Source: a virus. From it: a stretch of 64,000 nucleotides of DNA. This document shows, one piece after another, positions 1 to 64,000 of this stretch (positions within the stretch are counted from its first letter, which is position 1; the number at the start of each line of letters is the position of its first letter). The notes beneath the pieces were generated by a model that saw only the letters and a program-made list of their open reading frames with translations, had not been told where the DNA came from and did not search any database. The position numbers were made by a program, and so were the translations under genes. The stretch is from IMG/VR virus record IMGVR_UViG_3300008108_000033, positions 16,754-80,753 of that record. One strand, written 5' to 3'.

Positions 1-3000
1 ATAAACGGAGTTAAGGCTTTTTATAAAGGTGTAGAAAAAATACGCAACAGTGCCGAGCAGGCATTTTTTGGGTTTGATGAAAAAGCAAACCTTATGTCGA
101 AAACTTTTGGTGATTTATTTATAGCAGAGTCGCAATTCAATTTGAAAATAAAAGAGACTGCTTTTGAAGTTGAAGGTATTACTGGCGACTTAATCGATAT
201 GCAAAAAGAGTATACTAATGTTGGCAAAAGTGTAGAAGAAACCGGATTTAATAGAACAAAATACTTGAAAGAATATACGGAAAACTTCCAAAATGGAATA
301 CGAGACGCAAAGCAACTTCAAGTTTTAACTAAGCAAACTTTATCAACTGAAAGACAACTAGGGCTTGAGGCTGGCAGCTTGGCGGCCGACTTTAGAGCCA
401 TGGCAATGTCGGCCAAACTGAATAATGCACAAACTGGCGCTATTGGAAGAGGAATGGTTGAAGTTGCAAGGAATACCGGGCTTACTTCTAAAAGTATGCA
501 AGAGGCATACAACTTCAGCAAGCCTTTTGTAGAAAATCTTAAAAAAGCAGCAACTTACAGCAGCAGTTCTGCAACGAATATATTAGAAATAGCGGCTAAC
601 GCAAAAAAACTTGGAGTAGAAGAATCTATAACTCCGCTTTTAAATGCCGCCACTAGTTCAGTAGACTTAATCACAAAAAGCAGCAATGAAACCAAGGCTT
701 TTCTATATAATGCAGCTGGCGCTGTAGGTAAAATACAGCAATTGCAACTGGGCATACTAACAAGAAGCAAAAAAGGCATTAGAGAATTAGCTACTGGGAT
801 GGAGAAAGTGCTCCAAGGATTCGGAGTGCGCTCTATGGAGGAAATCGAAAACCTGCCTGATGAAGTTAAGTTTAGACTAAACTTGCAACTAAAGGGCGCG
901 TTCGGAATGGAATTAGGGGAAGTTACAAGAACTATAGAAGCATTCAAGGAGGCTGGCAAGGGACTTTCAACCAGACTAGATGAACTAAACAATAAAAGAA
1001 ACAAAGCTATTACCCTTGAACAAAAATTAGCAATAGAAGAAGAAGAGAGAAGACTTAAGACTTCCGGCACACTGGCTGTTCTTACGGGACTAAGTGAGGC
1101 CACCAAAGGTGCTAAAGACATGGATAAAGCGTTTAGCAACTTTACTCGAAGGCTGCCGGAATTTCAGGAAGATATCAAGGCTTTGGGCGGAGAAATTACT
1201 GACTCTCGGGGTGCGGCAAAGTTCTCTATTGAGGCAGCTGTAAAATCTCTTAATGATGGTCTTACTAAAATAGGAGAAAAGCCGCTTGAATTAAGCCAAC
1301 TAGATATAGAAAAAGCCTTGAATGATAAAGACTCGTTCGCTGCTTTGATGGATGTATTGAATACCGGGCAAAACAAATTGGCCATAGCCCAGAAAGCACA
1401 AACCGATCCGGCGCTAAAAACGTCTTTGGAATTGGAAAAATTAAATGATAATTTGAGAAATGATGTAACAGCTCCGCTTTTAAATGTTCTAAAAGAACAA
1501 CTTGGCATGCAGGGTTTTATGGAAGCTTCTCTTGCCTTCATAGCAGCGGAGATGACTTTTGGTCTCGCTGGTTTAATTGCTTCCAAAATGACTCCACTAG
1601 ATGATTTGTCGAAAGCTATATTGGGTTTTAGTCCTAAAGATTGGCTTAAAGGAATTTTTTATGGCAAAGATGACAAGTCAAAAACAAAAAGTAAAAATTC
1701 TACTAGCGGCACACCCGAAATAAAATGTCCAGAAATGAATCTTGATTGGAAGAGTCTTGGAGGATTTCTTAAAAACGCCGCAATAGGAATCATAGGAATA
1801 ACAGCATTTGTTGGAATGCTGGCTGCGGCTTTGGTAGCGCTTGGATACATAGCTAAGGGAGTTTCTAAAGCAGGCATAGATCCAATAGAAGTGGCCAAGC
1901 AAGTATCTGGCATTATTTTGGCTGGCGTAATTATTCTCACTGAAGCCGGCATAGCCGGTGTGCTTTTGAAGAAAGCCATGGACAAATATGGCAAAGCCAT
2001 AATGTCGCTGTGGTCTGTGGACACTCTTAAATTTGTTGGAATACTGACTTTAATGGCAGTTACCCTCACAGCTCTTTCGGCGGGATTGCTGTATGTTGGC
2101 AAAGCTATTGCAGAATCTTCAGGCATGTCTGCGCAAGACGCTATAGAAACCGGAATCAGGATTGGTGCAATTATAACTGCTGGCACAATTATTTTGGGCG
2201 TCGTTGGCGCAGCAACTTTCGGCCTTGTCAAGGTCATACCGCCATTTGTTGCAGCTGTTAAGGCTTTAAGTTCAGTAGGTTGGCTCGGCGCAGGAATTGT
2301 TGCCGGTGCTTTAGTGGCGCTCCCAATCATAGCCGCCGGACTACTATATCTGTCAATTAAGCTGCTTCAATTTTGCGATACAGTGCTTAAATCCAATCCA
2401 ATAGATACAGCGAGTTTGCAAGAGACCGCTAAAACTGTAGCATTTTTGATGGGCGCTTTTGCAAGTATAGCCGCATCACTTGCTGTGGCCGCTGCATCGG
2501 TTATTGGAGTTGCGGCATTGTTAAAATACGTGCAAAAATTCAAAGTAACTATGACCGACGTTAATAAGGCCGGCTTGTTGATGGGAACTATAGCTCTTGG
2601 AATTGGCGGTTTGTTTGCAAGTTTAGCCGGCAGCATTGCAATAATTGCGGCAATGGATTTGGGGGGCAAAGAAGGTGACTTTGCAAAAGCCGAAAAGAAT
2701 TTAGAAATAATGGGCGGCGTTCTTAAACAGCTTGCGCCAGCATTTTTCGTAATTTTAGGAATTACTGCGGCCTTGACTGCTCTGCAAGTGATGCAGCAAA
2801 AAGTATCCGACGAGACTAAAAAAGTAGACTTAATGGATATAACAAAAAATGTTGGTATTGCAGTTGCATTCATGGAAGCAATACTGTTGGCGCTGCCTCC
2901 GCTTATTTACGCAGTAGTAGAAGTTGCGAAAAAAACCGGAGGTCTAATAGGAGACCCAAAGAAATTTACAAAAGATATGGAAAAATTCCATATTATGATG

Positions 3001-6000
3001 CAGGAATTTTATAAGGCATCATTAATGCTTTTGCCAATAGCGGCTGTGGCAGCGGCAATTGGATTTGCCTTAGAAAAAGCACAAATGAGTCTTTCTAGCG
3101 CTGCTAAAACTCTAGGCAAAGGAGCTTTGGTAGCAGGTCTTCTTATGATAATAGGACTAGCTTTAACCCACATAGCGGCAACAGTGACGAGACTTGTGGG
3201 ATGGATGACCGAGTACGAAATCTTCACTCCGGAGGGCTCGAAAGTATTCGAGGCTCAATTAAAGGCATTTAGTAGCAACATCGGAAGTATAGCTTGGAAT
3301 ATAGCCGCCGCTGGCATCAAGGCTGGGGCCTCATTTGGATCCTTTGTGATAGGCGCGGCAGGATTCGCACTCTTTGGCGCAGGATTTTTATTAGTAGCTA
3401 AGCCGCTGCAAAGCGCTGTTCGTATCATGATGAGACTTACCAATATGTTTTCTATGCTATCTTTAGAAGAGACCAAGGCTTTGCCAATAAAAATTGCCGA
3501 ATTGAAAAACACAATAACTGCAGTAAAAGACGCATTCTACTCTCTGCGAAAATTTTCATTCGATAAGAAAAAAATAGATGAGGCTCTCAATAGATTGCAG
3601 GAAGTAGTATTGCCCTTATCTACCATGGCATCTATAATATCGGACATAAACATAGCGATTTATCAGGCAACAAACACTGCTGCTGCAGCCGCCGGGGCTG
3701 AAGCCGGCAAAGTTATGCTTGATACTATGAAGCAAATAGGAAATTTAATTAAGGAAATAAGCACATCGGCATTCCCATCAAAATCCGAGTTTCAAAAAGT
3801 TATAAAAGACATGGACGGAATTGGCGGATTGATGAAAAAATTTATGGCCTCCACTAAAAAAATAGTTGAGGCACCCATGAAAGAAAAATTAACTAAGGGA
3901 ATGTTAAAGAAAGCGGCCAGCACATACACAGATATTTCGTTAGCCATGTCAAAATTTGCCTCAGTAGTTCACGATTATACTAAGTCAGTGGAAAGCTTGC
4001 AAAAAATAAACGAAAATAAATCTGCGATGGATAAGGTTACCAAAAATGACAACGTAGAAAAACAAGTTGGAGACATGTTGTCATTTTCCAGAAGGCTAAT
4101 AGAAACTGCGGCTAAGGAAGCAGATGAATTTGACGCTGGAAAACAAAATAATGCAATAGCGGTTATACAAAATGCTTCTATGGTACTAAAAGCATTTGTT
4201 ACTGCCATCGAAGGGTTCCAGAAAACTTTGGAGAGCGCAGAAAAAGTTGCGACGTCGTATGGCAACGGATTCGCAACACGCGCAAACAAGATCAAGGAAG
4301 CTGGACGTGCTGCGGACGGCGAAACTGATGAGTTCATAATAGTAATGACAGATATTGCCGGCCAAATGAATAAAATTTTTAACATGCTAGAGAAGTCAAT
4401 AGGATCGAATAATAATCTAAAGGCAAGCAATGTAAACGCTCTCACCGATAAACTTAATCTTTTGGGAATGGCAGTAGAAACATTTGTGCAAGGTTTAGAT
4501 AATTTTGGCGCTACTCTGCAGTCTTCATTTCAAGATACTAGGTGGTTTTTCAATTTCTTCGGACAACAAGGCGTAGGATCTTGGCTTGCACAAAATGCAG
4601 GTGATATTACTCACGGAATTCAAAATACATTTCAAGCCTTAGATGGCATGTTTTATCATTTCACCGACTTAATGTCACGAACTAAATGGGAAAAACAAGT
4701 AAAAAACTTTAAGGAATACTCGGATAACTTCAAAAAGATGACCGACGCTGTAATTAATATGGGGTCTTCATTTTCACAACTGTCAAACGCGATGAAGAAT
4801 CATTTTGCTGTTTTGATACCAGAAAGAGGGCGAGGCGGCAAATACGATAATACTAAATTCGAAAAATATTACAATGATTTAGGAAACATGATAACCAATG
4901 TGGGCAAAGTAATTGACCAAATGGTAAATAAATTAGATGAAAATATGAAATATGATGATGCTGTGTTGGATAAAATTTCCAAAAAGACAACGGCAGTAGA
5001 GCCATTTATTAAAACACTTTTGACTATTTCTGAGTCTGTGGCTAAAATGGCGGCTTTCATGAGTCCAGACCTTCCTAGCGAACAAGAGTTTGAAGCCTCT
5101 GGCAAAAAAATTGCAGGCGCTCTCAAAGGTCTTCTTTCATCTGCAAACGTGATGGCCCAAACAGTTGAGGATGTCGATGTTGTGGCAGACGAAGCCGCCC
5201 TTGGAAAATTGACCACTGTAAGTAAGTTTTTAGATCCACTTCTTTCATTTATAAAAACATTTGCCGAAAAGTCAGATTTGGTTACTAGGGCAAACAAAGA
5301 AGCCGGAATTGTTCCTCCTACTGATAAAATTCGTGAAAATGCCCCTAAACTTGGAGAGGCAATAGGCTCTATCATGGGGCTATATAAAGTTGTCATGGAC
5401 GCAACTGGTTCCATGCCTTCAGATAGCAAAACCGAAGAAGTTTCTAAAAAGCTTGATTCTATAGTTTCTGTTATCAATACAGTAATCACAGTTATCGATA
5501 AACTTAAATTGGCATTTGAAAAATTAGATGACGAGTCTGCAGATGCTGGCGAAATAGCAGGAAAAAAAGACAAAGTGGCGTCTTTGTCAGAAGCAATAAA
5601 AGGCATGTTAGGAAAAGGTGGCGACAACCCATTGATGGATGTGTTCAAGTACATCAAAGAGGGTTTGGTCAAGCCCATGCTGAGAATGAATTTAGATGCA
5701 GACGACATTCAAGAAGCAGCTACGATGTTTGAAGGATTAGGCAAAATAGCAGTTTCGGTTTCCTCGGCAATAACAAGTTTGGGCACTGCCTTTTCCGGTG
5801 TAACTATGGGAAGAGTATCACATTTGGATGTGGCCAGAAAAGTTTTATCTAAGCATAAAGACGAAATTATGGATGTTTTGCTGGCGGTAGCCGACTTTGT
5901 GGTGCCAATAACCAAGCTTGAGATTGACGGCGATGATGCTGAAGACGCTGCGAAAGTATTAACTGGTGCCAGCCAAATGCTTCAGGTGCTGGGTGGGAAA

Positions 6001-7338
6001 CAAAGCGGCCCCGAAGCAGATTTCGGTTTAATAGGATATATGAGCACAAGACTTTCTCAGTTGGTTGAACAGACAGCCAAAGCGGATGGAAAAGTAGACA
6101 TGTCTATGGCCAATAAAGCCAGTGCTGCAATCAATGATTTCTCCAAAGTCTGGAAAACCATGCTGCCTGCTTTAGCAACCCTAATTCAGGGGACTGTCGA
6201 ATTTGGCGGAAGCGGAGACGACGCAGAAGATGCTGCAAAAATTATCGTAGGCACTGAGCAAATTATAAAATCTTTGCCACAGTTACTTGAAAATTTACAG
6301 AATAATTTGCCTACTTTGGTCAAGCAGGCTGAGGGTATTGCCGCTCAAGCTGGATTAGGGCAAAAATTAGAGGGCAAAGCCCCTGCTTTCGCCACTCTGC
6401 TAACCCAAGTATTCGACTTCTTGCGCGAAGCAGTTATAGACCCAGTAGGCAACTTGGAAATGAACTATGACATTGAAGATGTCGCAGATATCATGAATGC
6501 AGCTCTTAATTTATCAGCAAGTTTGGGCGGGCCATTGGGCGGAATCAGCCAAAATTTAGCGCAAGTTTGTGAAAAAATGAAGGAGCAAAAGAATCTAGAT
6601 TGCTTAGAACCGCTCAAAAAATTCTTCTTGGATTTAGGAAACATAGCTGGGGTTGTTGCCAACCCGCAACTCATGGCTGCTTTGGGAAGTGATGAAACCG
6701 TGGAAGCCATAGAAAGGCTACCGGACTTTCTTGAGGCTGTTAAAGGTATATTTTCAGTTGATTTATCTACTATAGATCCTGCCACACTCGGAAATGTAGG
6801 AAATGTATTCTCATCGCTTGACAAATTTGCCCAAGACCTGCTAAAAGGCAATTTAGATTCTGTTGCCAAGAATCTGTCAGACGCAGCACGACAAGTTAGT
6901 GGAGTTGATGAAGCGCTTAGAAGTTTGGTAGCCAGCTTCTCTGGCATCGCAGGAAGTATGTCGGAACTTGGCAAAATTGGCGGCGCAGGTATAAATGTTA
7001 ACGCAAACGTTAATCAAGCATCAACAGTTCCCGGCGATCCAACTCAGCAAGCAGCCAAGGCGGTAGATTTAAATCTCGGTGCAGCCGCAATGGAAGCAGC
7101 CAATCAGGCTGAAATAACAAAACTTGTGGCAAGCAATGAAGCTATAGCGGCAAACACAGCTCAAATGGTGGTTTTGCTCGCCAACATGGGACAATCAGAA
7201 GGTGGTGGGGGCAAAAAGAAGAGCACCGGACTTGGAACCACTGATCCCATGTCATATTTGGCTAAAAAGACATTGAGAGATAGCAGTGCAACCAACTCTG
7301 CAAACTTCGCTGGCGGAGCAAGCATTCCGAAATTTTAA
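1..7338 (+). CDS. Tail tape measure protein (5'-truncated by window edge)
   Basis: Frame is open from base 1 through the ATG at 94 (>2440 aa). Ala/Gly/Lys-rich helical composition, central hydrophobic segments and C-terminal DDAEDAAK-type repeats; lies directly upstream of the baseplate genes. Confidence 0.85.
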   Translation: MNGVKAFYKGVEKIRNSAEQAFFGFDEKANLMSKTFGDLFIAESQFNLKIKETAFEVEGITGDLIDMQKEYTNVGKSVEETGFNRTKYLKEYTENFQNGIRDAKQLQVLTKQTLSTERQLGLEAGSLAADFRAMAMSAKLNNAQTGAIGRGMVEVARNTGLTSKSMQEAYNFSKPFVENLKKAATYSSSSATNILEIAANAKKLGVEESITPLLNAATSSVDLITKSSNETKAFLYNAAGAVGKIQQLQLGILTRSKKGIRELATGMEKVLQGFGVRSMEEIENLPDEVKFRLNLQLKGAFGMELGEVTRTIEAFKEAGKGLSTRLDELNNKRNKAITLEQKLAIEEEERRLKTSGTLAVLTGLSEATKGAKDMDKAFSNFTRRLPEFQEDIKALGGEITDSRGAAKFSIEAAVKSLNDGLTKIGEKPLELSQLDIEKALNDKDSFAALMDVLNTGQNKLAIAQKAQTDPALKTSLELEKLNDNLRNDVTAPLLNVLKEQLGMQGFMEASLAFIAAEMTFGLAGLIASKMTPLDDLSKAILGFSPKDWLKGIFYGKDDKSKTKSKNSTSGTPEIKCPEMNLDWKSLGGFLKNAAIGIIGITAFVGMLAAALVALGYIAKGVSKAGIDPIEVAKQVSGIILAGVIILTEAGIAGVLLKKAMDKYGKAIMSLWSVDTLKFVGILTLMAVTLTALSAGLLYVGKAIAESSGMSAQDAIETGIRIGAIITAGTIILGVVGAATFGLVKVIPPFVAAVKALSSVGWLGAGIVAGALVALPIIAAGLLYLSIKLLQFCDTVLKSNPIDTASLQETAKTVAFLMGAFASIAASLAVAAASVIGVAALLKYVQKFKVTMTDVNKAGLLMGTIALGIGGLFASLAGSIAIIAAMDLGGKEGDFAKAEKNLEIMGGVLKQLAPAFFVILGITAALTALQVMQQKVSDETKKVDLMDITKNVGIAVAFMEAILLALPPLIYAVVEVAKKTGGLIGDPKKFTKDMEKFHIMMQEFYKASLMLLPIAAVAAAIGFALEKAQMSLSSAAKTLGKGALVAGLLMIIGLALTHIAATVTRLVGWMTEYEIFTPEGSKVFEAQLKAFSSNIGSIAWNIAAAGIKAGASFGSFVIGAAGFALFGAGFLLVAKPLQSAVRIMMRLTNMFSMLSLEETKALPIKIAELKNTITAVKDAFYSLRKFSFDKKKIDEALNRLQEVVLPLSTMASIISDINIAIYQATNTAAAAAGAEAGKVMLDTMKQIGNLIKEISTSAFPSKSEFQKVIKDMDGIGGLMKKFMASTKKIVEAPMKEKLTKGMLKKAASTYTDISLAMSKFASVVHDYTKSVESLQKINENKSAMDKVTKNDNVEKQVGDMLSFSRRLIETAAKEADEFDAGKQNNAIAVIQNASMVLKAFVTAIEGFQKTLESAEKVATSYGNGFATRANKIKEAGRAADGETDEFIIVMTDIAGQMNKIFNMLEKSIGSNNNLKASNVNALTDKLNLLGMAVETFVQGLDNFGATLQSSFQDTRWFFNFFGQQGVGSWLAQNAGDITHGIQNTFQALDGMFYHFTDLMSRTKWEKQVKNFKEYSDNFKKMTDAVINMGSSFSQLSNAMKNHFAVLIPERGRGGKYDNTKFEKYYNDLGNMITNVGKVIDQMVNKLDENMKYDDAVLDKISKKTTAVEPFIKTLLTISESVAKMAAFMSPDLPSEQEFEASGKKIAGALKGLLSSANVMAQTVEDVDVVADEAALGKLTTVSKFLDPLLSFIKTFAEKSDLVTRANKEAGIVPPTDKIRENAPKLGEAIGSIMGLYKVVMDATGSMPSDSKTEEVSKKLDSIVSVINTVITVIDKLKLAFEKLDDESADAGEIAGKKDKVASLSEAIKGMLGKGGDNPLMDVFKYIKEGLVKPMLRMNLDADDIQEAATMFEGLGKIAVSVSSAITSLGTAFSGVTMGRVSHLDVARKVLSKHKDEIMDVLLAVADFVVPITKLEIDGDDAEDAAKVLTGASQMLQVLGGKQSGPEADFGLIGYMSTRLSQLVEQTAKADGKVDMSMANKASAAINDFSKVWKTMLPALATLIQGTVEFGGSGDDAEDAAKIIVGTEQIIKSLPQLLENLQNNLPTLVKQAEGIAAQAGLGQKLEGKAPAFATLLTQVFDFLREAVIDPVGNLEMNYDIEDVADIMNAALNLSASLGGPLGGISQNLAQVCEKMKEQKNLDCLEPLKKFFLDLGNIAGVVANPQLMAALGSDETVEAIERLPDFLEAVKGIFSVDLSTIDPATLGNVGNVFSSLDKFAQDLLKGNLDSVAKNLSDAARQVSGVDEALRSLVASFSGIAGSMSELGKIGGAGINVNANVNQASTVPGDPTQQAAKAVDLNLGAAAMEAANQAEITKLVASNEAIAANTAQMVVLLANMGQSEGGGGKKKSTGLGTTDPMSYLAKKTLRDSSATNSANFAGGASIPKF

Positions 7339-7379
7339 AAAATAAGACTCATATGTAGGTATGGGGTCTAAATAATAAT

Positions 7380-7922
7380 ATGAAAGCTACTACCGATACA
7401 GGAATTCTTAGATTTATAGATGATTGCTACATTCAAGTAGGGAGCTTAGCCCCTATTCAAATGTATATTATGCCAGATATTTCTGATGGACACGATGCTG
7501 CTTACAATCAACAAACTGGTATTGGCAGAAGTTTGCCAGCTTATACATTTGGAAACGGTGGTCCGCGAAATATTAGCTGGACAATTCACCTTTACGCTGA
7601 TTATCCAGAAAGATTGCAGCTAAATCTTCAAACACTAAGAATTATAGAAAGTTGCACATATCCCAGAATTGGAGCAGGCAATCTTCCATTTACTCCGCCT
7701 TCTATATGCAAAATCAAATGTGGTCCTATGTTAGGAGATTATCCGCTGGCCGCAGTTTTGAAAAGTTACAGCGTTAGTTTCCCAACTGACATTATGTGGT
7801 CGGAAAGGATAGGCAATTTCGGCCCAATACCTTATAAATTTGACATTACTTGTCAATTTGAGGTGGTTTACGACGCCAGCCAGCTGCCCGGTGCTGAAAG
7901 AATATTAACGGAAGGAAACTAA
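7380..7922 (+). CDS. Tail tube initiator / baseplate tube-like protein (gpU/CIS-tube-like)
   Basis: A-x-Y-x-x-x-x-G-I-G-R-S-x-P...Y-x-F-G-x-G-G-x-R-x-I-S-W motif and position immediately after the tape measure gene. Confidence 0.65.
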   Translation: MKATTDTGILRFIDDCYIQVGSLAPIQMYIMPDISDGHDAAYNQQTGIGRSLPAYTFGNGGPRNISWTIHLYADYPERLQLNLQTLRIIESCTYPRIGAGNLPFTPPSICKIKCGPMLGDYPLAAVLKSYSVSFPTDIMWSERIGNFGPIPYKFDITCQFEVVYDASQLPGAERILTEGN

Positions 7923-7923
7923 A

Positions 7924-8259
7924 ATGGCGAACAAATTTACATTTTCAGACTCTTTGCTTCCTACCGATTTCGTTGTTACCACAAGCAGATACGTGAATTC
8001 TGGCGTGGGCTATTATGGCCCGCAAAATAAAATTACTTTCGACATTTATAAAAGAAAAGAAATAACGCAGAGTGTTGATGACAAGTTTATGCTTATTACT
8101 CCGGGCTATCAATATAGGCCAGATTTAGTGAGCCAAAAAGCATATGGCATGCCTGATTATTGGTGGATTATTTTGCAGGCAAATAGGATAAATGATGTAT
8201 ATCAATTTACCACTGGCAAAACTATAAGAATTCCTTTTGACATAACCACAACAACTTAG
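7924..8259 (+). CDS. gp53: Baseplate wedge protein, T4 gp53/LysM-like
   Basis: YRPDLVSQKAYGMPDYWWIILQAN...GKTIRIP is the gp53/LysM-like signature. Confidence 0.8.
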   Translation: MANKFTFSDSLLPTDFVVTTSRYVNSGVGYYGPQNKITFDIYKRKEITQSVDDKFMLITPGYQYRPDLVSQKAYGMPDYWWIILQANRINDVYQFTTGKTIRIPFDITTTT

Positions 8260-8267
8260 GGGAAGTA

Positions 8268-9884
8268 ATGGCTAGAGCAGGAAGAACTTGTTTATTGCCC
8301 GGCGCTGCACAGCAGTTTGCTTGTGGTGTTATTGCAAAACCGCTTATCAATAACTTTAATCAGGCTGTAAAAACTGGATTCGTAACAATAATTTTAGTTA
8401 ACCGCCAAAAAGGTGCTAAAAAAATTACTGTTGGGAATCAATCTTCGCCTTTTTACCAAAACAAAACATTCGTAAAAAGTTTTTCTTTCGGCGGCAATAA
8501 TGACGCCAGTGCCCAATTCGTTTTGTACGATGCTTCAGGAAACGACATTGGTATATTCTTAGAATCATTATATTTAGACAGTTGTACAGCAGTAAACAAT
8601 ACTGTTCTTATAGAATTTGGATGGATTTTGCAAAACACTGATGGCACTGTAACAAAGTACAGCACTGCCGATAAAACATTTGCTCCATACGCCAGATTGG
8701 ATCCGAAAGCAAAACCAAATCCGGGAGGGTTGCTTGGATTCGTCGTTGACAGAATAGAAGTAAATCCTGATGCCGGCGGTGGTTGGCTTTATACAGTATT
8801 TCTTTCAACTCTTTTAGACAAAAGAAACAAGCGTGCTAAATTAGCAACCCCGGCTGGAACAAATAATCATCCTGAAAATTTAAAAAATGCTGCAAAGAAG
8901 GCTTTAAAAAAGATTTGTCCTAAAGGAACAAGGCAGTCTTCTGGTGTTGTGTTATTCGCCAGAGAAGAAGGAAATGGATTTTTGACTGAATTTGGATTTC
9001 CAAATAATGAGGGGGGATTTAAGGGTCCGAGAAGTGTTTGGGATCCTAATCGCCTAAGCTGCGTAGGAGCAGTAAGAAACTGGTTCAATGGCCAAAGAAC
9101 AGATCGCGGACTGGGCATGACCATATACACCGATCCCGCTATCGATGCGCCAAATATAGTAGTTTTGGAATCGGATCCAAGTTTTTGTATAAACCCAAGA
9201 GTTAAATATTGCCCGCAGAAAAGTGGGCCAAAATACATTTACATAGTAAACGGTGGAGATTGTAGTCCGGTTCTATCTTTTAATCCAAAAGTAACGTATT
9301 TTGCTAATGCTAGGCCTCAGGGCGGTGGCACTGGTGCGATGAGTTCAAAAGCTGTTCAGGCCGAAGCGAGAAAATTAAATCCATGTCCGCCTAATATAAA
9401 TGATCCATTTACAGCCGTTGAGAATAGCGCAGAAGGCGTTCAAACGCTGGTAACTGTGCCTAGTGCTGCTATGAATTACAGGTTTCCGACGAATGCTGTA
9501 GAAAAACAGGCAATAGCAATTAATGCAAATATGATTGCAAATGCTGGAAGAATCATGACATCTAACATCGAGGCAGACTTAACAATACAAGGCAACCCGG
9601 AGTTTGTGAATTTGGCAAGATGTCAGGGACTACAAGTGGGAATTATATATTTTAATGTGCCTGCCGTAAATGCAGGGCAGCAACCGGGCATACAAGGGCC
9701 TCCACAACCGGGCCAAACAGACTGGCTTGCTTCTCCTCCGGTAAACAACACCTTTAGCAGACTAGATTATATGATACAGGGTGTTACTCACAACATACAA
9801 GAAAATGGAGATTACATAACAACGTTACGCGTTATGGCTATCCCTGAGTGGGCACAAAAGAAAAAGCGAACCAAGAATAACTAG
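8268..9884 (+). CDS. Baseplate hub protein (gp27/gpD-like)
   Basis: IEFGW motif, C-terminal ADLTIQGNP...YMIQGVTHNI...YITTL, and position between the gp53-like and gp5-like genes. Confidence 0.6.
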   Translation: MARAGRTCLLPGAAQQFACGVIAKPLINNFNQAVKTGFVTIILVNRQKGAKKITVGNQSSPFYQNKTFVKSFSFGGNNDASAQFVLYDASGNDIGIFLESLYLDSCTAVNNTVLIEFGWILQNTDGTVTKYSTADKTFAPYARLDPKAKPNPGGLLGFVVDRIEVNPDAGGGWLYTVFLSTLLDKRNKRAKLATPAGTNNHPENLKNAAKKALKKICPKGTRQSSGVVLFAREEGNGFLTEFGFPNNEGGFKGPRSVWDPNRLSCVGAVRNWFNGQRTDRGLGMTIYTDPAIDAPNIVVLESDPSFCINPRVKYCPQKSGPKYIYIVNGGDCSPVLSFNPKVTYFANARPQGGGTGAMSSKAVQAEARKLNPCPPNINDPFTAVENSAEGVQTLVTVPSAAMNYRFPTNAVEKQAIAINANMIANAGRIMTSNIEADLTIQGNPEFVNLARCQGLQVGIIYFNVPAVNAGQQPGIQGPPQPGQTDWLASPPVNNTFSRLDYMIQGVTHNIQENGDYITTLRVMAIPEWAQKKKRTKNN

Positions 9885-9894
9885 GTGAAAAATT

Positions 9895-12135
9895 ATGGCA
9901 GTTGATGTTACGGACATGAATAACGTGCAAGATGAAGATGGCAACGTAAGCGTGGAGTTTGTTGCGTCTTTGGCTGCTAAATTTCAAGAAGTAAATTCCT
10001 TCGTTAATCTTTACAGGCAGAAAGCAGAAGGGGAAATAAGTCCCGACCAAGGGTCTTATGGGGTTTATTTGGGATATTGTGTAGACACCTTAGACATTTA
10101 CAAACAAAACAGAATAAGATTTTTCTGCCCGCTTTTCCACAAGCCAGACACTCCTATCGGTTCTTTACCTTTTGCGATGCCAATTACCAGCTTCGGCGGC
10201 ATAGATGATTGCGGTGCCAACTGGGTTCCTCCTGCGGGTTCTACTGTGGCCTTGGTTTTTGAAGGTGGCGATAGACTTAGTCCATTTTATCTTGGAACGA
10301 CTTGGACTAGGCTAAATGGAAGTCTGTTTCAAGGAGAATTTTATAGTGTTCCCATGGCCGAGTATGACTTGTTGTATCAAGGACAAAGAGGTGGCTACCT
10401 TTGTGGTCCCAATAACGGCACACAACTGCTTCCTCCTTGGAACACAGAAAGTTACAACGGGTTTGACATTACTTCCATAGCTGATATCAACAACACGCCT
10501 AATCTTTTGCAAAAGATGACTTTTCCTAACATTTACGGTTTCAAAACTCCACAAAAACACATGATGAAGATGGTCGATGGCGATCCAAAGTGTAATCAAA
10601 AATGGAAAAGAATAGAAATATTATCTGGTTGTGGTAACTGGTTGATTATGAAAGACGACCATTTGCATTATTGCGGCCAGTGGGCGCATCCAGTATGCGG
10701 GGCTATACCGGGCGACACCAGTTGCCAAGTAGGAATAGTAAATCCTCCGCCGCAAACCGCACTCGACGCAAATGGAGTTCTTGTTCCATCAGAACCATCT
10801 GGTGGAATAAACGTTTTCAACGACGAAGTAAGCGAAATAGAGGATGCTTACGCGACAATAAATTTCTTTGGCGAAAAAAAGGAAGATCCACCCGGCGCAT
10901 CGGTGTGCGGCGGTCGAACGATTGGTGGAGATCCAGATTATCCCGGCAAAAACACACAGGTTGGCGCGAATCCATTTTTCAAACAGCAAAGCGAATGTCG
11001 GCCATATACAGGGCCCCAGACACCGCAAAATAATAAATGTGATTTGCCGCAAACAGGAATACAGTTGCTAAGCATTTCGGGCCATACTTTTGTCATGGAT
11101 GATTCAGTTCAGGCTCCCGAAGGTGGCATGGAATGGCAAAGAAGCACTCAGCCATTTTCATTTGGATGCACAAATAAGTTTTTAGGAAGAACATACTGGA
11201 GGAGCACTACCGGCCATCAAATTATGCTAGATGATAGTGAGCTTTTAGGATCACCAGAGCAAACTAGGAGTCAAACTAATGGAATACAGTTGCTTTCTGC
11301 TTTGGGCAACTCAATAACTCTGTGTGATTCGTCTGCAGGGCCATCATGCCCAAGCTTGGCGACAGAACAGCAGGGCATCAGCATGGTCAGCACCAGCGGC
11401 CACACTTTTACTATGAGCGATAATAATAATGATAGGCAGATTCCTTGTAGAAAAGGATATGGGGCCAGCTCGCCAGAAAATAACGCAAAACAAGCTTACG
11501 TCAGAATTAGAACCGGATATGGCACGACGATTGAAATGTACGACGGAGAAACCCAAAAGCACGCTACCGATTCTACATATTTCCAAATAACATCACCTCA
11601 AATTGGCAATAGTAGAGGTCCGCATATTATAAGATTACAGGAAAGAGAAACACAAAATGGATATGTGTACTTGCGCGCGGGCGGAGACTACAGACTAGAA
11701 ACCTTCGGTGGTGTTTCTGAAATAATTGGCATTCCCGATAATGAAGAAAGCGTTGGCAATAAAGTCACTCAGGTCAAAAACAACAACTTTGAAATTGTAA
11801 ATGAAACAAAATATCAGAAAAATAATTTGCATTTGAACATTAGCGACACAAAGGCTTTGGTTTTGGCAGGAAAAGACTACAATCAGAAGCCTACTAAAGA
11901 ACAACTCGATGCAGAAGAAGCAGCCAGAGCCGCCGGGCTGGAAGTTCCTCCACGCGAAAAAGTGCCAAACGTATGTCCTGTACTGGTTTTTGATGGTGCA
12001 AGAGGTCTTATTGTATTGAGCGACAGGTTTTTTGCTAGCGCAAGTCCTGAAGCTCCTCCAGCTAGCATATTTAATTTGACCCCGTTGACTCCGTATAAGA
12101 ACATCCAAGAGTTCAAAAAGGCTCTTAAATCATAA
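9895..12135 (+). CDS. gp5: Baseplate central spike, gp5/VgrG-like (OB-fold plus beta-helix repeats)
   Basis: OB-fold motif GYCVDTLD...NRIR...WVPPAGSTVALVFEGGD...PFYLG and repeated SGHxFxMDD/TGHQIMLDD units. Confidence 0.8.
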   Translation: MAVDVTDMNNVQDEDGNVSVEFVASLAAKFQEVNSFVNLYRQKAEGEISPDQGSYGVYLGYCVDTLDIYKQNRIRFFCPLFHKPDTPIGSLPFAMPITSFGGIDDCGANWVPPAGSTVALVFEGGDRLSPFYLGTTWTRLNGSLFQGEFYSVPMAEYDLLYQGQRGGYLCGPNNGTQLLPPWNTESYNGFDITSIADINNTPNLLQKMTFPNIYGFKTPQKHMMKMVDGDPKCNQKWKRIEILSGCGNWLIMKDDHLHYCGQWAHPVCGAIPGDTSCQVGIVNPPPQTALDANGVLVPSEPSGGINVFNDEVSEIEDAYATINFFGEKKEDPPGASVCGGRTIGGDPDYPGKNTQVGANPFFKQQSECRPYTGPQTPQNNKCDLPQTGIQLLSISGHTFVMDDSVQAPEGGMEWQRSTQPFSFGCTNKFLGRTYWRSTTGHQIMLDDSELLGSPEQTRSQTNGIQLLSALGNSITLCDSSAGPSCPSLATEQQGISMVSTSGHTFTMSDNNNDRQIPCRKGYGASSPENNAKQAYVRIRTGYGTTIEMYDGETQKHATDSTYFQITSPQIGNSRGPHIIRLQERETQNGYVYLRAGGDYRLETFGGVSEIIGIPDNEESVGNKVTQVKNNNFEIVNETKYQKNNLHLNISDTKALVLAGKDYNQKPTKEQLDAEEAARAAGLEVPPREKVPNVCPVLVFDGARGLIVLSDRFFASASPEAPPASIFNLTPLTPYKNIQEFKKALKS

Positions 12136-12203
12136 TACCACCTAAAGCACTATATAATTTATTAGGCTAAAAACTAATATAATTTAATAGTCTTTGGAGC
12201 AAT

Positions 12204-12620
12204 ATGGAACTTTTGGGATGTCCTTATCCTATTCAGAAAACGCCTTTAGGAACACTTCCGACCGTTTACGACGTGGAAGCTGTAAAGGCGGACATATTGC
12301 AGCTCATTTTGACTAATCCCGGTGAAAGAGTGATGATGCCAAATTTCGGCACACCACTTAGAAACCTTCTTTTTGAACAAAATGATCCATTGATATACGA
12401 AAAAATTAGGCAAGTAATTGTGGCATCTGTAACTCAGTGGGAACCGAGAATAGTTGTTACGGAAATTACTGTGACAGATGAAGCAAATAAATTGTCTGGG
12501 GACGCAGCAATAGCCGCAAATATGGACACAAATAGTGTTTACGTAAAATTGAGCTTTTATTTGCCTAATAAAATTCAAGCAGTAGAAAGATTGGTAATAA
12601 AACTACCAACAGGAGTGTAA
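12204..12620 (+). CDS. gp25: Baseplate wedge protein gp25/GPW family
   Basis: LILTNPGERVMMPNFGTPLRNLLFE...WEPRI signature. Confidence 0.92.
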   Translation: MELLGCPYPIQKTPLGTLPTVYDVEAVKADILQLILTNPGERVMMPNFGTPLRNLLFEQNDPLIYEKIRQVIVASVTQWEPRIVVTEITVTDEANKLSGDAAIAANMDTNSVYVKLSFYLPNKIQAVERLVIKLPTGV

Positions 12621-12621
12621 T

Positions 12622-14211
12622 ATGGCAGATATTTGTCCATTTGAGGTATTGCCAAGCAAGTTGACTTCAACGCCGAATAGAACCACTCCAGTAAGTCTTA
12701 ACTATACAAACCAAGACTTTTGGAGTTTAAAGAACCGATTGGTAGCGTATTGCAGAGATAATTTTGGATCTCAATTTAATGACTTTATTGAATCTGATTT
12801 GGCAATTATGCTCATCGAAAACTGGGCATTTATTGGTGATACATTAAGTTTCAAGACTGATCAAGTTGCTAATGAAGTTTTTATTGATACTGTATCTGAA
12901 TTAGACAGTGCGTTCAGACTTGCAAAGTTAGTTGGTTACCAGCCTACCCCTCCTATTGCTGGCAAAAGCCTGTGGACAGCAAAAATAAATACTCCGCAGG
13001 ACATAAACCTAATCATACCCACGCCATTAGAAATAGATTTAGTAAATAACAATATTCCAATTACGATAGAACTTTTCCCTGCAGATCAGTACGAAAGGCC
13101 ATTATTAGATCAGCCTATTATTATTCAGGCCGGAAATCTTCAAAATACAAACGTTGTTGGTCTGGAAGGGCAGACTTATACTCAAACTTTTGTTGGCACA
13201 GGAGACGTAAACCAAGTTTTAAATTTGGAATTTGCTCCAGTTCTTCTTGGAAGCATCAGAGTTTATGTAGATGGCCTTCAATGGAAGCAAGTTGAATTCT
13301 TCACCGAAAGCGCTCCGTTAGCAGAATATAGAATTGAATATAATTCGCAATATCAAGTTTTTGTTATTTTTGGAAATAATAGGGCAGGATTAGTGCCGCC
13401 AGATGGCGCGAACATAACTGTTGTTTACAGAGTGGGCGGCGGTGTTGTTGGAAACATAGTAAGTAATTTTATCAACACGGATATTTTGATTCCTCTTGAG
13501 GGTAGGGGATATAGTGTTCCTGTCAACTTTAGCAACTACACTAGAGGCAGATATGGGTACGACGGAGACACTATTGAAGACATTAGACGGAATTTGCCCG
13601 CGTGGACTAATGTTCAAAACAGGGCAGTAACAGGAACTGATTACAAAAATTTAGTAGACTTATTTACAACTGCATACAACGGCAGAACGGGAAAAGGACT
13701 TGCTACTTTGAGGCATAGCGGATGTAGCGCAAACCTTATTGTTTTATATGTTTTAGTATCAGAGGGCGTAGATGGGCTTGCTGCGCCATCATCGCAATTT
13801 AAAGTGGAACTTCAGGAATATCTGGATGGCAAGAAAATGCTCACAGATAGCATTACAATACAAGATGGATCCGTGGTATATGTGCAATTGAATATTGACG
13901 TATTCTTAACGCCGCAATATCAACCATTCGAAGAACAAATTACAACGCAGATTCTTGGCGCACTTACAACCTTTTTCAACGTAAAGAATTGGAACTATGG
14001 GCAGGCTCTAAGGCAAATAGACGTTTTGAAGTCTCTTGCCAATATAAATGAGCCTTATAAGTACGATATTCAATTTGTGGTTGAGCCGCAAAATTTGGCA
14101 AGTCCACTAGTTCCAAATAATCCCAATTTAACAAACTCTATGGAAGTTGTTCCGCAGTTTAATGCAATAATTAGACCCAGCAATGTTATTTTGAACTATA
14201 ATTACGAGTAA
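12622..14211 (+). CDS. gp6: Baseplate wedge protein gp6 / baseplate J-like
   Basis: LNYTNQDFWSLK, LAKLVGYQP, FGNNRAGLVPP, YRVGGGVVGN and QNRAVTGTDY motifs. Confidence 0.88.
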   Translation: MADICPFEVLPSKLTSTPNRTTPVSLNYTNQDFWSLKNRLVAYCRDNFGSQFNDFIESDLAIMLIENWAFIGDTLSFKTDQVANEVFIDTVSELDSAFRLAKLVGYQPTPPIAGKSLWTAKINTPQDINLIIPTPLEIDLVNNNIPITIELFPADQYERPLLDQPIIIQAGNLQNTNVVGLEGQTYTQTFVGTGDVNQVLNLEFAPVLLGSIRVYVDGLQWKQVEFFTESAPLAEYRIEYNSQYQVFVIFGNNRAGLVPPDGANITVVYRVGGGVVGNIVSNFINTDILIPLEGRGYSVPVNFSNYTRGRYGYDGDTIEDIRRNLPAWTNVQNRAVTGTDYKNLVDLFTTAYNGRTGKGLATLRHSGCSANLIVLYVLVSEGVDGLAAPSSQFKVELQEYLDGKKMLTDSITIQDGSVVYVQLNIDVFLTPQYQPFEEQITTQILGALTTFFNVKNWNYGQALRQIDVLKSLANINEPYKYDIQFVVEPQNLASPLVPNNPNLTNSMEVVPQFNAIIRPSNVILNYNYE

Positions 14212-14220
14212 TGGTGAAAG

Positions 14221-17200
14221 ATGCCTATTGTACCATATGACAAAAATCCGCAAACTTCAGACACTATACTGTTTGATTTATTCACGCCCATGTCGGATGG
14301 CTGTTTTACTCAACAGCCTGTATCTTTTGACTCAATAAAGATTTTCTTCATTTCTAGAAGTCCCGTATTAGCAAACGAATTCACAAATCAGCAAATTACT
14401 TACGATCCACTTTTGCAACGCGCAGTATATGTTGCAACAGAAGATTATTGTGTAGAAACAGACGAACAAATAAAACAGCATTTGCAAATACTAAAAGAAC
14501 GACTTGAATCTCAGCTTCTAAATAATGCTTTGGTTCCAACTACTGGGACAAATGTCGAGCCCGGTGCCGATACAAACACAACTTATTATTACGAATCTGT
14601 TAACGTATTTTGTGCTGGAATTGGTTGTGCTGACGGCGGAGCAGAACTTTGGATTCAAGGTGAAGATAATTCTACGGCTATAGTACAAAGAGTAGAAGAC
14701 GATCCGAAACTATCAAATGGACATTTTAGGTTTTTATGGATTCCGGGCCCAATTAAAGAAGGCGATTTTTTCATCTGTTACAGCTACAAGATGCAGAGTT
14801 CCGCTTACACAACCCAGACCATTACAAAATATTTGCACTTTTATGTATCTGCTGCTATTCAAACAGAGGTAGCAATACCATCTCACGCGTGCCCTCCTGA
14901 AAAATATTTCACTCTTTTGAACAACTATCTTCCAAGAATGTACTTTGAAAAATACAGTGTAAATGATGACAGTGTTTTTACTCTTGAAGCATTAAATCAA
15001 TCCATAGGAAAGTCCTTTACTGATATAGATAATCAGGTTTCTAGGCTTATAGATATTCTTGATGCAAATGTAACTCCTGAGCCTTATTTGACTTTGCTGG
15101 CAAATATGTTTGGATTAAAGTTAAGAAGCTTAGACATTACTAGATGGCGCGGACAAATCATAACGGCTGTTCCGCAATTTAAGAAAAAAGGCACTTTGGA
15201 ATCTTTGAAGCAAGCGTTTTCACAGGCAGGAATTACCTTAACCGACTATTTTCAATATTGGCAAATAGCATGGCCCCAAGTTTACACGCAAACACTGGTT
15301 TACACTAATAGCTACGAATTTGTTTTAGATGAATTTACTAGCGATAGTCTTTTAGATGATTACAGTGCTTTGTTTAAAATTCAACTAGCAGTTGCTGGCA
15401 CATCTTTGTGGGTTGATGAGAGCTTGTCTGTTGCATCATTTTCGCAGAATGCACAGGGCCAAACAGTTTTGACTTGGGATGCGTCCGTAAAAACTTTGTC
15501 AAATGGCGACCAAATTTTGATAACTTATGTCACAGAAAACATGACATCCACGCAGGTTGCATTATACGAATATTGGCGCGATTTCCTTCCTTTGCAAGAC
15601 TTTAGAGATTATTTTCTCATAACTCCAGATATGCCGCCAAAAAACTGGAATATGAGACTAATACTACAAGACGATCCTTTGTTCTCAGTTTTTATACCTG
15701 TTCTAAATCCATTTTATAATCCAATAGTTTTCGGACAAATTAGAACGGAATTCCCATACAGCGAAAATGTTTACAACATGGATGAGTACAACGGAAGCTT
15801 GCGCGATAGCACAAATCCAGCAGATATGGCACCTAGCTATCTGGAAACTTGTTCCGGAGCAATTAGTGCATACTATGGACTAACTTTGTTTGTGTCAAAC
15901 TTAAGCGATTTCAGAATTTCAGAATGTATAGGAATAGTCAATGACTATACACCATTTCATTCTGTTCTAAGAACTCTGAATGTTGTGGGAACATTCGAAG
16001 ATTTTATCTTGCCGCCAATAGAGAGAATCGAATGGCTTATAAACACAACTTACAATGACTACTTTATTGCTGGGGATGCTCAATTTGCATTTAATCGCCG
16101 ATCTTTGTTTTATAACTATGGAGCATCCATGGCTGCATATACTAATGCAGAACACCAGATGACATTTTTTAGAACTGATTTTGCAACAGAAAATATAACT
16201 CCATTACGCAATGGTGCTTTAAATGTTTACAATAAAAATATTGTAATTAAACCACAAAGAAATGTATTAAATTTCAATTCTTTAAATATTCAATTAACAG
16301 ACAATCTTCTGGAAATTTTAGACGGCCCAAAGCAAGGCAAATATGTAAATAAAATCCAAGATGTGCAGCCATATAGTTTAGTATTAGACGAGAGTGGAAC
16401 TCCCAAACCGTTTGCATCTATAACAGTAGGTTCGCCTTTTGGGTGGAGACTCAGCAATAATCTAACGACCCAAACTTTCACAGCATCTAATTTCTACCAA
16501 TTTTCTTTAACAGATAAAGATGTTAATTTTTTAAACATAGCTTATGAAAAAGATAATCAAATATATCACTATGCAGTAAAAACTAAGGTTGAAAACGGGC
16601 CCGAGGCAGATTATATTCAAATAAATGGAATAAATTATACGATTTTATATCTTAACAATAATGCAGTGTACTTGGAAAACAAAATTGCAAATCCCTTATC
16701 AGACGTGGATGCTGACGGAGTTACTTACAAAGTTATAATGTCTAGCACTAATGAAACAATTTTAACTAGTCTAACCGGAGAGTATAAGGTTTGCAAAATT
16801 GCAAAATTTACTGGAACTTATGATTTCGCTGCCATTTGTTATCCGGTTCCGGGCCCAGATTTATATTATTACGATAACACTACATCATCATATTACAAAT
16901 TTTATAGCATCGATCCCAATGATTCTATGACTTTTTATGTCATGGACTTTGATGTTGGACTTACGCCAGTTTCAAAAACAGGAACTATTTACAACAGATT
17001 GATTGAGACTATAGGATCTTTTGAATATACTGGCTTGGTAGCAGATATTTCGCCAACTATAACATTTTACAATCCAGAAACCGTAGTTTTTAGAAATCTT
17101 TTAATTCCCGAACGCACAATATTAACATTGGAAGTTGGATCATCATACTACGATTATTCTATATTTGTAAATTTTGTGGATCCTGATAAAACAGTTCATG

Positions 17201-17553
17201 ATGATAGAACTGTGGGGTTAGTTGAAATAAATGGTTATTTTTTAAGCGTAGGCACACAGATATCTGGCGGAGGGCAAAGTTTCGATTATGCCATAAACGA
17301 GTACAATATAATAAAGGAACCTAAAAGTGTTCAAGCAATAAACGGCCAAACATTGTATTATGTTGATAGAGCTGGCCAAGCTGTCTGGAATTACGAAACA
17401 AGTGGTGCTGGGGGTTTTATGTTAAATATGCAGGAAATGCAGCAACAACAAGGCACTTCGCAGCCAAATGATGTTGTAAAAACAAACGAATCAATATCTT
17501 TCGTTGTGCAAACAAAAGATGGTCAAACTCAAAAAAGTGGAGAAATAAAATGA
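14221..17553 (+). CDS. Large baseplate wedge protein (gp7 / P2 gpI-like domain)
   Basis: ILDANVTPEPYLTLLANMFG...FKKKGTLESLK is a gpI-like motif; the gene follows gp6. Confidence 0.7.
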   Translation: MPIVPYDKNPQTSDTILFDLFTPMSDGCFTQQPVSFDSIKIFFISRSPVLANEFTNQQITYDPLLQRAVYVATEDYCVETDEQIKQHLQILKERLESQLLNNALVPTTGTNVEPGADTNTTYYYESVNVFCAGIGCADGGAELWIQGEDNSTAIVQRVEDDPKLSNGHFRFLWIPGPIKEGDFFICYSYKMQSSAYTTQTITKYLHFYVSAAIQTEVAIPSHACPPEKYFTLLNNYLPRMYFEKYSVNDDSVFTLEALNQSIGKSFTDIDNQVSRLIDILDANVTPEPYLTLLANMFGLKLRSLDITRWRGQIITAVPQFKKKGTLESLKQAFSQAGITLTDYFQYWQIAWPQVYTQTLVYTNSYEFVLDEFTSDSLLDDYSALFKIQLAVAGTSLWVDESLSVASFSQNAQGQTVLTWDASVKTLSNGDQILITYVTENMTSTQVALYEYWRDFLPLQDFRDYFLITPDMPPKNWNMRLILQDDPLFSVFIPVLNPFYNPIVFGQIRTEFPYSENVYNMDEYNGSLRDSTNPADMAPSYLETCSGAISAYYGLTLFVSNLSDFRISECIGIVNDYTPFHSVLRTLNVVGTFEDFILPPIERIEWLINTTYNDYFIAGDAQFAFNRRSLFYNYGASMAAYTNAEHQMTFFRTDFATENITPLRNGALNVYNKNIVIKPQRNVLNFNSLNIQLTDNLLEILDGPKQGKYVNKIQDVQPYSLVLDESGTPKPFASITVGSPFGWRLSNNLTTQTFTASNFYQFSLTDKDVNFLNIAYEKDNQIYHYAVKTKVENGPEADYIQINGINYTILYLNNNAVYLENKIANPLSDVDADGVTYKVIMSSTNETILTSLTGEYKVCKIAKFTGTYDFAAICYPVPGPDLYYYDNTTSSYYKFYSIDPNDSMTFYVMDFDVGLTPVSKTGTIYNRLIETIGSFEYTGLVADISPTITFYNPETVVFRNLLIPERTILTLEVGSSYYDYSIFVNFVDPDKTVHDDRTVGLVEINGYFLSVGTQISGGGQSFDYAINEYNIIKEPKSVQAINGQTLYYVDRAGQAVWNYETSGAGGFMLNMQEMQQQQGTSQPNDVVKTNESISFVVQTKDGQTQKSGEIK

Positions 17554-18062
17554 ACGAGCAAACTGCAATAAGAACAATTGGTGATGTTCATTGTATTATA
17601 GAATATAGGAATGGCAAAAGATATGAAATGGGATTCCCAAACACCGTTTTGCTAGGTGGCCGAGAAGCCCTTGCGCAGGTTTTAACAAACACTTTGGGTA
17701 CATGCCCCAGTGTGAACTCAAGCGTTGCTACCAATTTAGTGCCAAGTCTTTACATAAACGCCATGCAGTTTGGCAATAATGGACTTGACGGAGAAACTCC
17801 GAAGGTTGTTAGTCCAAAAAGAACTTCACTTTTCGGACCTCCTGTTGCTACAAAATTAGTAAATAGTTATGTAAGTCAGAATGTTACTACGCAGGCTGTA
17901 TTCACTACAACTTTGCTTTTTGATGACGCTGTAGATATTTATCTTAGTGAAATGGCGCTTCAAATGACTAATAATGTTCTTTATAGCATGACTACATTCC
18001 CAAAGATTAAAAAGACAGCCGAAACTCAAATCACATTCAACTGGACGTTGAATTTCATCTAA
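17550..18062 (+). CDS. Tail fibre base / tail-collar-like structural protein
   Basis: NTVLLGGREALA...LSEMAL...FPKIKKT...FNWTLNF pattern typical of fibre-attachment domains. Confidence 0.6.
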   Translation: MNEQTAIRTIGDVHCIIEYRNGKRYEMGFPNTVLLGGREALAQVLTNTLGTCPSVNSSVATNLVPSLYINAMQFGNNGLDGETPKVVSPKRTSLFGPPVATKLVNSYVSQNVTTQAVFTTTLLFDDAVDIYLSEMALQMTNNVLYSMTTFPKIKKTAETQITFNWTLNFI

Positions 18063-18081
18063 ATTTTGTCTTGAGGAAATA

Positions 18082-18090
18082 ACTATAATA
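18082..18090 (+). promoter_or_regulatory. Recurrent (A/C)CTATAATA promoter-like motif (representative copy)
   Basis: Same or near-identical motif at 12149, 32571, 33552, 37639, 43828 (minus), 45658, 55384, 56230 and 57338, each just upstream of a gene or candidate RNA. Confidence 0.55.
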
Positions 18091-18117
18091 GAACTTTTAA
18101 TTAATTTAAGGTAAATT

Positions 18118-18948
18118 ATGCCAGAACTTCCAAATAATGTGCCACGTTATACATCTACGATGCCATACTATTGGACATACGATAATTTGCCAATAGATGG
18201 TCTGATTCAACGCGACGATATCATAAACGAACAAGTAGATGCGAATACTGCAATTTTAGAACAGGCTGCCGGCGATGCGGGAACTCTGCCAGTGCGTTTA
18301 AATCAATCTATGGATTCGCTTGGCAATTTAACTTCCTTGGCTGTTAATACTTCTTTGCACAACATTGGTTATCATACAGACGGCAAAGGACCAGATAATG
18401 TTTCGTATGTCAGGATGACTCAGGCCGAAAGAGATAAACTGGCAACCGTAGCAACTGATGCCACAAATTTTTCTGTACAAATACAAACGGCCACGGGAAC
18501 AGGCGGATCTTTAAATTTAGACTCTATTATTCTGTTTGACCAAAATTATTTGACTTTTGAACCCTCACCAACTGTTACTTGGTCCGTTGCAGATGGCCAA
18601 AAAGTTACGGCGAATGTAGTAGCCCAACCAGACGGTCACATGCATTACGATAGTGTTTTGCCTGTTCCTAGCACTCCGACTCCTGATTACAGAAACTATT
18701 TGACTGGCACAAGTGACCCATTTTTAAGCGGAAGTTTAAAAGTATACATCAATGGAATAAGGATTTACGACACAACAACTGTTTACGCCACATCTATGTC
18801 GGGTGTTGCATTGGTTGGAACTCCAACATTTCAGTGGGTTCCAAGAAGCTTTACTCCAACGGTTGACAAGCTTGGATTTAGTTTGAATTCTGGATTATCT
18901 AGCCAAGACGTTATTATGATTGATTTCCGCGTTAGCACCACAGCTTGA
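18118..18948 (+). CDS. Putative virion structural protein
   Basis: Lies in the tail module; C-terminal SLKVYINGIR...DVIMIDF beta-domain typical of tail-fibre-associated proteins. Confidence 0.5.
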   Translation: MPELPNNVPRYTSTMPYYWTYDNLPIDGLIQRDDIINEQVDANTAILEQAAGDAGTLPVRLNQSMDSLGNLTSLAVNTSLHNIGYHTDGKGPDNVSYVRMTQAERDKLATVATDATNFSVQIQTATGTGGSLNLDSIILFDQNYLTFEPSPTVTWSVADGQKVTANVVAQPDGHMHYDSVLPVPSTPTPDYRNYLTGTSDPFLSGSLKVYINGIRIYDTTTVYATSMSGVALVGTPTFQWVPRSFTPTVDKLGFSLNSGLSSQDVIMIDFRVSTTA

Positions 18949-18992
18949 TTTTTCGGTTAAATCATGTTCTAATTCCTTTAAGGGGGAATGAA

Positions 18993-19514
18993 ATGATTTA
19001 CTGTGAAAAAGAACTGAGTTTAACTGTGGGAATTTTGGCTGCAAATAAGTCATTCGAACAAATAAGGACAAGCTACGAATCGGTATTTTCGCTTCGCTAC
19101 GAAGCTTCTAGATTGGTAGCGATAATGGAATCTGAGGATGATTCAGAATTAAAACAAAAGAAAATTAATTACATAAAAAAAGGAATTTGTTTAACAAGCA
19201 TGATTGATGAACTTTGCAAAGTATCATCTACAGACTGGATTTACATAGTTTTTGCTGGCAGAAAATTACCAAAAAACATAGACGGCAAGCTTTCTAGATA
19301 TATACAAAGCTACAAAGATGTCATATTTCCTGTGGTCAACAGGGTTTGGAATTTCGTGGATGGCAGTTTGGATGGTCTTTTAATTAACAAAAAATTTCAT
19401 TCAGAAGTAGGCAATTTTGGTTCTGGAGATAATCTCAATTTTACTAAATTAGTTTGGGCAGACAAGGCAATGAGCCTTGGAGCCAGATTTAAAGCTATAG
19501 TTGGAGCAACATAA
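18993..19514 (+). CDS. Degenerate GT-A (family 2-like) glycosyltransferase-fold protein
   Basis: Start at ATG 18993 after AGGGGG. Pattern TDWIYIVFAG...LLINKKFHSEVGNF resembles GT2 but the DxD motif is absent. Confidence 0.4.
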   Translation: MIYCEKELSLTVGILAANKSFEQIRTSYESVFSLRYEASRLVAIMESEDDSELKQKKINYIKKGICLTSMIDELCKVSSTDWIYIVFAGRKLPKNIDGKLSRYIQSYKDVIFPVVNRVWNFVDGSLDGLLINKKFHSEVGNFGSGDNLNFTKLVWADKAMSLGARFKAIVGAT

Positions 19515-20137
19515 TGAGAGTTAAAGAAAAAGCAGACACAATTCTAGAATCTTGCTGGCTACCTTCTTGCCATTCCAATTTTCAGATTAAAAACTTCATA
19601 ATTGGAAAAGAATCCAGCAAAATAGGAAAAATGTGGCAGTGTATCAGGGAAATACAGTCCAGATCTGAGAGTCTTGATAATTTAGCAACAGATGCAGAAG
19701 AGTTAAATGACAATATTGAACTGGCAAAATTGGATGTTGAGGAAGAAAAGTCATTAGTAGCAGAATCCGAAATTGCGAAATCTCGAAAAATTATCAATAT
19801 CAGAAAAAAAGAAAGGGCTTTAAAAAAGCTTTTTAAAACCAAAAGTTTATTAGAAACCCAAAAAAGCAATGTAGAAAATGAATTGTCGGTATTCCTAGAA
19901 ACATTCGAAAGCCTAGGCGGAATTAGTGAATTCAAACAGTATAACGAAGAAGACGCGCAGCTTGAGTACTGGAATGGTAAATTTGAAACAGAATTCCTTA
20001 TTGCAAATCTTCTTGGACAGCCGCTAAGCCCAGAATTTGTCAAAAGTTGCTTGGCAGTGCCCATAAAGTCAAAAATATATGAAAATATCAAGGGCGCTCT
20101 CGATATAATTAATCAAAAACTGCTCAATAATAGATAA
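19514..20137 (+). CDS. Coiled-coil hypothetical protein (possible fibre assembly chaperone)
   Basis: Heptad-rich K/E sequence, translationally coupled to the upstream gene and sited just before the fibre genes. Function is inferred only. Confidence 0.45.
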   Translation: MRVKEKADTILESCWLPSCHSNFQIKNFIIGKESSKIGKMWQCIREIQSRSESLDNLATDAEELNDNIELAKLDVEEEKSLVAESEIAKSRKIINIRKKERALKKLFKTKSLLETQKSNVENELSVFLETFESLGGISEFKQYNEEDAQLEYWNGKFETEFLIANLLGQPLSPEFVKSCLAVPIKSKIYENIKGALDIINQKLLNNR

Positions 20138-20146
20138 CTAAGATAT

Positions 20147-21208
20147 ATGCCAGTTGATAAAATAGCATCAAATGACTCGGGTTATGAAATTGGAGATTTA
20201 TCGCTTTACCCAGCGGCAGTAGATTCCTTTAATAACCTGTATGAAGCCAAAAATAACAGCGTAACAGTGCTCAAAGCAACTTTGTCTGTTACCGGAGACG
20301 TTTTGGTTGTTGATACAACAGCAAATTTTCCCTCTGAAGGAATATTGCGATTATCTTTGCCAAATAAAAAAGGACTTTCTGTAGAGTACATTTACTACGC
20401 CAATAAGACTGAAAACACTTTTTACAGTTTAAAAAGAGGTTTCCTTGGTAATGAAAGAAATTTGATAAGCAAAGTAAACTCTTGGCCAATAAACACAGTT
20501 GTAGAGTCTGGAGTTTTTGCCGAGCATCACAACGCTGTAAGAGATGCCGCGTTAAATATAGAAAACTTTGTCGGGCTAGAAAATCCATACGATTCAACTA
20601 CTAATTCATTTGCAACAAATACCGTAAACGGGCTCTTAGCTGATTTGGAATACAAATATTTGGCACCAAACGCAGTATTTAGGGCTTTCCCATTGTTTGG
20701 CGCACCTCCATTAACTGTTAATTTCCATTGTTTCACCAACAGGATTGTAAATCGATTTTTTTGGGACTTTGGCGACGGCGCAGTTTCAATTGAGAAGAAT
20801 CCAACCCACACTTATTTGAAATCTGGTAATTTTACCGTGCAACTTCGCGTAATCTCTAGCGTAGGAGGACAAGGAGTTTGCACCAAACTTTCTTACATAA
20901 GTGTTAGCAATCAATACGTAGTACCTTTTGGATATGTAATACCTAGCGCGGGCGTAAGTATAACCACTGCCACGTCATCCTCCACAACACCTACTACATT
21001 CACGTTTTATGACCAGACTGAAGGGCCTATTTTGAATAGGCTATGGCAATTTGGAGATGGAGAGTATTCTTTCCAACAAGACCCAAATGTGCATGTTGTT
21101 ACACACCAATATAACAAACCCGGAACCTATAGACCATCAGTGCTGATAACGATTGAAGACAATGTTACCACTCGAGCTATATTCCAAGAAACTGTAGAGG
21201 TGTCTTGA
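20147..21208 (+). CDS. PKD-domain virion fibre protein (paralog 1)
   Basis: Two PKD motifs (WDFGDG...NPTHTY; WQFGDG...THQY) after the shared YP..D..NLY / AEHHNA..NIE.FVG N-terminal domain. Confidence 0.8.
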   Translation: MPVDKIASNDSGYEIGDLSLYPAAVDSFNNLYEAKNNSVTVLKATLSVTGDVLVVDTTANFPSEGILRLSLPNKKGLSVEYIYYANKTENTFYSLKRGFLGNERNLISKVNSWPINTVVESGVFAEHHNAVRDAALNIENFVGLENPYDSTTNSFATNTVNGLLADLEYKYLAPNAVFRAFPLFGAPPLTVNFHCFTNRIVNRFFWDFGDGAVSIEKNPTHTYLKSGNFTVQLRVISSVGGQGVCTKLSYISVSNQYVVPFGYVIPSAGVSITTATSSSTTPTTFTFYDQTEGPILNRLWQFGDGEYSFQQDPNVHVVTHQYNKPGTYRPSVLITIEDNVTTRAIFQETVEVS

Positions 21209-23424
21209 TGTCAATACCCTCTAATGTTTATCCAACATCATACGATACTTCAACAAATTTATATAACGTTGTAGATGCTTTGACAATACCTTTAGCCAAA
21301 GATTACAATCCGGGCGACAAAGTAGTATATGTTTCAGTAGCACCTTATATTATGGCAAGATTTCCAGCTTCTGGAATTATCACATTAACAGAAAATTGCA
21401 GCGCGCCTAGTCAAAGAGCCGTTTCTATCTATTACAACACCAAAAGCAATGAAGGATTTTTCTTTACGGACTTAACTGTTCTGCCAGAAACTCCAGATTC
21501 ATATAAGCCAGCGACCGTTACATCTGTTAGTTTAAATGTTACAGCGCAACACCACAATGCAATTAAAAATGCAATTATTTCTATAGAAGACTTTGTGGGA
21601 TTAAAATCAGATACTTCTTTTGTTCCTTTCGAAGGAACAATATCTGCAAGAACAAAATATCTGTTTGAAACAGTTTTTACACCAAGAGCTTGGTTTGTTG
21701 CGGACAACAGAATAGGCAGAGCGCCATTTTTCAATGTATTATTTACCAGTACAAGCTTGTATTTGGGAGAGCAAGTAAATGGCAATAATATCACCTATAA
21801 ATGGAATTTTGGAGATGGAACAGAAATAACCACATCTGAAAAAACAATCACGCACACTTATGTTCTTCCTAACATTTACACTGTTTCTTTGCAAGTAACC
21901 AACATGTTTGGAAGCGATACTGTAGTTTTTGAAAATTTTATTGATGCTCTATGGTTGGCACCAGATCCTGCAGTAATCGCGTATGATGTCAGAGCAGGTC
22001 AGCAAAATTTCGATACAAATGGAAACAATTTTTTAAAGACGCCGACAAGTGTATATGTTTATGTTGCAACAAGCAATGCTGTGGATCCATTAGATCCAGA
22101 CAGAACATTAAGCGGCGCTCATATAGTCGGCGGAAATATTATTGACCCAATAGTAAACTTTACTTGGGACATGGGCGACACACTTACGCATGGTGATAGC
22201 CCTGAAACCAAGGCTCTTTATACAATAGGTGGAATCTACAGCGTAGTTTTAAGATGTGATACAAGATCGACCGCATACAGAATAACAACCGATCCCAAAA
22301 CAATAAATGTCATAGAAAGACAAAACGCTTGGCTATTTGTAGCGCCATCAGACACGGCTTTGCAGACCGTTTACGCTGGCGAAATGGGGTTTCTAAATGA
22401 AACATTCAAGCCATTGCAAAATACATCTTATACCTATCAAAGAAATGCAGAATTCATTACTGGTTCTGCTCATCTTCAAAAAGAAAGAATGTTATTAGAA
22501 TTCGTAAGGAATACAAACTTAAATGCTAAAAGTACCGTGGGATCAGGACTGGGAGGTTTATCAATATTATCTTGGGCTGGCGGCAGAACGGCTGCAGAAC
22601 TTAGCTCTACAGAACGCGTGTATTTCATAGCCTACAGTGGATTCGAAGAAACATATAGTTCTCCCGGTTCAACTGGGTGGACCATGTATCGCCCGTGGAA
22701 CTGGATTGCATTCAACGGCACGGCAATTACTTATTACCTATTGGGAAATGCTGTTTCTCAATCCGCAGGCACAAGCCCAACCAATAACCAATTAGTATCT
22801 GTAAATTTACTTAGCGGAGAAGTGAAACTAGAGAAAACTTTTTCTAGTGGCGACTTTCAAGGCGCAGCAAATTATTTAACATATAATGAAGCACAATATG
22901 ACCAAACTGGTTATAACATTTACGGATCATATAGTGCTTATCGCACAGCTTTCAGAGGCAGAACAGGTTACATATTGAAAAATAGAACTGTCGGTTCTGA
23001 ATTTTGCATAAATAGTTTCTATTGCACAACAGAAGATGCCAATGGGTTAATTAGTGGATTCAAGAAAAAACCAGATATGGGTGGCCCATTAAAAACTCAA
23101 GGTGTACTTGTTAATTTAACAACAGGATTATTTTTCTTCAACAATAGCGGAAGTGTTTTGCAATTTGATGTAACCACAGACGTATGGAAAACTGGAGGGC
23201 CGGGGTACAATTCCATAACATTCTCGAATTTGCAAGATAAATCGGTTGAAGGATACGACAACGAAAATAACAGCCTAGTAGCCACAACAGATTTTGCCGA
23301 CACTGCTTTCTTATCATTCGACTATAGTAACAGTGCATATATCAAATTTAATGATGTTGATTTGTCATTTACAAAACTAAATAGCAGACCAGAAGGTGGA
23401 CAATGGATATTTGGTTCTTATTAA
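21208..23424 (+). CDS. PKD-domain virion fibre protein (paralog 2)
   Basis: TGATG coupling with the upstream gene, WNFGDG and WDMGD PKD motifs, and the same N-terminal domain. Confidence 0.8.
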   Translation: MSIPSNVYPTSYDTSTNLYNVVDALTIPLAKDYNPGDKVVYVSVAPYIMARFPASGIITLTENCSAPSQRAVSIYYNTKSNEGFFFTDLTVLPETPDSYKPATVTSVSLNVTAQHHNAIKNAIISIEDFVGLKSDTSFVPFEGTISARTKYLFETVFTPRAWFVADNRIGRAPFFNVLFTSTSLYLGEQVNGNNITYKWNFGDGTEITTSEKTITHTYVLPNIYTVSLQVTNMFGSDTVVFENFIDALWLAPDPAVIAYDVRAGQQNFDTNGNNFLKTPTSVYVYVATSNAVDPLDPDRTLSGAHIVGGNIIDPIVNFTWDMGDTLTHGDSPETKALYTIGGIYSVVLRCDTRSTAYRITTDPKTINVIERQNAWLFVAPSDTALQTVYAGEMGFLNETFKPLQNTSYTYQRNAEFITGSAHLQKERMLLEFVRNTNLNAKSTVGSGLGGLSILSWAGGRTAAELSSTERVYFIAYSGFEETYSSPGSTGWTMYRPWNWIAFNGTAITYYLLGNAVSQSAGTSPTNNQLVSVNLLSGEVKLEKTFSSGDFQGAANYLTYNEAQYDQTGYNIYGSYSAYRTAFRGRTGYILKNRTVGSEFCINSFYCTTEDANGLISGFKKKPDMGGPLKTQGVLVNLTTGLFFFNNSGSVLQFDVTTDVWKTGGPGYNSITFSNLQDKSVEGYDNENNSLVATTDFADTAFLSFDYSNSAYIKFNDVDLSFTKLNSRPEGGQWIFGSY

Positions 23425-23441
23425 AGGAAGTGGAGATTTAG

Positions 23442-26400
23442 TTGCCAGACACTATCTTGCCAATATCGGTATATCCAAATAACTATGATACCGACCGAAA
23501 TCTCTTTCAGGTTTACAATACCTCCGAAACCGTTTTATCTGCTACTTTAAATTCTTGGGATATAGTAATTCAAATTGTTCCTGAAACTGCCGATTCTCCC
23601 GAACTGTGGGCTACTTCTGGCTATGTGACCATAGAAGGCGAGCTCATATACTATGCTTCCGTTCATGTAAATGATGATGGCAAAATTGACACGCTACAAA
23701 ACTGCATAAGAAGAGTAAATGGTACTCCGCCGAGAAACTTTAATGTCGGCACCAGTGTGCGAGGATTTGTAATAGCTGAGCATCACAACAACTTGGCTCG
23801 CGGATTGGTAAACATAGAAAATTTTGTAGGAACTTTAACCACAACAAATCAAGAAACAATCTATTGGAAATTGTTGCAAATTGCTAATTTGGCTCCCTTG
23901 ACTGATGATGCCGGATGCCCACAAATAGAATTTTATTATAGGATAATTAGCACAAGTCCGATAGAAGGCACGGAAATTTCTTATAGCTTGAATATAACCG
24001 GAACTATCAATAGCTTTACTATCGATTTTGGAGATGGAACTACTGAAAGTACACAACAAAATGGTACTCACTTTTATCCGCCAAATAAAAGAATAGACCC
24101 AGTAGTGACAGTTGATACGGATGCATGTGAAAGCTTGCAAACTAGCGCGGAAAGATTAAGAGTTGATGACGTTTCGCAGCAAACTATTGTCGGGCAGCAA
24201 ACTTTCCCAATTATAGTCCCTCCAATTCCTGATTTCCCTAATTTAGATCTTGCTGTAGTAAATGAAGTGCCTAATAATTTCCAGTTCCCGCCGATAGTTT
24301 TCCCTTGCTTGGATATAGGACCATTTGGACCAATAGTTGTTCCAAGCACTATTAGCATCATCAACCCATACCCGATTCCAAGCGTTATCACTTTTGAAGA
24401 CGTACCGAATTTCCCAAGCAATATAGTAATTACCAGCTCTGTAAATCTTCCAAGTGTAATTAGCATCGTCAACACTTTGCCGAGCAACATCAGAGTTTCT
24501 GTAATTTCAAATATACCCAGCACTATAAGCGTAATACAGAATATTCCATCCATAATAAACGTTAATGTTCCTAGTAACATGTCTATAAGCATAGTAAACA
24601 ATCTTCCTTCGGTAATTAGCGTTAATAGTAACATACCTAGCATTATACAAGTTGAAGATTTATCTGCGTCACTAGATGTGTTTTTAAATAGTGACTACTG
24701 CACTAATTGCACCGGAAGCTTTGGTGCTTCTGCAAACGGCGCAACAATACAAGTGCCTACGGATAGCGGATGCGACCCATGCGCTGGTGCTAATCCAAAA
24801 ATTACAAAGGTTACGGCTGTTTTACATGATTTTATAGTAACGACACTTGATCCGGCTAATCCTGTTTCAACAAGATATGATTTGGTAAAGGTTTTGCTAG
24901 TTGCACCTGATGGCACCAATTGTCTTTTGATGGGTGGCGCTCAAGCTGGAGCCACCAATATACCTCAATTCACTATGAATGAGCCAGTGACTTTAACATT
25001 TGCTGACGGTTCTCAAAACGATATTTATGATTTCTCTGTTCCTCTTGATACTAAAACTTATGCTCCAAATGCCAATGGCAACAATGCTAGCAGGACCGCC
25101 GGACAAGTTGCTTTGAATTTGCCCGCGCCACCACCAACTGGAGCAACTGGATACGGCACCAACCTATCTGTTTTTACTGATTCTCCACTTACTAAGGGAA
25201 ATTGGTATGCATATGTTTCAGTTGGACCAAGCGGAGGAGCATACCCAAATATATGCAATGTAGGAAAAGCATGTGTCAGGGTAAGTTCGGCCCAAGAATC
25301 TCCTTGTGATTTTGCATCGCCAACGCCAACAGCTTCAGGTAAACCGCCGGCAACACCGGTTGCCACACCAAGAAAAACTCCTTTGCCAACTCCTTTGCCC
25401 ACAACGGCAAAACCAACTCCCGCTCCTACAACACCACCTCCCACGCCATCTCCATCACCGCCAAATCCTTCGGGAATACCTATTATTTTGCCTAGCGCAG
25501 GTCCAGATGGCCCTCCCTTCGACCCAGATCCGCCAAATCCGATAACTCTAACTCCAAGACCGTCATACACACCATATCCGACCCCAACGCCTTCCGCGAC
25601 ATTTACTTGCGGAACCTGTACTTATGTTCCTCAACTTGAGGATTGTGGTTCTGGTGTGTGTACTTATTATTGGGACGGCACCAGTTGGGGCCGTTGCGCA
25701 GAATGCACTTCATGTAATGATGCTGGAGAAAATTGCGGATGCCCAGAAGCCAGAATTATGCGGGCTTTTAATATACTTCCGCCAAATGGAGAAAATAATC
25801 CAGATGTAAACACGCATTGCTACAAAGTAACTTGGACTGATCAAGCCCTTATAGATTGCAACGGTGGGTTTTGCACATATAGCTTCAATATTAGTACAGG
25901 ATTATGGGAATATTGCAGCTCGTGTTCTTTCTGCAGCGGACTTGGAGATAATTATTGCAAGTGTCAAGACCCAAATACCGTTTTGGTGCCTGCAGGAATC
26001 TTACCCGCAAACCCCGGAACTAATGCTACAGAGCACAGAAATTGTTATAAACTCAATAATTCTCAAAACAATTGTGTTCCGGGACAATGCGAGTGCCCCC
26101 CTGCTCCGACATCTCAGTTCATAACAGGATCTATTCAACAAATTAGATTGAATTGCAAAAAAACTTGCGGCGGCTGTTACAGCATGTATTCAATTGACAA
26201 GGGGTCTCCTTGTGATCCAGATCCTGCAGACTGGAGTTGCGGATATGAATTCACTGACGATAACTGGGATTTAACAAATGATTTTTGCCCATGTACAGGA
26301 ATGGAATGTTTAGAAGGAGAAATAGCAGTTGAATATGGTTTGTTGCCTCGTGTGGCAGAACAGGGAGAAATTAAAAGGCTTTCTTGTTACAGAGCGGAAT

Positions 26401-28502
26401 GGGAAAGTTGGGATGATTGTAATCCAGATAATCCTGATTGTAAATGTCCTCCTACCCCCACACCTGTACTTTCTGGCGCAAATGCCGGACAAATGTATGT
26501 CGAAAGCGGATGCCAACTCCCAACACCGACTCCATCACCAACACAAGGTTGCGGAGCATGCAATTTTAAATTTGATGCATTAGAATGTTCTTTTGGACAA
26601 TGCGTATACACTTATTACGCCGGAATACAAACATGGCAGTTGACAGAAAACACATGCGATGAAAATGAAGGCTTTTGCAACTGTTCTTCAGTAGATGAAG
26701 CAAAATTAGCCGGATGGTTCCCGGAGTTTCCAACAGATAGAGCAACAGTAACAAAATCTTGCTACGAAAAAACCGGCAGCGGGACGGGCGCGGCACTAAT
26801 GGGAAGCTGGATTTCCACAGGCAATAATTGCACAGCAAATGTTTGCAAATGCCCCGGCACTACACCTACACATGATGGCTATTATGCAGACCAAAAATGG
26901 AGCATAGATTGCGTTCCATTGCCAACTCCAACTCCAACTTCTGGGCCTAGTTGCGGCGGAAACTGCTCTGCAAGTTGGATTAGCAGTTGCTCTGGACAAT
27001 GCTACTACAAGCAAGTTGACGGGGTATGGTCTTTTGATTCCTCAACAGCTTCTTCTCCTTGCGTATGTCCGACTGTAGAACAAGTCGCAAGCTCGCTTGC
27101 GTACTTTGGGTCGCTCGGCGGGGCACAATTGCCGCCAATTTTTCCTCTAAATCCAAATTATGGATTTTGGGCATTTGCAGACGGTTGTTTTGAAAAACTA
27201 AGATGTCGTTGCTCTACACCTCCTCCTTATCCTCAAAGCGCGTTTAGGACTATAGTGCCGTGCGAACCAAAGCCATCTGCAACTCCTACTCCAACACCAT
27301 GTGGAGCAACTCCATCGCCAACCCCTTCTCCTTCTCCTTCTGGAGATGGCAGTTGCGTCGGGTCAACTAGTCCTTTAAGAAACGGACCAGATAACGTAAA
27401 AGTTTTCGCTCTGCCATATTCGAGGTTTACATATAAATATTCTGGGACCTATTCCTCTTGGTCAGACAATTATAATCCGGTCTGCATAGAGGCCATCACA
27501 GAAGATGCACCATCTTTTCTTGGAGATCAGTGCGGAACACCATATGCGGAAAATTTCAGAACAAACTACGTAGGCAGAAACAATACGGCCGTATTTAAAA
27601 TTTACCCCCCGGTATCAAGAATTGAGCTATTAATCAACGGCCCAAACATACCGCAAGCTATTCCGGGCGAAGCTTATGTAGAGTTTAAGTCATTTCTTGG
27701 AGATTTATCAAACCCAGTGAGCACCGTAATGACTATGATGCCTCCCAATTGCGGAATTTCTTGGGACATTAATAGAAGAAATCAAGTAAACATTCTTAAT
27801 CAAGCTGGACCAGTTGGATTCAATTTCATTATAAGATCGGAATCCGGTAAATTCGATATATTTACAATTGCTCTCATTGGAGATACACCAATAGGCATTA
27901 GGTCTGTTATAACAGAGGATATAATACTTGAAAATCCTAAACCTGCGGCTGCTTTTAGTGTTAGCAATTACGTTCTTGCTGACGAACCAGTTGCTTCTCA
28001 TGCCCCAATATTGGTTGCCGAGGGAACACAAGTAAGTTTAGTTCCAGTTAGCAAGGAAAGGGCAAAGCTTTGCAAGTACGCCGGAAAGACGCCTCTGCAA
28101 ATGGTTAAACAAAATTGTGGTGCGTGCGCAGTCAGAAGTTGCGAAAAATTTGGACTTTGCTCTCATAGCGGTGTAGTAGACGGAAGAGATGATATTTATT
28201 GCTGCCAGCTTTGCGATGAATATACAACTGAATCAGCCAAGTTGGAATCCAAGCAAGTAATTGTCGCGCCAAAATCTGAAAGTGTCACGTCAGAAACCAA
28301 GATGTCATCTCAATCTGTCAATTCCGTGGTGCAGGCCCCTTCGCAAGCGCAGCAGATTCCAAACATTCCAGATTCATTTTCCGCTGCAGACAAACATATG
28401 GCAAAGTCAAATATGGTAAAAATTTCGCCAGCCAACTTATCTATTAGAGTAAACATAAATGAGTTGGTAGAAGGAAAAGATGATCAAGGCGCAAAAGGAT
28501 AA
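23442..28502 (+). CDS. Giant multidomain fibre/adhesin: anchor, PKD, IPS repeats, P-domain-like module, Pro/Thr linkers and Cys-rich repeats (paralog 3)
   Basis: TTG start with GGAG RBS; IDFGDG PKD motif; LLVAPDGT...LTFAD...LSVF...GNW resembles a proprotein-convertase P-domain; PTPTP linkers; many CxxxCxY..W modules. Confidence 0.7.
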   Translation: MPDTILPISVYPNNYDTDRNLFQVYNTSETVLSATLNSWDIVIQIVPETADSPELWATSGYVTIEGELIYYASVHVNDDGKIDTLQNCIRRVNGTPPRNFNVGTSVRGFVIAEHHNNLARGLVNIENFVGTLTTTNQETIYWKLLQIANLAPLTDDAGCPQIEFYYRIISTSPIEGTEISYSLNITGTINSFTIDFGDGTTESTQQNGTHFYPPNKRIDPVVTVDTDACESLQTSAERLRVDDVSQQTIVGQQTFPIIVPPIPDFPNLDLAVVNEVPNNFQFPPIVFPCLDIGPFGPIVVPSTISIINPYPIPSVITFEDVPNFPSNIVITSSVNLPSVISIVNTLPSNIRVSVISNIPSTISVIQNIPSIINVNVPSNMSISIVNNLPSVISVNSNIPSIIQVEDLSASLDVFLNSDYCTNCTGSFGASANGATIQVPTDSGCDPCAGANPKITKVTAVLHDFIVTTLDPANPVSTRYDLVKVLLVAPDGTNCLLMGGAQAGATNIPQFTMNEPVTLTFADGSQNDIYDFSVPLDTKTYAPNANGNNASRTAGQVALNLPAPPPTGATGYGTNLSVFTDSPLTKGNWYAYVSVGPSGGAYPNICNVGKACVRVSSAQESPCDFASPTPTASGKPPATPVATPRKTPLPTPLPTTAKPTPAPTTPPPTPSPSPPNPSGIPIILPSAGPDGPPFDPDPPNPITLTPRPSYTPYPTPTPSATFTCGTCTYVPQLEDCGSGVCTYYWDGTSWGRCAECTSCNDAGENCGCPEARIMRAFNILPPNGENNPDVNTHCYKVTWTDQALIDCNGGFCTYSFNISTGLWEYCSSCSFCSGLGDNYCKCQDPNTVLVPAGILPANPGTNATEHRNCYKLNNSQNNCVPGQCECPPAPTSQFITGSIQQIRLNCKKTCGGCYSMYSIDKGSPCDPDPADWSCGYEFTDDNWDLTNDFCPCTGMECLEGEIAVEYGLLPRVAEQGEIKRLSCYRAEWESWDDCNPDNPDCKCPPTPTPVLSGANAGQMYVESGCQLPTPTPSPTQGCGACNFKFDALECSFGQCVYTYYAGIQTWQLTENTCDENEGFCNCSSVDEAKLAGWFPEFPTDRATVTKSCYEKTGSGTGAALMGSWISTGNNCTANVCKCPGTTPTHDGYYADQKWSIDCVPLPTPTPTSGPSCGGNCSASWISSCSGQCYYKQVDGVWSFDSSTASSPCVCPTVEQVASSLAYFGSLGGAQLPPIFPLNPNYGFWAFADGCFEKLRCRCSTPPPYPQSAFRTIVPCEPKPSATPTPTPCGATPSPTPSPSPSGDGSCVGSTSPLRNGPDNVKVFALPYSRFTYKYSGTYSSWSDNYNPVCIEAITEDAPSFLGDQCGTPYAENFRTNYVGRNNTAVFKIYPPVSRIELLINGPNIPQAIPGEAYVEFKSFLGDLSNPVSTVMTMMPPNCGISWDINRRNQVNILNQAGPVGFNFIIRSESGKFDIFTIALIGDTPIGIRSVITEDIILENPKPAAAFSVSNYVLADEPVASHAPILVAEGTQVSLVPVSKERAKLCKYAGKTPLQMVKQNCGACAVRSCEKFGLCSHSGVVDGRDDIYCCQLCDEYTTESAKLESKQVIVAPKSESVTSETKMSSQSVNSVVQAPSQAQQIPNIPDSFSAADKHMAKSNMVKISPANLSIRVNINELVEGKDDQGAKG

Positions 28503-29382
28503 ACTTACTTTCAGAAATGTTAAAGCAGTCACTTCGGAAGGAGAGACGGTTACTTTAACATTTAGAAAGCATCCGAATCAGAACGAATATTTAAAGTGTG
28601 AAAACTATTGGATAAGAAATTTTGCTGGCACCAATGTAAACCCAGTTGATGTAAACAAATTTTTTAGACAGGAAGAGGTTTCGTATCTTGTCGATAACGA
28701 GGTAAGAAATAGCAACCACAGATATCCAGTCTTGGAGCCAGAACTATTTAATCGTTTCAAGGATGTATTAATTGTCGGAGACGGATTAGGTTTTGACCAA
28801 CACAAGCTGTTTAAGATGGCTAGGCCGAATCTATGTTGCATAACAGTAAATTCAGCGGCACGGTTTTGGCAGGCGTCTTTGCCTATAGAATTTTTAATAG
28901 TAAATAATCCATCTTCTACGGCTATGAATGGATTGCCCATAAGAAATCATCCCAAACTCATAGCAAACAGAAAAACTCATTATCCTTTCATAAAAAATTA
29001 TAAAAACATAATATATCTTTATGATTCTGTAGCCGATGAAGAGTATCAAACATCTATGTCTAAGAATTCAGATCTGCATATTGACGATTATAGAAATCCA
29101 ATCTGTGCAGCAATATCTTTGGCACACAAGTATTGCAAGGGCAATTTGTATCTAGCATTTTGTTCATCCGGGTATCCGGAAGAAAAAGACGGAGCTATTA
29201 AGGTAGATGAGAATTTTTATCAGTATCCGGCACAAAAAACAGCAGACTCAATAGTTGATGGCAATTTATTTTGGTACAATTTTGCAAACAGAGATTCTAA
29301 AATATTTCATACAGGAATAAAAAATACTCTGAAATTTTCTAAATATCTTGATGTTAATGATTTTATTGAAAGTATTTTATGA
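28480..29382 (+). CDS. DUF115/Maf-like (nonulosonate transferase-like) protein
   Basis: DVLIVGDGLGF...CITVNSA...EFLIV...AAISLAHK...LYL fits the Rossmann-like Maf/GT29/GT42 pattern. Confidence 0.45.
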   Translation: MIKAQKDKLTFRNVKAVTSEGETVTLTFRKHPNQNEYLKCENYWIRNFAGTNVNPVDVNKFFRQEEVSYLVDNEVRNSNHRYPVLEPELFNRFKDVLIVGDGLGFDQHKLFKMARPNLCCITVNSAARFWQASLPIEFLIVNNPSSTAMNGLPIRNHPKLIANRKTHYPFIKNYKNIIYLYDSVADEEYQTSMSKNSDLHIDDYRNPICAAISLAHKYCKGNLYLAFCSSGYPEEKDGAIKVDENFYQYPAQKTADSIVDGNLFWYNFANRDSKIFHTGIKNTLKFSKYLDVNDFIESIL

Positions 29383-29678
29383 ACCGTAAAAAGTTTTTTT
29401 CTCCTAACTTTATGTCGGAGTTTAAGAAATGGATGCACGAAAATGATGACTCAAAAGTCGTATTTTCCAAGGGTCAGCGCGTGCAAAGCAATTGCAAATT
29501 AAAACAGATTGTTGAAAAAATAGACTGTGTGGACACTGGCGACCACACAGTCTTTGAAGTAAGTAAATACTTTTTGAAATACGGCGGTGTTGTAAAAGAA
29601 TGCAACGGCGATCAAATAACGATTAAAAACAAAAAGGGAACTTTTGTTTTAAATCAATCTGATATTGTTGCAAGCTAA
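29379..29678 (+). CDS. Hypothetical protein
   Basis: ATGA overlap with the upstream gene; contains MSEFKKWMHE. Confidence 0.55.
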   Translation: MNRKKFFSPNFMSEFKKWMHENDDSKVVFSKGQRVQSNCKLKQIVEKIDCVDTGDHTVFEVSKYFLKYGGVVKECNGDQITIKNKKGTFVLNQSDIVAS

Positions 29679-30229
29679 GGCTTTTTCAGGTTCTGCACAT
29701 CTTTCTTGCTAGGCATTTTTATCGATCCCGTTTCTGGACAAGTAAAATCGTCTATAGCAGCGTGATAGCCATTTTCATACTCCTTCTCCAATGTTTCCAA
29801 GGCATTCTGTTCACCAGAAATTATGCCTTTGTGATAGGCAGCTTGACAAAGCAAGCTCAAAAACTGCGGATTGTTCTCGACATCTTTAACAGAACTTTGT
29901 TCTGCTAGTTGAATTATTTTATTGACTGCTTCTTCATCCAATTCAGTATTATTTTTGGACATCATTAGAAGTGCTTCAATTTTTCCATCAACTTTTCCTT
30001 GGTTGCGGAAAAATTCAATATCTTCTAGTCCAAATATTTCCCATTCCTTGCGGGGCGAATATTTGGGGCTTTTAGAAGTTTTGATAACTTCTCTAAACTC
30101 GCCATTTTCTACGGATTGCGCGGCATATTTTTCAGTTAGCTTTTGGTTTTGAAACCAAAGAAGCAAACAGAATGCTAAGCTTGCAATCCATCCCGCCAGA
30201 AGGGAAATCACAATTGTTATGTTTTTCAT
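29675..30229 (-). CDS. Membrane-anchored hypothetical protein (paralog of 30239-30760)
   Basis: N-terminal transmembrane helix; shares EF..xQGxVDG and YxxG motifs with its neighbour. Confidence 0.6.
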   Translation of the reverse strand: MKNITIVISLLAGWIASLAFCLLLWFQNQKLTEKYAAQSVENGEFREVIKTSKSPKYSPRKEWEIFGLEDIEFFRNQGKVDGKIEALLMMSKNNTELDEEAVNKIIQLAEQSSVKDVENNPQFLSLLCQAAYHKGIISGEQNALETLEKEYENGYHAAIDDFTCPETGSIKMPSKKDVQNLKKP

Positions 30230-30238
30230 GTTATTTCC

Positions 30239-30760
30239 TTACTTGGACATGTCTTGGGGCTTCACATCTTTTTTGTCATTGTTGATGTCAATCTTCTTAG
30301 CTTGTTCATCAACAAAGTTTTTGATTGCGGATTGAATGTTGTCTCCGCTCTTTAGAATTGTTTGAATTGCTTTCATGTTTTCGTTGGTGCCTCTTTGAAA
30401 TCCCTGAGCATATCCTTGTTCATATTTCATTTCGCCAACGAAATCGGTTTGTTCAAGTCCGCGTTGATAGCCACTGTGCCAAATAGCACTGATTTCGTTT
30501 TCTTGCGGACGGGTGTTATGTATAACGGAAGCTATGCCGTCCACGCGGCCTTGCATTTTCGCAAATTCAAGTGCAGAAGTATCGTCGGCAAATCCATTTC
30601 TGCGACTCAGAATAAATTCTGCAATTTGGTCTTCGTTGATTTGGCTTCTTTTGGTTTCAACATCGAGTAAAAACTGCGTACGGGTGTTCTGATAATATTG
30701 CAGTCCGTTTCCTGCCAAGGAAGCCAACAGGATGCCGCCAATGATCGCAGCGCTCTTCAT
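30239..30760 (-). CDS. Membrane-anchored hypothetical protein with GxxxG repeats
   Basis: Start MKSAAIIGG after GAGG RBS; signal/TM segment; GYQRG..YEQGYAQGFQRG repeats. Confidence 0.6.
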   Translation of the reverse strand: MKSAAIIGGILLASLAGNGLQYYQNTRTQFLLDVETKRSQINEDQIAEFILSRRNGFADDTSALEFAKMQGRVDGIASVIHNTRPQENEISAIWHSGYQRGLEQTDFVGEMKYEQGYAQGFQRGTNENMKAIQTILKSGDNIQSAIKNFVDEQAKKIDINNDKKDVKPQDMSK

Positions 30761-30836
30761 TGTCAAGGTCCTCGTGAGATTCGTAAGAGGGTTTGAACAC
30801 AATAATCTTTACCAGAACAAAAATAAAAAACAAGTC

Positions 30837-31193
30837 TTATTTTGATTTTTTCCTAAGCATGGTTTTAGCTGGCTTGTACTCTATTTTCTGGAATTCATTT
30901 TGCATACCTGAAATTATTGGCGTAAGGGTGCTCGGTATTCCTTTGTAGCCTTTTCTTGTTAATCGAAGCACAAAGTCCTGATGATCTTTGAAATTTTCAA
31001 CGTAAAGCTGCCAATCCATAATCTTTTTGCTTTGCAAAATTTGAACTTTTTGCAGCACATGCAGAGGCATGCTTCCGTGAATTTGATTTATGTCATCAAC
31101 CATAATAGCTTCAGAAATTTTTGTTAGCGATGGTGCTACCGCGCACACCTCAACAGACTTTTTGTCTCTTCTTGCAAAATAAAGTACCTGCAT
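30837..31193 (-). CDS. Hypothetical protein
   Basis: 118-aa ORF co-oriented with the two downstream genes. Confidence 0.55.
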   Translation of the reverse strand: MQVLYFARRDKKSVEVCAVAPSLTKISEAIMVDDINQIHGSMPLHVLQKVQILQSKKIMDWQLYVENFKDHQDFVLRLTRKGYKGIPSTLTPIISGMQNEFQKIEYKPAKTMLRKKSK

Positions 31194-31211
31194 TATTTAC
31201 CACACAGCATT

Positions 31212-31907
31212 TTGAATAATTGTTCGAGAACTATGATAGACGTAGGGTCGTTTAAATCGAATTGTTTGAAAAACTCCTGCAATCCTTCTTCGACCTTGTC
31301 CATATTAACATTGGTTGGCTCAGACATGTATTTAATTTCCGATCTTTTGAAAATAAGGAAGTATCTCCCAATTATTTATACTGGGCACAGGGAAATAGTG
31401 GTTGCTAAATTAATTGTTTTAGTTGCAGGATTACGCAAAAAGCATGATATTAATTATTTTTTGGTTGTTAAAAATGAATTTCGCAGAAGTTTTCCATACA
31501 ACTTTGTAGTAAGCAAAGAAGATTTTGATGTCGCAAGTAGGAGCCTACCAAAGGTTTGTGTTTGCAAAGAGTTAGAAGGAGGAGATACGGTTTTTCAATT
31601 TGCAAAAGAAAATAAAATTGATTTATTTGTTAAAAATTCTGATTCCGAACAAAAAGGGGGCGTTTATTTTTATGGCACTCCACAAGACTATAAAGAAGCA
31701 ACCAAAAAATTTAGTTCTAATTTACTTAGAAATGCTGTAATCACAGATTCTCTTGTTGATTGTGCTGATAAAGCTAAAGTTGTAATTGGAAAAGAAAGCG
31801 CGGGATTAGTGGCTTGTGGTTATTTGGGCAAAATAATAAGAATAATACCAGAAGGAACTATTAATTCCTTCCAAATGATGTTCCCAGACTCAAAATTACT
31901 CGAATAG
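31212..31907 (+). CDS. Degenerate GT9-like glycosyltransferase-fold protein
   Basis: C-terminal DKAKVVIGKESAGLVACGYLGK resembles the GT9 motif ADLVIGNDSGxxHxAAALGxP. Start codon uncertain. Confidence 0.4.
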   Translation: MNNCSRTMIDVGSFKSNCLKNSCNPSSTLSILTLVGSDMYLISDLLKIRKYLPIIYTGHREIVVAKLIVLVAGLRKKHDINYFLVVKNEFRRSFPYNFVVSKEDFDVASRSLPKVCVCKELEGGDTVFQFAKENKIDLFVKNSDSEQKGGVYFYGTPQDYKEATKKFSSNLLRNAVITDSLVDCADKAKVVIGKESAGLVACGYLGKIIRIIPEGTINSFQMMFPDSKLLE

Positions 31908-31962
31908 CATAATATATAAAATACGCTGGTGTTGCATAAATATTCTAGACAAAGGAGATGCC

Positions 31963-32556
31963 ATGAGTGTTTTTCAGGTTAATTTAAACAATCAATATCA
32001 GGGCTACTTAGACATAGATCCCCAGACTGGGATTGAATTTGAAGTAGACTATAACAACCCCTCTATTCAGAGGAAGATGTATGTAGCTGGACCGAATGGC
32101 GAAAATCTTGAATTTAGCGATGGTCAGATATTTACCGATTGCAATTATTGGAAGAGATTTGCTTATCCGCAGGTACCTTTAACGCAGGCTTTCATTACAG
32201 TTCTTTCAGATGATGGATCTATTTGGAGCAACAACCCAGCGGAAAACAACTATCCTGTCGTTTATGCCGACACTTTGGCTGCTGCAGGTTCCTACTCTAT
32301 CGATTTCACTAACAATGGTGGATTTGCCAGCTTCTGTCAGATTTCCAATACTGGTGGTGGTGATTTGACAGTGGAATTGAACGGATTGGCAAGTGCTAGC
32401 ATAGCGCTATCTGCAGGACAAACACAGATTTTCAACTATGGCGACTTGTCTCTAACAGCACTTAACTTGACAAGCGTTGCAGGAACAACTTTCCAAGTAA
32501 TCGCTGGTGTTCAGGTAACTTGCAGCCCGATCGTTACGTCCTTCGTAAATAACTAA
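31963..32556 (+). CDS. Putative virion structural protein
   Basis: Strong AAGGAG RBS; beta-rich S/T/N/G composition with a C-terminal jelly-roll-like pattern. Confidence 0.5.
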   Translation: MSVFQVNLNNQYQGYLDIDPQTGIEFEVDYNNPSIQRKMYVAGPNGENLEFSDGQIFTDCNYWKRFAYPQVPLTQAFITVLSDDGSIWSNNPAENNYPVVYADTLAAAGSYSIDFTNNGGFASFCQISNTGGGDLTVELNGLASASIALSAGQTQIFNYGDLSLTALNLTSVAGTTFQVIAGVQVTCSPIVTSFVNN

Positions 32557-32576
32557 TACAAAAATAAAACACTATA

Positions 32577-32606
32577 ATAGGGGCAGAGGAATATCTCTGC
32601 CCCTAT
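32577..32606 (+). promoter_or_regulatory. Perfect 12-bp hairpin covering the RBS and start codon of the GT9 gene
   Basis: ATAGGGGCAGAG (32577-32588) pairs with CTCTGCCCCTAT (32595-32606); the ATG is at 32605. Confidence 0.6.
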
Positions 32607-33546
32607 GTTTTTTAAGAACAAATCTAAAGAAATTACCCTGCAAAAGTTCAGGGAAATTCAAAACAAGATATGCATTTATCGCGGCATAGGCGGTCTTGGC
32701 GACATTATTGCCATGAGAATGATATTTGAAGATTTGAAAAATCAATATCCTGAATTCGAAATTACTTGGGCTGTGCCATTTGCTTTATTTGCCGCTGCTG
32801 AACAACATCCATTTGTTGATTCCTTGATACATCTAGATTCATATAACAAACATGACTATTTGGAAACATATGATATAACAACTATATGCGGAAAGCAGGA
32901 GGCAATAAATAAAAAGGGGCCATGGAAAAACCGGTCTGATATTTGGGCAGAGTACTTTGGTCTTAAACTAGAAAATCACAATCTACACATGCCAAGATAT
33001 CCTAATCATCATAAAAATGTATTGCAGAGGATAAAAAAGCTCGGATGGGACGGAAATAAAAAACTTGTCGCGTTTTGCCCTAGATCTGCAATCTCGCTCA
33101 AAAACATGACTTTTGAGCAAATACAAGCAGTAAAAGAAATGACTAAAGATTTCTTTTTGTTTGGACTGCATCACGCGCCACTATTAGAATTTGACAACTT
33201 AAAAATACCGGCTGTTTATAACTTTACGCTTCATGAGTGCCTAGCATCCATAGAAATATCTGATTTTGTGATAGCAACTGATACTGGACTTATGCATGTC
33301 GCTGCTGGATATAAGAAACCTACTCTGGCAACATTTAGCTTTGTAGACGGTGAAACATATTGTAAATACTATGAAACGGTGCAGGTTGTTCAGCTACACA
33401 TGCATAATATAGAAAATTGGTGCGGGCCGTGCTACGATTATCCTAGATGTCCACACTCAAAAATTCCGAATGTAAAACCATGTCAGACAGAAATTACTCC
33501 AAAAATGTTGCAAGAAAATTGGGCAAAATTATTAAATAGAGTATAG
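32605..33546 (+). CDS. Glycosyltransferase family 9 (heptosyltransferase-like)
   Basis: GGLGDII, DFVIATDTGLMHVAAGYKKPTL and C-terminal CGPC..C...CQTEITP motifs. Confidence 0.85.
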   Translation: MFFKNKSKEITLQKFREIQNKICIYRGIGGLGDIIAMRMIFEDLKNQYPEFEITWAVPFALFAAAEQHPFVDSLIHLDSYNKHDYLETYDITTICGKQEAINKKGPWKNRSDIWAEYFGLKLENHNLHMPRYPNHHKNVLQRIKKLGWDGNKKLVAFCPRSAISLKNMTFEQIQAVKEMTKDFFLFGLHHAPLLEFDNLKIPAVYNFTLHECLASIEISDFVIATDTGLMHVAAGYKKPTLATFSFVDGETYCKYYETVQVVQLHMHNIENWCGPCYDYPRCPHSKIPNVKPCQTEITPKMLQENWAKLLNRV

Positions 33547-33564
33547 TATTTACTGTAATATCAT

Positions 33565-33804
33565 ATGGCCATACTTATTGATCCTAACAATGTGAAAGTG
33601 ATTAGTCAAAATGGACAAGTCACATTAGCCCTCCAGATTGAATTAAATATCAATCTGAATGGAAATATCACTGCGCAGGAACAATCTTCTAGCTCTAACA
33701 ATTTTAAAGCTTCTTCTTCGCCAATCAAAAATGCGGCAGATGAAGAAGCTGCTTGGCTAGTACCAGATTTTAACTCCAAAGAAAAGGTAAAATTTGGGAA
33801 ATGA
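33565..33804 (+). CDS. Small protein, first gene of the actin operon
   Basis: 79 aa with beta-strand-like N-terminus, Ser-rich linker and aromatic C-terminal tail; preceded by the ACTGTAATA motif. Confidence 0.55.
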   Translation: MAILIDPNNVKVISQNGQVTLALQIELNINLNGNITAQEQSSSSNNFKASSSPIKNAADEEAAWLVPDFNSKEKVKFGK

Positions 33805-33851
33805 GAGGATCATACGGTAATAACAGTACAAAAAAAGAGAGAGGCAAAACT

Positions 33852-34865
33852 ATGGCAGTTTCAGTTGACGTAGGTACTTATACTTTAGTCTCTTGCAAAA
33901 GAGATGCAGATAAGAACTTTGTATTCAAAAAGGAAATCAACGCCTTTCTTGAATTACCATTAGAGAATAGATTTGTTTTCAATATGATGAAACAGGCCGG
34001 TGTGCCACTAATTGAACGTGAAAAACTAGCATACGCTCTCGGTGAAGCTGCAGTGAACATGGCGTATACTCTTCCTACTCTAGAGCTCAAAAGGCCCATG
34101 AAGGATGGTTGCGTCAATCCCAAAGAAAAAGACGCTTTTCAAATTATGTCTATCATGCTTCACTCTTTGATAGACCCAATTTCAAGAGATGGCGAAACAC
34201 TTTACTACTGCGTACCGGCTAATGCAATAAATCAGGAAACTGACGCGGATTATCATCAAAAGGTTGTTGAATCCATTTTCCGAAGCTATCAATCCGACGA
34301 AGGATATAGGGTCAATCCCAAACCAATTAATGAAGCTTTGGCTTTGGTATATGCCGAGTTGCAGAACAAGATGTTCACTGGAGTTGGTATTAGTTGCGGG
34401 GGCGGCATGGTAAACGTTTGCTACGCTATGTATGGCAACCCAATTTTTCAATTCGCAATAGTGAATAGCGGAGATTGGATCGATAAACAGGCAGCCAAAG
34501 CTACCGGCGAATCACCAACTTTTATAAACAAAGAAAAAATGAAAGTGGATTTAACAAAAGATCCTAAAACTTTAGTCGAAAGAGCAATCATTACGCAATA
34601 CCGCCTAATGATAGAAAAAACAATTACCGGAATTAGAGACGGACTTGCGTCCGCAAAACAGTCCGTTAAATCAGAACACCCAGTTGACTTTGTGGTCGCT
34701 GGTGGAACAAGCATGGCCACTGGGTTCGTTGAGATTTTCACTGAAACTTTGAAACAGGCCAACTTGAGCATCCCAGTGGGAGACGTAATCAGACCTGCAG
34801 AGCCGCTTTATAGCGTTGCAAAAGGGTGTCTGATTGCGGCTGAAGCAGCGGACGCAGGAACGTAA
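33852..34865 (+). CDS. Actin-family ATPase, volactin-like
   Basis: Phosphate-1 VDVGT, PINEALAL connect motif, phosphate-2 GISCGGGMVNV, adenosine VVAGGTS and C-terminal EPLYSVAKG. GAGG RBS at 33841. Confidence 0.88.
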   Translation: MAVSVDVGTYTLVSCKRDADKNFVFKKEINAFLELPLENRFVFNMMKQAGVPLIEREKLAYALGEAAVNMAYTLPTLELKRPMKDGCVNPKEKDAFQIMSIMLHSLIDPISRDGETLYYCVPANAINQETDADYHQKVVESIFRSYQSDEGYRVNPKPINEALALVYAELQNKMFTGVGISCGGGMVNVCYAMYGNPIFQFAIVNSGDWIDKQAAKATGESPTFINKEKMKVDLTKDPKTLVERAIITQYRLMIEKTITGIRDGLASAKQSVKSEHPVDFVVAGGTSMATGFVEIFTETLKQANLSIPVGDVIRPAEPLYSVAKGCLIAAEAADAGT

Positions 34866-34880
34866 GAAAGCGAGAATTGA

Positions 34881-35336
34881 ATGTCAAATAATAATATTCA
34901 AAGGTCGGTCCACGACTTAGGAGTGGCCGCGTTTATACTTATGCAGGCTTTTCCTTTGGCAGGCAGAAAAGACAAAACATTTATCTTTTCTGTTCCAAAA
35001 GACAAGGTTAAAGAGTTCGAGGATAATAAAACCGCATATCTTTTCAGCGAATTTCATTACTTCGATCATTGCCTTATGGGGCTCAAAAAACTAGAAGAAT
35101 ACCCATTTAGTATAAATTCAAACAAGTTTGTTACTGACTTAGGGGCAGCTGCCTTTTTGCTTATGCACAAATTTAAGCTTATAGGCAAGAAAGGCCGCGC
35201 ATACTATTTTGAATGCAATACCAAGGAAGACGAGCAACAATTCGATGAATTAAATTTGCAATACGCGTCTTCTGTATTCCACGATTTCGATAGTAAACTC
35301 ATGAGTTTGAAAAAGATTGGTGAATTCAGTAGATAA
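34881..35336 (+). CDS. Tandem two-repeat protein (DUF5659-like)
   Basis: Two ~70-aa repeats: HDLGVAAFILM...FDHCLMGLKKL and TDLGAAAFLLM...FDSKLMSLKKI. Confidence 0.6.
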   Translation: MSNNNIQRSVHDLGVAAFILMQAFPLAGRKDKTFIFSVPKDKVKEFEDNKTAYLFSEFHYFDHCLMGLKKLEEYPFSINSNKFVTDLGAAAFLLMHKFKLIGKKGRAYYFECNTKEDEQQFDELNLQYASSVFHDFDSKLMSLKKIGEFSR

Positions 35337-35368
35337 GTTAATAAATACCTGTTGAGGTTTATCAATAA

Positions 35369-36358
35369 ATGCACAGGTCTGAAACTATTACAGAAGCAAT
35401 AGGCGTATGCGCAAGTCCTAAACAATTTGCTGCTATGGTTTCTAATATTGAAAAAATAGTTCACGACAACATAAAAAAACTAGAATTAGAACTCAAGCTT
35501 GCCAATCGCACTGTTCCAAAAAGAGGAATATTCGATAGAATGAAAAACTGGTGGTATAACATGTTATACGGCCATTCAAACGTAAGCAATCCTTATTACA
35601 ACCGTAACAAATTGGGATACTGGGGCACGCCTAGCAAAAAGAATGAGATGACTCTGCATGAGTACACTTTGCTAAAAAAGAATGCAGACCTATTTGAGCG
35701 CTATTTTGATTCTGGCAGGATTGCACTTGATGATATGCTTGATAGTTGGACTCGCGATTTGATGAGCGATGTAAATAAATATTTACAACAATTTGCTTTA
35801 AATCATTTTAGAGAAATGCCTACTAAAATTAAAAATAGGCCAGAAAAAATAGCAGAACCAGCTGCCACAGTTGGCGAAAGACCAATTAGAAGACGAGTAA
35901 AACCTTTAAGAACAGCTGATGTACAGCCAGCGGCTACAGACCAAGAAGTACCTGACTCATCCGGCGAAGAGGCAGGCGGGTTTGAAAATATATCTGCTGA
36001 TTCTCCTCAAGTAGCCGCGCCAGTAGCCGAACCAGAAATGGCAGCAGCAGTTGCCCCTCCTGTGGGAGAAGAACCAGCAGCATCTGGAACTGCTCCTCCT
36101 GTCACTGGCGATGTTAGTGGCGCTGAGGCCAGAAGGGCAAGTGCTGCCGAAAGAAGGAAATTAGAAAAAAGTAAATTCGATCCTCTGAATAATCCAGCCC
36201 ACGCCGGATTAACACTCGGTGTTACAGATAAAAAGTTAAAAGAATCATTCAAAGCGGAATTTGATAAAACAACTTTATATGAAAGAACAATAATTTGTTT
36301 AGATAAATTAAGGGAAATCAAAGACCAAACATTTTCTGCAGTTCTTCAAGGTTCTTAG
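35369..36358 (+). CDS. Hypothetical protein with disordered Ala/Pro/Glu-rich C-terminal half
   Basis: 329-aa ORF; amphipathic segment GIFDRMKNWWYNML. Confidence 0.6.
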   Translation: MHRSETITEAIGVCASPKQFAAMVSNIEKIVHDNIKKLELELKLANRTVPKRGIFDRMKNWWYNMLYGHSNVSNPYYNRNKLGYWGTPSKKNEMTLHEYTLLKKNADLFERYFDSGRIALDDMLDSWTRDLMSDVNKYLQQFALNHFREMPTKIKNRPEKIAEPAATVGERPIRRRVKPLRTADVQPAATDQEVPDSSGEEAGGFENISADSPQVAAPVAEPEMAAAVAPPVGEEPAASGTAPPVTGDVSGAEARRASAAERRKLEKSKFDPLNNPAHAGLTLGVTDKKLKESFKAEFDKTTLYERTIICLDKLREIKDQTFSAVLQGS

Positions 36359-36644
36359 GCGATTCAACTTTTTCTTCTTCAACAATTTCTTGTTTTTCTG
36401 GGTCCTCCGTTATTACTTGCTCTTCCGCTATAGAAATAATTTTATCGTGATAGATAAAATTTTTACATCCTGTTTGTATGTGTTTAAACCAAAATCCGAA
36501 TTCATTTATGGCGCTAACTTTTCCCACGAAATAATCAATCATGTGTGTTTCATCAAATTTTCTATTGATGGATGGAACAATAAATGTGACAACTTTGTCT
36601 AAAAAATAATTCAAAGATTCTATCTGTTCAGCGCTAATTTTCAT
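36318..36644 (-). CDS. Hypothetical protein, possible Sm/LSm-like fold
   Basis: FLDKVVTF...FVGKVSAINEFG...FIYHDKIISI strand pattern; coupled to the primase gene. Confidence 0.4.
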   Translation of the reverse strand: MKISAEQIESLNYFLDKVVTFIVPSINRKFDETHMIDYFVGKVSAINEFGFWFKHIQTGCKNFIYHDKIISIAEEQVITEDPEKQEIVEEEKVESPKNLEELQKMFGL

Positions 36645-37630
36645 GCTAATTCCGCCTTTTTGATATTGTGATGTAAGTAACCTAGTAAAATTTTATCATC
36701 ATAGGAAGAATAAAGAGCATTCCAGTCTTTAGTAACTTCTGGAGGTCTAGCTTCCATTAAGTCAGAAGCAAATCTGTTGTATTGCATAAGGCGATTGTAT
36801 GCCAAATTTCTAGCGGCATCTCCTGCTGCATCTGCGTCGAAGCAAACAACTATTCTGTAGTTTGATAAGATTATTGATTGTTTTTCACTTATGTTCTTGC
36901 CGCCGCATGCAGCGCCTTTTAATCCACACAAATGCAAACTATATGCGTCAAACTCACCTTCGCACAAAAATACAGTATCACCATAATCTGGAAATCTTGG
37001 GAAATATATCACGTCTTCTTTGCCAACACCGATTTCTTTTTCTGGTCCTTTGTACTTTGGATGAGCATTCCCCATAAATCTTCCGTTGAAATAAACTAAC
37101 TTTTTAGATGAGTTGTAATAAGGTATGATTATTCTGTTCTCATACTTGCCTGCTGTACACACGAAAAAATCGTCTGTCGGTATCTTTCTGGCTTTCAAAT
37201 AATCTACAGCCCGTTCATGGTAAGATATCGGAGATTTGTTTATTTCGTATGCGTAAGGCGGAAAAGACAATATTTTTTGTTCTTTTTCGTAATCTAAATC
37301 GCTTCTAGAGTCATCGAATTGAATATCAAAGTCAGTTTCTTCCAACAAAGGCCTATCAGTCTTCTCTATTCCTAATGTTTCCATGGCTTTTGCGCGTGTA
37401 CATTTATCAACCTCCATGACCAAAGATACAAGAGTGCCTTTTTTTTCTGTTTTCCAGCAATGATAAACGCCATGCTTTACGCGATTTTTACCACCACTTG
37501 GATTACACCAAAGCTTTTTTTTGCCATCTTCAGTAAAAATTGAATTTATAAGTATTTCATTGCCTTTTGGTTCTACTGTCGGGAAACGGCTTTGTGCCCA
37601 AGCCAGAAAATTTGAATAAAGATCAGACAT
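36641..37630 (-). CDS. dnaG: DNA primase (Toprim; T4 gp61/DnaG-like)
   Basis: YLKARKI, NRIIIPY...YFNGR, PKY, LCEGEFDA, FDADAAG and KDWN motifs. Confidence 0.9.
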   Translation of the reverse strand: MSDLYSNFLAWAQSRFPTVEPKGNEILINSIFTEDGKKKLWCNPSGGKNRVKHGVYHCWKTEKKGTLVSLVMEVDKCTRAKAMETLGIEKTDRPLLEETDFDIQFDDSRSDLDYEKEQKILSFPPYAYEINKSPISYHERAVDYLKARKIPTDDFFVCTAGKYENRIIIPYYNSSKKLVYFNGRFMGNAHPKYKGPEKEIGVGKEDVIYFPRFPDYGDTVFLCEGEFDAYSLHLCGLKGAACGGKNISEKQSIILSNYRIVVCFDADAAGDAARNLAYNRLMQYNRFASDLMEARPPEVTKDWNALYSSYDDKILLGYLHHNIKKAELA

Positions 37631-37651
37631 GATATGTCCCTATAATAATAC

Positions 37652-38419
37652 ATGCACATCGAACATCTTAGCGTTAGTCGCAGCGGTTGCTTTGACCAAT
37701 GCAAACAACAGTACAAATTCAGATATCACCTAAAAGTGGTTCCGAATCGACCTGAGCAATTATATTTTACTTACGGCAAGCTTGTCCATACAGCTGCTGA
37801 AATTTTTGTCGAGTCAAAGGGCCAAAAGCCAATACGAGAAATTGTAAGTGACTTGCTGCAAGGGAGAATTGAATTTGACGGCAGCGATAATGTCTGCCGC
37901 TTAGACGAATCATATTTCAAAAAACTTTATGAACATATTGGCTTTATCGAAAGATTTACGCAAAAAGTCGGATTTGATGGAGAGATAGAACATGAAATCA
38001 AGTACGATCTGGACCCACCTAACAACAAAATATTTTTAGGATACATCGATAGACTTATAGTAAGAGATAATCAGGCAATAATTATTGATTACAAAACATC
38101 AAAAAATAATAAATGGAGAAAAAATAAAGTTTCAATAAAAAAAGATTTACAACTAAACGCCTACGCGCTGTATGTACATGAAAAATTCAACATCGCCCCA
38201 GAAAATATTCAAGCTGCTTTGGTTTACTTGGAAGAACCACAGGTAGTAAGCACAAATTTCAATAAACAAGGGTTGCAATTGACGAAACAAATACTTAAAA
38301 ATAGTTATTATGCAATCGAGGAGTTCGATGCTTCCAAAGTCAAAGGAAACGTCGGATATCATTGCAAGAGGTGCGACTATTCAGATCAGTGCCCGTTTTT
38401 TGATGACAGCATGTTTTAG
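37652..38419 (+). CDS. PD-(D/E)XK nuclease (RecB/Cas4-like, probable Fe-S cluster)
   Basis: LSVSR..CFDQC, GKLVH, GYIDRL..IIDYKTS, QLNAYA and C-terminal CKRCDYSDQC. Confidence 0.88.
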   Translation: MHIEHLSVSRSGCFDQCKQQYKFRYHLKVVPNRPEQLYFTYGKLVHTAAEIFVESKGQKPIREIVSDLLQGRIEFDGSDNVCRLDESYFKKLYEHIGFIERFTQKVGFDGEIEHEIKYDLDPPNNKIFLGYIDRLIVRDNQAIIIDYKTSKNNKWRKNKVSIKKDLQLNAYALYVHEKFNIAPENIQAALVYLEEPQVVSTNFNKQGLQLTKQILKNSYYAIEEFDASKVKGNVGYHCKRCDYSDQCPFFDDSMF

Positions 38420-38426
38420 GTGACAC

Positions 38427-38906
38427 ATGTTAAGTAAATACAAGTTTTTCATTTACAACCATCTTATTTTCTTGAATGAAAATCAAAGGTACGATTTATT
38501 TGCATGTGTCCCAGTAACTGCCATGGGCGTAATGATGAAAGCCCAAATTAGCCCAAGAGATTTTGAAGCTCAAAGCATTCAAGAGATTTTTTGCGATTAC
38601 ATTATCGATTGTAATGCTGCAGAAAATGCCATAGAAACGCGCAAAAATAAGGTTTTAATCCATCTTCCCAATCAATCAAGCATGGATGACTTTCCAATGC
38701 CTTTTCAGCCGAAAAACTTGGAAAAATATGATTTGTACGACCTCCTTAACAGAAGTGAGGGAGGTCGCGAAGAACTTTTCTATGAAACTATAAGCGAAGA
38801 TTACGACAGAAGAATTAAATCATTTCATAAAGTTGAAATTAAAGACGAAAAAAGCTTTTACGAAAGTATGGAATTCGTAAAATTTAACATGTCCCAAGTG
38901 ACATAG
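38427..38906 (+). CDS. Hypothetical protein
   Basis: 159-aa ORF directly after the nuclease gene. Confidence 0.55.
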   Translation: MLSKYKFFIYNHLIFLNENQRYDLFACVPVTAMGVMMKAQISPRDFEAQSIQEIFCDYIIDCNAAENAIETRKNKVLIHLPNQSSMDDFPMPFQPKNLEKYDLYDLLNRSEGGREELFYETISEDYDRRIKSFHKVEIKDEKSFYESMEFVKFNMSQVT

Positions 38907-39390
38907 CAAATTTCATACTTACAACTGCTCCCGGGCTCACAGTTAAAGTTGTACCGAATGATAATGTTGAAATCAATACGCCAGAATAACCTGTGCCAAC
39001 ATTGCATAAAAACATATCTGTTGCTGTGTAGCTGGTGCCGGTAGCAGTAAATGATACAGTACTACTTCTTATTTTTGGCGGTGTTACTTCTGGTACGAAT
39101 TCAAAATTAGTATTTTTTACTAAAGGTTGCCTAAGATATCCATTTCCCGAGGGCTCGCCAGATATATCAGCCATGGTTTGCGCGGCAGTTATGGTCGTTC
39201 TGCTGTCTAAACCAACGTAATACTCATTAGGAACACTTGTATTTTTAAACATGCAACTCAAAAACAACGTTTGACCGCCGACGTTGAAAACATTTTTTAA
39301 ATTTTTGTCTTCATACAAAATTTTGCCAGTTGCTTGCTCGTATACTTTCAATTCTTCCAAAATAAGCAACCCGTTCCAAGGATTTGACAT
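38884..39390 (-). CDS. Tail-fibre-associated structural protein (related to 17550-18062)
   Basis: KNVFNVGG...YYVGL...EPSGNGYLRQ...VSFTATG motif of tail-fibre base proteins. Confidence 0.6.
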   Translation of the reverse strand: MSNPWNGLLILEELKVYEQATGKILYEDKNLKNVFNVGGQTLFLSCMFKNTSVPNEYYVGLDSRTTITAAQTMADISGEPSGNGYLRQPLVKNTNFEFVPEVTPPKIRSSTVSFTATGTSYTATDMFLCNVGTGYSGVLISTLSFGTTLTVSPGAVVSMKFAMSLGTC

Positions 39391-39436
39391 AATATGCCTT
39401 TCTAATATTATTTAGTTGCTTTTACATATATATTTC

Positions 39437-39868
39437 ATGCAATTCAAAGAATGGCTTCAACAAAATGAGACAGCTGGAGATAGTTGGTTCGATCCAACAG
39501 CACAGCCAATACAATGGCTTTTGCGCGCTCAAATAAATGGTGCGCCACTACCGGGGGTCATTGATTTGGCAGATTTTCCTCCGGGAAGTATTAAAAATCC
39601 ATATTTAAATGATTTACTTGCTAAATTAGCACGGTACGCCAAAAAAAAGGGAAATTACAGCCCAGATAAAATTAATTACAGATATAAAAATGAATCGGCA
39701 ATACAACAAAAGTTATTGAAATATTATTTAAAGTTTAAACCCAAAACGCCAAGACCTCCTGAATTTAAAGACGGCCCTGACACGTATACCAATGCTGGCT
39801 GGGATGCCGTTGGAGAACCGGATACGGGTCAGAGGGCCACCTTTAAAGTCCTACCTCACTACACTTAA
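39437..39868 (+). CDS. Hypothetical protein with capsid-targeting-like N-terminus (MQFKEWLQQNE)
   Basis: ATG at 39437; N-terminus resembles the T4 internal-protein capsid-targeting sequence. Confidence 0.55.
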   Translation: MQFKEWLQQNETAGDSWFDPTAQPIQWLLRAQINGAPLPGVIDLADFPPGSIKNPYLNDLLAKLARYAKKKGNYSPDKINYRYKNESAIQQKLLKYYLKFKPKTPRPPEFKDGPDTYTNAGWDAVGEPDTGQRATFKVLPHYT

Positions 39869-40161
39869 TCGCCTAGACTTTCATCGTCATCGTCTTCGTC
39901 GTCCCAGTCTTCGTCGGCGTCGTCGTCGTCGTCTTCCCATTCGTCGTCGTCTTCATAATCGTCTTCATCTTCGTCGTCGTCGTCTTCATCCTCATCGGGA
40001 TCTTCCCATTCGTCGTCTTCTTCCTCGTCTAACTCATCTTCATCATCCTCGTCATCCATCCACTCCTCTTCCCAGTCATCATCTTCATCGTCTTCTGGGT
40101 ATACAGCAGCATTGATAACGGTATCAAGATAACGATCTTCAATCGATTCAATTATGTTCAT
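39865..40161 (-). CDS. Poly-acidic (Asp/Glu) Trp-punctuated protein
   Basis: After ~22 ordinary residues the protein is almost entirely D/E with recurrent W; AGGAG RBS upstream. Confidence 0.7.
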   Translation of the reverse strand: MNIIESIEDRYLDTVINAAVYPEDDEDDDWEEEWMDDEDDEDELDEEEDDEWEDPDEDEDDDDEDEDDYEDDDEWEDDDDDADEDWDDEDDDDESLGD

Positions 40162-40196
40162 GGCTATGGGGGGAAAATATTTCCCCCCTCTCCTTT
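40162..40196 (-). promoter_or_regulatory. Structured RBS: hairpin between the SD and the start codon
   Basis: Minus strand reads AAAGGAGA-GGGGGGAAA-TAT-TTTCCCCCC-ATAGCC-ATG. Confidence 0.5.
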
Positions 40197-40245
40197 CTGC
40201 TAATTAAAGTATTATATGTAGTTTAATAAAAATTCAAAAGCAAAT

Positions 40246-41922
40246 TTATCCTTGAGAATTACATAAATTGCTATTGTATTTAGAAAACCCACAGCTTGCG
40301 TTATATCTTGTGCCAGTGCAGCTATTGTATCTGCAAGCACAAGAAGTATAAACACGAGGCTTAGGCTTCTGCTCACACCCACAACTACCGTAAGTGCAGC
40401 ATCCGGTGTTGTTTTTACATTTCCAACACTTGCCAAATTCAGGATTGCCCGGAACTAAACAATTGTTAGTGTATCCGTTGTCTCCGCAGCAACTTATAAA
40501 TTTGCGAACCAAATTATTTTCTTCGTCTTTATACCAAGACTTATCTTCTTCTGGTCCGTACATATCATTTTCTATGATATTTAGTAGAGAACACCTTGCG
40601 TCTTCGCAGGCTTGATTGGTTGAAGCGCACATGCTGAGCCATTTTCCATCGTCGTTATACAAAGCTTCATCGCATGGAACTGATACTTTAAGTTGCAGTA
40701 TTTCATCCATGTACTTATTTTCTAGATCCGACGCGAACATCACTCCGTTTAACAAATCTTTGGCAAACGCTTCTCCCTTGTTTACAATAACCACTGAATC
40801 CTCCGTCTTGCTTTCTAATAAATTTTGTTTGACTAAATCAAATTTATCTTGACTAAAACTGCTAGATTGCATGCTCATAGGAAGGCCAAGCAAATTACGA
40901 TTTACTAAAATAAGCCGCATTTGCTCACCAATTGTTGGGCTTTTCAATTTCAAAATATCCAGCCAAGTCTTGGAGAATACTTGAAAGAAATTAGACGAAG
41001 AAGGTGCCTTTTTGGAAGCATTAATAAATGTTTCCATCAAAAGCTCTCTGGCTTGGTCAACTCCAGAAACACCTTTGCCAAACATCTCATATGCTTTGAC
41101 AAATATTTCATAGAAAGCGCCAGTCAAAACTCGACTAAAACTATGAGATTCAGCTGCCAACTGATCGTTAGGCGCTCTCTGTGGCAAAGTTGATGGCGAA
41201 ACATATTTAAAATTGTTCACGCCTTTTCTTAAAGCACCTCCCAGTCCCAGACTGGATCCAAATTGTTCTGCTAATCCTTCAACAATATTAGGTTTTCTAA
41301 GGTCTCCTCCTGTTGTTTCCAACATGTTTTTTACCACAGCAGGCTGTGCCAAGCTGCTCAAAATTGCACTGACATCGCCGAAGCTTTCATGAAATGCCCA
41401 TAATTCTAGAGCTGCCATATTGAAAAATTCAGGCCTCATAGCATCGAGCAAACCATGTCCGAGTTCATGGGTAATTATGTCGGCAGATAAACATGTAAAA
41501 ACTTTTTGCCCCTTGTTAGTGAAATAGAAAAATTTCAAACCTTGTCGATCATAAAAAGCATTAGCCTGAACACCAGCCAATGGATCAACGTTTAATTTGT
41601 TAACTACTGCCCATTTTGATAAATCGGCTTTACGGTTCAATACATTGATGCTGTGACATAGCACCGCGTATACATTTGCAGCTTGTCCTACGGGACGGTC
41701 TAAGGGACCACCGTTGCCAGTAAAATACTTAACAGCAAACTGCAACTTATAAGTTTGGGGGTTGTTGGCGTATCCCATCAAATTGGGAGTACTTGGGTCA
41801 TTCAAGTAATATTTAATCTGCGTTCCCGCAGCTTCCATATCTACTTCGGTTGATTGGGCCTCCATTTTAGGAGTAAACAAATTCTTTACATTCTCATATA
41901 ATTTTTTAAAGAATTGTAGCAT
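40246..41922 (-). CDS. Zinc metalloprotease, thermolysin M4/M36-like, with Cys-rich tail
   Basis: NAFY, DIITHELGH (HEXXH), AFHESFGD third ligand and ESH..S catalytic His. Confidence 0.85.
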   Translation of the reverse strand: MLQFFKKLYENVKNLFTPKMEAQSTEVDMEAAGTQIKYYLNDPSTPNLMGYANNPQTYKLQFAVKYFTGNGGPLDRPVGQAANVYAVLCHSINVLNRKADLSKWAVVNKLNVDPLAGVQANAFYDRQGLKFFYFTNKGQKVFTCLSADIITHELGHGLLDAMRPEFFNMAALELWAFHESFGDVSAILSSLAQPAVVKNMLETTGGDLRKPNIVEGLAEQFGSSLGLGGALRKGVNNFKYVSPSTLPQRAPNDQLAAESHSFSRVLTGAFYEIFVKAYEMFGKGVSGVDQARELLMETFINASKKAPSSSNFFQVFSKTWLDILKLKSPTIGEQMRLILVNRNLLGLPMSMQSSSFSQDKFDLVKQNLLESKTEDSVVIVNKGEAFAKDLLNGVMFASDLENKYMDEILQLKVSVPCDEALYNDDGKWLSMCASTNQACEDARCSLLNIIENDMYGPEEDKSWYKDEENNLVRKFISCCGDNGYTNNCLVPGNPEFGKCWKCKNNTGCCTYGSCGCEQKPKPRVYTSCACRYNSCTGTRYNASCGFSKYNSNLCNSQG

Positions 41923-41963
41923 AAAAACCCCTTTCTATATTATTTATATAAAAAGGTGAAAAT

Positions 41964-42479
41964 ATGAATGTTGAAGAAAGAATTATCGAGCAGCGAACTC
42001 TAGAGGCAATCAGAAAAAATCTGATGGGCCAGCAGGGAAAACTTTATTTGATTGCAAAAGTTTTAGGAAATGCCATCACACAGCAATCTGCTGGTGGTAA
42101 TTTTTTGAACTTTGACATGTTCAATGAAGACCCAGACACAATTCCAATATTAGAGGATGATGCAACTAGCCATGACATAGGCTATGTATTCAATGGATTA
42201 TCACGAGGATTAAATATTGAAATTATTTGCAAAGATTACGAAGGTGTTATAAAGTTAACTTGGGATGGATTTTGTTATTATCACGAAGAAGCAAATGTTC
42301 TTATGAAATACGTGCCAAATGACAAATTGGAAAAAATGGTTGACAGTTTATTCACAGTAGTAGAAAATAAAGTGCAAGAAGAATATAGAAGACTTAAAAA
42401 ACAGGAAATAAAAGAAGCCCCCAAGCTCGAACAAGAAGAACTCAGAAGGCTTCGCGATAAATGGGGCGATATTATTTAA
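41964..42479 (+). CDS. Hypothetical protein
   Basis: 171-aa ORF with AAGGTG RBS. Confidence 0.6.
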   Translation: MNVEERIIEQRTLEAIRKNLMGQQGKLYLIAKVLGNAITQQSAGGNFLNFDMFNEDPDTIPILEDDATSHDIGYVFNGLSRGLNIEIICKDYEGVIKLTWDGFCYYHEEANVLMKYVPNDKLEKMVDSLFTVVENKVQEEYRRLKKQEIKEAPKLEQEELRRLRDKWGDII

Positions 42480-42481
42480 TA

Positions 42482-43324
42482 TCAGGGAGGGCTAATCAAA
42501 TCGCCGCTTTGAAGTGTGTAAGGCGTCTCTAGTTTGGCACACATTGTAGTACCGCTGTAAAGATAATATGTCTTCTTGGCGAGGTCGCCCGGCACAGCAC
42601 CGGCATAATAACGGAGTTCCTCAGTCAACTGACCGCTTGTGTTGTATACTGTGTTGTAGAAGAAATAACCGTCGTTAGAACCTCTCAGCAACTGCCAATC
42701 CGCAAGAGGATTGTTCGGATCCATTCCTTGCCATTGAATTAATTGCGCCTCATAAGCGTTAGTTGTCGGATCCAACAGAATAATACGGTCTGGCCCAAGC
42801 GTAGGATATTGGAACCTCTCCTGCATATCCCATCGTTCAAAATAAGTAGGAAGTTCGCGTATGGGAGCCTTCCTGTTAAACTGCAAAACGGTTTCCGCTC
42901 CAGTGTTTCCGATATAAGCTCTAATATGGCGACCACCAGCATTCTTGGTGTACTTAATCAAAACCATTGAAGGAGCAAACTGATAATACTGCGAAGAAAA
43001 TACAGAGGCCTGAAACATGCCTGCAAAAATTGCATTAGCATTTAGGCTGTTTACTACTTCTAGGGCAGTAACAGCAGTCATGTCCGCGCCAGTTATGTTA
43101 ATATTTAACTGACTATACCCAAGAAGACTTGGATCGTAAGCATAAAACAGCGTCAAAACATCGTTGCCGGGTGCGGATAGGTCGTAGGTGCCTGTTTGAG
43201 CATTCACCATGTAGTCTGAACGATTGGTGTTTGCAGGAATGTTCCATGTAGTTTGATACTGGCGATCTGAGCCGAATAACGAACCTCTAAACTCAAAATC
43301 GAATACGTTTTGGAAAAATGGCAT
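42482..43324 (-). CDS. Putative virion structural protein
   Basis: GAGG RBS; T/N/Y/G-rich composition. Confidence 0.45.
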   Translation of the reverse strand: MPFFQNVFDFEFRGSLFGSDRQYQTTWNIPANTNRSDYMVNAQTGTYDLSAPGNDVLTLFYAYDPSLLGYSQLNINITGADMTAVTALEVVNSLNANAIFAGMFQASVFSSQYYQFAPSMVLIKYTKNAGGRHIRAYIGNTGAETVLQFNRKAPIRELPTYFERWDMQERFQYPTLGPDRIILLDPTTNAYEAQLIQWQGMDPNNPLADWQLLRGSNDGYFFYNTVYNTSGQLTEELRYYAGAVPGDLAKKTYYLYSGTTMCAKLETPYTLQSGDLISPP

Positions 43325-43343
43325 AAATACCTCTTATATTTAA

Positions 43344-43808
43344 TTATCTATCAAAGTTTCTTAAAATCATCTTATAGTTATCCACGTCCTCGCGGCTTTT
43401 TTTGATTTGCTCCTCGTAGAATACTTCCATGTACCTTCTGTCCGGCTCGTCTAATAAAGGTACATGCGTGACAATCCTATCAGCATAATTAGCAACTACT
43501 TCTTGCTCCATGGCCAAGGCATACTGCAGCAATTCCTTGACATCATATGAGCATACATGAGGCAAATCTTCTATAAAACTTAAAAATTCTTTAAGATCCG
43601 CATCTAAACCCAAAAGCGCATTCTGGAACTCTAGAACATGCTTCATTTCACTTGAAGCTTCTTTTTCAAATAGTTCTTTATATTCTTCTCGGTGCGGGCC
43701 AGAAACTAAAGAGGCAGCCGCCAAATAAAAATGCATGTGCTTGCGTTCATTTCGCAAATCCTGCTGCATGATGTTAACAAATTGTGCATAATTTTCATTT
43801 TTCAGCAT
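43344..43808 (-). CDS. Ferritin-like (bacterioferritin/rubrerythrin-type) di-iron protein
   Basis: Four-helix pattern DLRNE...EASSEMKH...AMEQEVVANY...EEQIKKSRED. Confidence 0.75.
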   Translation of the reverse strand: MLKNENYAQFVNIMQQDLRNERKHMHFYLAAASLVSGPHREEYKELFEKEASSEMKHVLEFQNALLGLDADLKEFLSFIEDLPHVCSYDVKELLQYALAMEQEVVANYADRIVTHVPLLDEPDRRYMEVFYEEQIKKSREDVDNYKMILRNFDR

Positions 43809-43857
43809 TTTTATCTCCTATTATAGATATTATAGTTACTACTCTAGTGACACACCT

Positions 43858-45645
43858 ATGAAAAGCATTTGGAAAAAAAAATATAAATCACCAGCTGATT
43901 ATTACAAAAAAAATTATGATCAAGAATTCTATTATTTTGATAAACTACAACTACAAATAGATCCAGATGAAACTGTAGACGACATTAATCTTTATGATCC
44001 TGTCCAACAAGCCGATGAAATTGAAAAATGCGTAAAGAGCTTTCCCTACTTCTGCCACAGATATGTTAAGATTTTACACCCAACCAAAGGCCTCATACCC
44101 TTTGTAATGTACAAATATCAGGCTAGAAGTATAGAATTTTACCAAAAACACAGATTCAATATCATAAGCAAGTTCCGACAGGGCGGATTGACCACCGTGA
44201 CGCTGCTTTATGGGCTCTGGAAATGCATGTTTGAATTAGACCAGCAAATCATGGCATTGTCTAAAACTGACCGCGAAGCTGTAGGCATTGGCATGATGGT
44301 AGACAGGGCCGTCGAACACATGCCAACTTGGATGAAACCAAAAAAGGATGGCAAGTGGAATGACCACTTAAAACAATTTCCCGATACAGGCGGATCTATT
44401 CAGTTCCATTCGCCTGAAGCTGCTCGCGGTAAATCAGTTACGTTTCTTATAATAGACGAAGCCGCGTTTATTCCCGACATGGAATCGCACTGGAAAGCTA
44501 TGTGGCCGGTACTTAGTACTGGTGGAAGTTGCGTGCTAGTTTCCACTGTTAACGGATTAGGTAACTGGTACGAGGAAACATACACAAACGCCAAAGAAGG
44601 CAAAAACATGTTCCACGTAATCGACCTAGATTACTGGGAGCATCCAGATTATTCACCAAAAAATAACCCGAATTGGGAAAAAGAACAGAGAAGTCAATTA
44701 GGAGAAAAAGGCTTCTTGCAGGAAGTATTGCGTAGCTTCTTAGGCTCTGGAGATACTTACATACCTTCTGATAAAATAACAGCAATCGAACAGAGTTTAA
44801 GAAACAAATATCCATACAAAAGATTATTCCCGCAGTTTTGCAACAAAGATGTTCCAGAAGAAAACGATAGTGAGTACGAAAAAGGTGCCTTATGGATATG
44901 GCAAGAGCCTAAGGATGGCGCGGATTATATTTTGGGAGTTGATTGCGCAGAAGGAATAGGCTCGCACGGCGATAATTCATGCATACAGCTAATAAATGCA
45001 AATACTCTGGAACAAGTTGCAGAATTCTATAGTCATAGCATCCAGCCACACGACTTTTCTCATATTGTACACGAGCTAGCAAGCGCTTATAATTCGGCAC
45101 TTGTGATAGTTGAAGATATGTCTAGCGGCGGCATAGTTTTGGATATGCTTTTCAGAGAATTGTCTTATGAAAACTTGTTTTATCCGCCTAAGTTTACCAA
45201 AAATGTAAAACCCGGCATAAAGATGTCAGTGAATGTAAGACCTATTGTGTTGCAAGGCTTTCAAAGCAGAATTCTCAATGGTGCCCTGCAAGTAAATAGC
45301 CGCAGACTACTGAATGAAATGAAAACATTTGAATACAACAGCTCAACCAAAAAAGCCGAAGCAGCCAGAGGAAAACATGATGATGCCATCATAGCCATGG
45401 CGCTAGCTTTGTATGCAAGAGATCAAAGCATAAGAGACGTTCCATTAGGAATGACCGCTGGTGAACAAAATAATAAAACCCAAGCTAATATTTCTGACAT
45501 TAGGGAAGAACTGAGAAAAGGGTTAAAAGAATCAATTTTTGATAAAGTTATGAAAAAAGAAAAATCCTTAGAAGATTTGGAAAATGAAAATTTACTTAGA
45601 ATGTATAGAAAGCAAAACTCTCTTCTAAAAGACTTCGGATGGTAA
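43858..45645 (+). CDS. gp17: Terminase large subunit
   Basis: YKYQ, KFRQGGLTT, ARGKS, LIIDEAAFI, VSTVNG, and nuclease motifs GVDCAEG and HDDAIIA. Confidence 0.95.
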   Translation: MKSIWKKKYKSPADYYKKNYDQEFYYFDKLQLQIDPDETVDDINLYDPVQQADEIEKCVKSFPYFCHRYVKILHPTKGLIPFVMYKYQARSIEFYQKHRFNIISKFRQGGLTTVTLLYGLWKCMFELDQQIMALSKTDREAVGIGMMVDRAVEHMPTWMKPKKDGKWNDHLKQFPDTGGSIQFHSPEAARGKSVTFLIIDEAAFIPDMESHWKAMWPVLSTGGSCVLVSTVNGLGNWYEETYTNAKEGKNMFHVIDLDYWEHPDYSPKNNPNWEKEQRSQLGEKGFLQEVLRSFLGSGDTYIPSDKITAIEQSLRNKYPYKRLFPQFCNKDVPEENDSEYEKGALWIWQEPKDGADYILGVDCAEGIGSHGDNSCIQLINANTLEQVAEFYSHSIQPHDFSHIVHELASAYNSALVIVEDMSSGGIVLDMLFRELSYENLFYPPKFTKNVKPGIKMSVNVRPIVLQGFQSRILNGALQVNSRRLLNEMKTFEYNSSTKKAEAARGKHDDAIIAMALALYARDQSIRDVPLGMTAGEQNNKTQANISDIREELRKGLKESIFDKVMKKEKSLEDLENENLLRMYRKQNSLLKDFGW

Positions 45646-45672
45646 TATAAGGTATTTACTATAGATAGTGTT

Positions 45673-46467
45673 ATGCGGAATCCAGAATTTAAAATTGACC
45701 TGTCGCTATACCAAGAGGCTATGAATTTGAGCCTCCATGATGAGGTATGGTTTCATAATGCTTTGAGAAACAGAGAAAATTTACGCGAAATTACAAAAAG
45801 TCTCACAAAAGAAGATTGCGACATCGCTGTAAACAGATTTACAGCAAATAAAGATATTGGAGAATTTTTAAAATTTAAAAAAAATGAAGTTGTAGACGAA
45901 GATACTTTAAACATTCTCCTTAATACCAGCAGCAAAGAAAGTAAATCTAAAATAATTCAAACAATCTCTAAAAAAACAGAAAATCACGCAGCAATAGTTT
46001 CAGCTTTGCTAAACGAATATTGCCAACAAACAAGAGACATTTTTGATGCAAAAATTCTAGCTTTTCTAGAAAATATAGAAGAAGCATTTGCGCCAATTAA
46101 AAAATTCAAAATTGAATTAAATGAATCTAAATTCTTTCTAGTAATGCTAGATGACAAAGGCATTACTACCACAGAAGAACACCAATCAATAAATGAATAT
46201 TTCAGCCAGAGAGCAAAAAGTAATAAAATTTGCCGTGGATACGTGAGCAAAAACATGGTTCCAGAGAAATATATTGAAAATGCAATTAACAAATTGCTAT
46301 ATGTAAAGGAGTGCAAACTGCCAGTACACTTCGTACAGAAAAATTTTGGGGACTACAAGATTGTATACAAAGAAAATCAAGTATGTCACATGGGAGAATA
46401 TGATTTCACAATATCTTGTAATGATATAAAGATATTAAATATCAGCAAAGTGAGAGGCGATAAATGA
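45673..46467 (+). CDS. Hypothetical protein
   Basis: 264-aa ORF preceded by the ACTATAGATA motif. Confidence 0.6.
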   Translation: MRNPEFKIDLSLYQEAMNLSLHDEVWFHNALRNRENLREITKSLTKEDCDIAVNRFTANKDIGEFLKFKKNEVVDEDTLNILLNTSSKESKSKIIQTISKKTENHAAIVSALLNEYCQQTRDIFDAKILAFLENIEEAFAPIKKFKIELNESKFFLVMLDDKGITTTEEHQSINEYFSQRAKSNKICRGYVSKNMVPEKYIENAINKLLYVKECKLPVHFVQKNFGDYKIVYKENQVCHMGEYDFTISCNDIKILNISKVRGDK

Positions 46468-46802
46468 ATTTCAGCGAAGCTAAATTGTTGCAAATACAAA
46501 AAAATATTGAAGCATGCGTAAGAGAATTGCCAGATCAATTTGCTCTTTCTGAAGTTAAATACAACCTAAAACGCGCACTAGAATCAATAAACACTGTAAA
46601 TGCAAAGCGTAAAAAGCGAAAAATAAATGAAATGCAAAATGAATCGAAAAACAAAATGGCATTCATGTCCCTTGATGATGCCAAAAGAGCCCTAAAAATT
46701 CTTGATGATATGATGGCAAGCGAACAAAAGACCATAGACGCGCTTAATAATGCGCCCAAAAACTCAATTCAAGACATGTCAGATGAAATGCTGCTGGGTT
46801 AA
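46464..46802 (+). CDS. Hypothetical helical protein
   Basis: ATGA-coupled to the upstream gene; GAGG RBS. Confidence 0.6.
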   Translation: MNFSEAKLLQIQKNIEACVRELPDQFALSEVKYNLKRALESINTVNAKRKKRKINEMQNESKNKMAFMSLDDAKRALKILDDMMASEQKTIDALNNAPKNSIQDMSDEMLLG

Positions 46803-47261
46803 TTTAAACTCAGGCGGAACATGTACAAAATCAGCTAGAAGTAATAAAGTTTTATTTATATTGTCAAAATTATCATCAATTATCAAGTGATTCTTGTTTC
46901 TTTTTAATAATTGATAAATGAAATCTTTTCGCCTTTTCAAATAATCAGATGCACAGTTTCTGTGTATTACTCCACCATCGCGTATGTTTTGAAGCGCTTC
47001 TGGAGTATCATTCCTTAAATATATTATTTTAGCAGAATCGAGAGTATCTTTAAAACCAATTTGCCAGTTATGTACCAAAATGTCAAAAAATCTCGAAAAA
47101 TTTCTTTTACTGTTCTTTCGGTCAAATTTGATATCCTTGTTATAATAAACATTGTATTCTTTATATACAAAACTTGAAATTAAAAACTGATTAGATGTAA
47201 GCACCTTGTTCCAAGTGTTTACTCTACATCCCAAATGACTCAGAATAAAAAAATATTGCAT
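46779..47261 (-). CDS. Degenerate sulfotransferase-like protein
   Basis: Likely start MQYFFILSHLG at 47261. FFILSH...L.SN..L and KIIYLRND resemble sulfotransferase 5'/3'-PAPS segments. Confidence 0.35.
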   Translation of the reverse strand: MQYFFILSHLGCRVNTWNKVLTSNQFLISSFVYKEYNVYYNKDIKFDRKNSKRNFSRFFDILVHNWQIGFKDTLDSAKIIYLRNDTPEALQNIRDGGVIHRNCASDYLKRRKDFIYQLLKRNKNHLIIDDNFDNINKTLLLLADFVHVPPEFKLTQQHFI

Positions 47262-47310
47262 ATCTATAGTAGGAGAACTAGATAAAATATAAGAGTAGAG
47301 GTTCTTTAAT

Positions 47311-49845
47311 ATGGCAACCCCAATATGGGCTGACTTTTTCAAAACTTGGGACTTTGCATTTGCAAGAGATCCAGTTTCCCGTTCTATAGACCCGAAAGAT
47401 TTGGTCGGTGCTGGTATAGCACAGCCAGATGCTATTCCAACACTAAACCCAGATGGAAGCTTCTGGAGCAATAGCGACTCACGATTAATTCGCCTACGCG
47501 AAACTAATGATTTCATCGACCTATCAACTGTTAGTAATAGGCAGTCAAGATACAAGGAATACGAAAGACTAAGAACAATTCCAGAAATTGAATGCGCCCT
47601 CAACGTATTTTCAGATGAAGCATGCTTGGCCGGAAAAACTTTGGTATCAACGCCTTTCGGCATGATTCCAATCGAAAAATTGGCTACAACACATAAAAAT
47701 GATAAGTTTTTGGTTTACTGCTATGATTTCAGCAAAAAAGATTTCGCTCTAGGATGGGCACATAGCCCGAGAAAAACAAAAACGGCAGAAACAGTTACAG
47801 TAATACTTGACGCAGGCAAAGATATTCAATGCACACCAGACCATAGAATTTTGCTGAGAGACGGCACTTGGAAATATGCAGGCGACCTAAAAGAAGGCGA
47901 TCTCTTGATGCCTTTTTATCGCATGCCAGTAAATCAATTTTGCAACAATCTGCCAAGCAAACAATACCCCAGAATATTCACCTTTAGCCATGGCTGGATA
48001 CACGAAAGACATTTTGTAGACAGCTGGAGACTTGGAAAAGTAGACAAGAAAATGGAACGCGTATCCTATTACGCCAGACTTCTTGCCTCAGACCTAAACA
48101 TGAACCAAATCGCACAGCAAGCCGAATGCGATTGGAAGACTGTAAAAAATAGACTACGCGCAGAAGGACATACAGTAGATGAACTAAGATGGCTAGGAAA
48201 CCACAAGGATTGCAGACGAGTATTGGGCGTAGTTAAAAGCGAAGTTGTTGATGTTTATGACCTTACAGTCGAAGAACACCATAACTTTGCTACTGATTCC
48301 ACAATAGTTCATAACTGCCAAAAAGATAGCGATGGAAATGTCGTTCAAATACACTGCGCTGATGAAGATGTGAAAATGGAACTTGAATTCCTTTTCCTGC
48401 ATCGAAATATGATTAATTTAAATCGCAGAGTGTGGTCCGATTTCAAGAGCCTGCTCCTGTACGGCGATTTGTTCTATGAATTAGTTATAAATCTAGATGA
48501 CCCAAAAGAAGGCGTAATGAAAATTACGCGCCTCCCCCCAGAATCAATGTACAGAATTGAAACAACAAAAGGCAGAGTTGTAGAATTCCAGCAGTCCAAA
48601 GAAGGACCAGACTATCAAAGCTTGACCAAAGCTCCTGTTGTACATGCAACAGACCAAGAAATTGCAATGGCAACGGCTATACGATTTAGCCCAGAACAAG
48701 TAGTACACGCACGCCTAGGTGACGATAGAAGAACATTTTACCCTTACGGCGTAAGCATAGTAGAGCCAGCTAGAGGCCCCGCAAATCAATTAAGATTAAT
48801 GGAAGACTCCATGTTGGTTTATAGGCTTGCAAGAAGCCCAGAACGCAGAGTTTTCTATATCGACGTCGGACAATTGCCTCCATTTAAGGCCGAAGCATTT
48901 GTTGAAAGACTCAAAGACCAATTCCGCAAAAAGAAAGTTAGCCACCACCAAGGACAGGCTGGCGGATATAATCCAAATGCCGTTGACGAAAAATACCACG
49001 CGCCTGCGGTAGATGAAGACTTTTGGCTGCCTATCCGACCAAATTCCAACACCAAAATCGAAACTCTTCCCGGTGCTCAAAACCTAGGCGAAATTGATGA
49101 TGCAATCTATTTCCGCAATAGATTATTCACCGCTTTGCAGTTCCCTAAGAATTACATGAATACGGAAGACCCACAGCAAACCAAGGTAACCTTGAGCAGC
49201 CAAGATGTAAGAGTGGCAAGACTAATTGAGAGATTTCAGGCTCCTTATGAAGATATTCTTTGGGAAATTGCAGATAGACACTTGAAACTAAGAGGCTTCC
49301 CAACGGAAACATACGAAGACCTTAAAATAAAAATGACTCAGCCATCTGAATGGCGCGAACTAAGCCGAGCAGAAGTTGTAAATGCCAGAATTCAAAATGC
49401 AACTTCTCTCAAGGGCGCAAATATCCTTTCCGACTACGATATTCTCACCGGCTGGATGAAATACAGCGAAGAACAAGCCAAGATACTTACTGCGCGCATG
49501 AAGATGCAAAAAATCGAAGACGCAAAGCTTCAAGTGCTTTCGCAGAATCCAGCACTTCTTGGAGTTGGCATTCCCGGCACTGGCGAAGAAGACCAAAACA
49601 AAATTGGTACTACGCCCGAAGGCCCGAATAATGAACTTTCGCCAGAAGGATTGCCGGCACCAGAATCCCAACCTCCAGAACAAGGCGAAGAGGCATCGGC
49701 AAAAGAACAACCAGCAGCAGATGTACAGTCAAGCACCGTACTCAAACAGCCAAACGAAGAAGATTTGGTCAAGTACGATATTGAAATCCAGAATTATGCA
49801 AGCGAAGAAGATATCGAACCAGTAGATTACAGCGATTACGAATAA
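47311..49845 (+). CDS. gp20: Portal protein, T4 gp20-like, containing an intein
   Basis: PEIECALNVFSDEA, PYGVSIVEPAR..ANQLRLMEDSMLVYRLARSPERRVFYIDVG and EDFWLP...IETLPGAQNLG motifs. Confidence 0.95.
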   Translation: MATPIWADFFKTWDFAFARDPVSRSIDPKDLVGAGIAQPDAIPTLNPDGSFWSNSDSRLIRLRETNDFIDLSTVSNRQSRYKEYERLRTIPEIECALNVFSDEACLAGKTLVSTPFGMIPIEKLATTHKNDKFLVYCYDFSKKDFALGWAHSPRKTKTAETVTVILDAGKDIQCTPDHRILLRDGTWKYAGDLKEGDLLMPFYRMPVNQFCNNLPSKQYPRIFTFSHGWIHERHFVDSWRLGKVDKKMERVSYYARLLASDLNMNQIAQQAECDWKTVKNRLRAEGHTVDELRWLGNHKDCRRVLGVVKSEVVDVYDLTVEEHHNFATDSTIVHNCQKDSDGNVVQIHCADEDVKMELEFLFLHRNMINLNRRVWSDFKSLLLYGDLFYELVINLDDPKEGVMKITRLPPESMYRIETTKGRVVEFQQSKEGPDYQSLTKAPVVHATDQEIAMATAIRFSPEQVVHARLGDDRRTFYPYGVSIVEPARGPANQLRLMEDSMLVYRLARSPERRVFYIDVGQLPPFKAEAFVERLKDQFRKKKVSHHQGQAGGYNPNAVDEKYHAPAVDEDFWLPIRPNSNTKIETLPGAQNLGEIDDAIYFRNRLFTALQFPKNYMNTEDPQQTKVTLSSQDVRVARLIERFQAPYEDILWEIADRHLKLRGFPTETYEDLKIKMTQPSEWRELSRAEVVNARIQNATSLKGANILSDYDILTGWMKYSEEQAKILTARMKMQKIEDAKLQVLSQNPALLGVGIPGTGEEDQNKIGTTPEGPNNELSPEGLPAPESQPPEQGEEASAKEQPAADVQSSTVLKQPNEEDLVKYDIEIQNYASEEDIEPVDYSDYE
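47623..48315 (+). mobile_element. Intein (231 aa) in the portal gene, homing endonuclease degenerate
   Basis: Block A CLAGKTLV, block B TPDH, block F VYDLTVEEHHNF, block G IVHN followed by a +1 Cys. Confidence 0.93.
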
Positions 49846-50225
49846 TAGTTGTTATTGGTAGCGCCGTTTTGATTCGGATTAGGATCATTTATTACTTGGT
49901 TTTCGCCGTCTAAATAACCAAGACCCTTAGTTATGGGGTTTTGAAAAAAACTTTTTATTCTTGCAACCATGTTGTCTTTCAATTTGTCACCGTAGTCGCC
50001 CTTGGCGTTACTAATAACAAAATCTGCAGCTTGAACAAATCCATTTCTAGAATTTAAAATCTGACCGAACAGTTCTACAATCTGATTTTTTATTATTCTT
50101 CTGTCTTCAACATCTAATTTTGAAAACATATTCAATATCTCATCCTTGTTGGCAGTAGAAATCTCAGAAGGTTTAAATCCCCTAAAATCCGTTTTTTCTT
50201 GTAAATACTGCGAAAATTTTTTCAT
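49836..50225 (-). CDS. Hypothetical protein with capsid-targeting-like N-terminus (MKKFSQYLQE)
   Basis: 129 aa, inside the head module. Confidence 0.6.
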   Translation of the reverse strand: MKKFSQYLQEKTDFRGFKPSEISTANKDEILNMFSKLDVEDRRIIKNQIVELFGQILNSRNGFVQAADFVISNAKGDYGDKLKDNMVARIKSFFQNPITKGLGYLDGENQVINDPNPNQNGATNNNYYS

Positions 50226-50373
50226 GTGCCACCAATTTTGCGTTCTTCTGCATAGATAAATGGTTAGTTGGATGTATTTTTTCTTTGTATATCTACTAAA
50301 ACAAAGAATTACCTCCTTTAATATATAACGATGGGAAAGTTATATTAAAAAAAATCTTTCAAGGAGATTTGAG

Positions 50374-52236
50374 ATGAAAAAGAAATTTGTCGATTTTGAA
50401 ACATACAAAAATATCGAAAAGGGATCTATCACTTCCATAGAAAGAGAACTTATCGAATCCGCCGAGTTGGTTGGCAGAGTTGTCGGCGACGAAAATGTAC
50501 AGTTTTACTGCATGACTGAAGATACCGCCACTTTCGTGAACAGCGACGGCAACTTCATTCAAGCTGCTTTTACTGTAGAACAAGACAAGATTTTGCTTGA
50601 AAATATTCAAGAAGTAGTAGTAGAGCAAGAAAATCTACAGAAGGCTCGCAAAGACGTTATTGCCGCCATGGTTGATAATATCCTAGAAGACAAAATGGAT
50701 GAAGCTAACGTTAACTTCTCCGAATACTTCGAAACTCCCGTCGTAAAAGCATCACTTCGCGAGGGTGTCCTTACCGAATCCAAGAAGCATGGCAAGAAAA
50801 AGAAGAAGGGAATGCCCGAAGGACTCAAGAAATATCTCGCTAAGCACGGATCCCCACTCCACAAGAAGGGGAAAATGGGCAAGCACGACAAGAGGGACAT
50901 GAAGAAGTCCACTCTAGACGCAAAGAGACTAAAGAAAGTAGCTGAAAAAGCTGGCGATCATAAGCTCAAAGAATGGGGCGTAATTGCCAAGAATATCCTT
51001 GAGTTCGTTGATTTCCGCACAAATGGTGACCTATATCAAAACGTTCGCACACAACGTGACAACAAGGGCAACGTTGTAGCACTCAGCGTTCCTCGCAATA
51101 ACCTCCGCAATGAAGGCAAAATTCTTATGCTTCAGTATAAGGATATGGCCAACATCATCGACGGACGTTACAAGACTCTTTGCGAGAGCTTCTCACAACA
51201 GCCAACTTGGATTAAGGCCGTTACCGACATGCGTCGTTTTAACGCCATGTCTTCCCAAGAAGACCTCCAAACCTGCTTCGAGAACGTTGTTACAGCTTGG
51301 CCAGCTCTACTCTACCTCCGTAGAGAAGAAGTTGCCGATAAGATCAACGAAGCTCTTACCATGTCTGGTGTCAAGAATTTCAGCGATGAAACATGCGCTT
51401 TCTTGGCTGACGGTGTTATCCGCACCGCACACAAGACCTACTCCGATAAGGTTGGCAAAATCTTCAATATCGCCGGCAAAGCCGCTGATCTTGATGACTT
51501 CGATGCCTTCGCCACTGTCGCAGAAGCAGTCTTCGCCAAAGCCGACGAAACCGCTCGCTCCGAGAAGCAGGTATTCAAGGACCTATACCGCTCACTCAGC
51601 GAAGTTTATAACATCAGCCGCCGTACAGGTGACGCTGCAACCTCAACCGAAGTTGCTAGCCTAATTCACGAGTGCGAAAGCGTTCTAAAGAATGAATCAA
51701 CTCCAAACCTACTAGTAGCCGAAGACCTAGCCCTCTACCTAGAGGCCGCTACTCAGGCACTAGACTTCGACGGCGCTCCTTGGACTGTAATGGCTCCAGT
51801 TATTAGCCTAAATGGCGATAACCCATTCATTCACAAGTACGGCGCTATGAACGGAGCCCCCGGCGATCACACCGGACCCTACAACCTAAGCCCCACATCC
51901 GATGGCCACACCGTAAAAGTGGACATTAAAGATATGGAGTACTACACAGATATGAAGGGTAAAGACCTAAACCCAGAAGTACGCAATCCCTATGTCCCAC
52001 AGGCTGGTGATTTCGTAATCAAGGGCGCTACCCCAATCGAATCTGACTCCGATATCCTCGGACAAGATGGCGGAAAAGATACATGGCCTGCTCTAAGCAA
52101 TCCATATATTCCCGGACCAGAAATGACACTAGGTGATAGCTTCAAGCTGATTGATCCCAGCAACGCTTACACCTACTACAAAAAGCATGACAGCGGAATG
52201 GTAAAAGACCATGACGTATTGGCTGACGGCGAATAA
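50374..52236 (+). CDS. Putative prohead core protein
   Basis: Lies between portal and protease; strong RBS; highly biased codon usage; LxE sites and a Lys-rich insert. Confidence 0.6.
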   Translation: MKKKFVDFETYKNIEKGSITSIERELIESAELVGRVVGDENVQFYCMTEDTATFVNSDGNFIQAAFTVEQDKILLENIQEVVVEQENLQKARKDVIAAMVDNILEDKMDEANVNFSEYFETPVVKASLREGVLTESKKHGKKKKKGMPEGLKKYLAKHGSPLHKKGKMGKHDKRDMKKSTLDAKRLKKVAEKAGDHKLKEWGVIAKNILEFVDFRTNGDLYQNVRTQRDNKGNVVALSVPRNNLRNEGKILMLQYKDMANIIDGRYKTLCESFSQQPTWIKAVTDMRRFNAMSSQEDLQTCFENVVTAWPALLYLRREEVADKINEALTMSGVKNFSDETCAFLADGVIRTAHKTYSDKVGKIFNIAGKAADLDDFDAFATVAEAVFAKADETARSEKQVFKDLYRSLSEVYNISRRTGDAATSTEVASLIHECESVLKNESTPNLLVAEDLALYLEAATQALDFDGAPWTVMAPVISLNGDNPFIHKYGAMNGAPGDHTGPYNLSPTSDGHTVKVDIKDMEYYTDMKGKDLNPEVRNPYVPQAGDFVIKGATPIESDSDILGQDGGKDTWPALSNPYIPGPEMTLGDSFKLIDPSNAYTYYKKHDSGMVKDHDVLADGE

Positions 52237-52250
52237 TTAAAGGAGAAACC

Positions 52251-52922
52251 GTGAATCAATATCTACTTATTGACTGCTGCACGCACGGAGGCATCGAGCT
52301 TTCCATGAATGAGTCCTCAGAACGAGGACTCACCAAATTCCGTGGAAAATTCCAAGAGGCGGAAGCCGTTAACAAAAACAAAAGAATGTACAGCTACGAT
52401 GTACTTAATGAGAATGTAAAGAAATTGCAAGAATGCGTAAAAGCAAGAGGACTTGTGGGCGAGTTAGATCACCCAGAAGACAGCATTATTCACTTCGAAA
52501 AAGCATCACACGTTATTACTAAATTGTGGTGGGAAGGCAGCATCCTCATGGGCGAAGGAGAAATCCTCAATACACCCCATGGTAAGATTCTGAAAGCCCT
52601 AATCAATGACGGTGTCCGCGTTGGTGTTTCTTCCCGTGGCGTAGGCAACGGAAAGACGAATGAAAATGGCATCCTTGTAATTGATGAGTCCTATAAACTC
52701 ATCACATTCGATGTGGTAGCTGACCCATCGACATTCGCCGCCTTCCAAAAGAAAGTTGGCACCACCAAGGAGAGTCAGGAGTACTCTCCAGCGGTTTTTG
52801 AAAAATCCCAGAAAAAAAATGAGACCAGAAGCATACATAATGTTAATAAAGATGCTCTGATAGCATGTCTGGGCGGGTTTGTAAAAGAACAAACTAACAA
52901 CATCAAAATGAGGTTAGGATAA
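52251..52922 (+). CDS. gp21: Prohead protease, T4 gp21-like
   Basis: NKNKRMY, GELDHP, GVSSRGVG and FDVVADPS motifs; GTG start with AAGGAG. Confidence 0.95.
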   Translation: MNQYLLIDCCTHGGIELSMNESSERGLTKFRGKFQEAEAVNKNKRMYSYDVLNENVKKLQECVKARGLVGELDHPEDSIIHFEKASHVITKLWWEGSILMGEGEILNTPHGKILKALINDGVRVGVSSRGVGNGKTNENGILVIDESYKLITFDVVADPSTFAAFQKKVGTTKESQEYSPAVFEKSQKKNETRSIHNVNKDALIACLGGFVKEQTNNIKMRLG

Positions 52923-53827
52923 TGGAACACAAAATCGTTGAATCACTAAAGAAGCTTTTGCCTGAGGATCAAGTTAACGAGGTCGCTTCGGCTGTATCTG
53001 AAATGCTCGCAGAAGCTACTGAGAAGCTCGAACAAGAATACAACAAGAATCTTGAAGAGGCTTACGCACAGCTTTCAGCCGAATTGGCTGGCGCTGAAAA
53101 AACAGCTTACCAAGGATACCAAGAGGCTTATGAGATCATCAACGACTTAAATGCCCGCTTGGACATCCAGAAGGAAGAATTCGAGAGAACTCTCGAAGAA
53201 GGTTACGAAGAAGCATATCAAATGCTCCTTTCCGAAAGAAACAGCAAGGGACAAGTTGAAGTTGACCTCTACGAGGAATACGACGGCAAACTCGCTGAAA
53301 TGAAAAACTATATCGTGGAGAAGGTCGATCAGTTCCTCCAGCTCAAGGGCGGAGAAATCTACGAGCAAGCTCGTCACGACCTTATGAACGATCCCCGCGT
53401 CGTTGAGCACAAAGTCGCTCTAGACAAGATCGTTAATATCACAAGCAACTACCTCTCCGATGAAGAGAAGACATTTGCTACCTCCACTAAGTTAGACGAA
53501 GCTATGAAGAAAGTTGACGAACTAAAAGGACAGCTACGCATGCTCGAAGCACGTAACATCCGACTCTCAACCGACAACACTCGCCTAACCGAGTCTGTAC
53601 GCAAAACCCAAAACGTCCTCACAGAAAGCCGCAAAGCTTCCCCTGTCGAGAACAAGAAGGCCAAATTGATTACAGAACAGAAAGAAAGAGCTGCGAAAGT
53701 AAAGAATGCAAGCGGGAGAGGACATATTGACACCGAAAACGTCCAAGTTATTGCGGAATATAACAACGGCGGCGGTGAAGTAAACGAGCTACTTATTCTA
53801 TCAGGCGTTAAGAAGAATAAGAACTAA
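52922..53827 (+). CDS. gp22: Prohead scaffolding protein, gp22-like
   Basis: Acidic coiled coil between protease and capsid genes; LTE/ITE sites; C-terminal LILSGVK. Confidence 0.8.
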   Translation: MEHKIVESLKKLLPEDQVNEVASAVSEMLAEATEKLEQEYNKNLEEAYAQLSAELAGAEKTAYQGYQEAYEIINDLNARLDIQKEEFERTLEEGYEEAYQMLLSERNSKGQVEVDLYEEYDGKLAEMKNYIVEKVDQFLQLKGGEIYEQARHDLMNDPRVVEHKVALDKIVNITSNYLSDEEKTFATSTKLDEAMKKVDELKGQLRMLEARNIRLSTDNTRLTESVRKTQNVLTESRKASPVENKKAKLITEQKERAAKVKNASGRGHIDTENVQVIAEYNNGGGEVNELLILSGVKKNKN

Positions 53828-53845
53828 TCTTAATAGGAGTAATAC

Positions 53846-55285
53846 ATGAACGCTAATGCACGTTTTTTGAATGAAGCAAGAGAATTAGAGACTCGTTGGA
53901 GCAAAACCGGTATTCTAAAGGGCATCGAAGACCCTTATGTCCGCTCTGCTACAGCAGTTCTACTAGAGAATCAGAGACTTATCAATGAAACAGCAACCGA
54001 CACATCCGACGTTGCTCAGTTCAAGAGAATCTCCATTCCTCTTGTCCGTCGTATCTATCCCCAGCTAATCGCTAACAAGATTGTTAGTGTGCAGCCCCTA
54101 CTCGGCCCAACCGGCTTGGTATACTACCTCCGCTTCCGTTATAGCTCCAACAAGGGCTATATGCAGGGCGCTTCCAACGACAGCGGCTTCCCCGCTGACG
54201 ATGTGAACTCCCTCCAGCAGAGGGCTAGTGGTGATGCCAATCTTGACATCTACTACTCCAGCCAGTTCGTCCAGAACGAGAAGACCCCTGACACCATCGC
54301 CGTTCCTAACGCGACCGTCAACATGGGTAACTTCCAACACACCCCGATTCTCGCGGGAACAATCACCGGTACTGTCTACCTAAACGGCACTGTCACACAG
54401 ACCTTCACCGTAGCCAGCAACGGCACCTTCACCTTCAATACCGTTTCCGGTACTGACCTCGCCACCAGCGGTTCACTAGACCTCAACACTGGCGGTTTCA
54501 GCCTAACTTGGAACGGCACTGCAGCCGGCCCTGTTTACTGCGTAGTCTCCTACGAGTACAACATGGAATGCAATCAGGACCTCCCTGAAATCAACCTAGT
54601 CGTTGAGTCAGAAGAGATCGCTGCCAAGACTCGCAAATTGAAGGCCGTTTGGTCCTATGAGGCTCAGCAGGACCTCCGCTCTCAGCACAATCTAGACGCT
54701 GAGGCTGAGTTGACCGCTGTTCTAGCTCAGGAAATCAACCTAGAAATCGACCGTGAGTGCGTTCAGGACCTTCGCCAGAACGCCGGTACTGTCGCTGCTT
54801 GGGACCTCGCTACCGCCCTTGGTGATACCATCAAGGAAAAGTATGAGTCTCTCTACGTGAAGATCGTTGAAGTTTCCAACGTCATCCACAGAAAGACCCT
54901 ACGTGGCGGCGCTAACTTCATCGTGACCTCACCTGAAGTTTCCTCAATCTTCGAGACAGCCACCGCAGGTTTCGCACCAGCTCCTTCTGAGACATTTACT
55001 AGCTCACTTGGTATTCAGTACGTCGGTACTGTTGCTAACCGCTATCGTCTCTACAAGGACCCCCTATTCCCAACCAACCAGTTGTTGATGGGTTATAAGG
55101 GCGACTCCTACATGGATTCGGGCTACTTCTACTGCCCCTATGTACCACTAACACAAACACCAGTTGTGCTAGATCCAGAGTCTTTCTGTCCGAGAAAGGG
55201 TATATTGACCCGCTACGGAAAAAAATTACTCAGGGAAGGCGCAAAGTTTTATGCGAGATTAAGTATCGCAAATTTCGTAGTTTGA
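53846..55285 (+). CDS. gp23: Major capsid protein, T4 gp23-like
   Basis: LLENQ, PLVRR, VQPLLGPTG, AKTRKLKA.WS.EAQQDL, EINLEIDRE, YCPYVPL and TRYG motifs. Confidence 0.97.
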   Translation: MNANARFLNEARELETRWSKTGILKGIEDPYVRSATAVLLENQRLINETATDTSDVAQFKRISIPLVRRIYPQLIANKIVSVQPLLGPTGLVYYLRFRYSSNKGYMQGASNDSGFPADDVNSLQQRASGDANLDIYYSSQFVQNEKTPDTIAVPNATVNMGNFQHTPILAGTITGTVYLNGTVTQTFTVASNGTFTFNTVSGTDLATSGSLDLNTGGFSLTWNGTAAGPVYCVVSYEYNMECNQDLPEINLVVESEEIAAKTRKLKAVWSYEAQQDLRSQHNLDAEAELTAVLAQEINLEIDRECVQDLRQNAGTVAAWDLATALGDTIKEKYESLYVKIVEVSNVIHRKTLRGGANFIVTSPEVSSIFETATAGFAPAPSETFTSSLGIQYVGTVANRYRLYKDPLFPTNQLLMGYKGDSYMDSGYFYCPYVPLTQTPVVLDPESFCPRKGILTRYGKKLLREGAKFYARLSIANFVV

Positions 55286-55314
55286 TTTTACACTATCAAT
55301 ATCCTAAATATTGG

Positions 55315-55352
55315 CAAGAAACCTCAGAGAAATCTGGGGTTTCTTGTTTTTT
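55315..55352 (+). terminator. Rho-independent terminator after the major capsid gene
   Basis: CAAGAAACCTCAGA-GAAA-TCTGGGGTTTCTTG stem-loop followed by T6. Confidence 0.85.
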
Positions 55353-55420
55353 ATACTGTTTGTTGAATTTAAACAAATTTTGTCCTATAATAGTAATATA
55401 TATTTGCAAGGGGACAAAAA

Positions 55421-56236
55421 ATGCCAAATTTAAGATTAAGACGGTATCATTGGCACAATTCGCCAAAAGCAGGAACAGTGTATCTAGATTCTTCTTATGA
55501 GTTAAAAGCCGCCATGATTCTTGATGAAGATGCGAATGTTTCAAGTTATTCTGTTCATGAAATTTTTTATACTCCTGCTGGGAAAAAGAGATTTACGGAT
55601 TTCATAGTAAAATTTGTTAATGGAGAAATTTGTTTGATTGAAATAAAGCCACTTCGTCGCGTGCCACAGTATGTGGATCAAATCGAAGATAACAAAAATT
55701 TTGCTGAAACCAATTCATGGAAATTCAAAGTTTGGACTGAGTCAGATCTAGGATTTTCAAACGAGTCTGACGCAACTGCATGGGCTGATTTTTACTTGTC
55801 CCAAATTGATGGCAAAGATTATTCTCAAATAAGAAAATTAAGAGCTACACAAAGAGTCAAAAAGCATTATCATGAAAAATTAAAGCAAGACATTTTGCAA
55901 TTTCATTGTAAATATTGCAACTGCAATCATGAAATGCTGAGGCTTACATATGATAGAGATGTTTTAAACAATGATGATTGGGTTTGTATACATGAAAATG
56001 GCAGACGTACAGGGCGGTTGCCAAAGGATCATTTGAAGAAGCTTAATCCTTATGAGTCCGAAGGAAAGAAAGAGTGTAGAAGTTGCAGGGAGATAAAAGA
56101 AATTAACGGTTACTTTACATACAAGGATAAATCTAGAGGAACTTACATGCTCGATTGTAATTCATGCAGAGCAGCAGCAGCGACAGCAAAATATCAGGCT
56201 AAAAAAGCAAAGTCAAAATCAGAAACACTACTATAA
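55421..56236 (+). CDS. TnsA-like PD-(D/E)XK endonuclease with C-terminal Zn-binding motifs (putative free-standing homing endonuclease)
   Basis: DSSYE...FTDFIV...IEIKP catalytic core; CKYC, CRSC and CNSC pairs; own CCTATAATA motif upstream. Confidence 0.7.
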   Translation: MPNLRLRRYHWHNSPKAGTVYLDSSYELKAAMILDEDANVSSYSVHEIFYTPAGKKRFTDFIVKFVNGEICLIEIKPLRRVPQYVDQIEDNKNFAETNSWKFKVWTESDLGFSNESDATAWADFYLSQIDGKDYSQIRKLRATQRVKKHYHEKLKQDILQFHCKYCNCNHEMLRLTYDRDVLNNDDWVCIHENGRRTGRLPKDHLKKLNPYESEGKKECRSCREIKEINGYFTYKDKSRGTYMLDCNSCRAAAATAKYQAKKAKSKSETLL

Positions 56237-56283
56237 TACTTTATATGCATTAATTGCATACTTTATGCTATAAAATCATATTT

Positions 56284-56355
56284 GCGGGTGTGGCATATCG
56301 GCTGTGCGTTAGGTTTCCAACCTAATTTAGGTGGGTTCGACTCCCTCCATCCGCT
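56284..56355 (+). tRNA. trnG: tRNA-Gly (TCC)
   Basis: Cloverleaf with acceptor GCGGGTG/CATCCGC, anticodon arm TTAGG-TTTCCAA-CCTAA, T-loop TTCGACT and discriminator T. CCA is not encoded. Confidence 0.92.
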
Positions 56356-56836
56356 ATTTTCTTCTATTAGCTGAGTTATAGAGATTAGTTGCGACGACAT
56401 CTTTGAATTTATTTTGTAATTGTTTTAATTTTCCGATGGCGTATTGATCGGCAACGCGTTCGATGCGTCTGATTACTTTAACGGCATCTTTAGTAGAAAT
56501 TTCGTTTTTGAAGTATGCCCACATGTTATGAAATCCGTGTTTTTGGTATTGGTATTGGTGGGCAATTTCGTGGAAAATAACGTAGAGTAGGAATGAGAGG
56601 TCGTAGTCGAATAGGGAGGGGTTTAGAATTACTCTATCTTTTAGTGAGGCGGCTAGAGCTGGGCCGAAGCTTTCAATTTTGATTTCTGGTGTGCCGCTAT
56701 TTACGATGAAGTCTTTGATATGTTGGATAAGAGAATCTTCAACTTCTGGGTGTGAGCTTTTTAAGTGCTGGATGAGGGTATCCAGACCGGGAATTTTTTT
56801 TGAATCTTCTGTGAGAAACCAATATTTGAACTTCAT
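56354..56836 (-). CDS. Small HEXXH zinc metallopeptidase-like protein with capsid-targeting-like N-terminus
   Basis: Start MKFKYWFLTE; YVIFHEIAHQYQ plus downstream ERVADQYA. Confidence 0.7.
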   Translation of the reverse strand: MKFKYWFLTEDSKKIPGLDTLIQHLKSSHPEVEDSLIQHIKDFIVNSGTPEIKIESFGPALAASLKDRVILNPSLFDYDLSFLLYVIFHEIAHQYQYQKHGFHNMWAYFKNEISTKDAVKVIRRIERVADQYAIGKLKQLQNKFKDVVATNLYNSANRRK

Positions 56837-56876
56837 GTAGTATTTATTGTTTGGTATAATTATTTGGAGGTGCATT

Positions 56877-57338
56877 ATGGCGACATTGAATGATTTGTTA
56901 GTTGATTTGAAGAGTTCTAATTCTGATTGTGTGGTAGGCATTTACACTCCTAGTGGATCGAGTGTGCCGTCGCATTTTCATATAACTGAGATTGGCAGGA
57001 CTACGAAGAAGTTTGTTGATTGTGGAGGGGTTGAGCGGGAGTCTAGTGATACAACGTTTCAGGTTTGGGTTGCTGATGACACTGAACACAGGCTGACGGT
57101 GGGTAAGCTTTTGCAGATTATTGGTGCTGGTATTAATTTGGTTAACGCGGATGACCAATTGGTATTTGAGTATGACGGTGGTCATACAATAGGATTGTAT
57201 GGAGTTGCATTAATTCAGCGTTTAGAAAGTGTATTGAATATATTTTTAGTACAGAAGCGTGCAAACTGTTTGGCCCCTGACAAGTGTGGTATTAAGCCAA
57301 AAGCTGTGACATGTTGTGGCAGTAAGGGATGTTGTTAA
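56877..57338 (+). CDS. DUF6428-like protein with Cys-rich tail
   Basis: HFHITEIG...FVDCGG...QVWVA.D..HRL...KL motif; C-terminal CCGSKGCC; GGAGG RBS. Confidence 0.75.
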   Translation: MATLNDLLVDLKSSNSDCVVGIYTPSGSSVPSHFHITEIGRTTKKFVDCGGVERESSDTTFQVWVADDTEHRLTVGKLLQIIGAGINLVNADDQLVFEYDGGHTIGLYGVALIQRLESVLNIFLVQKRANCLAPDKCGIKPKAVTCCGSKGCC

Positions 57339-57350
57339 CTATATTAAGAT

Positions 57351-57447
57351 GGCTGGTAGGTATATGGTGGTCGTTTTAGCTCTTTCCTGACTCGGATGCC
57401 TTTTAGCCAAGTGGTGAAGATTAAGAGCGTCAGCCCTTGGCACAGCC
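57351..57447. ncRNA. Candidate structured RNA (unassigned)
   Basis: Several complementary segments in a 97-nt intergenic stretch; see findings. Confidence 0.35.
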
Positions 57448-58274
57448 TATTCAATTTCGTGAAGAAGTTTATTGGTATTTTCTATACCGCGCATGAACAT
57501 GAAGAAGTAGAAAATGTTATAAGTGACGCCGTACAGTTTATCTACGTACAGAAGGGTTGATGTAATAGCTCCGACAGTTGGGTTGGTGTAAACCAATAGG
57601 AGCATAATTGCAACGTGCATTGTGATTGATAGTGAGTCGTTGAAGAAGAAATTAGCAGCGTCGAGGTTAGATTTTTTTACGTAGTTTGAGCTTAGATTAA
57701 TTAGGTGTGGTTTATATTCTAGATTTTCCATTAGTGAGTGGTTAATGCTTTCTTTATCATTTTGAATATTGAGGTCAACTTTTTGTGTTTTGAAGCTATA
57801 GAATTTGTTTACAAAAATCATAAGAATGAATAAAATTGTGGCGATGATACCGATTTTGTGGTCGGTGATATAAAGCATGGTTAGTGCGGTGCCTGCGCCA
57901 ATGAAAGAGTTTATAATTTGTGGCAGGCTGTATTCAAAAAAGTCTGAGTAATATCCTACGAGTTGGTATCGTGCTGCTATTTTAGCAGGGATTATATTTT
58001 TATCTCTGAGAATTTGTACAGCTTTTATCGCTTTATCGCAGAATATTTTCATGAATACGATGGTATCGATTCTTTTAAGGCCGTATCCTAGAAGTAGAGC
58101 GGCGATTTCTGCGATTAGAAGTAATATTAGACCGAAGTTATCTTTTATTAGTAAACCATCTATAGCTTTACCTAAAAGGTAAGGCATGATTGAAAATAGG
58201 CCGTACTGTATGATAAGTAGGGAGTAGATGAGGGAAATCTGTAGTTTATTTTCCTTCAGTATTTCCTTGATCAT
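57447..58274 (-). CDS. ABC transporter six-transmembrane domain protein (no ATPase partner in window)
   Basis: PYLLGKAIDGLL...RIDT..F...DFFE.SLP pattern with ~6 transmembrane helices. Confidence 0.7.
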   Translation of the reverse strand: MIKEILKENKLQISLIYSLLIIQYGLFSIMPYLLGKAIDGLLIKDNFGLILLLIAEIAALLLGYGLKRIDTIVFMKIFCDKAIKAVQILRDKNIIPAKIAARYQLVGYYSDFFEYSLPQIINSFIGAGTALTMLYITDHKIGIIATILFILMIFVNKFYSFKTQKVDLNIQNDKESINHSLMENLEYKPHLINLSSNYVKKSNLDAANFFFNDSLSITMHVAIMLLLVYTNPTVGAITSTLLYVDKLYGVTYNIFYFFMFMRGIENTNKLLHEIE

Positions 58275-58425
58275 TTTGTTCGCTCATGAATGGGCAGGAT
58301 GATTCTGTGTAATCCGCGTTATCTTGGAAGCAACTTGGATTTGGAGCATCTGTCATTGTGAAGACGCTTACGATTCCGTATAGGATAATAGCAAACATAG
58401 CTACGAGAACGATGATATGCAACAT
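58246..58425 (-). CDS. Small membrane protein (59 aa)
   Basis: Translated by hand: MLHIIVLVAMFAIILYGIVSVFTM...; TAATG coupling. Below the ORF-track cutoff. Confidence 0.55.
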   Translation of the reverse strand: MLHIIVLVAMFAIILYGIVSVFTMTDAPNPSCFQDNADYTESSCPFMSEQNDQGNTEGK

Positions 58426-58568
58426 TATTTTTTTTCTCCGTCGATATCTTCATTATAGTCAACTGGAGAGGGGTCGATAGCGGTGAAAACTGCTGCCATT
58501 AAGGTAACTAGTCCGAAAATAAGAATCATGAATAAGCAGAAGTTTAGGATGCCCATAAGAATATCCAT
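58425..58568 (-). CDS. Small membrane protein (47 aa)
   Basis: Translated by hand: MDILMGILNFCLFMILIFGLVTLMAAVF...; abuts both neighbours. Confidence 0.55.
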   Translation of the reverse strand: MDILMGILNFCLFMILIFGLVTLMAAVFTAIDPSPVDYNEDIDGEKK

Positions 58569-58856
58569 TTAGTTCCATCCGCCTTCGAGAGGTTGTCCTT
58601 TGGTGAGCGAGCGAATGACTTCATGGAGTCTTTCGATTTCATCCAAGCATTTAATTATATCTATTTTTGCGTGTGCGATGAATGTAGCGTTGTTTTCTTG
58701 ATTTTGATTTTGGTTGATTGTGGCTAGTGGGTGGTAGTGTTCAATTTCGCCGCAGTAAACGGTCCAGAGGCCATTTTTAAGGTCGGTTACCCAAGGTCCG
58801 TTGGTAGCTTTTTTGCAACGGAGTTCAATTTCTTTGAGTTCTGTTGGTGTTAGCAT
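58569..58856 (-). CDS. Ead/Ea22-like phage protein
   Basis: KKATNGPW...NATFIAHA...LDEIERL motif. Confidence 0.7.
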   Translation of the reverse strand: MLTPTELKEIELRCKKATNGPWVTDLKNGLWTVYCGEIEHYHPLATINQNQNQENNATFIAHAKIDIIKCLDEIERLHEVIRSLTKGQPLEGGWN

Positions 58857-59185
58857 ACATTAAAAGAGTAATTGTTGAATTCTTTTTTTATAATGCCGAT
58901 TACTTCGTGGAGGGCCATATTTTTAACAGTGCCGTCGCCTAGATTTTTATGTTCTTGTGTTGTAACGTGGTCTGCGTAGTTTTTTATGATTTGCAAGCAA
59001 TGTTGAATTGTTTCTTGTTCAATAATATTTTTGTTGCATTTTTTAATTTGGTAATTAATTTCTTCGTGTTCTCTGAGTAAATTTTGTAGTAATTTAATTG
59101 GGAGAACGATTGATGGGCTCATTACGATATTTTCGTGAGTATTGAGTCTTTTTAGTATTTCTTCTGCTGGTTTAATTTCGTCCAT
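58850..59185 (-). CDS. Hypothetical protein
   Basis: 111-aa ORF in a run of coupled small genes. Confidence 0.55.
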   Translation of the reverse strand: MDEIKPAEEILKRLNTHENIVMSPSIVLPIKLLQNLLREHEEINYQIKKCNKNIIEQETIQHCLQIIKNYADHVTTQEHKNLGDGTVKNMALHEVIGIIKKEFNNYSFNVC

Positions 59186-59393
59186 TTTTAGCTTTCTTCA
59201 GAAAATAGTTCATCGTAATCTAGTATTTCCCATGTTTCTATCTTGATCATAATTTCCATAGCATCATCTAGACTTTCTTGCAAAAGTTCTATATGTTGCA
59301 TCATTTCTTTTTCATTCATATTCCTCCTTTTGTTTTGTTCTGGATTTAATAGAGTTTTTCGGATTATTTTGCTTAATTAAAAATACTACAGAT

Positions 59394-60416
59394 TTAAGTA
59401 AGCAATTGTCTTAGCTTGTTTTGCTCCTCCTGTAGGACCGCAATTGCTGCTTCGTAGACGGCGCGGTGTCCTTTGGTGCCGTGAATCGACAACTTGGTCA
59501 ACGCGGCCTTTTGACCAGCAATCTTTTGTGTAAGACGCTTGATCTGTATCATGATTTCCTGCTTGGAAGGTATAGGAGGAGAGGCCGGTTCTGGTTCCAA
59601 AGATTTTGCAATTGCTTTGGCTGCATCTCGTTTAGCCAGCATGGTTTCTATTTCATCTAAAGGTACATCCGCGAGAGACCAGCACATCTTAGGAGCCGGA
59701 TCTTTATGCAAACTTATATGTAAAAAAACCATCGACATACCGCTGCTGCAATCGGCTTTTACATCTTTGTAGGCATGAATTACTTCATATTCATGCCTTC
59801 TGCCAGTTTCATAAAACAAACCTGTAAACATCCATAATGTAAATGGTGTCGGATTTGCTAAATCGCGCCCTATTTCATCCGGGGTTAGATCGAGTTTGTG
59901 ATGGCGAAAATTTCTACGCAATTTTCTGTTTTCATTCCAAATATAATTTCTCCATGCTCGCATGAAGTTGTTGCCGCGATATGGTCTTTGAATAGTAATC
60001 AGGGTGGCTGCTTTGGTCGAACAATGTGGCAAGTACATAGTTAGGAACCAATCAAACAGAGGTCGCGTAAGGTTGCCAACCAAATCAATGAACGAAAAAT
60101 TAACTTTTTGTTCAAGAACCAAATGGTGTAGTTCTCCTTCAAAAAATTGGCATTGGTCAAACAGTGTCGGGCATAGTTCTTTGACTTGTTTTTGAATTTC
60201 TGCCATAACATTGGGCAAACGTTCCACTAAAATAAATTTCATACCCGGACGAATCAAACGTTTTTTATGAAGCATCCTTAAGCACATTATGTCGCTGCCC
60301 GGCAGCAACAAAGTTATTGCCGGTTTTTTGCGTTTGAATTGTTTAACAAAATACTTGCGTACCCTGTTTTTGTTTGCAGCGCTTACCCAATAGCCTTTGT
60401 CGCTATAATTGGCCAT
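59394..60416 (-). CDS. Class I SAM-dependent methyltransferase-fold protein (divergent)
   Basis: Rossmann strand order TLLLPG...FILVER...FFEGEL...NFSFIDLVG; GGAGG RBS. Confidence 0.45.
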   Translation of the reverse strand: MANYSDKGYWVSAANKNRVRKYFVKQFKRKKPAITLLLPGSDIMCLRMLHKKRLIRPGMKFILVERLPNVMAEIQKQVKELCPTLFDQCQFFEGELHHLVLEQKVNFSFIDLVGNLTRPLFDWFLTMYLPHCSTKAATLITIQRPYRGNNFMRAWRNYIWNENRKLRRNFRHHKLDLTPDEIGRDLANPTPFTLWMFTGLFYETGRRHEYEVIHAYKDVKADCSSGMSMVFLHISLHKDPAPKMCWSLADVPLDEIETMLAKRDAAKAIAKSLEPEPASPPIPSKQEIMIQIKRLTQKIAGQKAALTKLSIHGTKGHRAVYEAAIAVLQEEQNKLRQLLT

Positions 60417-60418
60417 GA

Positions 60419-61153
60419 TTAAACCTCCTCTTCGATATTGTGGTCTTTGTCAGTGTGGGGGTGGGCGCTCTTGAGTGGGTCGCCCTCATGAATACTTTGA
60501 CGTTCAAACCTATCCTGAAAATCTTCCCACTCAGGACTTTCCACTGGCGGGCAAGGATAGTGGACATCATTAACGGGGTTGGCAGCAAAACTATCTGTTA
60601 CTTTGTACATTCCGCGCTTAAGCAACCGGATTCCTGTAATCTTTCGCACCCACCCGTCTGCCACACGCATGTCGATATGAACAACTTTTATGCGGAATAT
60701 GGGAGAGCTTGCGCCTGATCCGCTTGCACCACCGCTGCTGTCACGCTGTCTTGCGCCATCTTTAATCTTGTACCTTTCATGTTCTGCAGCAGCAAACAGT
60801 ATAGATGGCAGTTCTTCTCCGGGTTGCTTGTAGGCATGGCGCGTTACGGATTGATCACTATTTATAAATCCCTGATTTACGCTGTCTAAGTCGCAACAGG
60901 AATTAGGCACCTTGCTATTAATGTGCGCAATTATCTTTCCTATAGTGGTGGCGGGTAAACATAGCCTCCTCCCTTTTCCCCTATTTTCGATTTTTTCGGG
61001 TTTTATCACGCCATAAATTCGCTCAGAAGAGTCTTCCAAATGAATTTCGCCTTCCAATTGGCTGACTAACTCACCAAGTTCATCATCATGAACTAATGGC
61101 ATGTAATCATAGTCTCCATCCTCTTTTTTGGAGTATACCGGCGCACCCACCAA
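60419..61153 (-). CDS. Hypothetical protein; possibly the -1 frameshift continuation of 61093-63426
   Basis: Overlaps the upstream ORF in the -1 frame across two slippery A-runs. Confidence 0.5.
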   Translation of the reverse strand: MVGAPVYSKKEDGDYDYMPLVHDDELGELVSQLEGEIHLEDSSERIYGVIKPEKIENRGKGRRLCLPATTIGKIIAHINSKVPNSCCDLDSVNQGFINSDQSVTRHAYKQPGEELPSILFAAAEHERYKIKDGARQRDSSGGASGSGASSPIFRIKVVHIDMRVADGWVRKITGIRLLKRGMYKVTDSFAANPVNDVHYPCPPVESPEWEDFQDRFERQSIHEGDPLKSAHPHTDKDHNIEEEV

Positions 61154-63426
61154 GTTTTGGACTTGTTGCTTGCTTTTTTTGCGCCTTTGTTGGTAATAAA
61201 CTCTGCCATGTGCCCATCTTCAGCAATAACACGTCGTATCAATCTTACATGATGCCTAGGCAAAATGACAGTTGGCGTGCCTTTGGCATACCCATTGCTA
61301 CGACCGAACAAGCTTTGACTGTGAACGGTGAAATCGCTTGTACTACCGGGCAATTCAATAAAAAATCTAAAATCATGCGGGAACTGATCGCCACATCGAC
61401 CACCAGCGGTCAAAAACACCACCAAATGCTTGTTTTTGGTTTCGGATTTTGCTTCTCGCTTGGTTTCCACAGAGGCCCCTGCTCGCGGCAGTTTGGCAAG
61501 CAGCTCGTTTTCGCAAAATTCTCTGACATCAAGTCCAGTGGATTCACTGTGTTCTTTTTGTTTCTTAATTGTTTGTTTATCAAAATAGCCTCTCAATATG
61601 ACCCTGTCTGCGTTGAGGCCTAAATGTCGTTGAATTGCTGGCATAAGCTCGCGCATAGTGCGTTCATTCTCCCCAGATATACGCATGGCCAACATGCTGC
61701 CATGACCCGGGAAATCTCTGCGATATGATTCCACATCTTGTTCTTGATTAATGCACCAAACAATTACCTTTGCCCAGAATTCGGCATAAAAATCTTTGTA
61801 CTCTTCATGAGTAGTTATGTTTGCCGGCAAGCCCAATTTAGCATGCATATAGTCCAAATTATTAGTGAATGTATCGCCGCCCCCCCTGTGAGCCCTTGCT
61901 GAATAAAATTTGGACGCAATGCAGATGCCTTCATCGCCCAATTCGTAACCCAACCTAATTGCCAAATCTTCCAAAGCCAACAAATCGGGCAATTTGCTTG
62001 CTACAACTTTGTCCCTGCTTACGCCAGTCCTCTTGCAAAATCGCACAATACGACTCTCTGGCACCACATATCTGCCGTCTATTTGTTTAACATAATATCC
62101 TTCACAGCAATGAATGCCGGTGTGGTTTAGGCCTATAACCCCATAAGTTCGCTTGGCAACAGTGCCATTATGAGCGAATGGTGTTGCACTAAAATAAAGA
62201 AAGAAAACATATCCCGAAGCGCAAAGTTCGCGAAATTCTTTATCTTGTTCAAATTTCTCTATTTCTTTTTTGTCTTCCTCCGCGATTTGTTCATCCTTTT
62301 CGCGATCATCGATTTCGTCGCTATAAGCATCAATAATGGACACGCCCTGCAATTCTTCAGCAAAGCGCCGCCAAACGGAAAAGGAACCTGTTGCATCTTG
62401 ACTTTCATCCATGATTATATGGATGCAATGCTGGTTGGTAACCGCAAATTTAAGAAGTTCTTTGATTTCATCGAGCCGCTTGCTTTTTCCACGACGCATT
62501 ACAAAACACTGTGATGTCTCCTCTTTTTCATGCTCGCTAATTAGAGTGTTAAGATATTCACCATAAGTAGTTGCGTAATTAGGAACAGTATCTTTACACG
62601 GCTTTCCTGTTTCGGGATTATTGTACCAAATTACTACATTTTTAAACATCATTTGAACGAAATTAAAACTTCTCATAAGTTGAAATTCATGACCTATGTT
62701 ATTTAAAAGCATGATACGGGCATGATGCCATTCTGCGTATTGCTCTTCTACGTCCAAATTTCCATTCTCGTCTTCTACTTCGCAAGACACAAGTCCGCTT
62801 GCCAAGCTTAACATCAATGGAGTGAGCGCCTGACTCAGACACTTCTCCATGGTCTTTGCACTTTGCATGGGGTTAAATGCCTGCTGCCTGTTTACATTAC
62901 GATTTACCACCCAGTTTTCATAAGTAAAATTAAAACGAACAGCCCAGCTGACAACTTCATTCAACTTAATGTCAGACAAATTCAGCTTTGATGGCGCAAT
63001 AACCCATTTCTGATTTTCTAGTAATTCTAAATTCTTGCAAAGTTCTTTGCATTTATCTCTTTCAGTTTTAAGAAGCTTTTGACGGGTTACATTTACTCCA
63101 AGCAATTTGGCATCTGCCTCGGCTGTTTCGCGAGCTTCATCTAGAGCTTTTGCAAGGTCTTTTTTGATTTTTTCAATATGCGTGTCAAAATCAAAACGAT
63201 ATTTTGCTAGATGATTGTCAATTGCGTATGTAGCATCGTCTTTTATCAAGGTATCATAACAAGTCACTGCATTTGCAAAGGCATCACGAACCCTCTCTAG
63301 TTTTTTAGTATACATATGGAGGTAATCGTAATATTCATTACTCGGGCTGATGGACTTTATATCTCTTCTTGGCAAAGATTTTTTTGTCCATTTTGCACCA
63401 GTAAATTTAACGCGATTAATACTCAT
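61093..63426 (-). CDS. SF2 helicase-like (Z1-associated type) protein
   Basis: Motif I MQSAKT, II IMDESQ, III FSATP, V GRCGDQF and VI QSLFGRSNGY. Confidence 0.6.
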   Translation of the reverse strand: MSINRVKFTGAKWTKKSLPRRDIKSISPSNEYYDYLHMYTKKLERVRDAFANAVTCYDTLIKDDATYAIDNHLAKYRFDFDTHIEKIKKDLAKALDEARETAEADAKLLGVNVTRQKLLKTERDKCKELCKNLELLENQKWVIAPSKLNLSDIKLNEVVSWAVRFNFTYENWVVNRNVNRQQAFNPMQSAKTMEKCLSQALTPLMLSLASGLVSCEVEDENGNLDVEEQYAEWHHARIMLLNNIGHEFQLMRSFNFVQMMFKNVVIWYNNPETGKPCKDTVPNYATTYGEYLNTLISEHEKEETSQCFVMRRGKSKRLDEIKELLKFAVTNQHCIHIIMDESQDATGSFSVWRRFAEELQGVSIIDAYSDEIDDREKDEQIAEEDKKEIEKFEQDKEFRELCASGYVFFLYFSATPFAHNGTVAKRTYGVIGLNHTGIHCCEGYYVKQIDGRYVVPESRIVRFCKRTGVSRDKVVASKLPDLLALEDLAIRLGYELGDEGICIASKFYSARAHRGGGDTFTNNLDYMHAKLGLPANITTHEEYKDFYAEFWAKVIVWCINQEQDVESYRRDFPGHGSMLAMRISGENERTMRELMPAIQRHLGLNADRVILRGYFDKQTIKKQKEHSESTGLDVREFCENELLAKLPRAGASVETKREAKSETKNKHLVVFLTAGGRCGDQFPHDFRFFIELPGSTSDFTVHSQSLFGRSNGYAKGTPTVILPRHHVRLIRRVIAEDGHMAEFITNKGAKKASNKSKTWWVRRYTPKKRMETMITCH

Positions 63427-63790
63427 TTCTATACCCCTTGAATTTGAAAAAAATGAATAATACTAAAAGACACGCAAGGTGAAACGAATATGCCTATGAA
63501 ACTATAGGTTGTGTTTTAAAAAAAACAAGCGCAATTAACAATTTTTAATAATGTTTTTTTCTATGGTCATAAACTAGAGATGATTTTCGCGAGTTTTTCT
63601 ACTTTTCCCAAGAGCCTTTTTTATGCAATTACAAAAATAAAGTTTGCACATTTGCGTTAGTTTCTTTTGATATATTCTTTTAGCTTCTTATTTTCTGTTT
63701 TGTAATTATGAATTTGAATTGTGAGCAGCATAACGACGGCTATCCAGATTACGAATAATCCGGTGGCCATTTTTTCGATGTATGTGATGT

Positions 63791-63979
63791 TCACAGTTGG
63801 TTGTCCTTGAGGTGATGGCTTAGGGACATGAGAAAGGAGGCTAGGCATGCGAAGAGGAGGCCTTGCATTTTTCCGTCATCGCTTCTGAGTCCGAAGAAGA
63901 AGAGAAAGCAGAAGACGACGCTGAGGAAACTACAGATAAGGCAGCTTGTGTACAGGGCTTTGCGGACGTTCTCTGGCAT
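63791..63979 (-). CDS. Small two-TM membrane protein
   Basis: GAGGAG RBS and two hydrophobic segments. Confidence 0.55.
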   Translation of the reverse strand: MPENVRKALYTSCLICSFLSVVFCFLFFFGLRSDDGKMQGLLFACLASFLMSLSHHLKDNQL

Positions 63980-64000
63980 TTTTTGTACTCCTCTATTTGT

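Follow-up and report, generated by a model that had tools for sequence, protein, structure and literature searches.

A volactin-family actin encoded with two conserved partner genes in T4-like huge phages, a candidate phage filament system

The cytoskeletons known to be built by phages comprise the tubulins PhuZ and TubZ and one prophage actin, AlpC, with the PhuZ tubulin spindle belonging to the nucleus-forming jumbo phages (Chimalliviridae). A viral contig carrying an actin-like gene between two small genes, initially annotated from its sequence as a volactin-like operon, raises the question of whether very large phages of another type also make a filament system of their own, and of whether such a system is built from actin and served by dedicated cofactors.

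The source phage and the layout of the locus

The DNA analysed, a stretch of 64,000 nucleotides referred to here as the window, derives from an 80.8-kb IMG/VR virus contig with a CheckV completeness of 16%. It encodes baseplate proteins, a Toprim primase and a PD-(D/E)XK nuclease, along with the following genes:

43858-45645, T4-type large terminase
47311-49845, Gp20-type portal, interrupted by an intein
53846-55285, Gp23-type major capsid protein

The locus had been called phage-encoded in the initial annotation, and this is borne out by the Gp23, Gp20 portal, terminase and baseplate genes, the window being a fragment of a T4-like huge phage with a genome of roughly half a megabase. The nearest GenBank records for the actin are from uncultured huge phages of 595 kb (61% identity) and 485 kb (31%), and a total of 78 related actin loci were available, from 74 IMG/VR contigs and four MAG-binned contigs. 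The bins of the latter represent four unrelated phyla, and the simplest explanation is that these contigs come from phages and were binned wrongly.

Three tightly packed open reading frames (ORFs), encoding p79, the actin and p151, occupy 33565-35336 on the + strand, and the features of this region are as follows:

32577-32606, + strand, strong hairpin followed by a T-run (13-pair stem with 7 GC pairs, T-rich tail)
33520-33547, + strand, weak sigma-70-like promoter match (TGGGCA-16-TATAGT, 9/12 match), 17 nt 5' of the p79 start
33565-33804, + strand, ORF for p79, the upstream partner (79 aa)
33801-34865, + strand, ORF for the volactin-family actin (Pfam PF25216; 354 aa, or 337 aa from 33852)
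34881-35336, + strand, ORF for p151, the downstream partner (151 aa, a tandem of two ~70-aa domains)
35369-36358, + strand, co-oriented ORF lying next 3' of p151, for a 329-aa protein with a Pro/Ala-rich low-complexity middle

An ATGA overlap joins the p79 stop codon to the first actin ATG (33801), while a second ATG at 33852, preceded by a Shine-Dalgarno-like run (GAGAGAGG), gives the 337-aa form of the actin. Homologues are mostly 334-336 aa in length and the nine closest retain the 353-354-aa long form, so that either start may be used. These reading frames agree with the three-gene unit that had been proposed at this position, but the promoter assigned to it is a weak match, and sigma-70-like sites in the cassette region showed no excess over shuffled sequence. 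Among 53 non-identical relatives, 19 have a CTATA[AT] box 10-35 nt 5' of the p79 start, compared with 3.6 +/- 1.7 in shuffles; the exact box is absent at this distance in the window itself, and CTATAAT boxes precede several other window genes. The T4 late-promoter box (TATAAATA) was present 5' of p79 in only four of the 53 relatives and is absent in the window. A transcription start 5' of p79 is plausible from these motifs, and the hairpin at 32577-32606, which sits between a conserved gene (31963-32556) and a GT9-like glycosyltransferase gene, is likely to be the upstream limit of a transcription unit formed of the GT9-like gene and the cassette.

The actin is a member of the volactin family

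Comparison of the actin with Pfam gave a match to Volactin (PF25216) of 222.5 bits (cut-off 35; E 1.3e-65) that covered model positions 1-321 of 321, and this was the sole Pfam match at an E limit of 0.1; a search at the level of the genome agreed with it. The VolA orthologue of Haloferax gibbonsii, which itself scores 450 bits for Volactin, aligned with the window actin at 34% identity over 335 residues (E 4e-64), and the pairwise alignment showed that the two share RPMxxG, YHxK, PINE..A..Y.EL, FTG.G.S.G.GM.N.C, GDWID.Q.A.ATG and PLYSVA.G. Every one of the motifs listed in the initial annotation is therefore present in a real Haloferax VolA orthologue. The window actin also carries a volactin signature (RRPM..G; S.G.G[ML].N followed after 18 aa by GDW[ILV]D; PLYSVA.G), and in a 42-sequence family alignment it keeps all 14 invariant and all 17 near-invariant positions. 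When DNA from one genome per prokaryotic species was scanned for this signature, it was found among archaea in Halobacteria (Haloferax, Halorubrum, Natrialba and others), Methanosarcinales and Archaeoglobaceae, and among bacteria in many Planctomycetota, Patescibacteria and Omnitrophota. Some of the homologues carry the generic JGI annotation 'actin-like ATPase involved in cell morphogenesis'.

Searching the PDB with the single actin sequence returned nothing, and a PHROGs search gave no match for the actin, p79 or p151. With the family profile, the PDB search found MamK (2e-15), BeeR (2.5e-11), MreB (8e-9) and FtsA (5e-6), with no ParM chain among the 51 matches (E up to 1) and no ParM family matched in Pfam (E up to 0.1). 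The view that this protein is a volactin and not a ParM, MreB or FtsA thus holds, with Volactin alone found in Pfam, MreB and FtsA reached distantly by the profile, and ParM not at all. An AlphaFold2 model of the actin (pLDDT 95.5, pTM 0.92) has the four-subdomain actin fold, and its nearest solved folds are MreB, MamK and BeeR, followed by eukaryotic actins, with TM scores of 0.6-0.7 and identities of 14-18%. The nearest structures were 5jyg and 5ljv (MamK), 8r2n (BeeR) and 4czk and 1jce (MreB), and while these three proteins are the closest by both profile and fold (TM 0.66-0.71), they are only 14-18% identical to the window actin.

The nucleotide-binding motifs had initially been described as all intact, which is correct relative to other volactins but not relative to canonical actins, as the volactin family, VolA included, has Ser at the phosphate-2 position where actin, MreB and ParM have Asp. 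The ATPase chemistry of volactins is therefore not simply transferable from other actins. In several alleles of the phage actin a Hint plus LAGLIDADG intein lies in this same phosphate-2 loop, between Ser181 and Cys182. The sites at which inteins reside are typically critical ones in important proteins, and from its position in the sequence this one may be counted as a sign that the actin matters to the phage.

A maximum-likelihood tree was calculated from 68 rows (LG+G4, SH-aLRT support), with four true MreBs and two MreB-like proteins as the outgroup; rows that shared more than 70% identity with one that was kept, and representatives less than 37% identical to the window actin, were omitted. 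The volactins, including the haloarchaeal row, form a clade with an SH-aLRT of 99 against the MreB outgroup, to which the true MreBs belong, and both the profile search and the phylogeny thus group the phage protein with volactins. Archaeal volactins are basal in this tree, while bacterial members and phages form a subclade with a support of 100. Within it the window lineage, represented by 12 dereplicated phage rows, is monophyletic (support 100), and six database representatives of unknown origin join this phage clade with a support of 97. Planctomycetota and other bacterial members reach up to 39% identity with the window actin compared with 34% for Haloferax. The initial annotation was accordingly right about the family but overstated the haloarchaeal affinity, as the phage actin belongs to the bacterial-type part of the family and does not adjoin haloarchaeal VolA. 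The 485-kb phage (LR745208) has a separate volactin lineage in the tree, and four other viral contigs carry further distant volactins.

These placements bear on another explanation, in which the protein would be an ASKHA protein that does not polymerise (of the chaperone, kinase or EutJ kind), or else the product of a host gene captured recently and serving no role particular to the phage. Hsp70, EutJ and PilM do appear in the profile and fold lists, and a Ser in place of the canonical phosphate-2 Asp could be read in the same direction. However, these proteins stand far down both lists and the top folds are all filament formers, the phosphate-2 Ser is family-wide and common to VolA, and the actin has a full-length Volactin match and falls in a clade with VolA. 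With regard to capture, the phage clade is old and monophyletic, and its members are 51-92% identical to each other but at most 39% identical to any cellular member, which argues against a recent acquisition from a host; taken together the tree and the fixed synteny described below lead us to reject recent host capture of the gene, and the sequence divergence argues for long vertical inheritance in phages. We therefore regard this explanation as very improbable.

Conservation and properties of the two partners

Synteny around the actin was counted using tblastn across the 78 related loci, with the following numbers of loci containing a match:

p151, directly downstream of the actin, 77/78
197-aa gene further upstream (31963-32556), 72/78
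p79, directly upstream of the actin, 71/78
GT9-like glycosyltransferase gene, just upstream, 54/78
primase, 51/78
nuclease, 48/78
329-aa downstream protein, 19/78

Both flanking genes are thus kept with the actin, and the 329-aa protein, which has no Pfam family, is a variable neighbour that lies outside the fixed cassette. HMMs for p79 and p151 found matches in the 595-kb phage only and none beside ~117 other volactin genes from cells and other phage lineages, and p79 and p151 are phage-only partners that have been inherited together with the actin.

In alignments p79 begins with a conserved beta-rich segment (..LIkP..VKvvTkdGE....LNINLN), continues through a variable acidic or low-complexity linker, and ends in an almost invariant C-terminal tail (W.IPDF...K..FGK). 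No Pfam family was matched by p79 above threshold, its Atlas model is disordered, no relatives were found in the Atlas, and a p79-like C-terminal motif sought beside cellular volactins was not found. In Haloferax, the gene immediately upstream of VolA and on the same strand encodes a DUF7139 membrane protein, which has an anchor and, like p79, an acidic linker and a short tail at the C-terminus. This parallel, of a volactin with a dedicated upstream partner, favours the filament system proposed below. By comparison, p79 contains no hydrophobic segment and DUF7139 is absent from its place in the window.

This absence weighs on a possible role in host take-over, whereby the actin and its partners would act on the host envelope or divisome, for instance to block division or to enlarge the cell for very large virions. 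Such a role would echo that of VolA in shape transitions, VolA being a cell-shape determinant (PMC10869688), and it is also consistent with MreB being among the nearest solved folds and with the GT9-like gene that often lies just upstream of the cassette. However, the sequences of the actin, p79 and p151 showed neither a membrane-binding helix nor a transmembrane segment, the archaeal membrane partner is missing, and a third of the loci lack the GT9 gene. We consider an action on the host envelope or division machinery to be unlikely, if worth keeping in mind.

The initial annotation had described the third protein as a tandem repeat, and the two halves of p151 are indeed 42% identical (E 3e-15), while some relatives have a single-domain form of 70-86 aa. 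The AlphaFold2 model of p151 (pLDDT 94.9) consists of two beta-alpha-beta-beta-alpha-alpha domains. Five of 39 aligned p151 homologues match DUF5659 (Pfam PF18903; best E 3e-5), although the window protein itself does not; Atlas clusters of p151 are viral, with one related cluster containing DUF5659 in 37% of its members. Fold searches with Foldseek and a wide VIA search recovered generic small alpha/beta folds only (best Z 5.0), and a convincing PDB match for the p151 model was not found. LidA_Long_CC was also matched by 26 of the 39 homologues (best E 1e-7), with the window protein below the cut-off, and was set aside as uninterpretable. The median pI of the p151 family is 6.5, which is near neutral and does not favour a DNA-binding adaptor.

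These properties are relevant to whether the locus could be a ParMRC-like partition system, in which the actin would segregate the huge genome as a plasmid-like episome while the phage is in a carrier or pseudolysogenic state, and the centromere-binding adaptor would be p151 (or p79). An actin gene with that of a small adaptor behind it recalls the order of parM-parR, a small domain in tandem or dimeric form would be apt for binding DNA, and one relative is labelled 'provirus' in IMG/VR. Against this, p151 is not basic, no ribbon-helix-helix or other DNA-binding fold was matched for either partner (p151 having a best Z of 5.0 and p79 being predicted to be disordered), and the Pfam and PDB profile searches gave no ParM signal. 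The intergenic gaps of the cassette are 15-30 nt, no centromere-like or parC-like iterated repeats were found at 30800-38500 or elsewhere near the cassette, and the phage has the genes of a T4-like, lytic type. Partition of this kind therefore appears improbable, and more so than an action on the host.

A candidate phage filament system and its known counterparts

Taking the conserved cassette together with the family and fold of its central protein, we consider it probable on balance, though by no means secure, that the three genes encode an actin filament system made by the phage, with two cofactors dedicated to it. In Haloferax volcanii, VolA (HVO_2015) assembles in vivo into dynamic filaments, which extend across the cytoplasm and are tip-attached (Schiller et al. 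2024, PMC10869688), and it is the only volactin for which dynamic in vivo filaments are known (PMC10869688). As VolA is the founding member of the family, this counts in favour of a polymerising phage actin, which would most likely assemble with ATP inside the infected cell. The p79 protein would most likely dock on the actin through its C-terminal tail and, once docked, could nucleate, cap or anchor filaments, while p151, a pseudo-dimer of a DUF5659-like domain, would most likely couple filaments to cargo or regulate them. Such filaments could organise the infected cell in the manner of PhuZ and AlpAC in other phages, by positioning DNA during its replication, procapsids or the sites of assembly.

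The phage actin and VolA share the same full-length Pfam family, the phosphate-2 Ser, GDWID and a dedicated small upstream gene. They differ in that the upstream partner is a DUF7139 membrane protein in Haloferax but the soluble 79-aa p79 in the phage, which has in addition a downstream DUF5659-like partner, and whereas VolA is cellular the phage protein is virus-encoded, falls in the bacterial-type subclade and probably operates in a bacterial host. AlpC and AlpA of the Corynebacterium glutamicum prophage CGP3 offer a second comparison, as there the phage DNA is linked to filaments of AlpC by AlpA, an adaptor encoded upstream (PMC4446434). By its description this is likewise a phage actin co-transcribed with a small upstream adaptor gene and proposed to aid replication; however, the repeats bound by AlpA lie upstream of the operon that encodes it, and no such repeats were seen at the phage cassette; CGP3 is, moreover, a cryptic prophage of ordinary size. 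The ParMRC, Alp7AR and AlfAB plasmid partition systems resemble the cassette in that the gene of an actin-fold filament protein precedes that of a small partner, but differ from it through the lack here of ParM-family similarity, of a recognisable ribbon-helix-helix adaptor and of adjoining centromere repeats.

With respect to PhuZ, the likeness is that of a cytoskeletal NTPase which very large phages encode and which is believed to arrange DNA and capsids during infection, but PhuZ is a tubulin and not an actin, and the structural genes here are T4-like and not chimallivirus-like. Two near-complete relatives, one of 458 kb (91% complete) and the other of 595 kb, each have exactly one volactin gene. 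Pfam Tubulin gave no match in the 458-kb, 343-kb, 323-kb and 595-kb relatives, though divergent PhuZ-like tubulins could escape this model. A more specific form of the filament reading, which we put forward tentatively and hold to be possible more than probable, is that the cassette represents a third kind of phage cytoskeleton, actin-based, tubulin-independent and private to ~0.5-Mb T4-like phages. Here the p79 tail would occupy the end-binding groove of the actin and p151 would couple filaments to DNA or procapsids, giving an equivalent of the PhuZ spindle.

The initial annotation knew of no characterised volactin in a phage, and our literature searches likewise found none. None of the papers found to mention volactin does so in connection with phages, and those found on phage-encoded actin lead only to AlpC. 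The huge-phage survey from which the two GenBank relatives come refers to tubulin and says nothing of actin, and actin, MreB and ParM all go unmentioned in a 2026 review of jumbo phages.

The volactin family, which includes a shape determinant of archaea, reaches into bacteria and viruses as well. As a filament system, the cassette would show that a large and environmentally widespread lineage of half-megabase phages has long held an actin with two private cofactors, and it would provide a compact three-protein system for studying the regulation of actin filaments by minimal adaptors. It would also give a handle on how giant phages organise the infected cell without a phage nucleus or a tubulin spindle.

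Promoter-like boxes and the probable upstream boundary of the cassette

A CTATAAT(A) box is repeated 10–45 nt 5′ of several gene starts in the window, and it may be a promoter element common across this phage.

Promoter-like boxes in the window
18083, 32572, 37640, 41935, 43826-43835 (minus strand), 47264 and 55385: CTATAAT(A) boxes

At 32572-32610 the CTATAATA box precedes a GC-rich hairpin of 13 bp and then a T-run, and this T-run overlaps the GT9-like glycosyltransferase gene (32605-33546) at its start codon. This terminator-like hairpin stands between the cassette and the upstream gene at 31963-32556, which encodes a 197-aa protein kept in 72 of the 78 loci carrying relatives of the phage actin; the protein has no family assignment, with a weak match to phrog_35108. 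Separately, a degenerate TCG/TCA-rich tandem array with periods of 3, 18, 30 and 33 lies at 39884-40024, and its minus-strand reading would give an acidic Asp/Glu-rich repeat.

Inteins in the portal and actin genes

In the gene for the T4-type portal Gp20 (47311-49845), the N-terminal third contains an intein splicing domain.

Pfam domains of the Gp20-type portal protein
residues 155-335: Intein_splicing
residues 352-729: Portal_T4

Some phage actin alleles (loci L070-L074, including L071:6013-8154, and L079; proteins P0121 and P0130) reach ~700 aa because of an inserted Hint and LAGLIDADG intein, whose insertion point is Ser181/Cys182 in the phosphate-2 loop. The actin allele of the window is without the intein and retains the +1 Cys.

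Volactin-family genes on other contigs

The full phage cassette is present on four MAG-binned contigs (L076-L079), labelled Acidimicrobiaceae, Chloracidobacterium, Bacteriovoracaceae (546 kb) and Neisseriaceae; the likeliest account of these four is that phage contigs were wrongly binned with bacterial genomes. Volactin-type actins of separate lineage (29–33% identity) were found on other phage and virus contigs, namely the 485-kb huge phage LR745208.1 (L211) and L213-L216, from which both p79 and p151 are absent; the LR745208 gene pairs with the one on a contig labelled as a Thermoplasmata MAG (L178).

Among cellular loci, paired adjacent volactin paralogues are frequent in Planctomycetota (MAGs L080, L093, L135 and L147), and many members of this phylum have volactins with N-terminal extensions of 130–580 residues (for example P0141, 908 aa). 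In Haloferax gibbonsii (L082:1468-5401), the volactin gene is preceded by one for a DUF7139 membrane protein, and a gene for the tubulin CetZ lies ~0.6 kb downstream, so that the three form a small cytoskeletal gene cluster.

Follow-up and report, generated by a model that had tools for sequence, protein, structure and literature searches.

The stretch of DNA studied here (the window, 64,000 nucleotides) is part of an 80.7-kb virus record that is estimated to be 16% complete and that belongs to a huge uncultured T4-like lake phage. A Pfam scan of 50 ORFs in the window agrees in part with this assignment: a baseplate gp25, a T4-type large terminase (Terminase_6N/6C), a T4 portal with an intein and a prohead protease are recognised, and 36 of the 50 ORFs have no Pfam family. 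Where a run of + strand genes comes to its end and a - strand block begins, two convergent genes, one of the DUF6428 family and one of the ABC_membrane_3 family, leave a gap of 108 nt between the stop codon of the + strand gene (57336-57338) and that of the - strand gene (57447-57449). This gap holds the element that is the subject of this work (Table 1), which begins 12 nt after the DUF6428 stop codon and has base 57447 in common with the ABC stop codon. A DUF6428 gene and a stand-alone ABC membrane domain, with no ATPase gene adjoining, thus occur in one phage. The literature searched on DUF6428 (PMC13707694) places the bacterial genes next to arsenic-resistance operons and deals with arsenic clusters, with no RNA among its subjects.

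Upstream of the element there is a tRNA-Gly gene, and a tRNA was found upstream of it in all four of the relatives checked as well (L014, L041, L042 and L043). Between the major capsid gene and this tRNA sits an ORF (55421-56236, +) whose C-terminal half is Cys-rich and which gives a weak TnsA-like endonuclease N-terminal match (E 7.8e-4, below the Pfam cut-off); by analogy with segB in the T4 tRNA cluster, it may be homing-endonuclease-like. Elsewhere in the window, the portal gene (47311-49842, +; Portal_T4, E 3.6e-73) carries an intein splicing domain in its N-terminal part (E 4.7e-15), and an ORF at 33801-34862 (+) gives a full-length Pfam match (E 1.3e-65, 321/321 profile positions) to Volactin, an archaeal actin-like protein. 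A Cas4-like PD-(D/E)XK nuclease (37652-38416, +; E 1.2e-27) and a ferritin-like protein (43347-43808, -; E 7.5e-13) are encoded among structural genes, and an ORF of 2414 aa (94-7335, +) has no Pfam family at E up to 1e-4.

The preliminary description had placed the motif ACTATATTA (57338-57346) directly ahead of the element. It occurs once in the window, and a copy also turns up in 44 of 100 shuffles; it is therefore not a recurrent motif. The related CTATATTAA is kept in five of six DUF6428-linked sequences, and a similar AT-rich hexamer precedes a divergent copy of the element that was found in sequencing runs X12 and X16. The TATATT of the spacer might serve as a promoter, as part of a promoter-like site (GTGGCA-18-TATATT, 9/12) of a kind that is no commoner than in shuffles. 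A recurrent promoter motif was rejected, with 21 matches to CTATATTAA at one mismatch where 26.7 are expected.

Table 1. Positions in the window of the element, its predicted parts and the neighbouring genes
Feature	Position	Strand	Remarks
tRNA-Gly(UCC)	56284..56355	+	Rfam and ARAGORN; ~1 kb upstream of the element
Upstream gene, DUF6428 family	56877..57338	+	Pfam PF20001, E 2.6e-34
AT-rich spacer, 12 nt, after the DUF6428 stop	57339..57350	+	-10-like TATATT 57341-57346, 5 nt before P1
Conserved 97-nt element, candidate RNA	57351..57447	+	Bounded by P1 helix; CM R1 match, 123 bits
P1 5' strand, GGCUG	57351..57355	+	Predicted to pair with 57443-57447; invariant in 5/5 versions
P2 5' strand	57358..57373	+	Outer helix 57358-57363; inner helix 57365, 57367, 57369-57373
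L2, 14-nt pyrimidine-rich apical loop, UUUUAGCUCUUUCC	57374..57387	+	0/14 positions vary in five versions
GCUCUU in L2	57379..57384	+	Candidate kissing partner of AAGAGC 57423-57428 in L3; six Watson-Crick pairs
P2 3' strand	57388..57401	+	Predicted to pair with P2 5' strand
P2-P3 junction strand, UUUA	57402..57405	+	Last base G in L043
P3 5' strand	57406..57415	+	57406-57411, bulged U 57412, 57413-57415
L3, 17-nt purine-rich apical region, GAAGAUUAAGAGCGUCA	57416..57432	+	1/17 positions varies
P3 3' strand	57433..57441	+	Predicted to pair with P3 5' strand
P1 3' strand, CAGCC	57443..57447	+	Predicted to pair with 57351-57355
Convergent gene, ABC_membrane_3, membrane part only	57447..58274	-	Pfam PF13748, E 4.9e-16

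Conservation and occurrence of the element

Protein-guided searches found the DUF6428 and ABC gene pair in other virus contigs and in metagenome contigs, and the element lies at the same place in all five of its distinct versions. Version 1 is that of the window and is identical in L016 and L018; version 2, of L002, is the same in L003 and L017; versions 3, 4 and 5 are those of L005, L014 and L043. Among four versions the element is 91-97% identical (88-93 of 97 positions, or 91-96%, in the pairs of window, L002 and L005; 93-97% between L014 and the others), whereas in the same pairs identity at the third codon positions of the ABC gene is no more than 46-62%. The whole ABC gene reaches 72-83%, and the whole DUF6428 gene 66-78% in the pairs without L014, which was left out for indels. 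Along 6.5 kb of three-way synteny, 60-nt segments with at least 0.87 identity in all three pairs occur only in the major capsid gene and at 57314-57374, and over a path of the ABC gene tree that amounts to 0.88 changes per site, from the window to L011, the element differs at 6 of 97 positions. The edges of this conservation are sharp (GGCTGG at the start and CAGCC at the end), and silent sites vary up to both of the stop codons that flank the element.

CM R1 finds one copy in each element-bearing record and none in the 181-kb and 48-kb records behind L004 and L009, and L004, L019/L020 and L021, in which one gene of the pair has a different neighbour, lack the element too. In L009 there is neither element nor spacer, and the stop codons of DUF6428 and ABC overlap within a single TTAA (L009:3780-3900); in L043 (940-1300) the order is TTAA, an insert of 110 nt (12-nt spacer, 97-nt element and 1 nt) and TTAA again. 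To judge by the sequences, the two arrangements could have arisen from each other by a deletion between 4-nt repeats or by an insertion that duplicated its target. The midpoint-rooted ABC gene tree places L009 inside the element-bearing clade (support 90/94 for protein and 80/83 for DNA), so that one loss explains the pattern better than several gains; and since so close a relative lacks it, the element is dispensable and its function would be an accessory one.

In runs X12 and X16 the divergent copy lies on DNA contigs (that of X12 is 2331 nt long) whose match to the window is confined to 57370-57437 and includes about nine differences. At its loose ends GGCTGGT is followed by GAATAT, where the window has AGGTAT, and CACAGCC stands at the far end, so that P1 is kept. 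The visible flanks differ from those of the window, and the element family may extend beyond the DUF6428/ABC locus. The contig with this copy has a higher depth than the window's own phage in the same runs.

The region is carried in the DNA runs of 16 studies, one of which is possibly the window's own source; no RNA run is among those that carry it. Scans of viral contigs for the DNA pattern of the element returned the same four contigs each time, and a metagenome scan added only copies identical to known versions. In the representative genomes of 185,579 prokaryote species no copy was found, save in one 2.5-kb phage-like contig; the scans of genome contigs gave 0 matches to a 22-mer, L048 and one chance match to a 20-mer, and six matches to a 19-mer, none with further similarity and one of them inside a 511-aa ORF. 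L048 is the same contig as L043 (2501 nt), it holds the block of tRNA, DUF6428, element and ABC, and it was binned with a Flavobacteriia MAG; this copy could be a mis-binned piece of phage or a weak hint of the host. GenBank phages have no match to 56800-58300, a 17-letter stretch of the element is absent from the searched literature, and the literature on noncoding RNA of T4-like, freshwater or huge phages does not treat the element among the matches listed.

The predicted three-way junction and its covariation

The preliminary description had drawn attention to a GC-richer segment with five pairings, and both the segment and the pairings are present in the letters. G+C is 0.50 at 57350-57449 against 0.33-0.43 in the adjoining bins, and the segment is the G+C-richest stretch nearby. 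GGCTG (57351-57355) pairs with CAGCC (57443-57447), AGGTAT (57358-57363) with ATGCCT (57396-57401) by way of one G-U, and GCCAAG (57406-57411) with CTTGGC (57436-57441); GCTCTT (57379-57384) with AAGAGC (57423-57428) and CTGAC (57387-57391) with GTCAG (57429-57433) are pairings that cross each other as well as the nested stems. In the single sequence these pairings are not above chance. Fold energy on the + strand is no better than that of shuffles (MFE -28.8 kcal/mol, where shuffles average -30.7; z +0.52), and the real sequence is equalled or surpassed by 136 of 200 shuffles; z is -0.31 for the - strand and -0.13 for the 97 nt alone, and in four of four versions, that is, the 97 nt and three relatives, the fold does not stand out from shuffles (z -0.96 to +0.63). 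There are two Watson-Crick runs of at least six where 0.56 are expected, a number that 9.6% of 1000 shuffles reach (p ~0.1), and once G-U is allowed the complementary runs show no excess over shuffles. It is the comparison with relatives that gives the signal.

The fold that emerges from this comparison is a three-way junction, in which the arms P2 and P3 spring from P1, a closing helix of 5 bp (P1, P2 and P3 at alignment columns 1-5/93-97, 8-23/38-51 and 56-65/83-91). P2 has about 13 pairs with small internal loops, P3 has nine pairs and one bulge, and the junction strands GU, UUUA and A are 2, 4 and 1 nt long. P1 never varies and so offers no covariation. In P2, 100% of the cells are paired, with one-sided changes from U-G to C-G at 57361/57398 and from G-U to A-U at 57369/57392 and a two-sided change from G-C to A-U at 57370/57391 in L043. 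In P3 the two-sided changes are C-G to U-A at 57407/57440 and G-C to A-U at 57414/57434, and a one-sided change leads from U-G to C-G at 57415/57433; pair 57408/57439 goes from C-G to G-U or U-G, or is lost altogether, both of its bases having been deleted together in L002 and L014. After re-alignment the only true exception to pairing is G-G at 57413/57435 in L005.

Two-sided changes affect four pairs of the nested stems (57370/57391, 57407/57440, 57408/57439 from C-G to G-U, and 57414/57434) against 0.9 +/- 0.8 in 500 shuffles, of which one reached four, in a set of five distinct but closely related versions whose structure comes from one of them and whose alignment was fitted to the model, which favours pair counts, and with a shuffle control that ignores the kinship of the versions. 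Before P3 was re-aligned, 98.2% of the cells of the junction fold paired, compared with 30-48% when the partners were slid; after it, the + strand has 132 of 133 cells paired and the - strand 110 of 133, pairing there being poorer because 22 G-U cells become A-C mismatches. All five one-sided pair changes stay standard by the gain or loss of a G-U, read on the + strand. The collection of homologues and the count of covarying pairs against shuffles support covariation of the nested stems, and the two strands differ in the direction foreseen from the G-U pairs.

The divergent copy adds to this. Opposite the altered outer P2 strand it has 57400 C>T and either 57401 T>C (X12) or 57402 T>C (X16), and, judged by eye, two or three outer P2 pairs appear to have been exchanged on both sides, which we take as partial evidence. 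As to the unpaired parts, 3 of 43 positions vary, against 15 of 54 paired ones (Fisher p 0.009), and by this count of variants the loops are under stronger constraint than the stems; the single variant within L3 is 57430 T>A in L002 and L003.

The two crossing pairings call for separate treatment. The one between CTGAC and GTCAG does not hold among the relatives: it has one broken cell (in L002 and L003) and no two-sided change, and it shares bases with the inner P2 helix, which has the compensated G-C to A-U. The one between GCTCTT and AAGAGC, which would join L2 to L3, is invariant in five of five versions; its 6-bp match is not significant, as 9.5% of loop shuffles reach 6 bp. A search of the window for targets of the loops gave no complement beyond the element, save one site with three mismatches that is within chance.

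Interpretation and comparison with known RNAs

We think it probable that 57351-57447 specifies a + strand structured RNA of about 97 nt, a new family that so far has been seen only in one clade of huge, uncultured, T4-like phages of fresh water. Its strand, ends and expression are what we infer from the comparison of sequences, and the label ncRNA is a purely comparative one. By the generic criteria for a conserved structured ncRNA, the sequences give conservation above neutral, compensatory changes and no coding potential.

Several other explanations have to be weighed against this reading. It is unlikely that the element works in cis at the 3' end of the DUF6428 mRNA, as a terminator or as a barrier to 3' exonucleases where the gene blocks converge. 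Its site exactly between convergent genes, at the end of the + strand gene run, would suit such a role, as would the U-rich sequence that follows P1 in all versions and in the divergent copy; however, a scan of 56000-59000 finds terminator-like sites only at 56288 and 57974, neither at the element, no G+C-rich hairpin is directly followed by a U run, and the L009 gene pair has no spacer at all. Furthermore, terminators and stabilisers need no invariant loops, yet the loops are the most conserved part. The preliminary description had envisaged, as an outcome that would speak against its proposal, a bidirectional terminator for the convergent genes and nothing else; the - strand folds poorly (110 of 133 cells), so the element is not bidirectional. 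The same description had offered an unannotated ncRNA or a conformational switch, and of these the conserved structured non-coding element is supported and the switch is not. An exchange between the three-way junction and a long rod with extensive L2-L3 pairing seems very unlikely, even though RNAalifold favours the rod, as does the MFE of L002 and of L014, and the rod also keeps 98.2% of cells paired and would make use of a pyrimidine-rich L2 and a purine-rich L3. The rod has 0 two-sided pairs and three broken cells, two of which come from changes in L043 for which the junction fold shows compensation, and any sequence can be expected to have alternative folds of similar energy, z being ~0 here. 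Natural variation, as read from the alignment, decides for the predicted junction over the rod.

Highly improbable is a feature of the DNA with no function as RNA, be it a protein-binding or recombination site, an attP-like copy of host sequence or the footprint of a mobile insertion. Presence/absence polymorphism, with TTAA at both borders in L043 and one TTAA in L009, is what such a feature might leave behind, and the X12/X16 copy has other flanking letters; but pairing is kept through G-U, which works only for + strand RNA, each record has one copy, and L009, nested among element-bearing lineages, points to loss and not to repeated insertion. A host-derived attP-like sequence was rejected on the prokaryote genome scans, as the representative genomes searched hold no host copy. 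That the element codes for protein, as a small ORF or as a read-through extension of the ABC gene, is hardly credible. The - strand frame past the ABC stop (57447-57341) is indeed open across the element in the window, L002 and L005, and a 13-codon + strand ORF starts at 57349; but the versions differ by 1 nt, and therefore any frame through the element shifts between versions, so that the window and L002, 93% identical in DNA, give unrelated peptides. In each of the three + frames a stop codon comes no later than codon 14 of the element, a 54-aa + strand ORF at 57396 has no Pfam match, and the substitutions obey the logic of base pairs, not that of codons. The open - strand frame looks like an effect of base composition and not like a read-through extension.

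If the element is the + strand RNA that we favour, it would act as a discrete folded particle, with the stems as a scaffold and the nearly invariant loops and junction as its working surface. Such an RNA might have its own start just before P1, at the -10-like TATATT, or it might be cut from the 3' end of the DUF6428 transcript, possibly a tRNA-DUF6428 transcript, and in every version and in the divergent copy U-rich sequence lies 3' of P1. L2 and L3 would be recognised by a protein or by some other partner, the pairing of GCUCUU with AAGAGC may lock the two arms side by side, and the short junction strands would let P1 stack on P3 with P2 alongside, in an architecture that we know from other junctions. 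A bolder proposal, which we hold to be distinctly unlikely, is a phage RNA of a new class, whose active parts are two invariant and complementary loops borne on a three-way junction, whether in forming multimers or in a compact ribozyme or sensor of a protein or ligand. Were this true, and were the loops to pair between molecules, it would be the first self-assembling RNA of the pRNA kind outside the phi29 group, and a pRNA-like RNA would be at work in a giant T4-type phage, adjoining its head-assembly genes.

Taken together, the sequences argue for a real, new and conserved structured element, most likely a new small phage RNA of narrow distribution. What is known of huge uncultured phages comes mostly from their proteins, and descriptions of their RNAs are few. 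In the present case, a short non-coding stretch has stayed as constant as the major capsid gene, in a place where the adjoining genes are near saturation at silent sites, and compensation in the stems would mark it as an RNA whose three-dimensional form has been selected and whose loops are sequence-specific. Neither Rfam nor GenBank phages nor the literature searched has a counterpart of it. At 97 nt it is small enough for direct biochemical and structural work, and a partner, if found, could reveal how a widespread group of lake phages manipulates its host or its own expression.

Known families of RNA gave no match to the element. With the 4227 models of Rfam 15, which include hammerhead, twister, pistol, hatchet, HDV-like, riboswitch, SRP and 6S models, the window has only the tRNA at 56284-56355 at gathering thresholds; at E up to 10, 57200-57600 has only snR76, with 14 bits against a gathering score of 55, and at E up to 5 four relatives have no match on the element. 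A tRNA or tmRNA is rejected, as ARAGORN finds only the tRNA-Gly at 56284-56355 and RF00005 has no match on the element, and so is a hammerhead, there being neither CUGANGA nor GAAA at the junction, a CUGA only inside the P2 helix and no Rfam match. The earlier statement that the element matches no recognisable tRNA, hammerhead, HDV, twister or pistol core therefore agrees with both scans.

Likeness to known systems is found more in architecture than in family membership. Intrinsic terminators and 3' stabiliser hairpins likewise lie between convergent genes and have U-rich sequence behind the closing helix; unlike these, the element would be a branched 97-nt fold with invariant loops, on the + strand only. 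With rnaC and rnaD, the small stable RNAs of T4 (species 1 and 2), it has in common a T4-type phage, the nearness of a same-strand tRNA and an endonuclease-like ORF upstream, where T4 has a homing-endonuclease gene, but the T arm, similar to that of a tRNA, and the strongly stable fold (z -4.6) of rnaC are both missing from the element. Homology to rnaC or rnaD was rejected: R1, run with filters off on the T4 tRNA region, gave a best score of 12.6 bits, elsewhere. The "tuning fork" aptamers of purine riboswitches and natural hammerheads are three-way junctions with a loop-loop contact, and the element is like them in its three predicted helices, its two arms that loops could tie together, its covarying stems and its conserved unpaired bases. 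The junction strands, only 2, 4 and 1 nt long, leave no room for a known ligand pocket or a hammerhead core, and, unlike the purine-riboswitch type, the element stands at the 3' ends of genes and not in a 5' leader, and has no Rfam match.

The closest phage parallel in outline would be the pRNA of phi29. To our knowledge, a T4-type packaging motor needs no RNA. Membership in the phi29-type pRNA family was rejected for want of an Rfam match and for the T4-type motor that stands in place of the phi29 type: unlike the phage of pRNA, the phage of the element has a T4-type large terminase (Terminase_6N/6C) and Portal_T4, the element matches no Rfam family, it is dispensable, as L009 indicates, and its loop pairing is a candidate only. 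In phi29, according to PMC4201828, the loop pairing of pRNA is intermolecular and builds multimers. The likeness would lie in a phage RNA of about 75-120 nt with a three-way junction and two mutually complementary loops. By analogy, then, the element would work most like the junction RNAs with loop-loop contacts, of which phi29 pRNA is the phage example.
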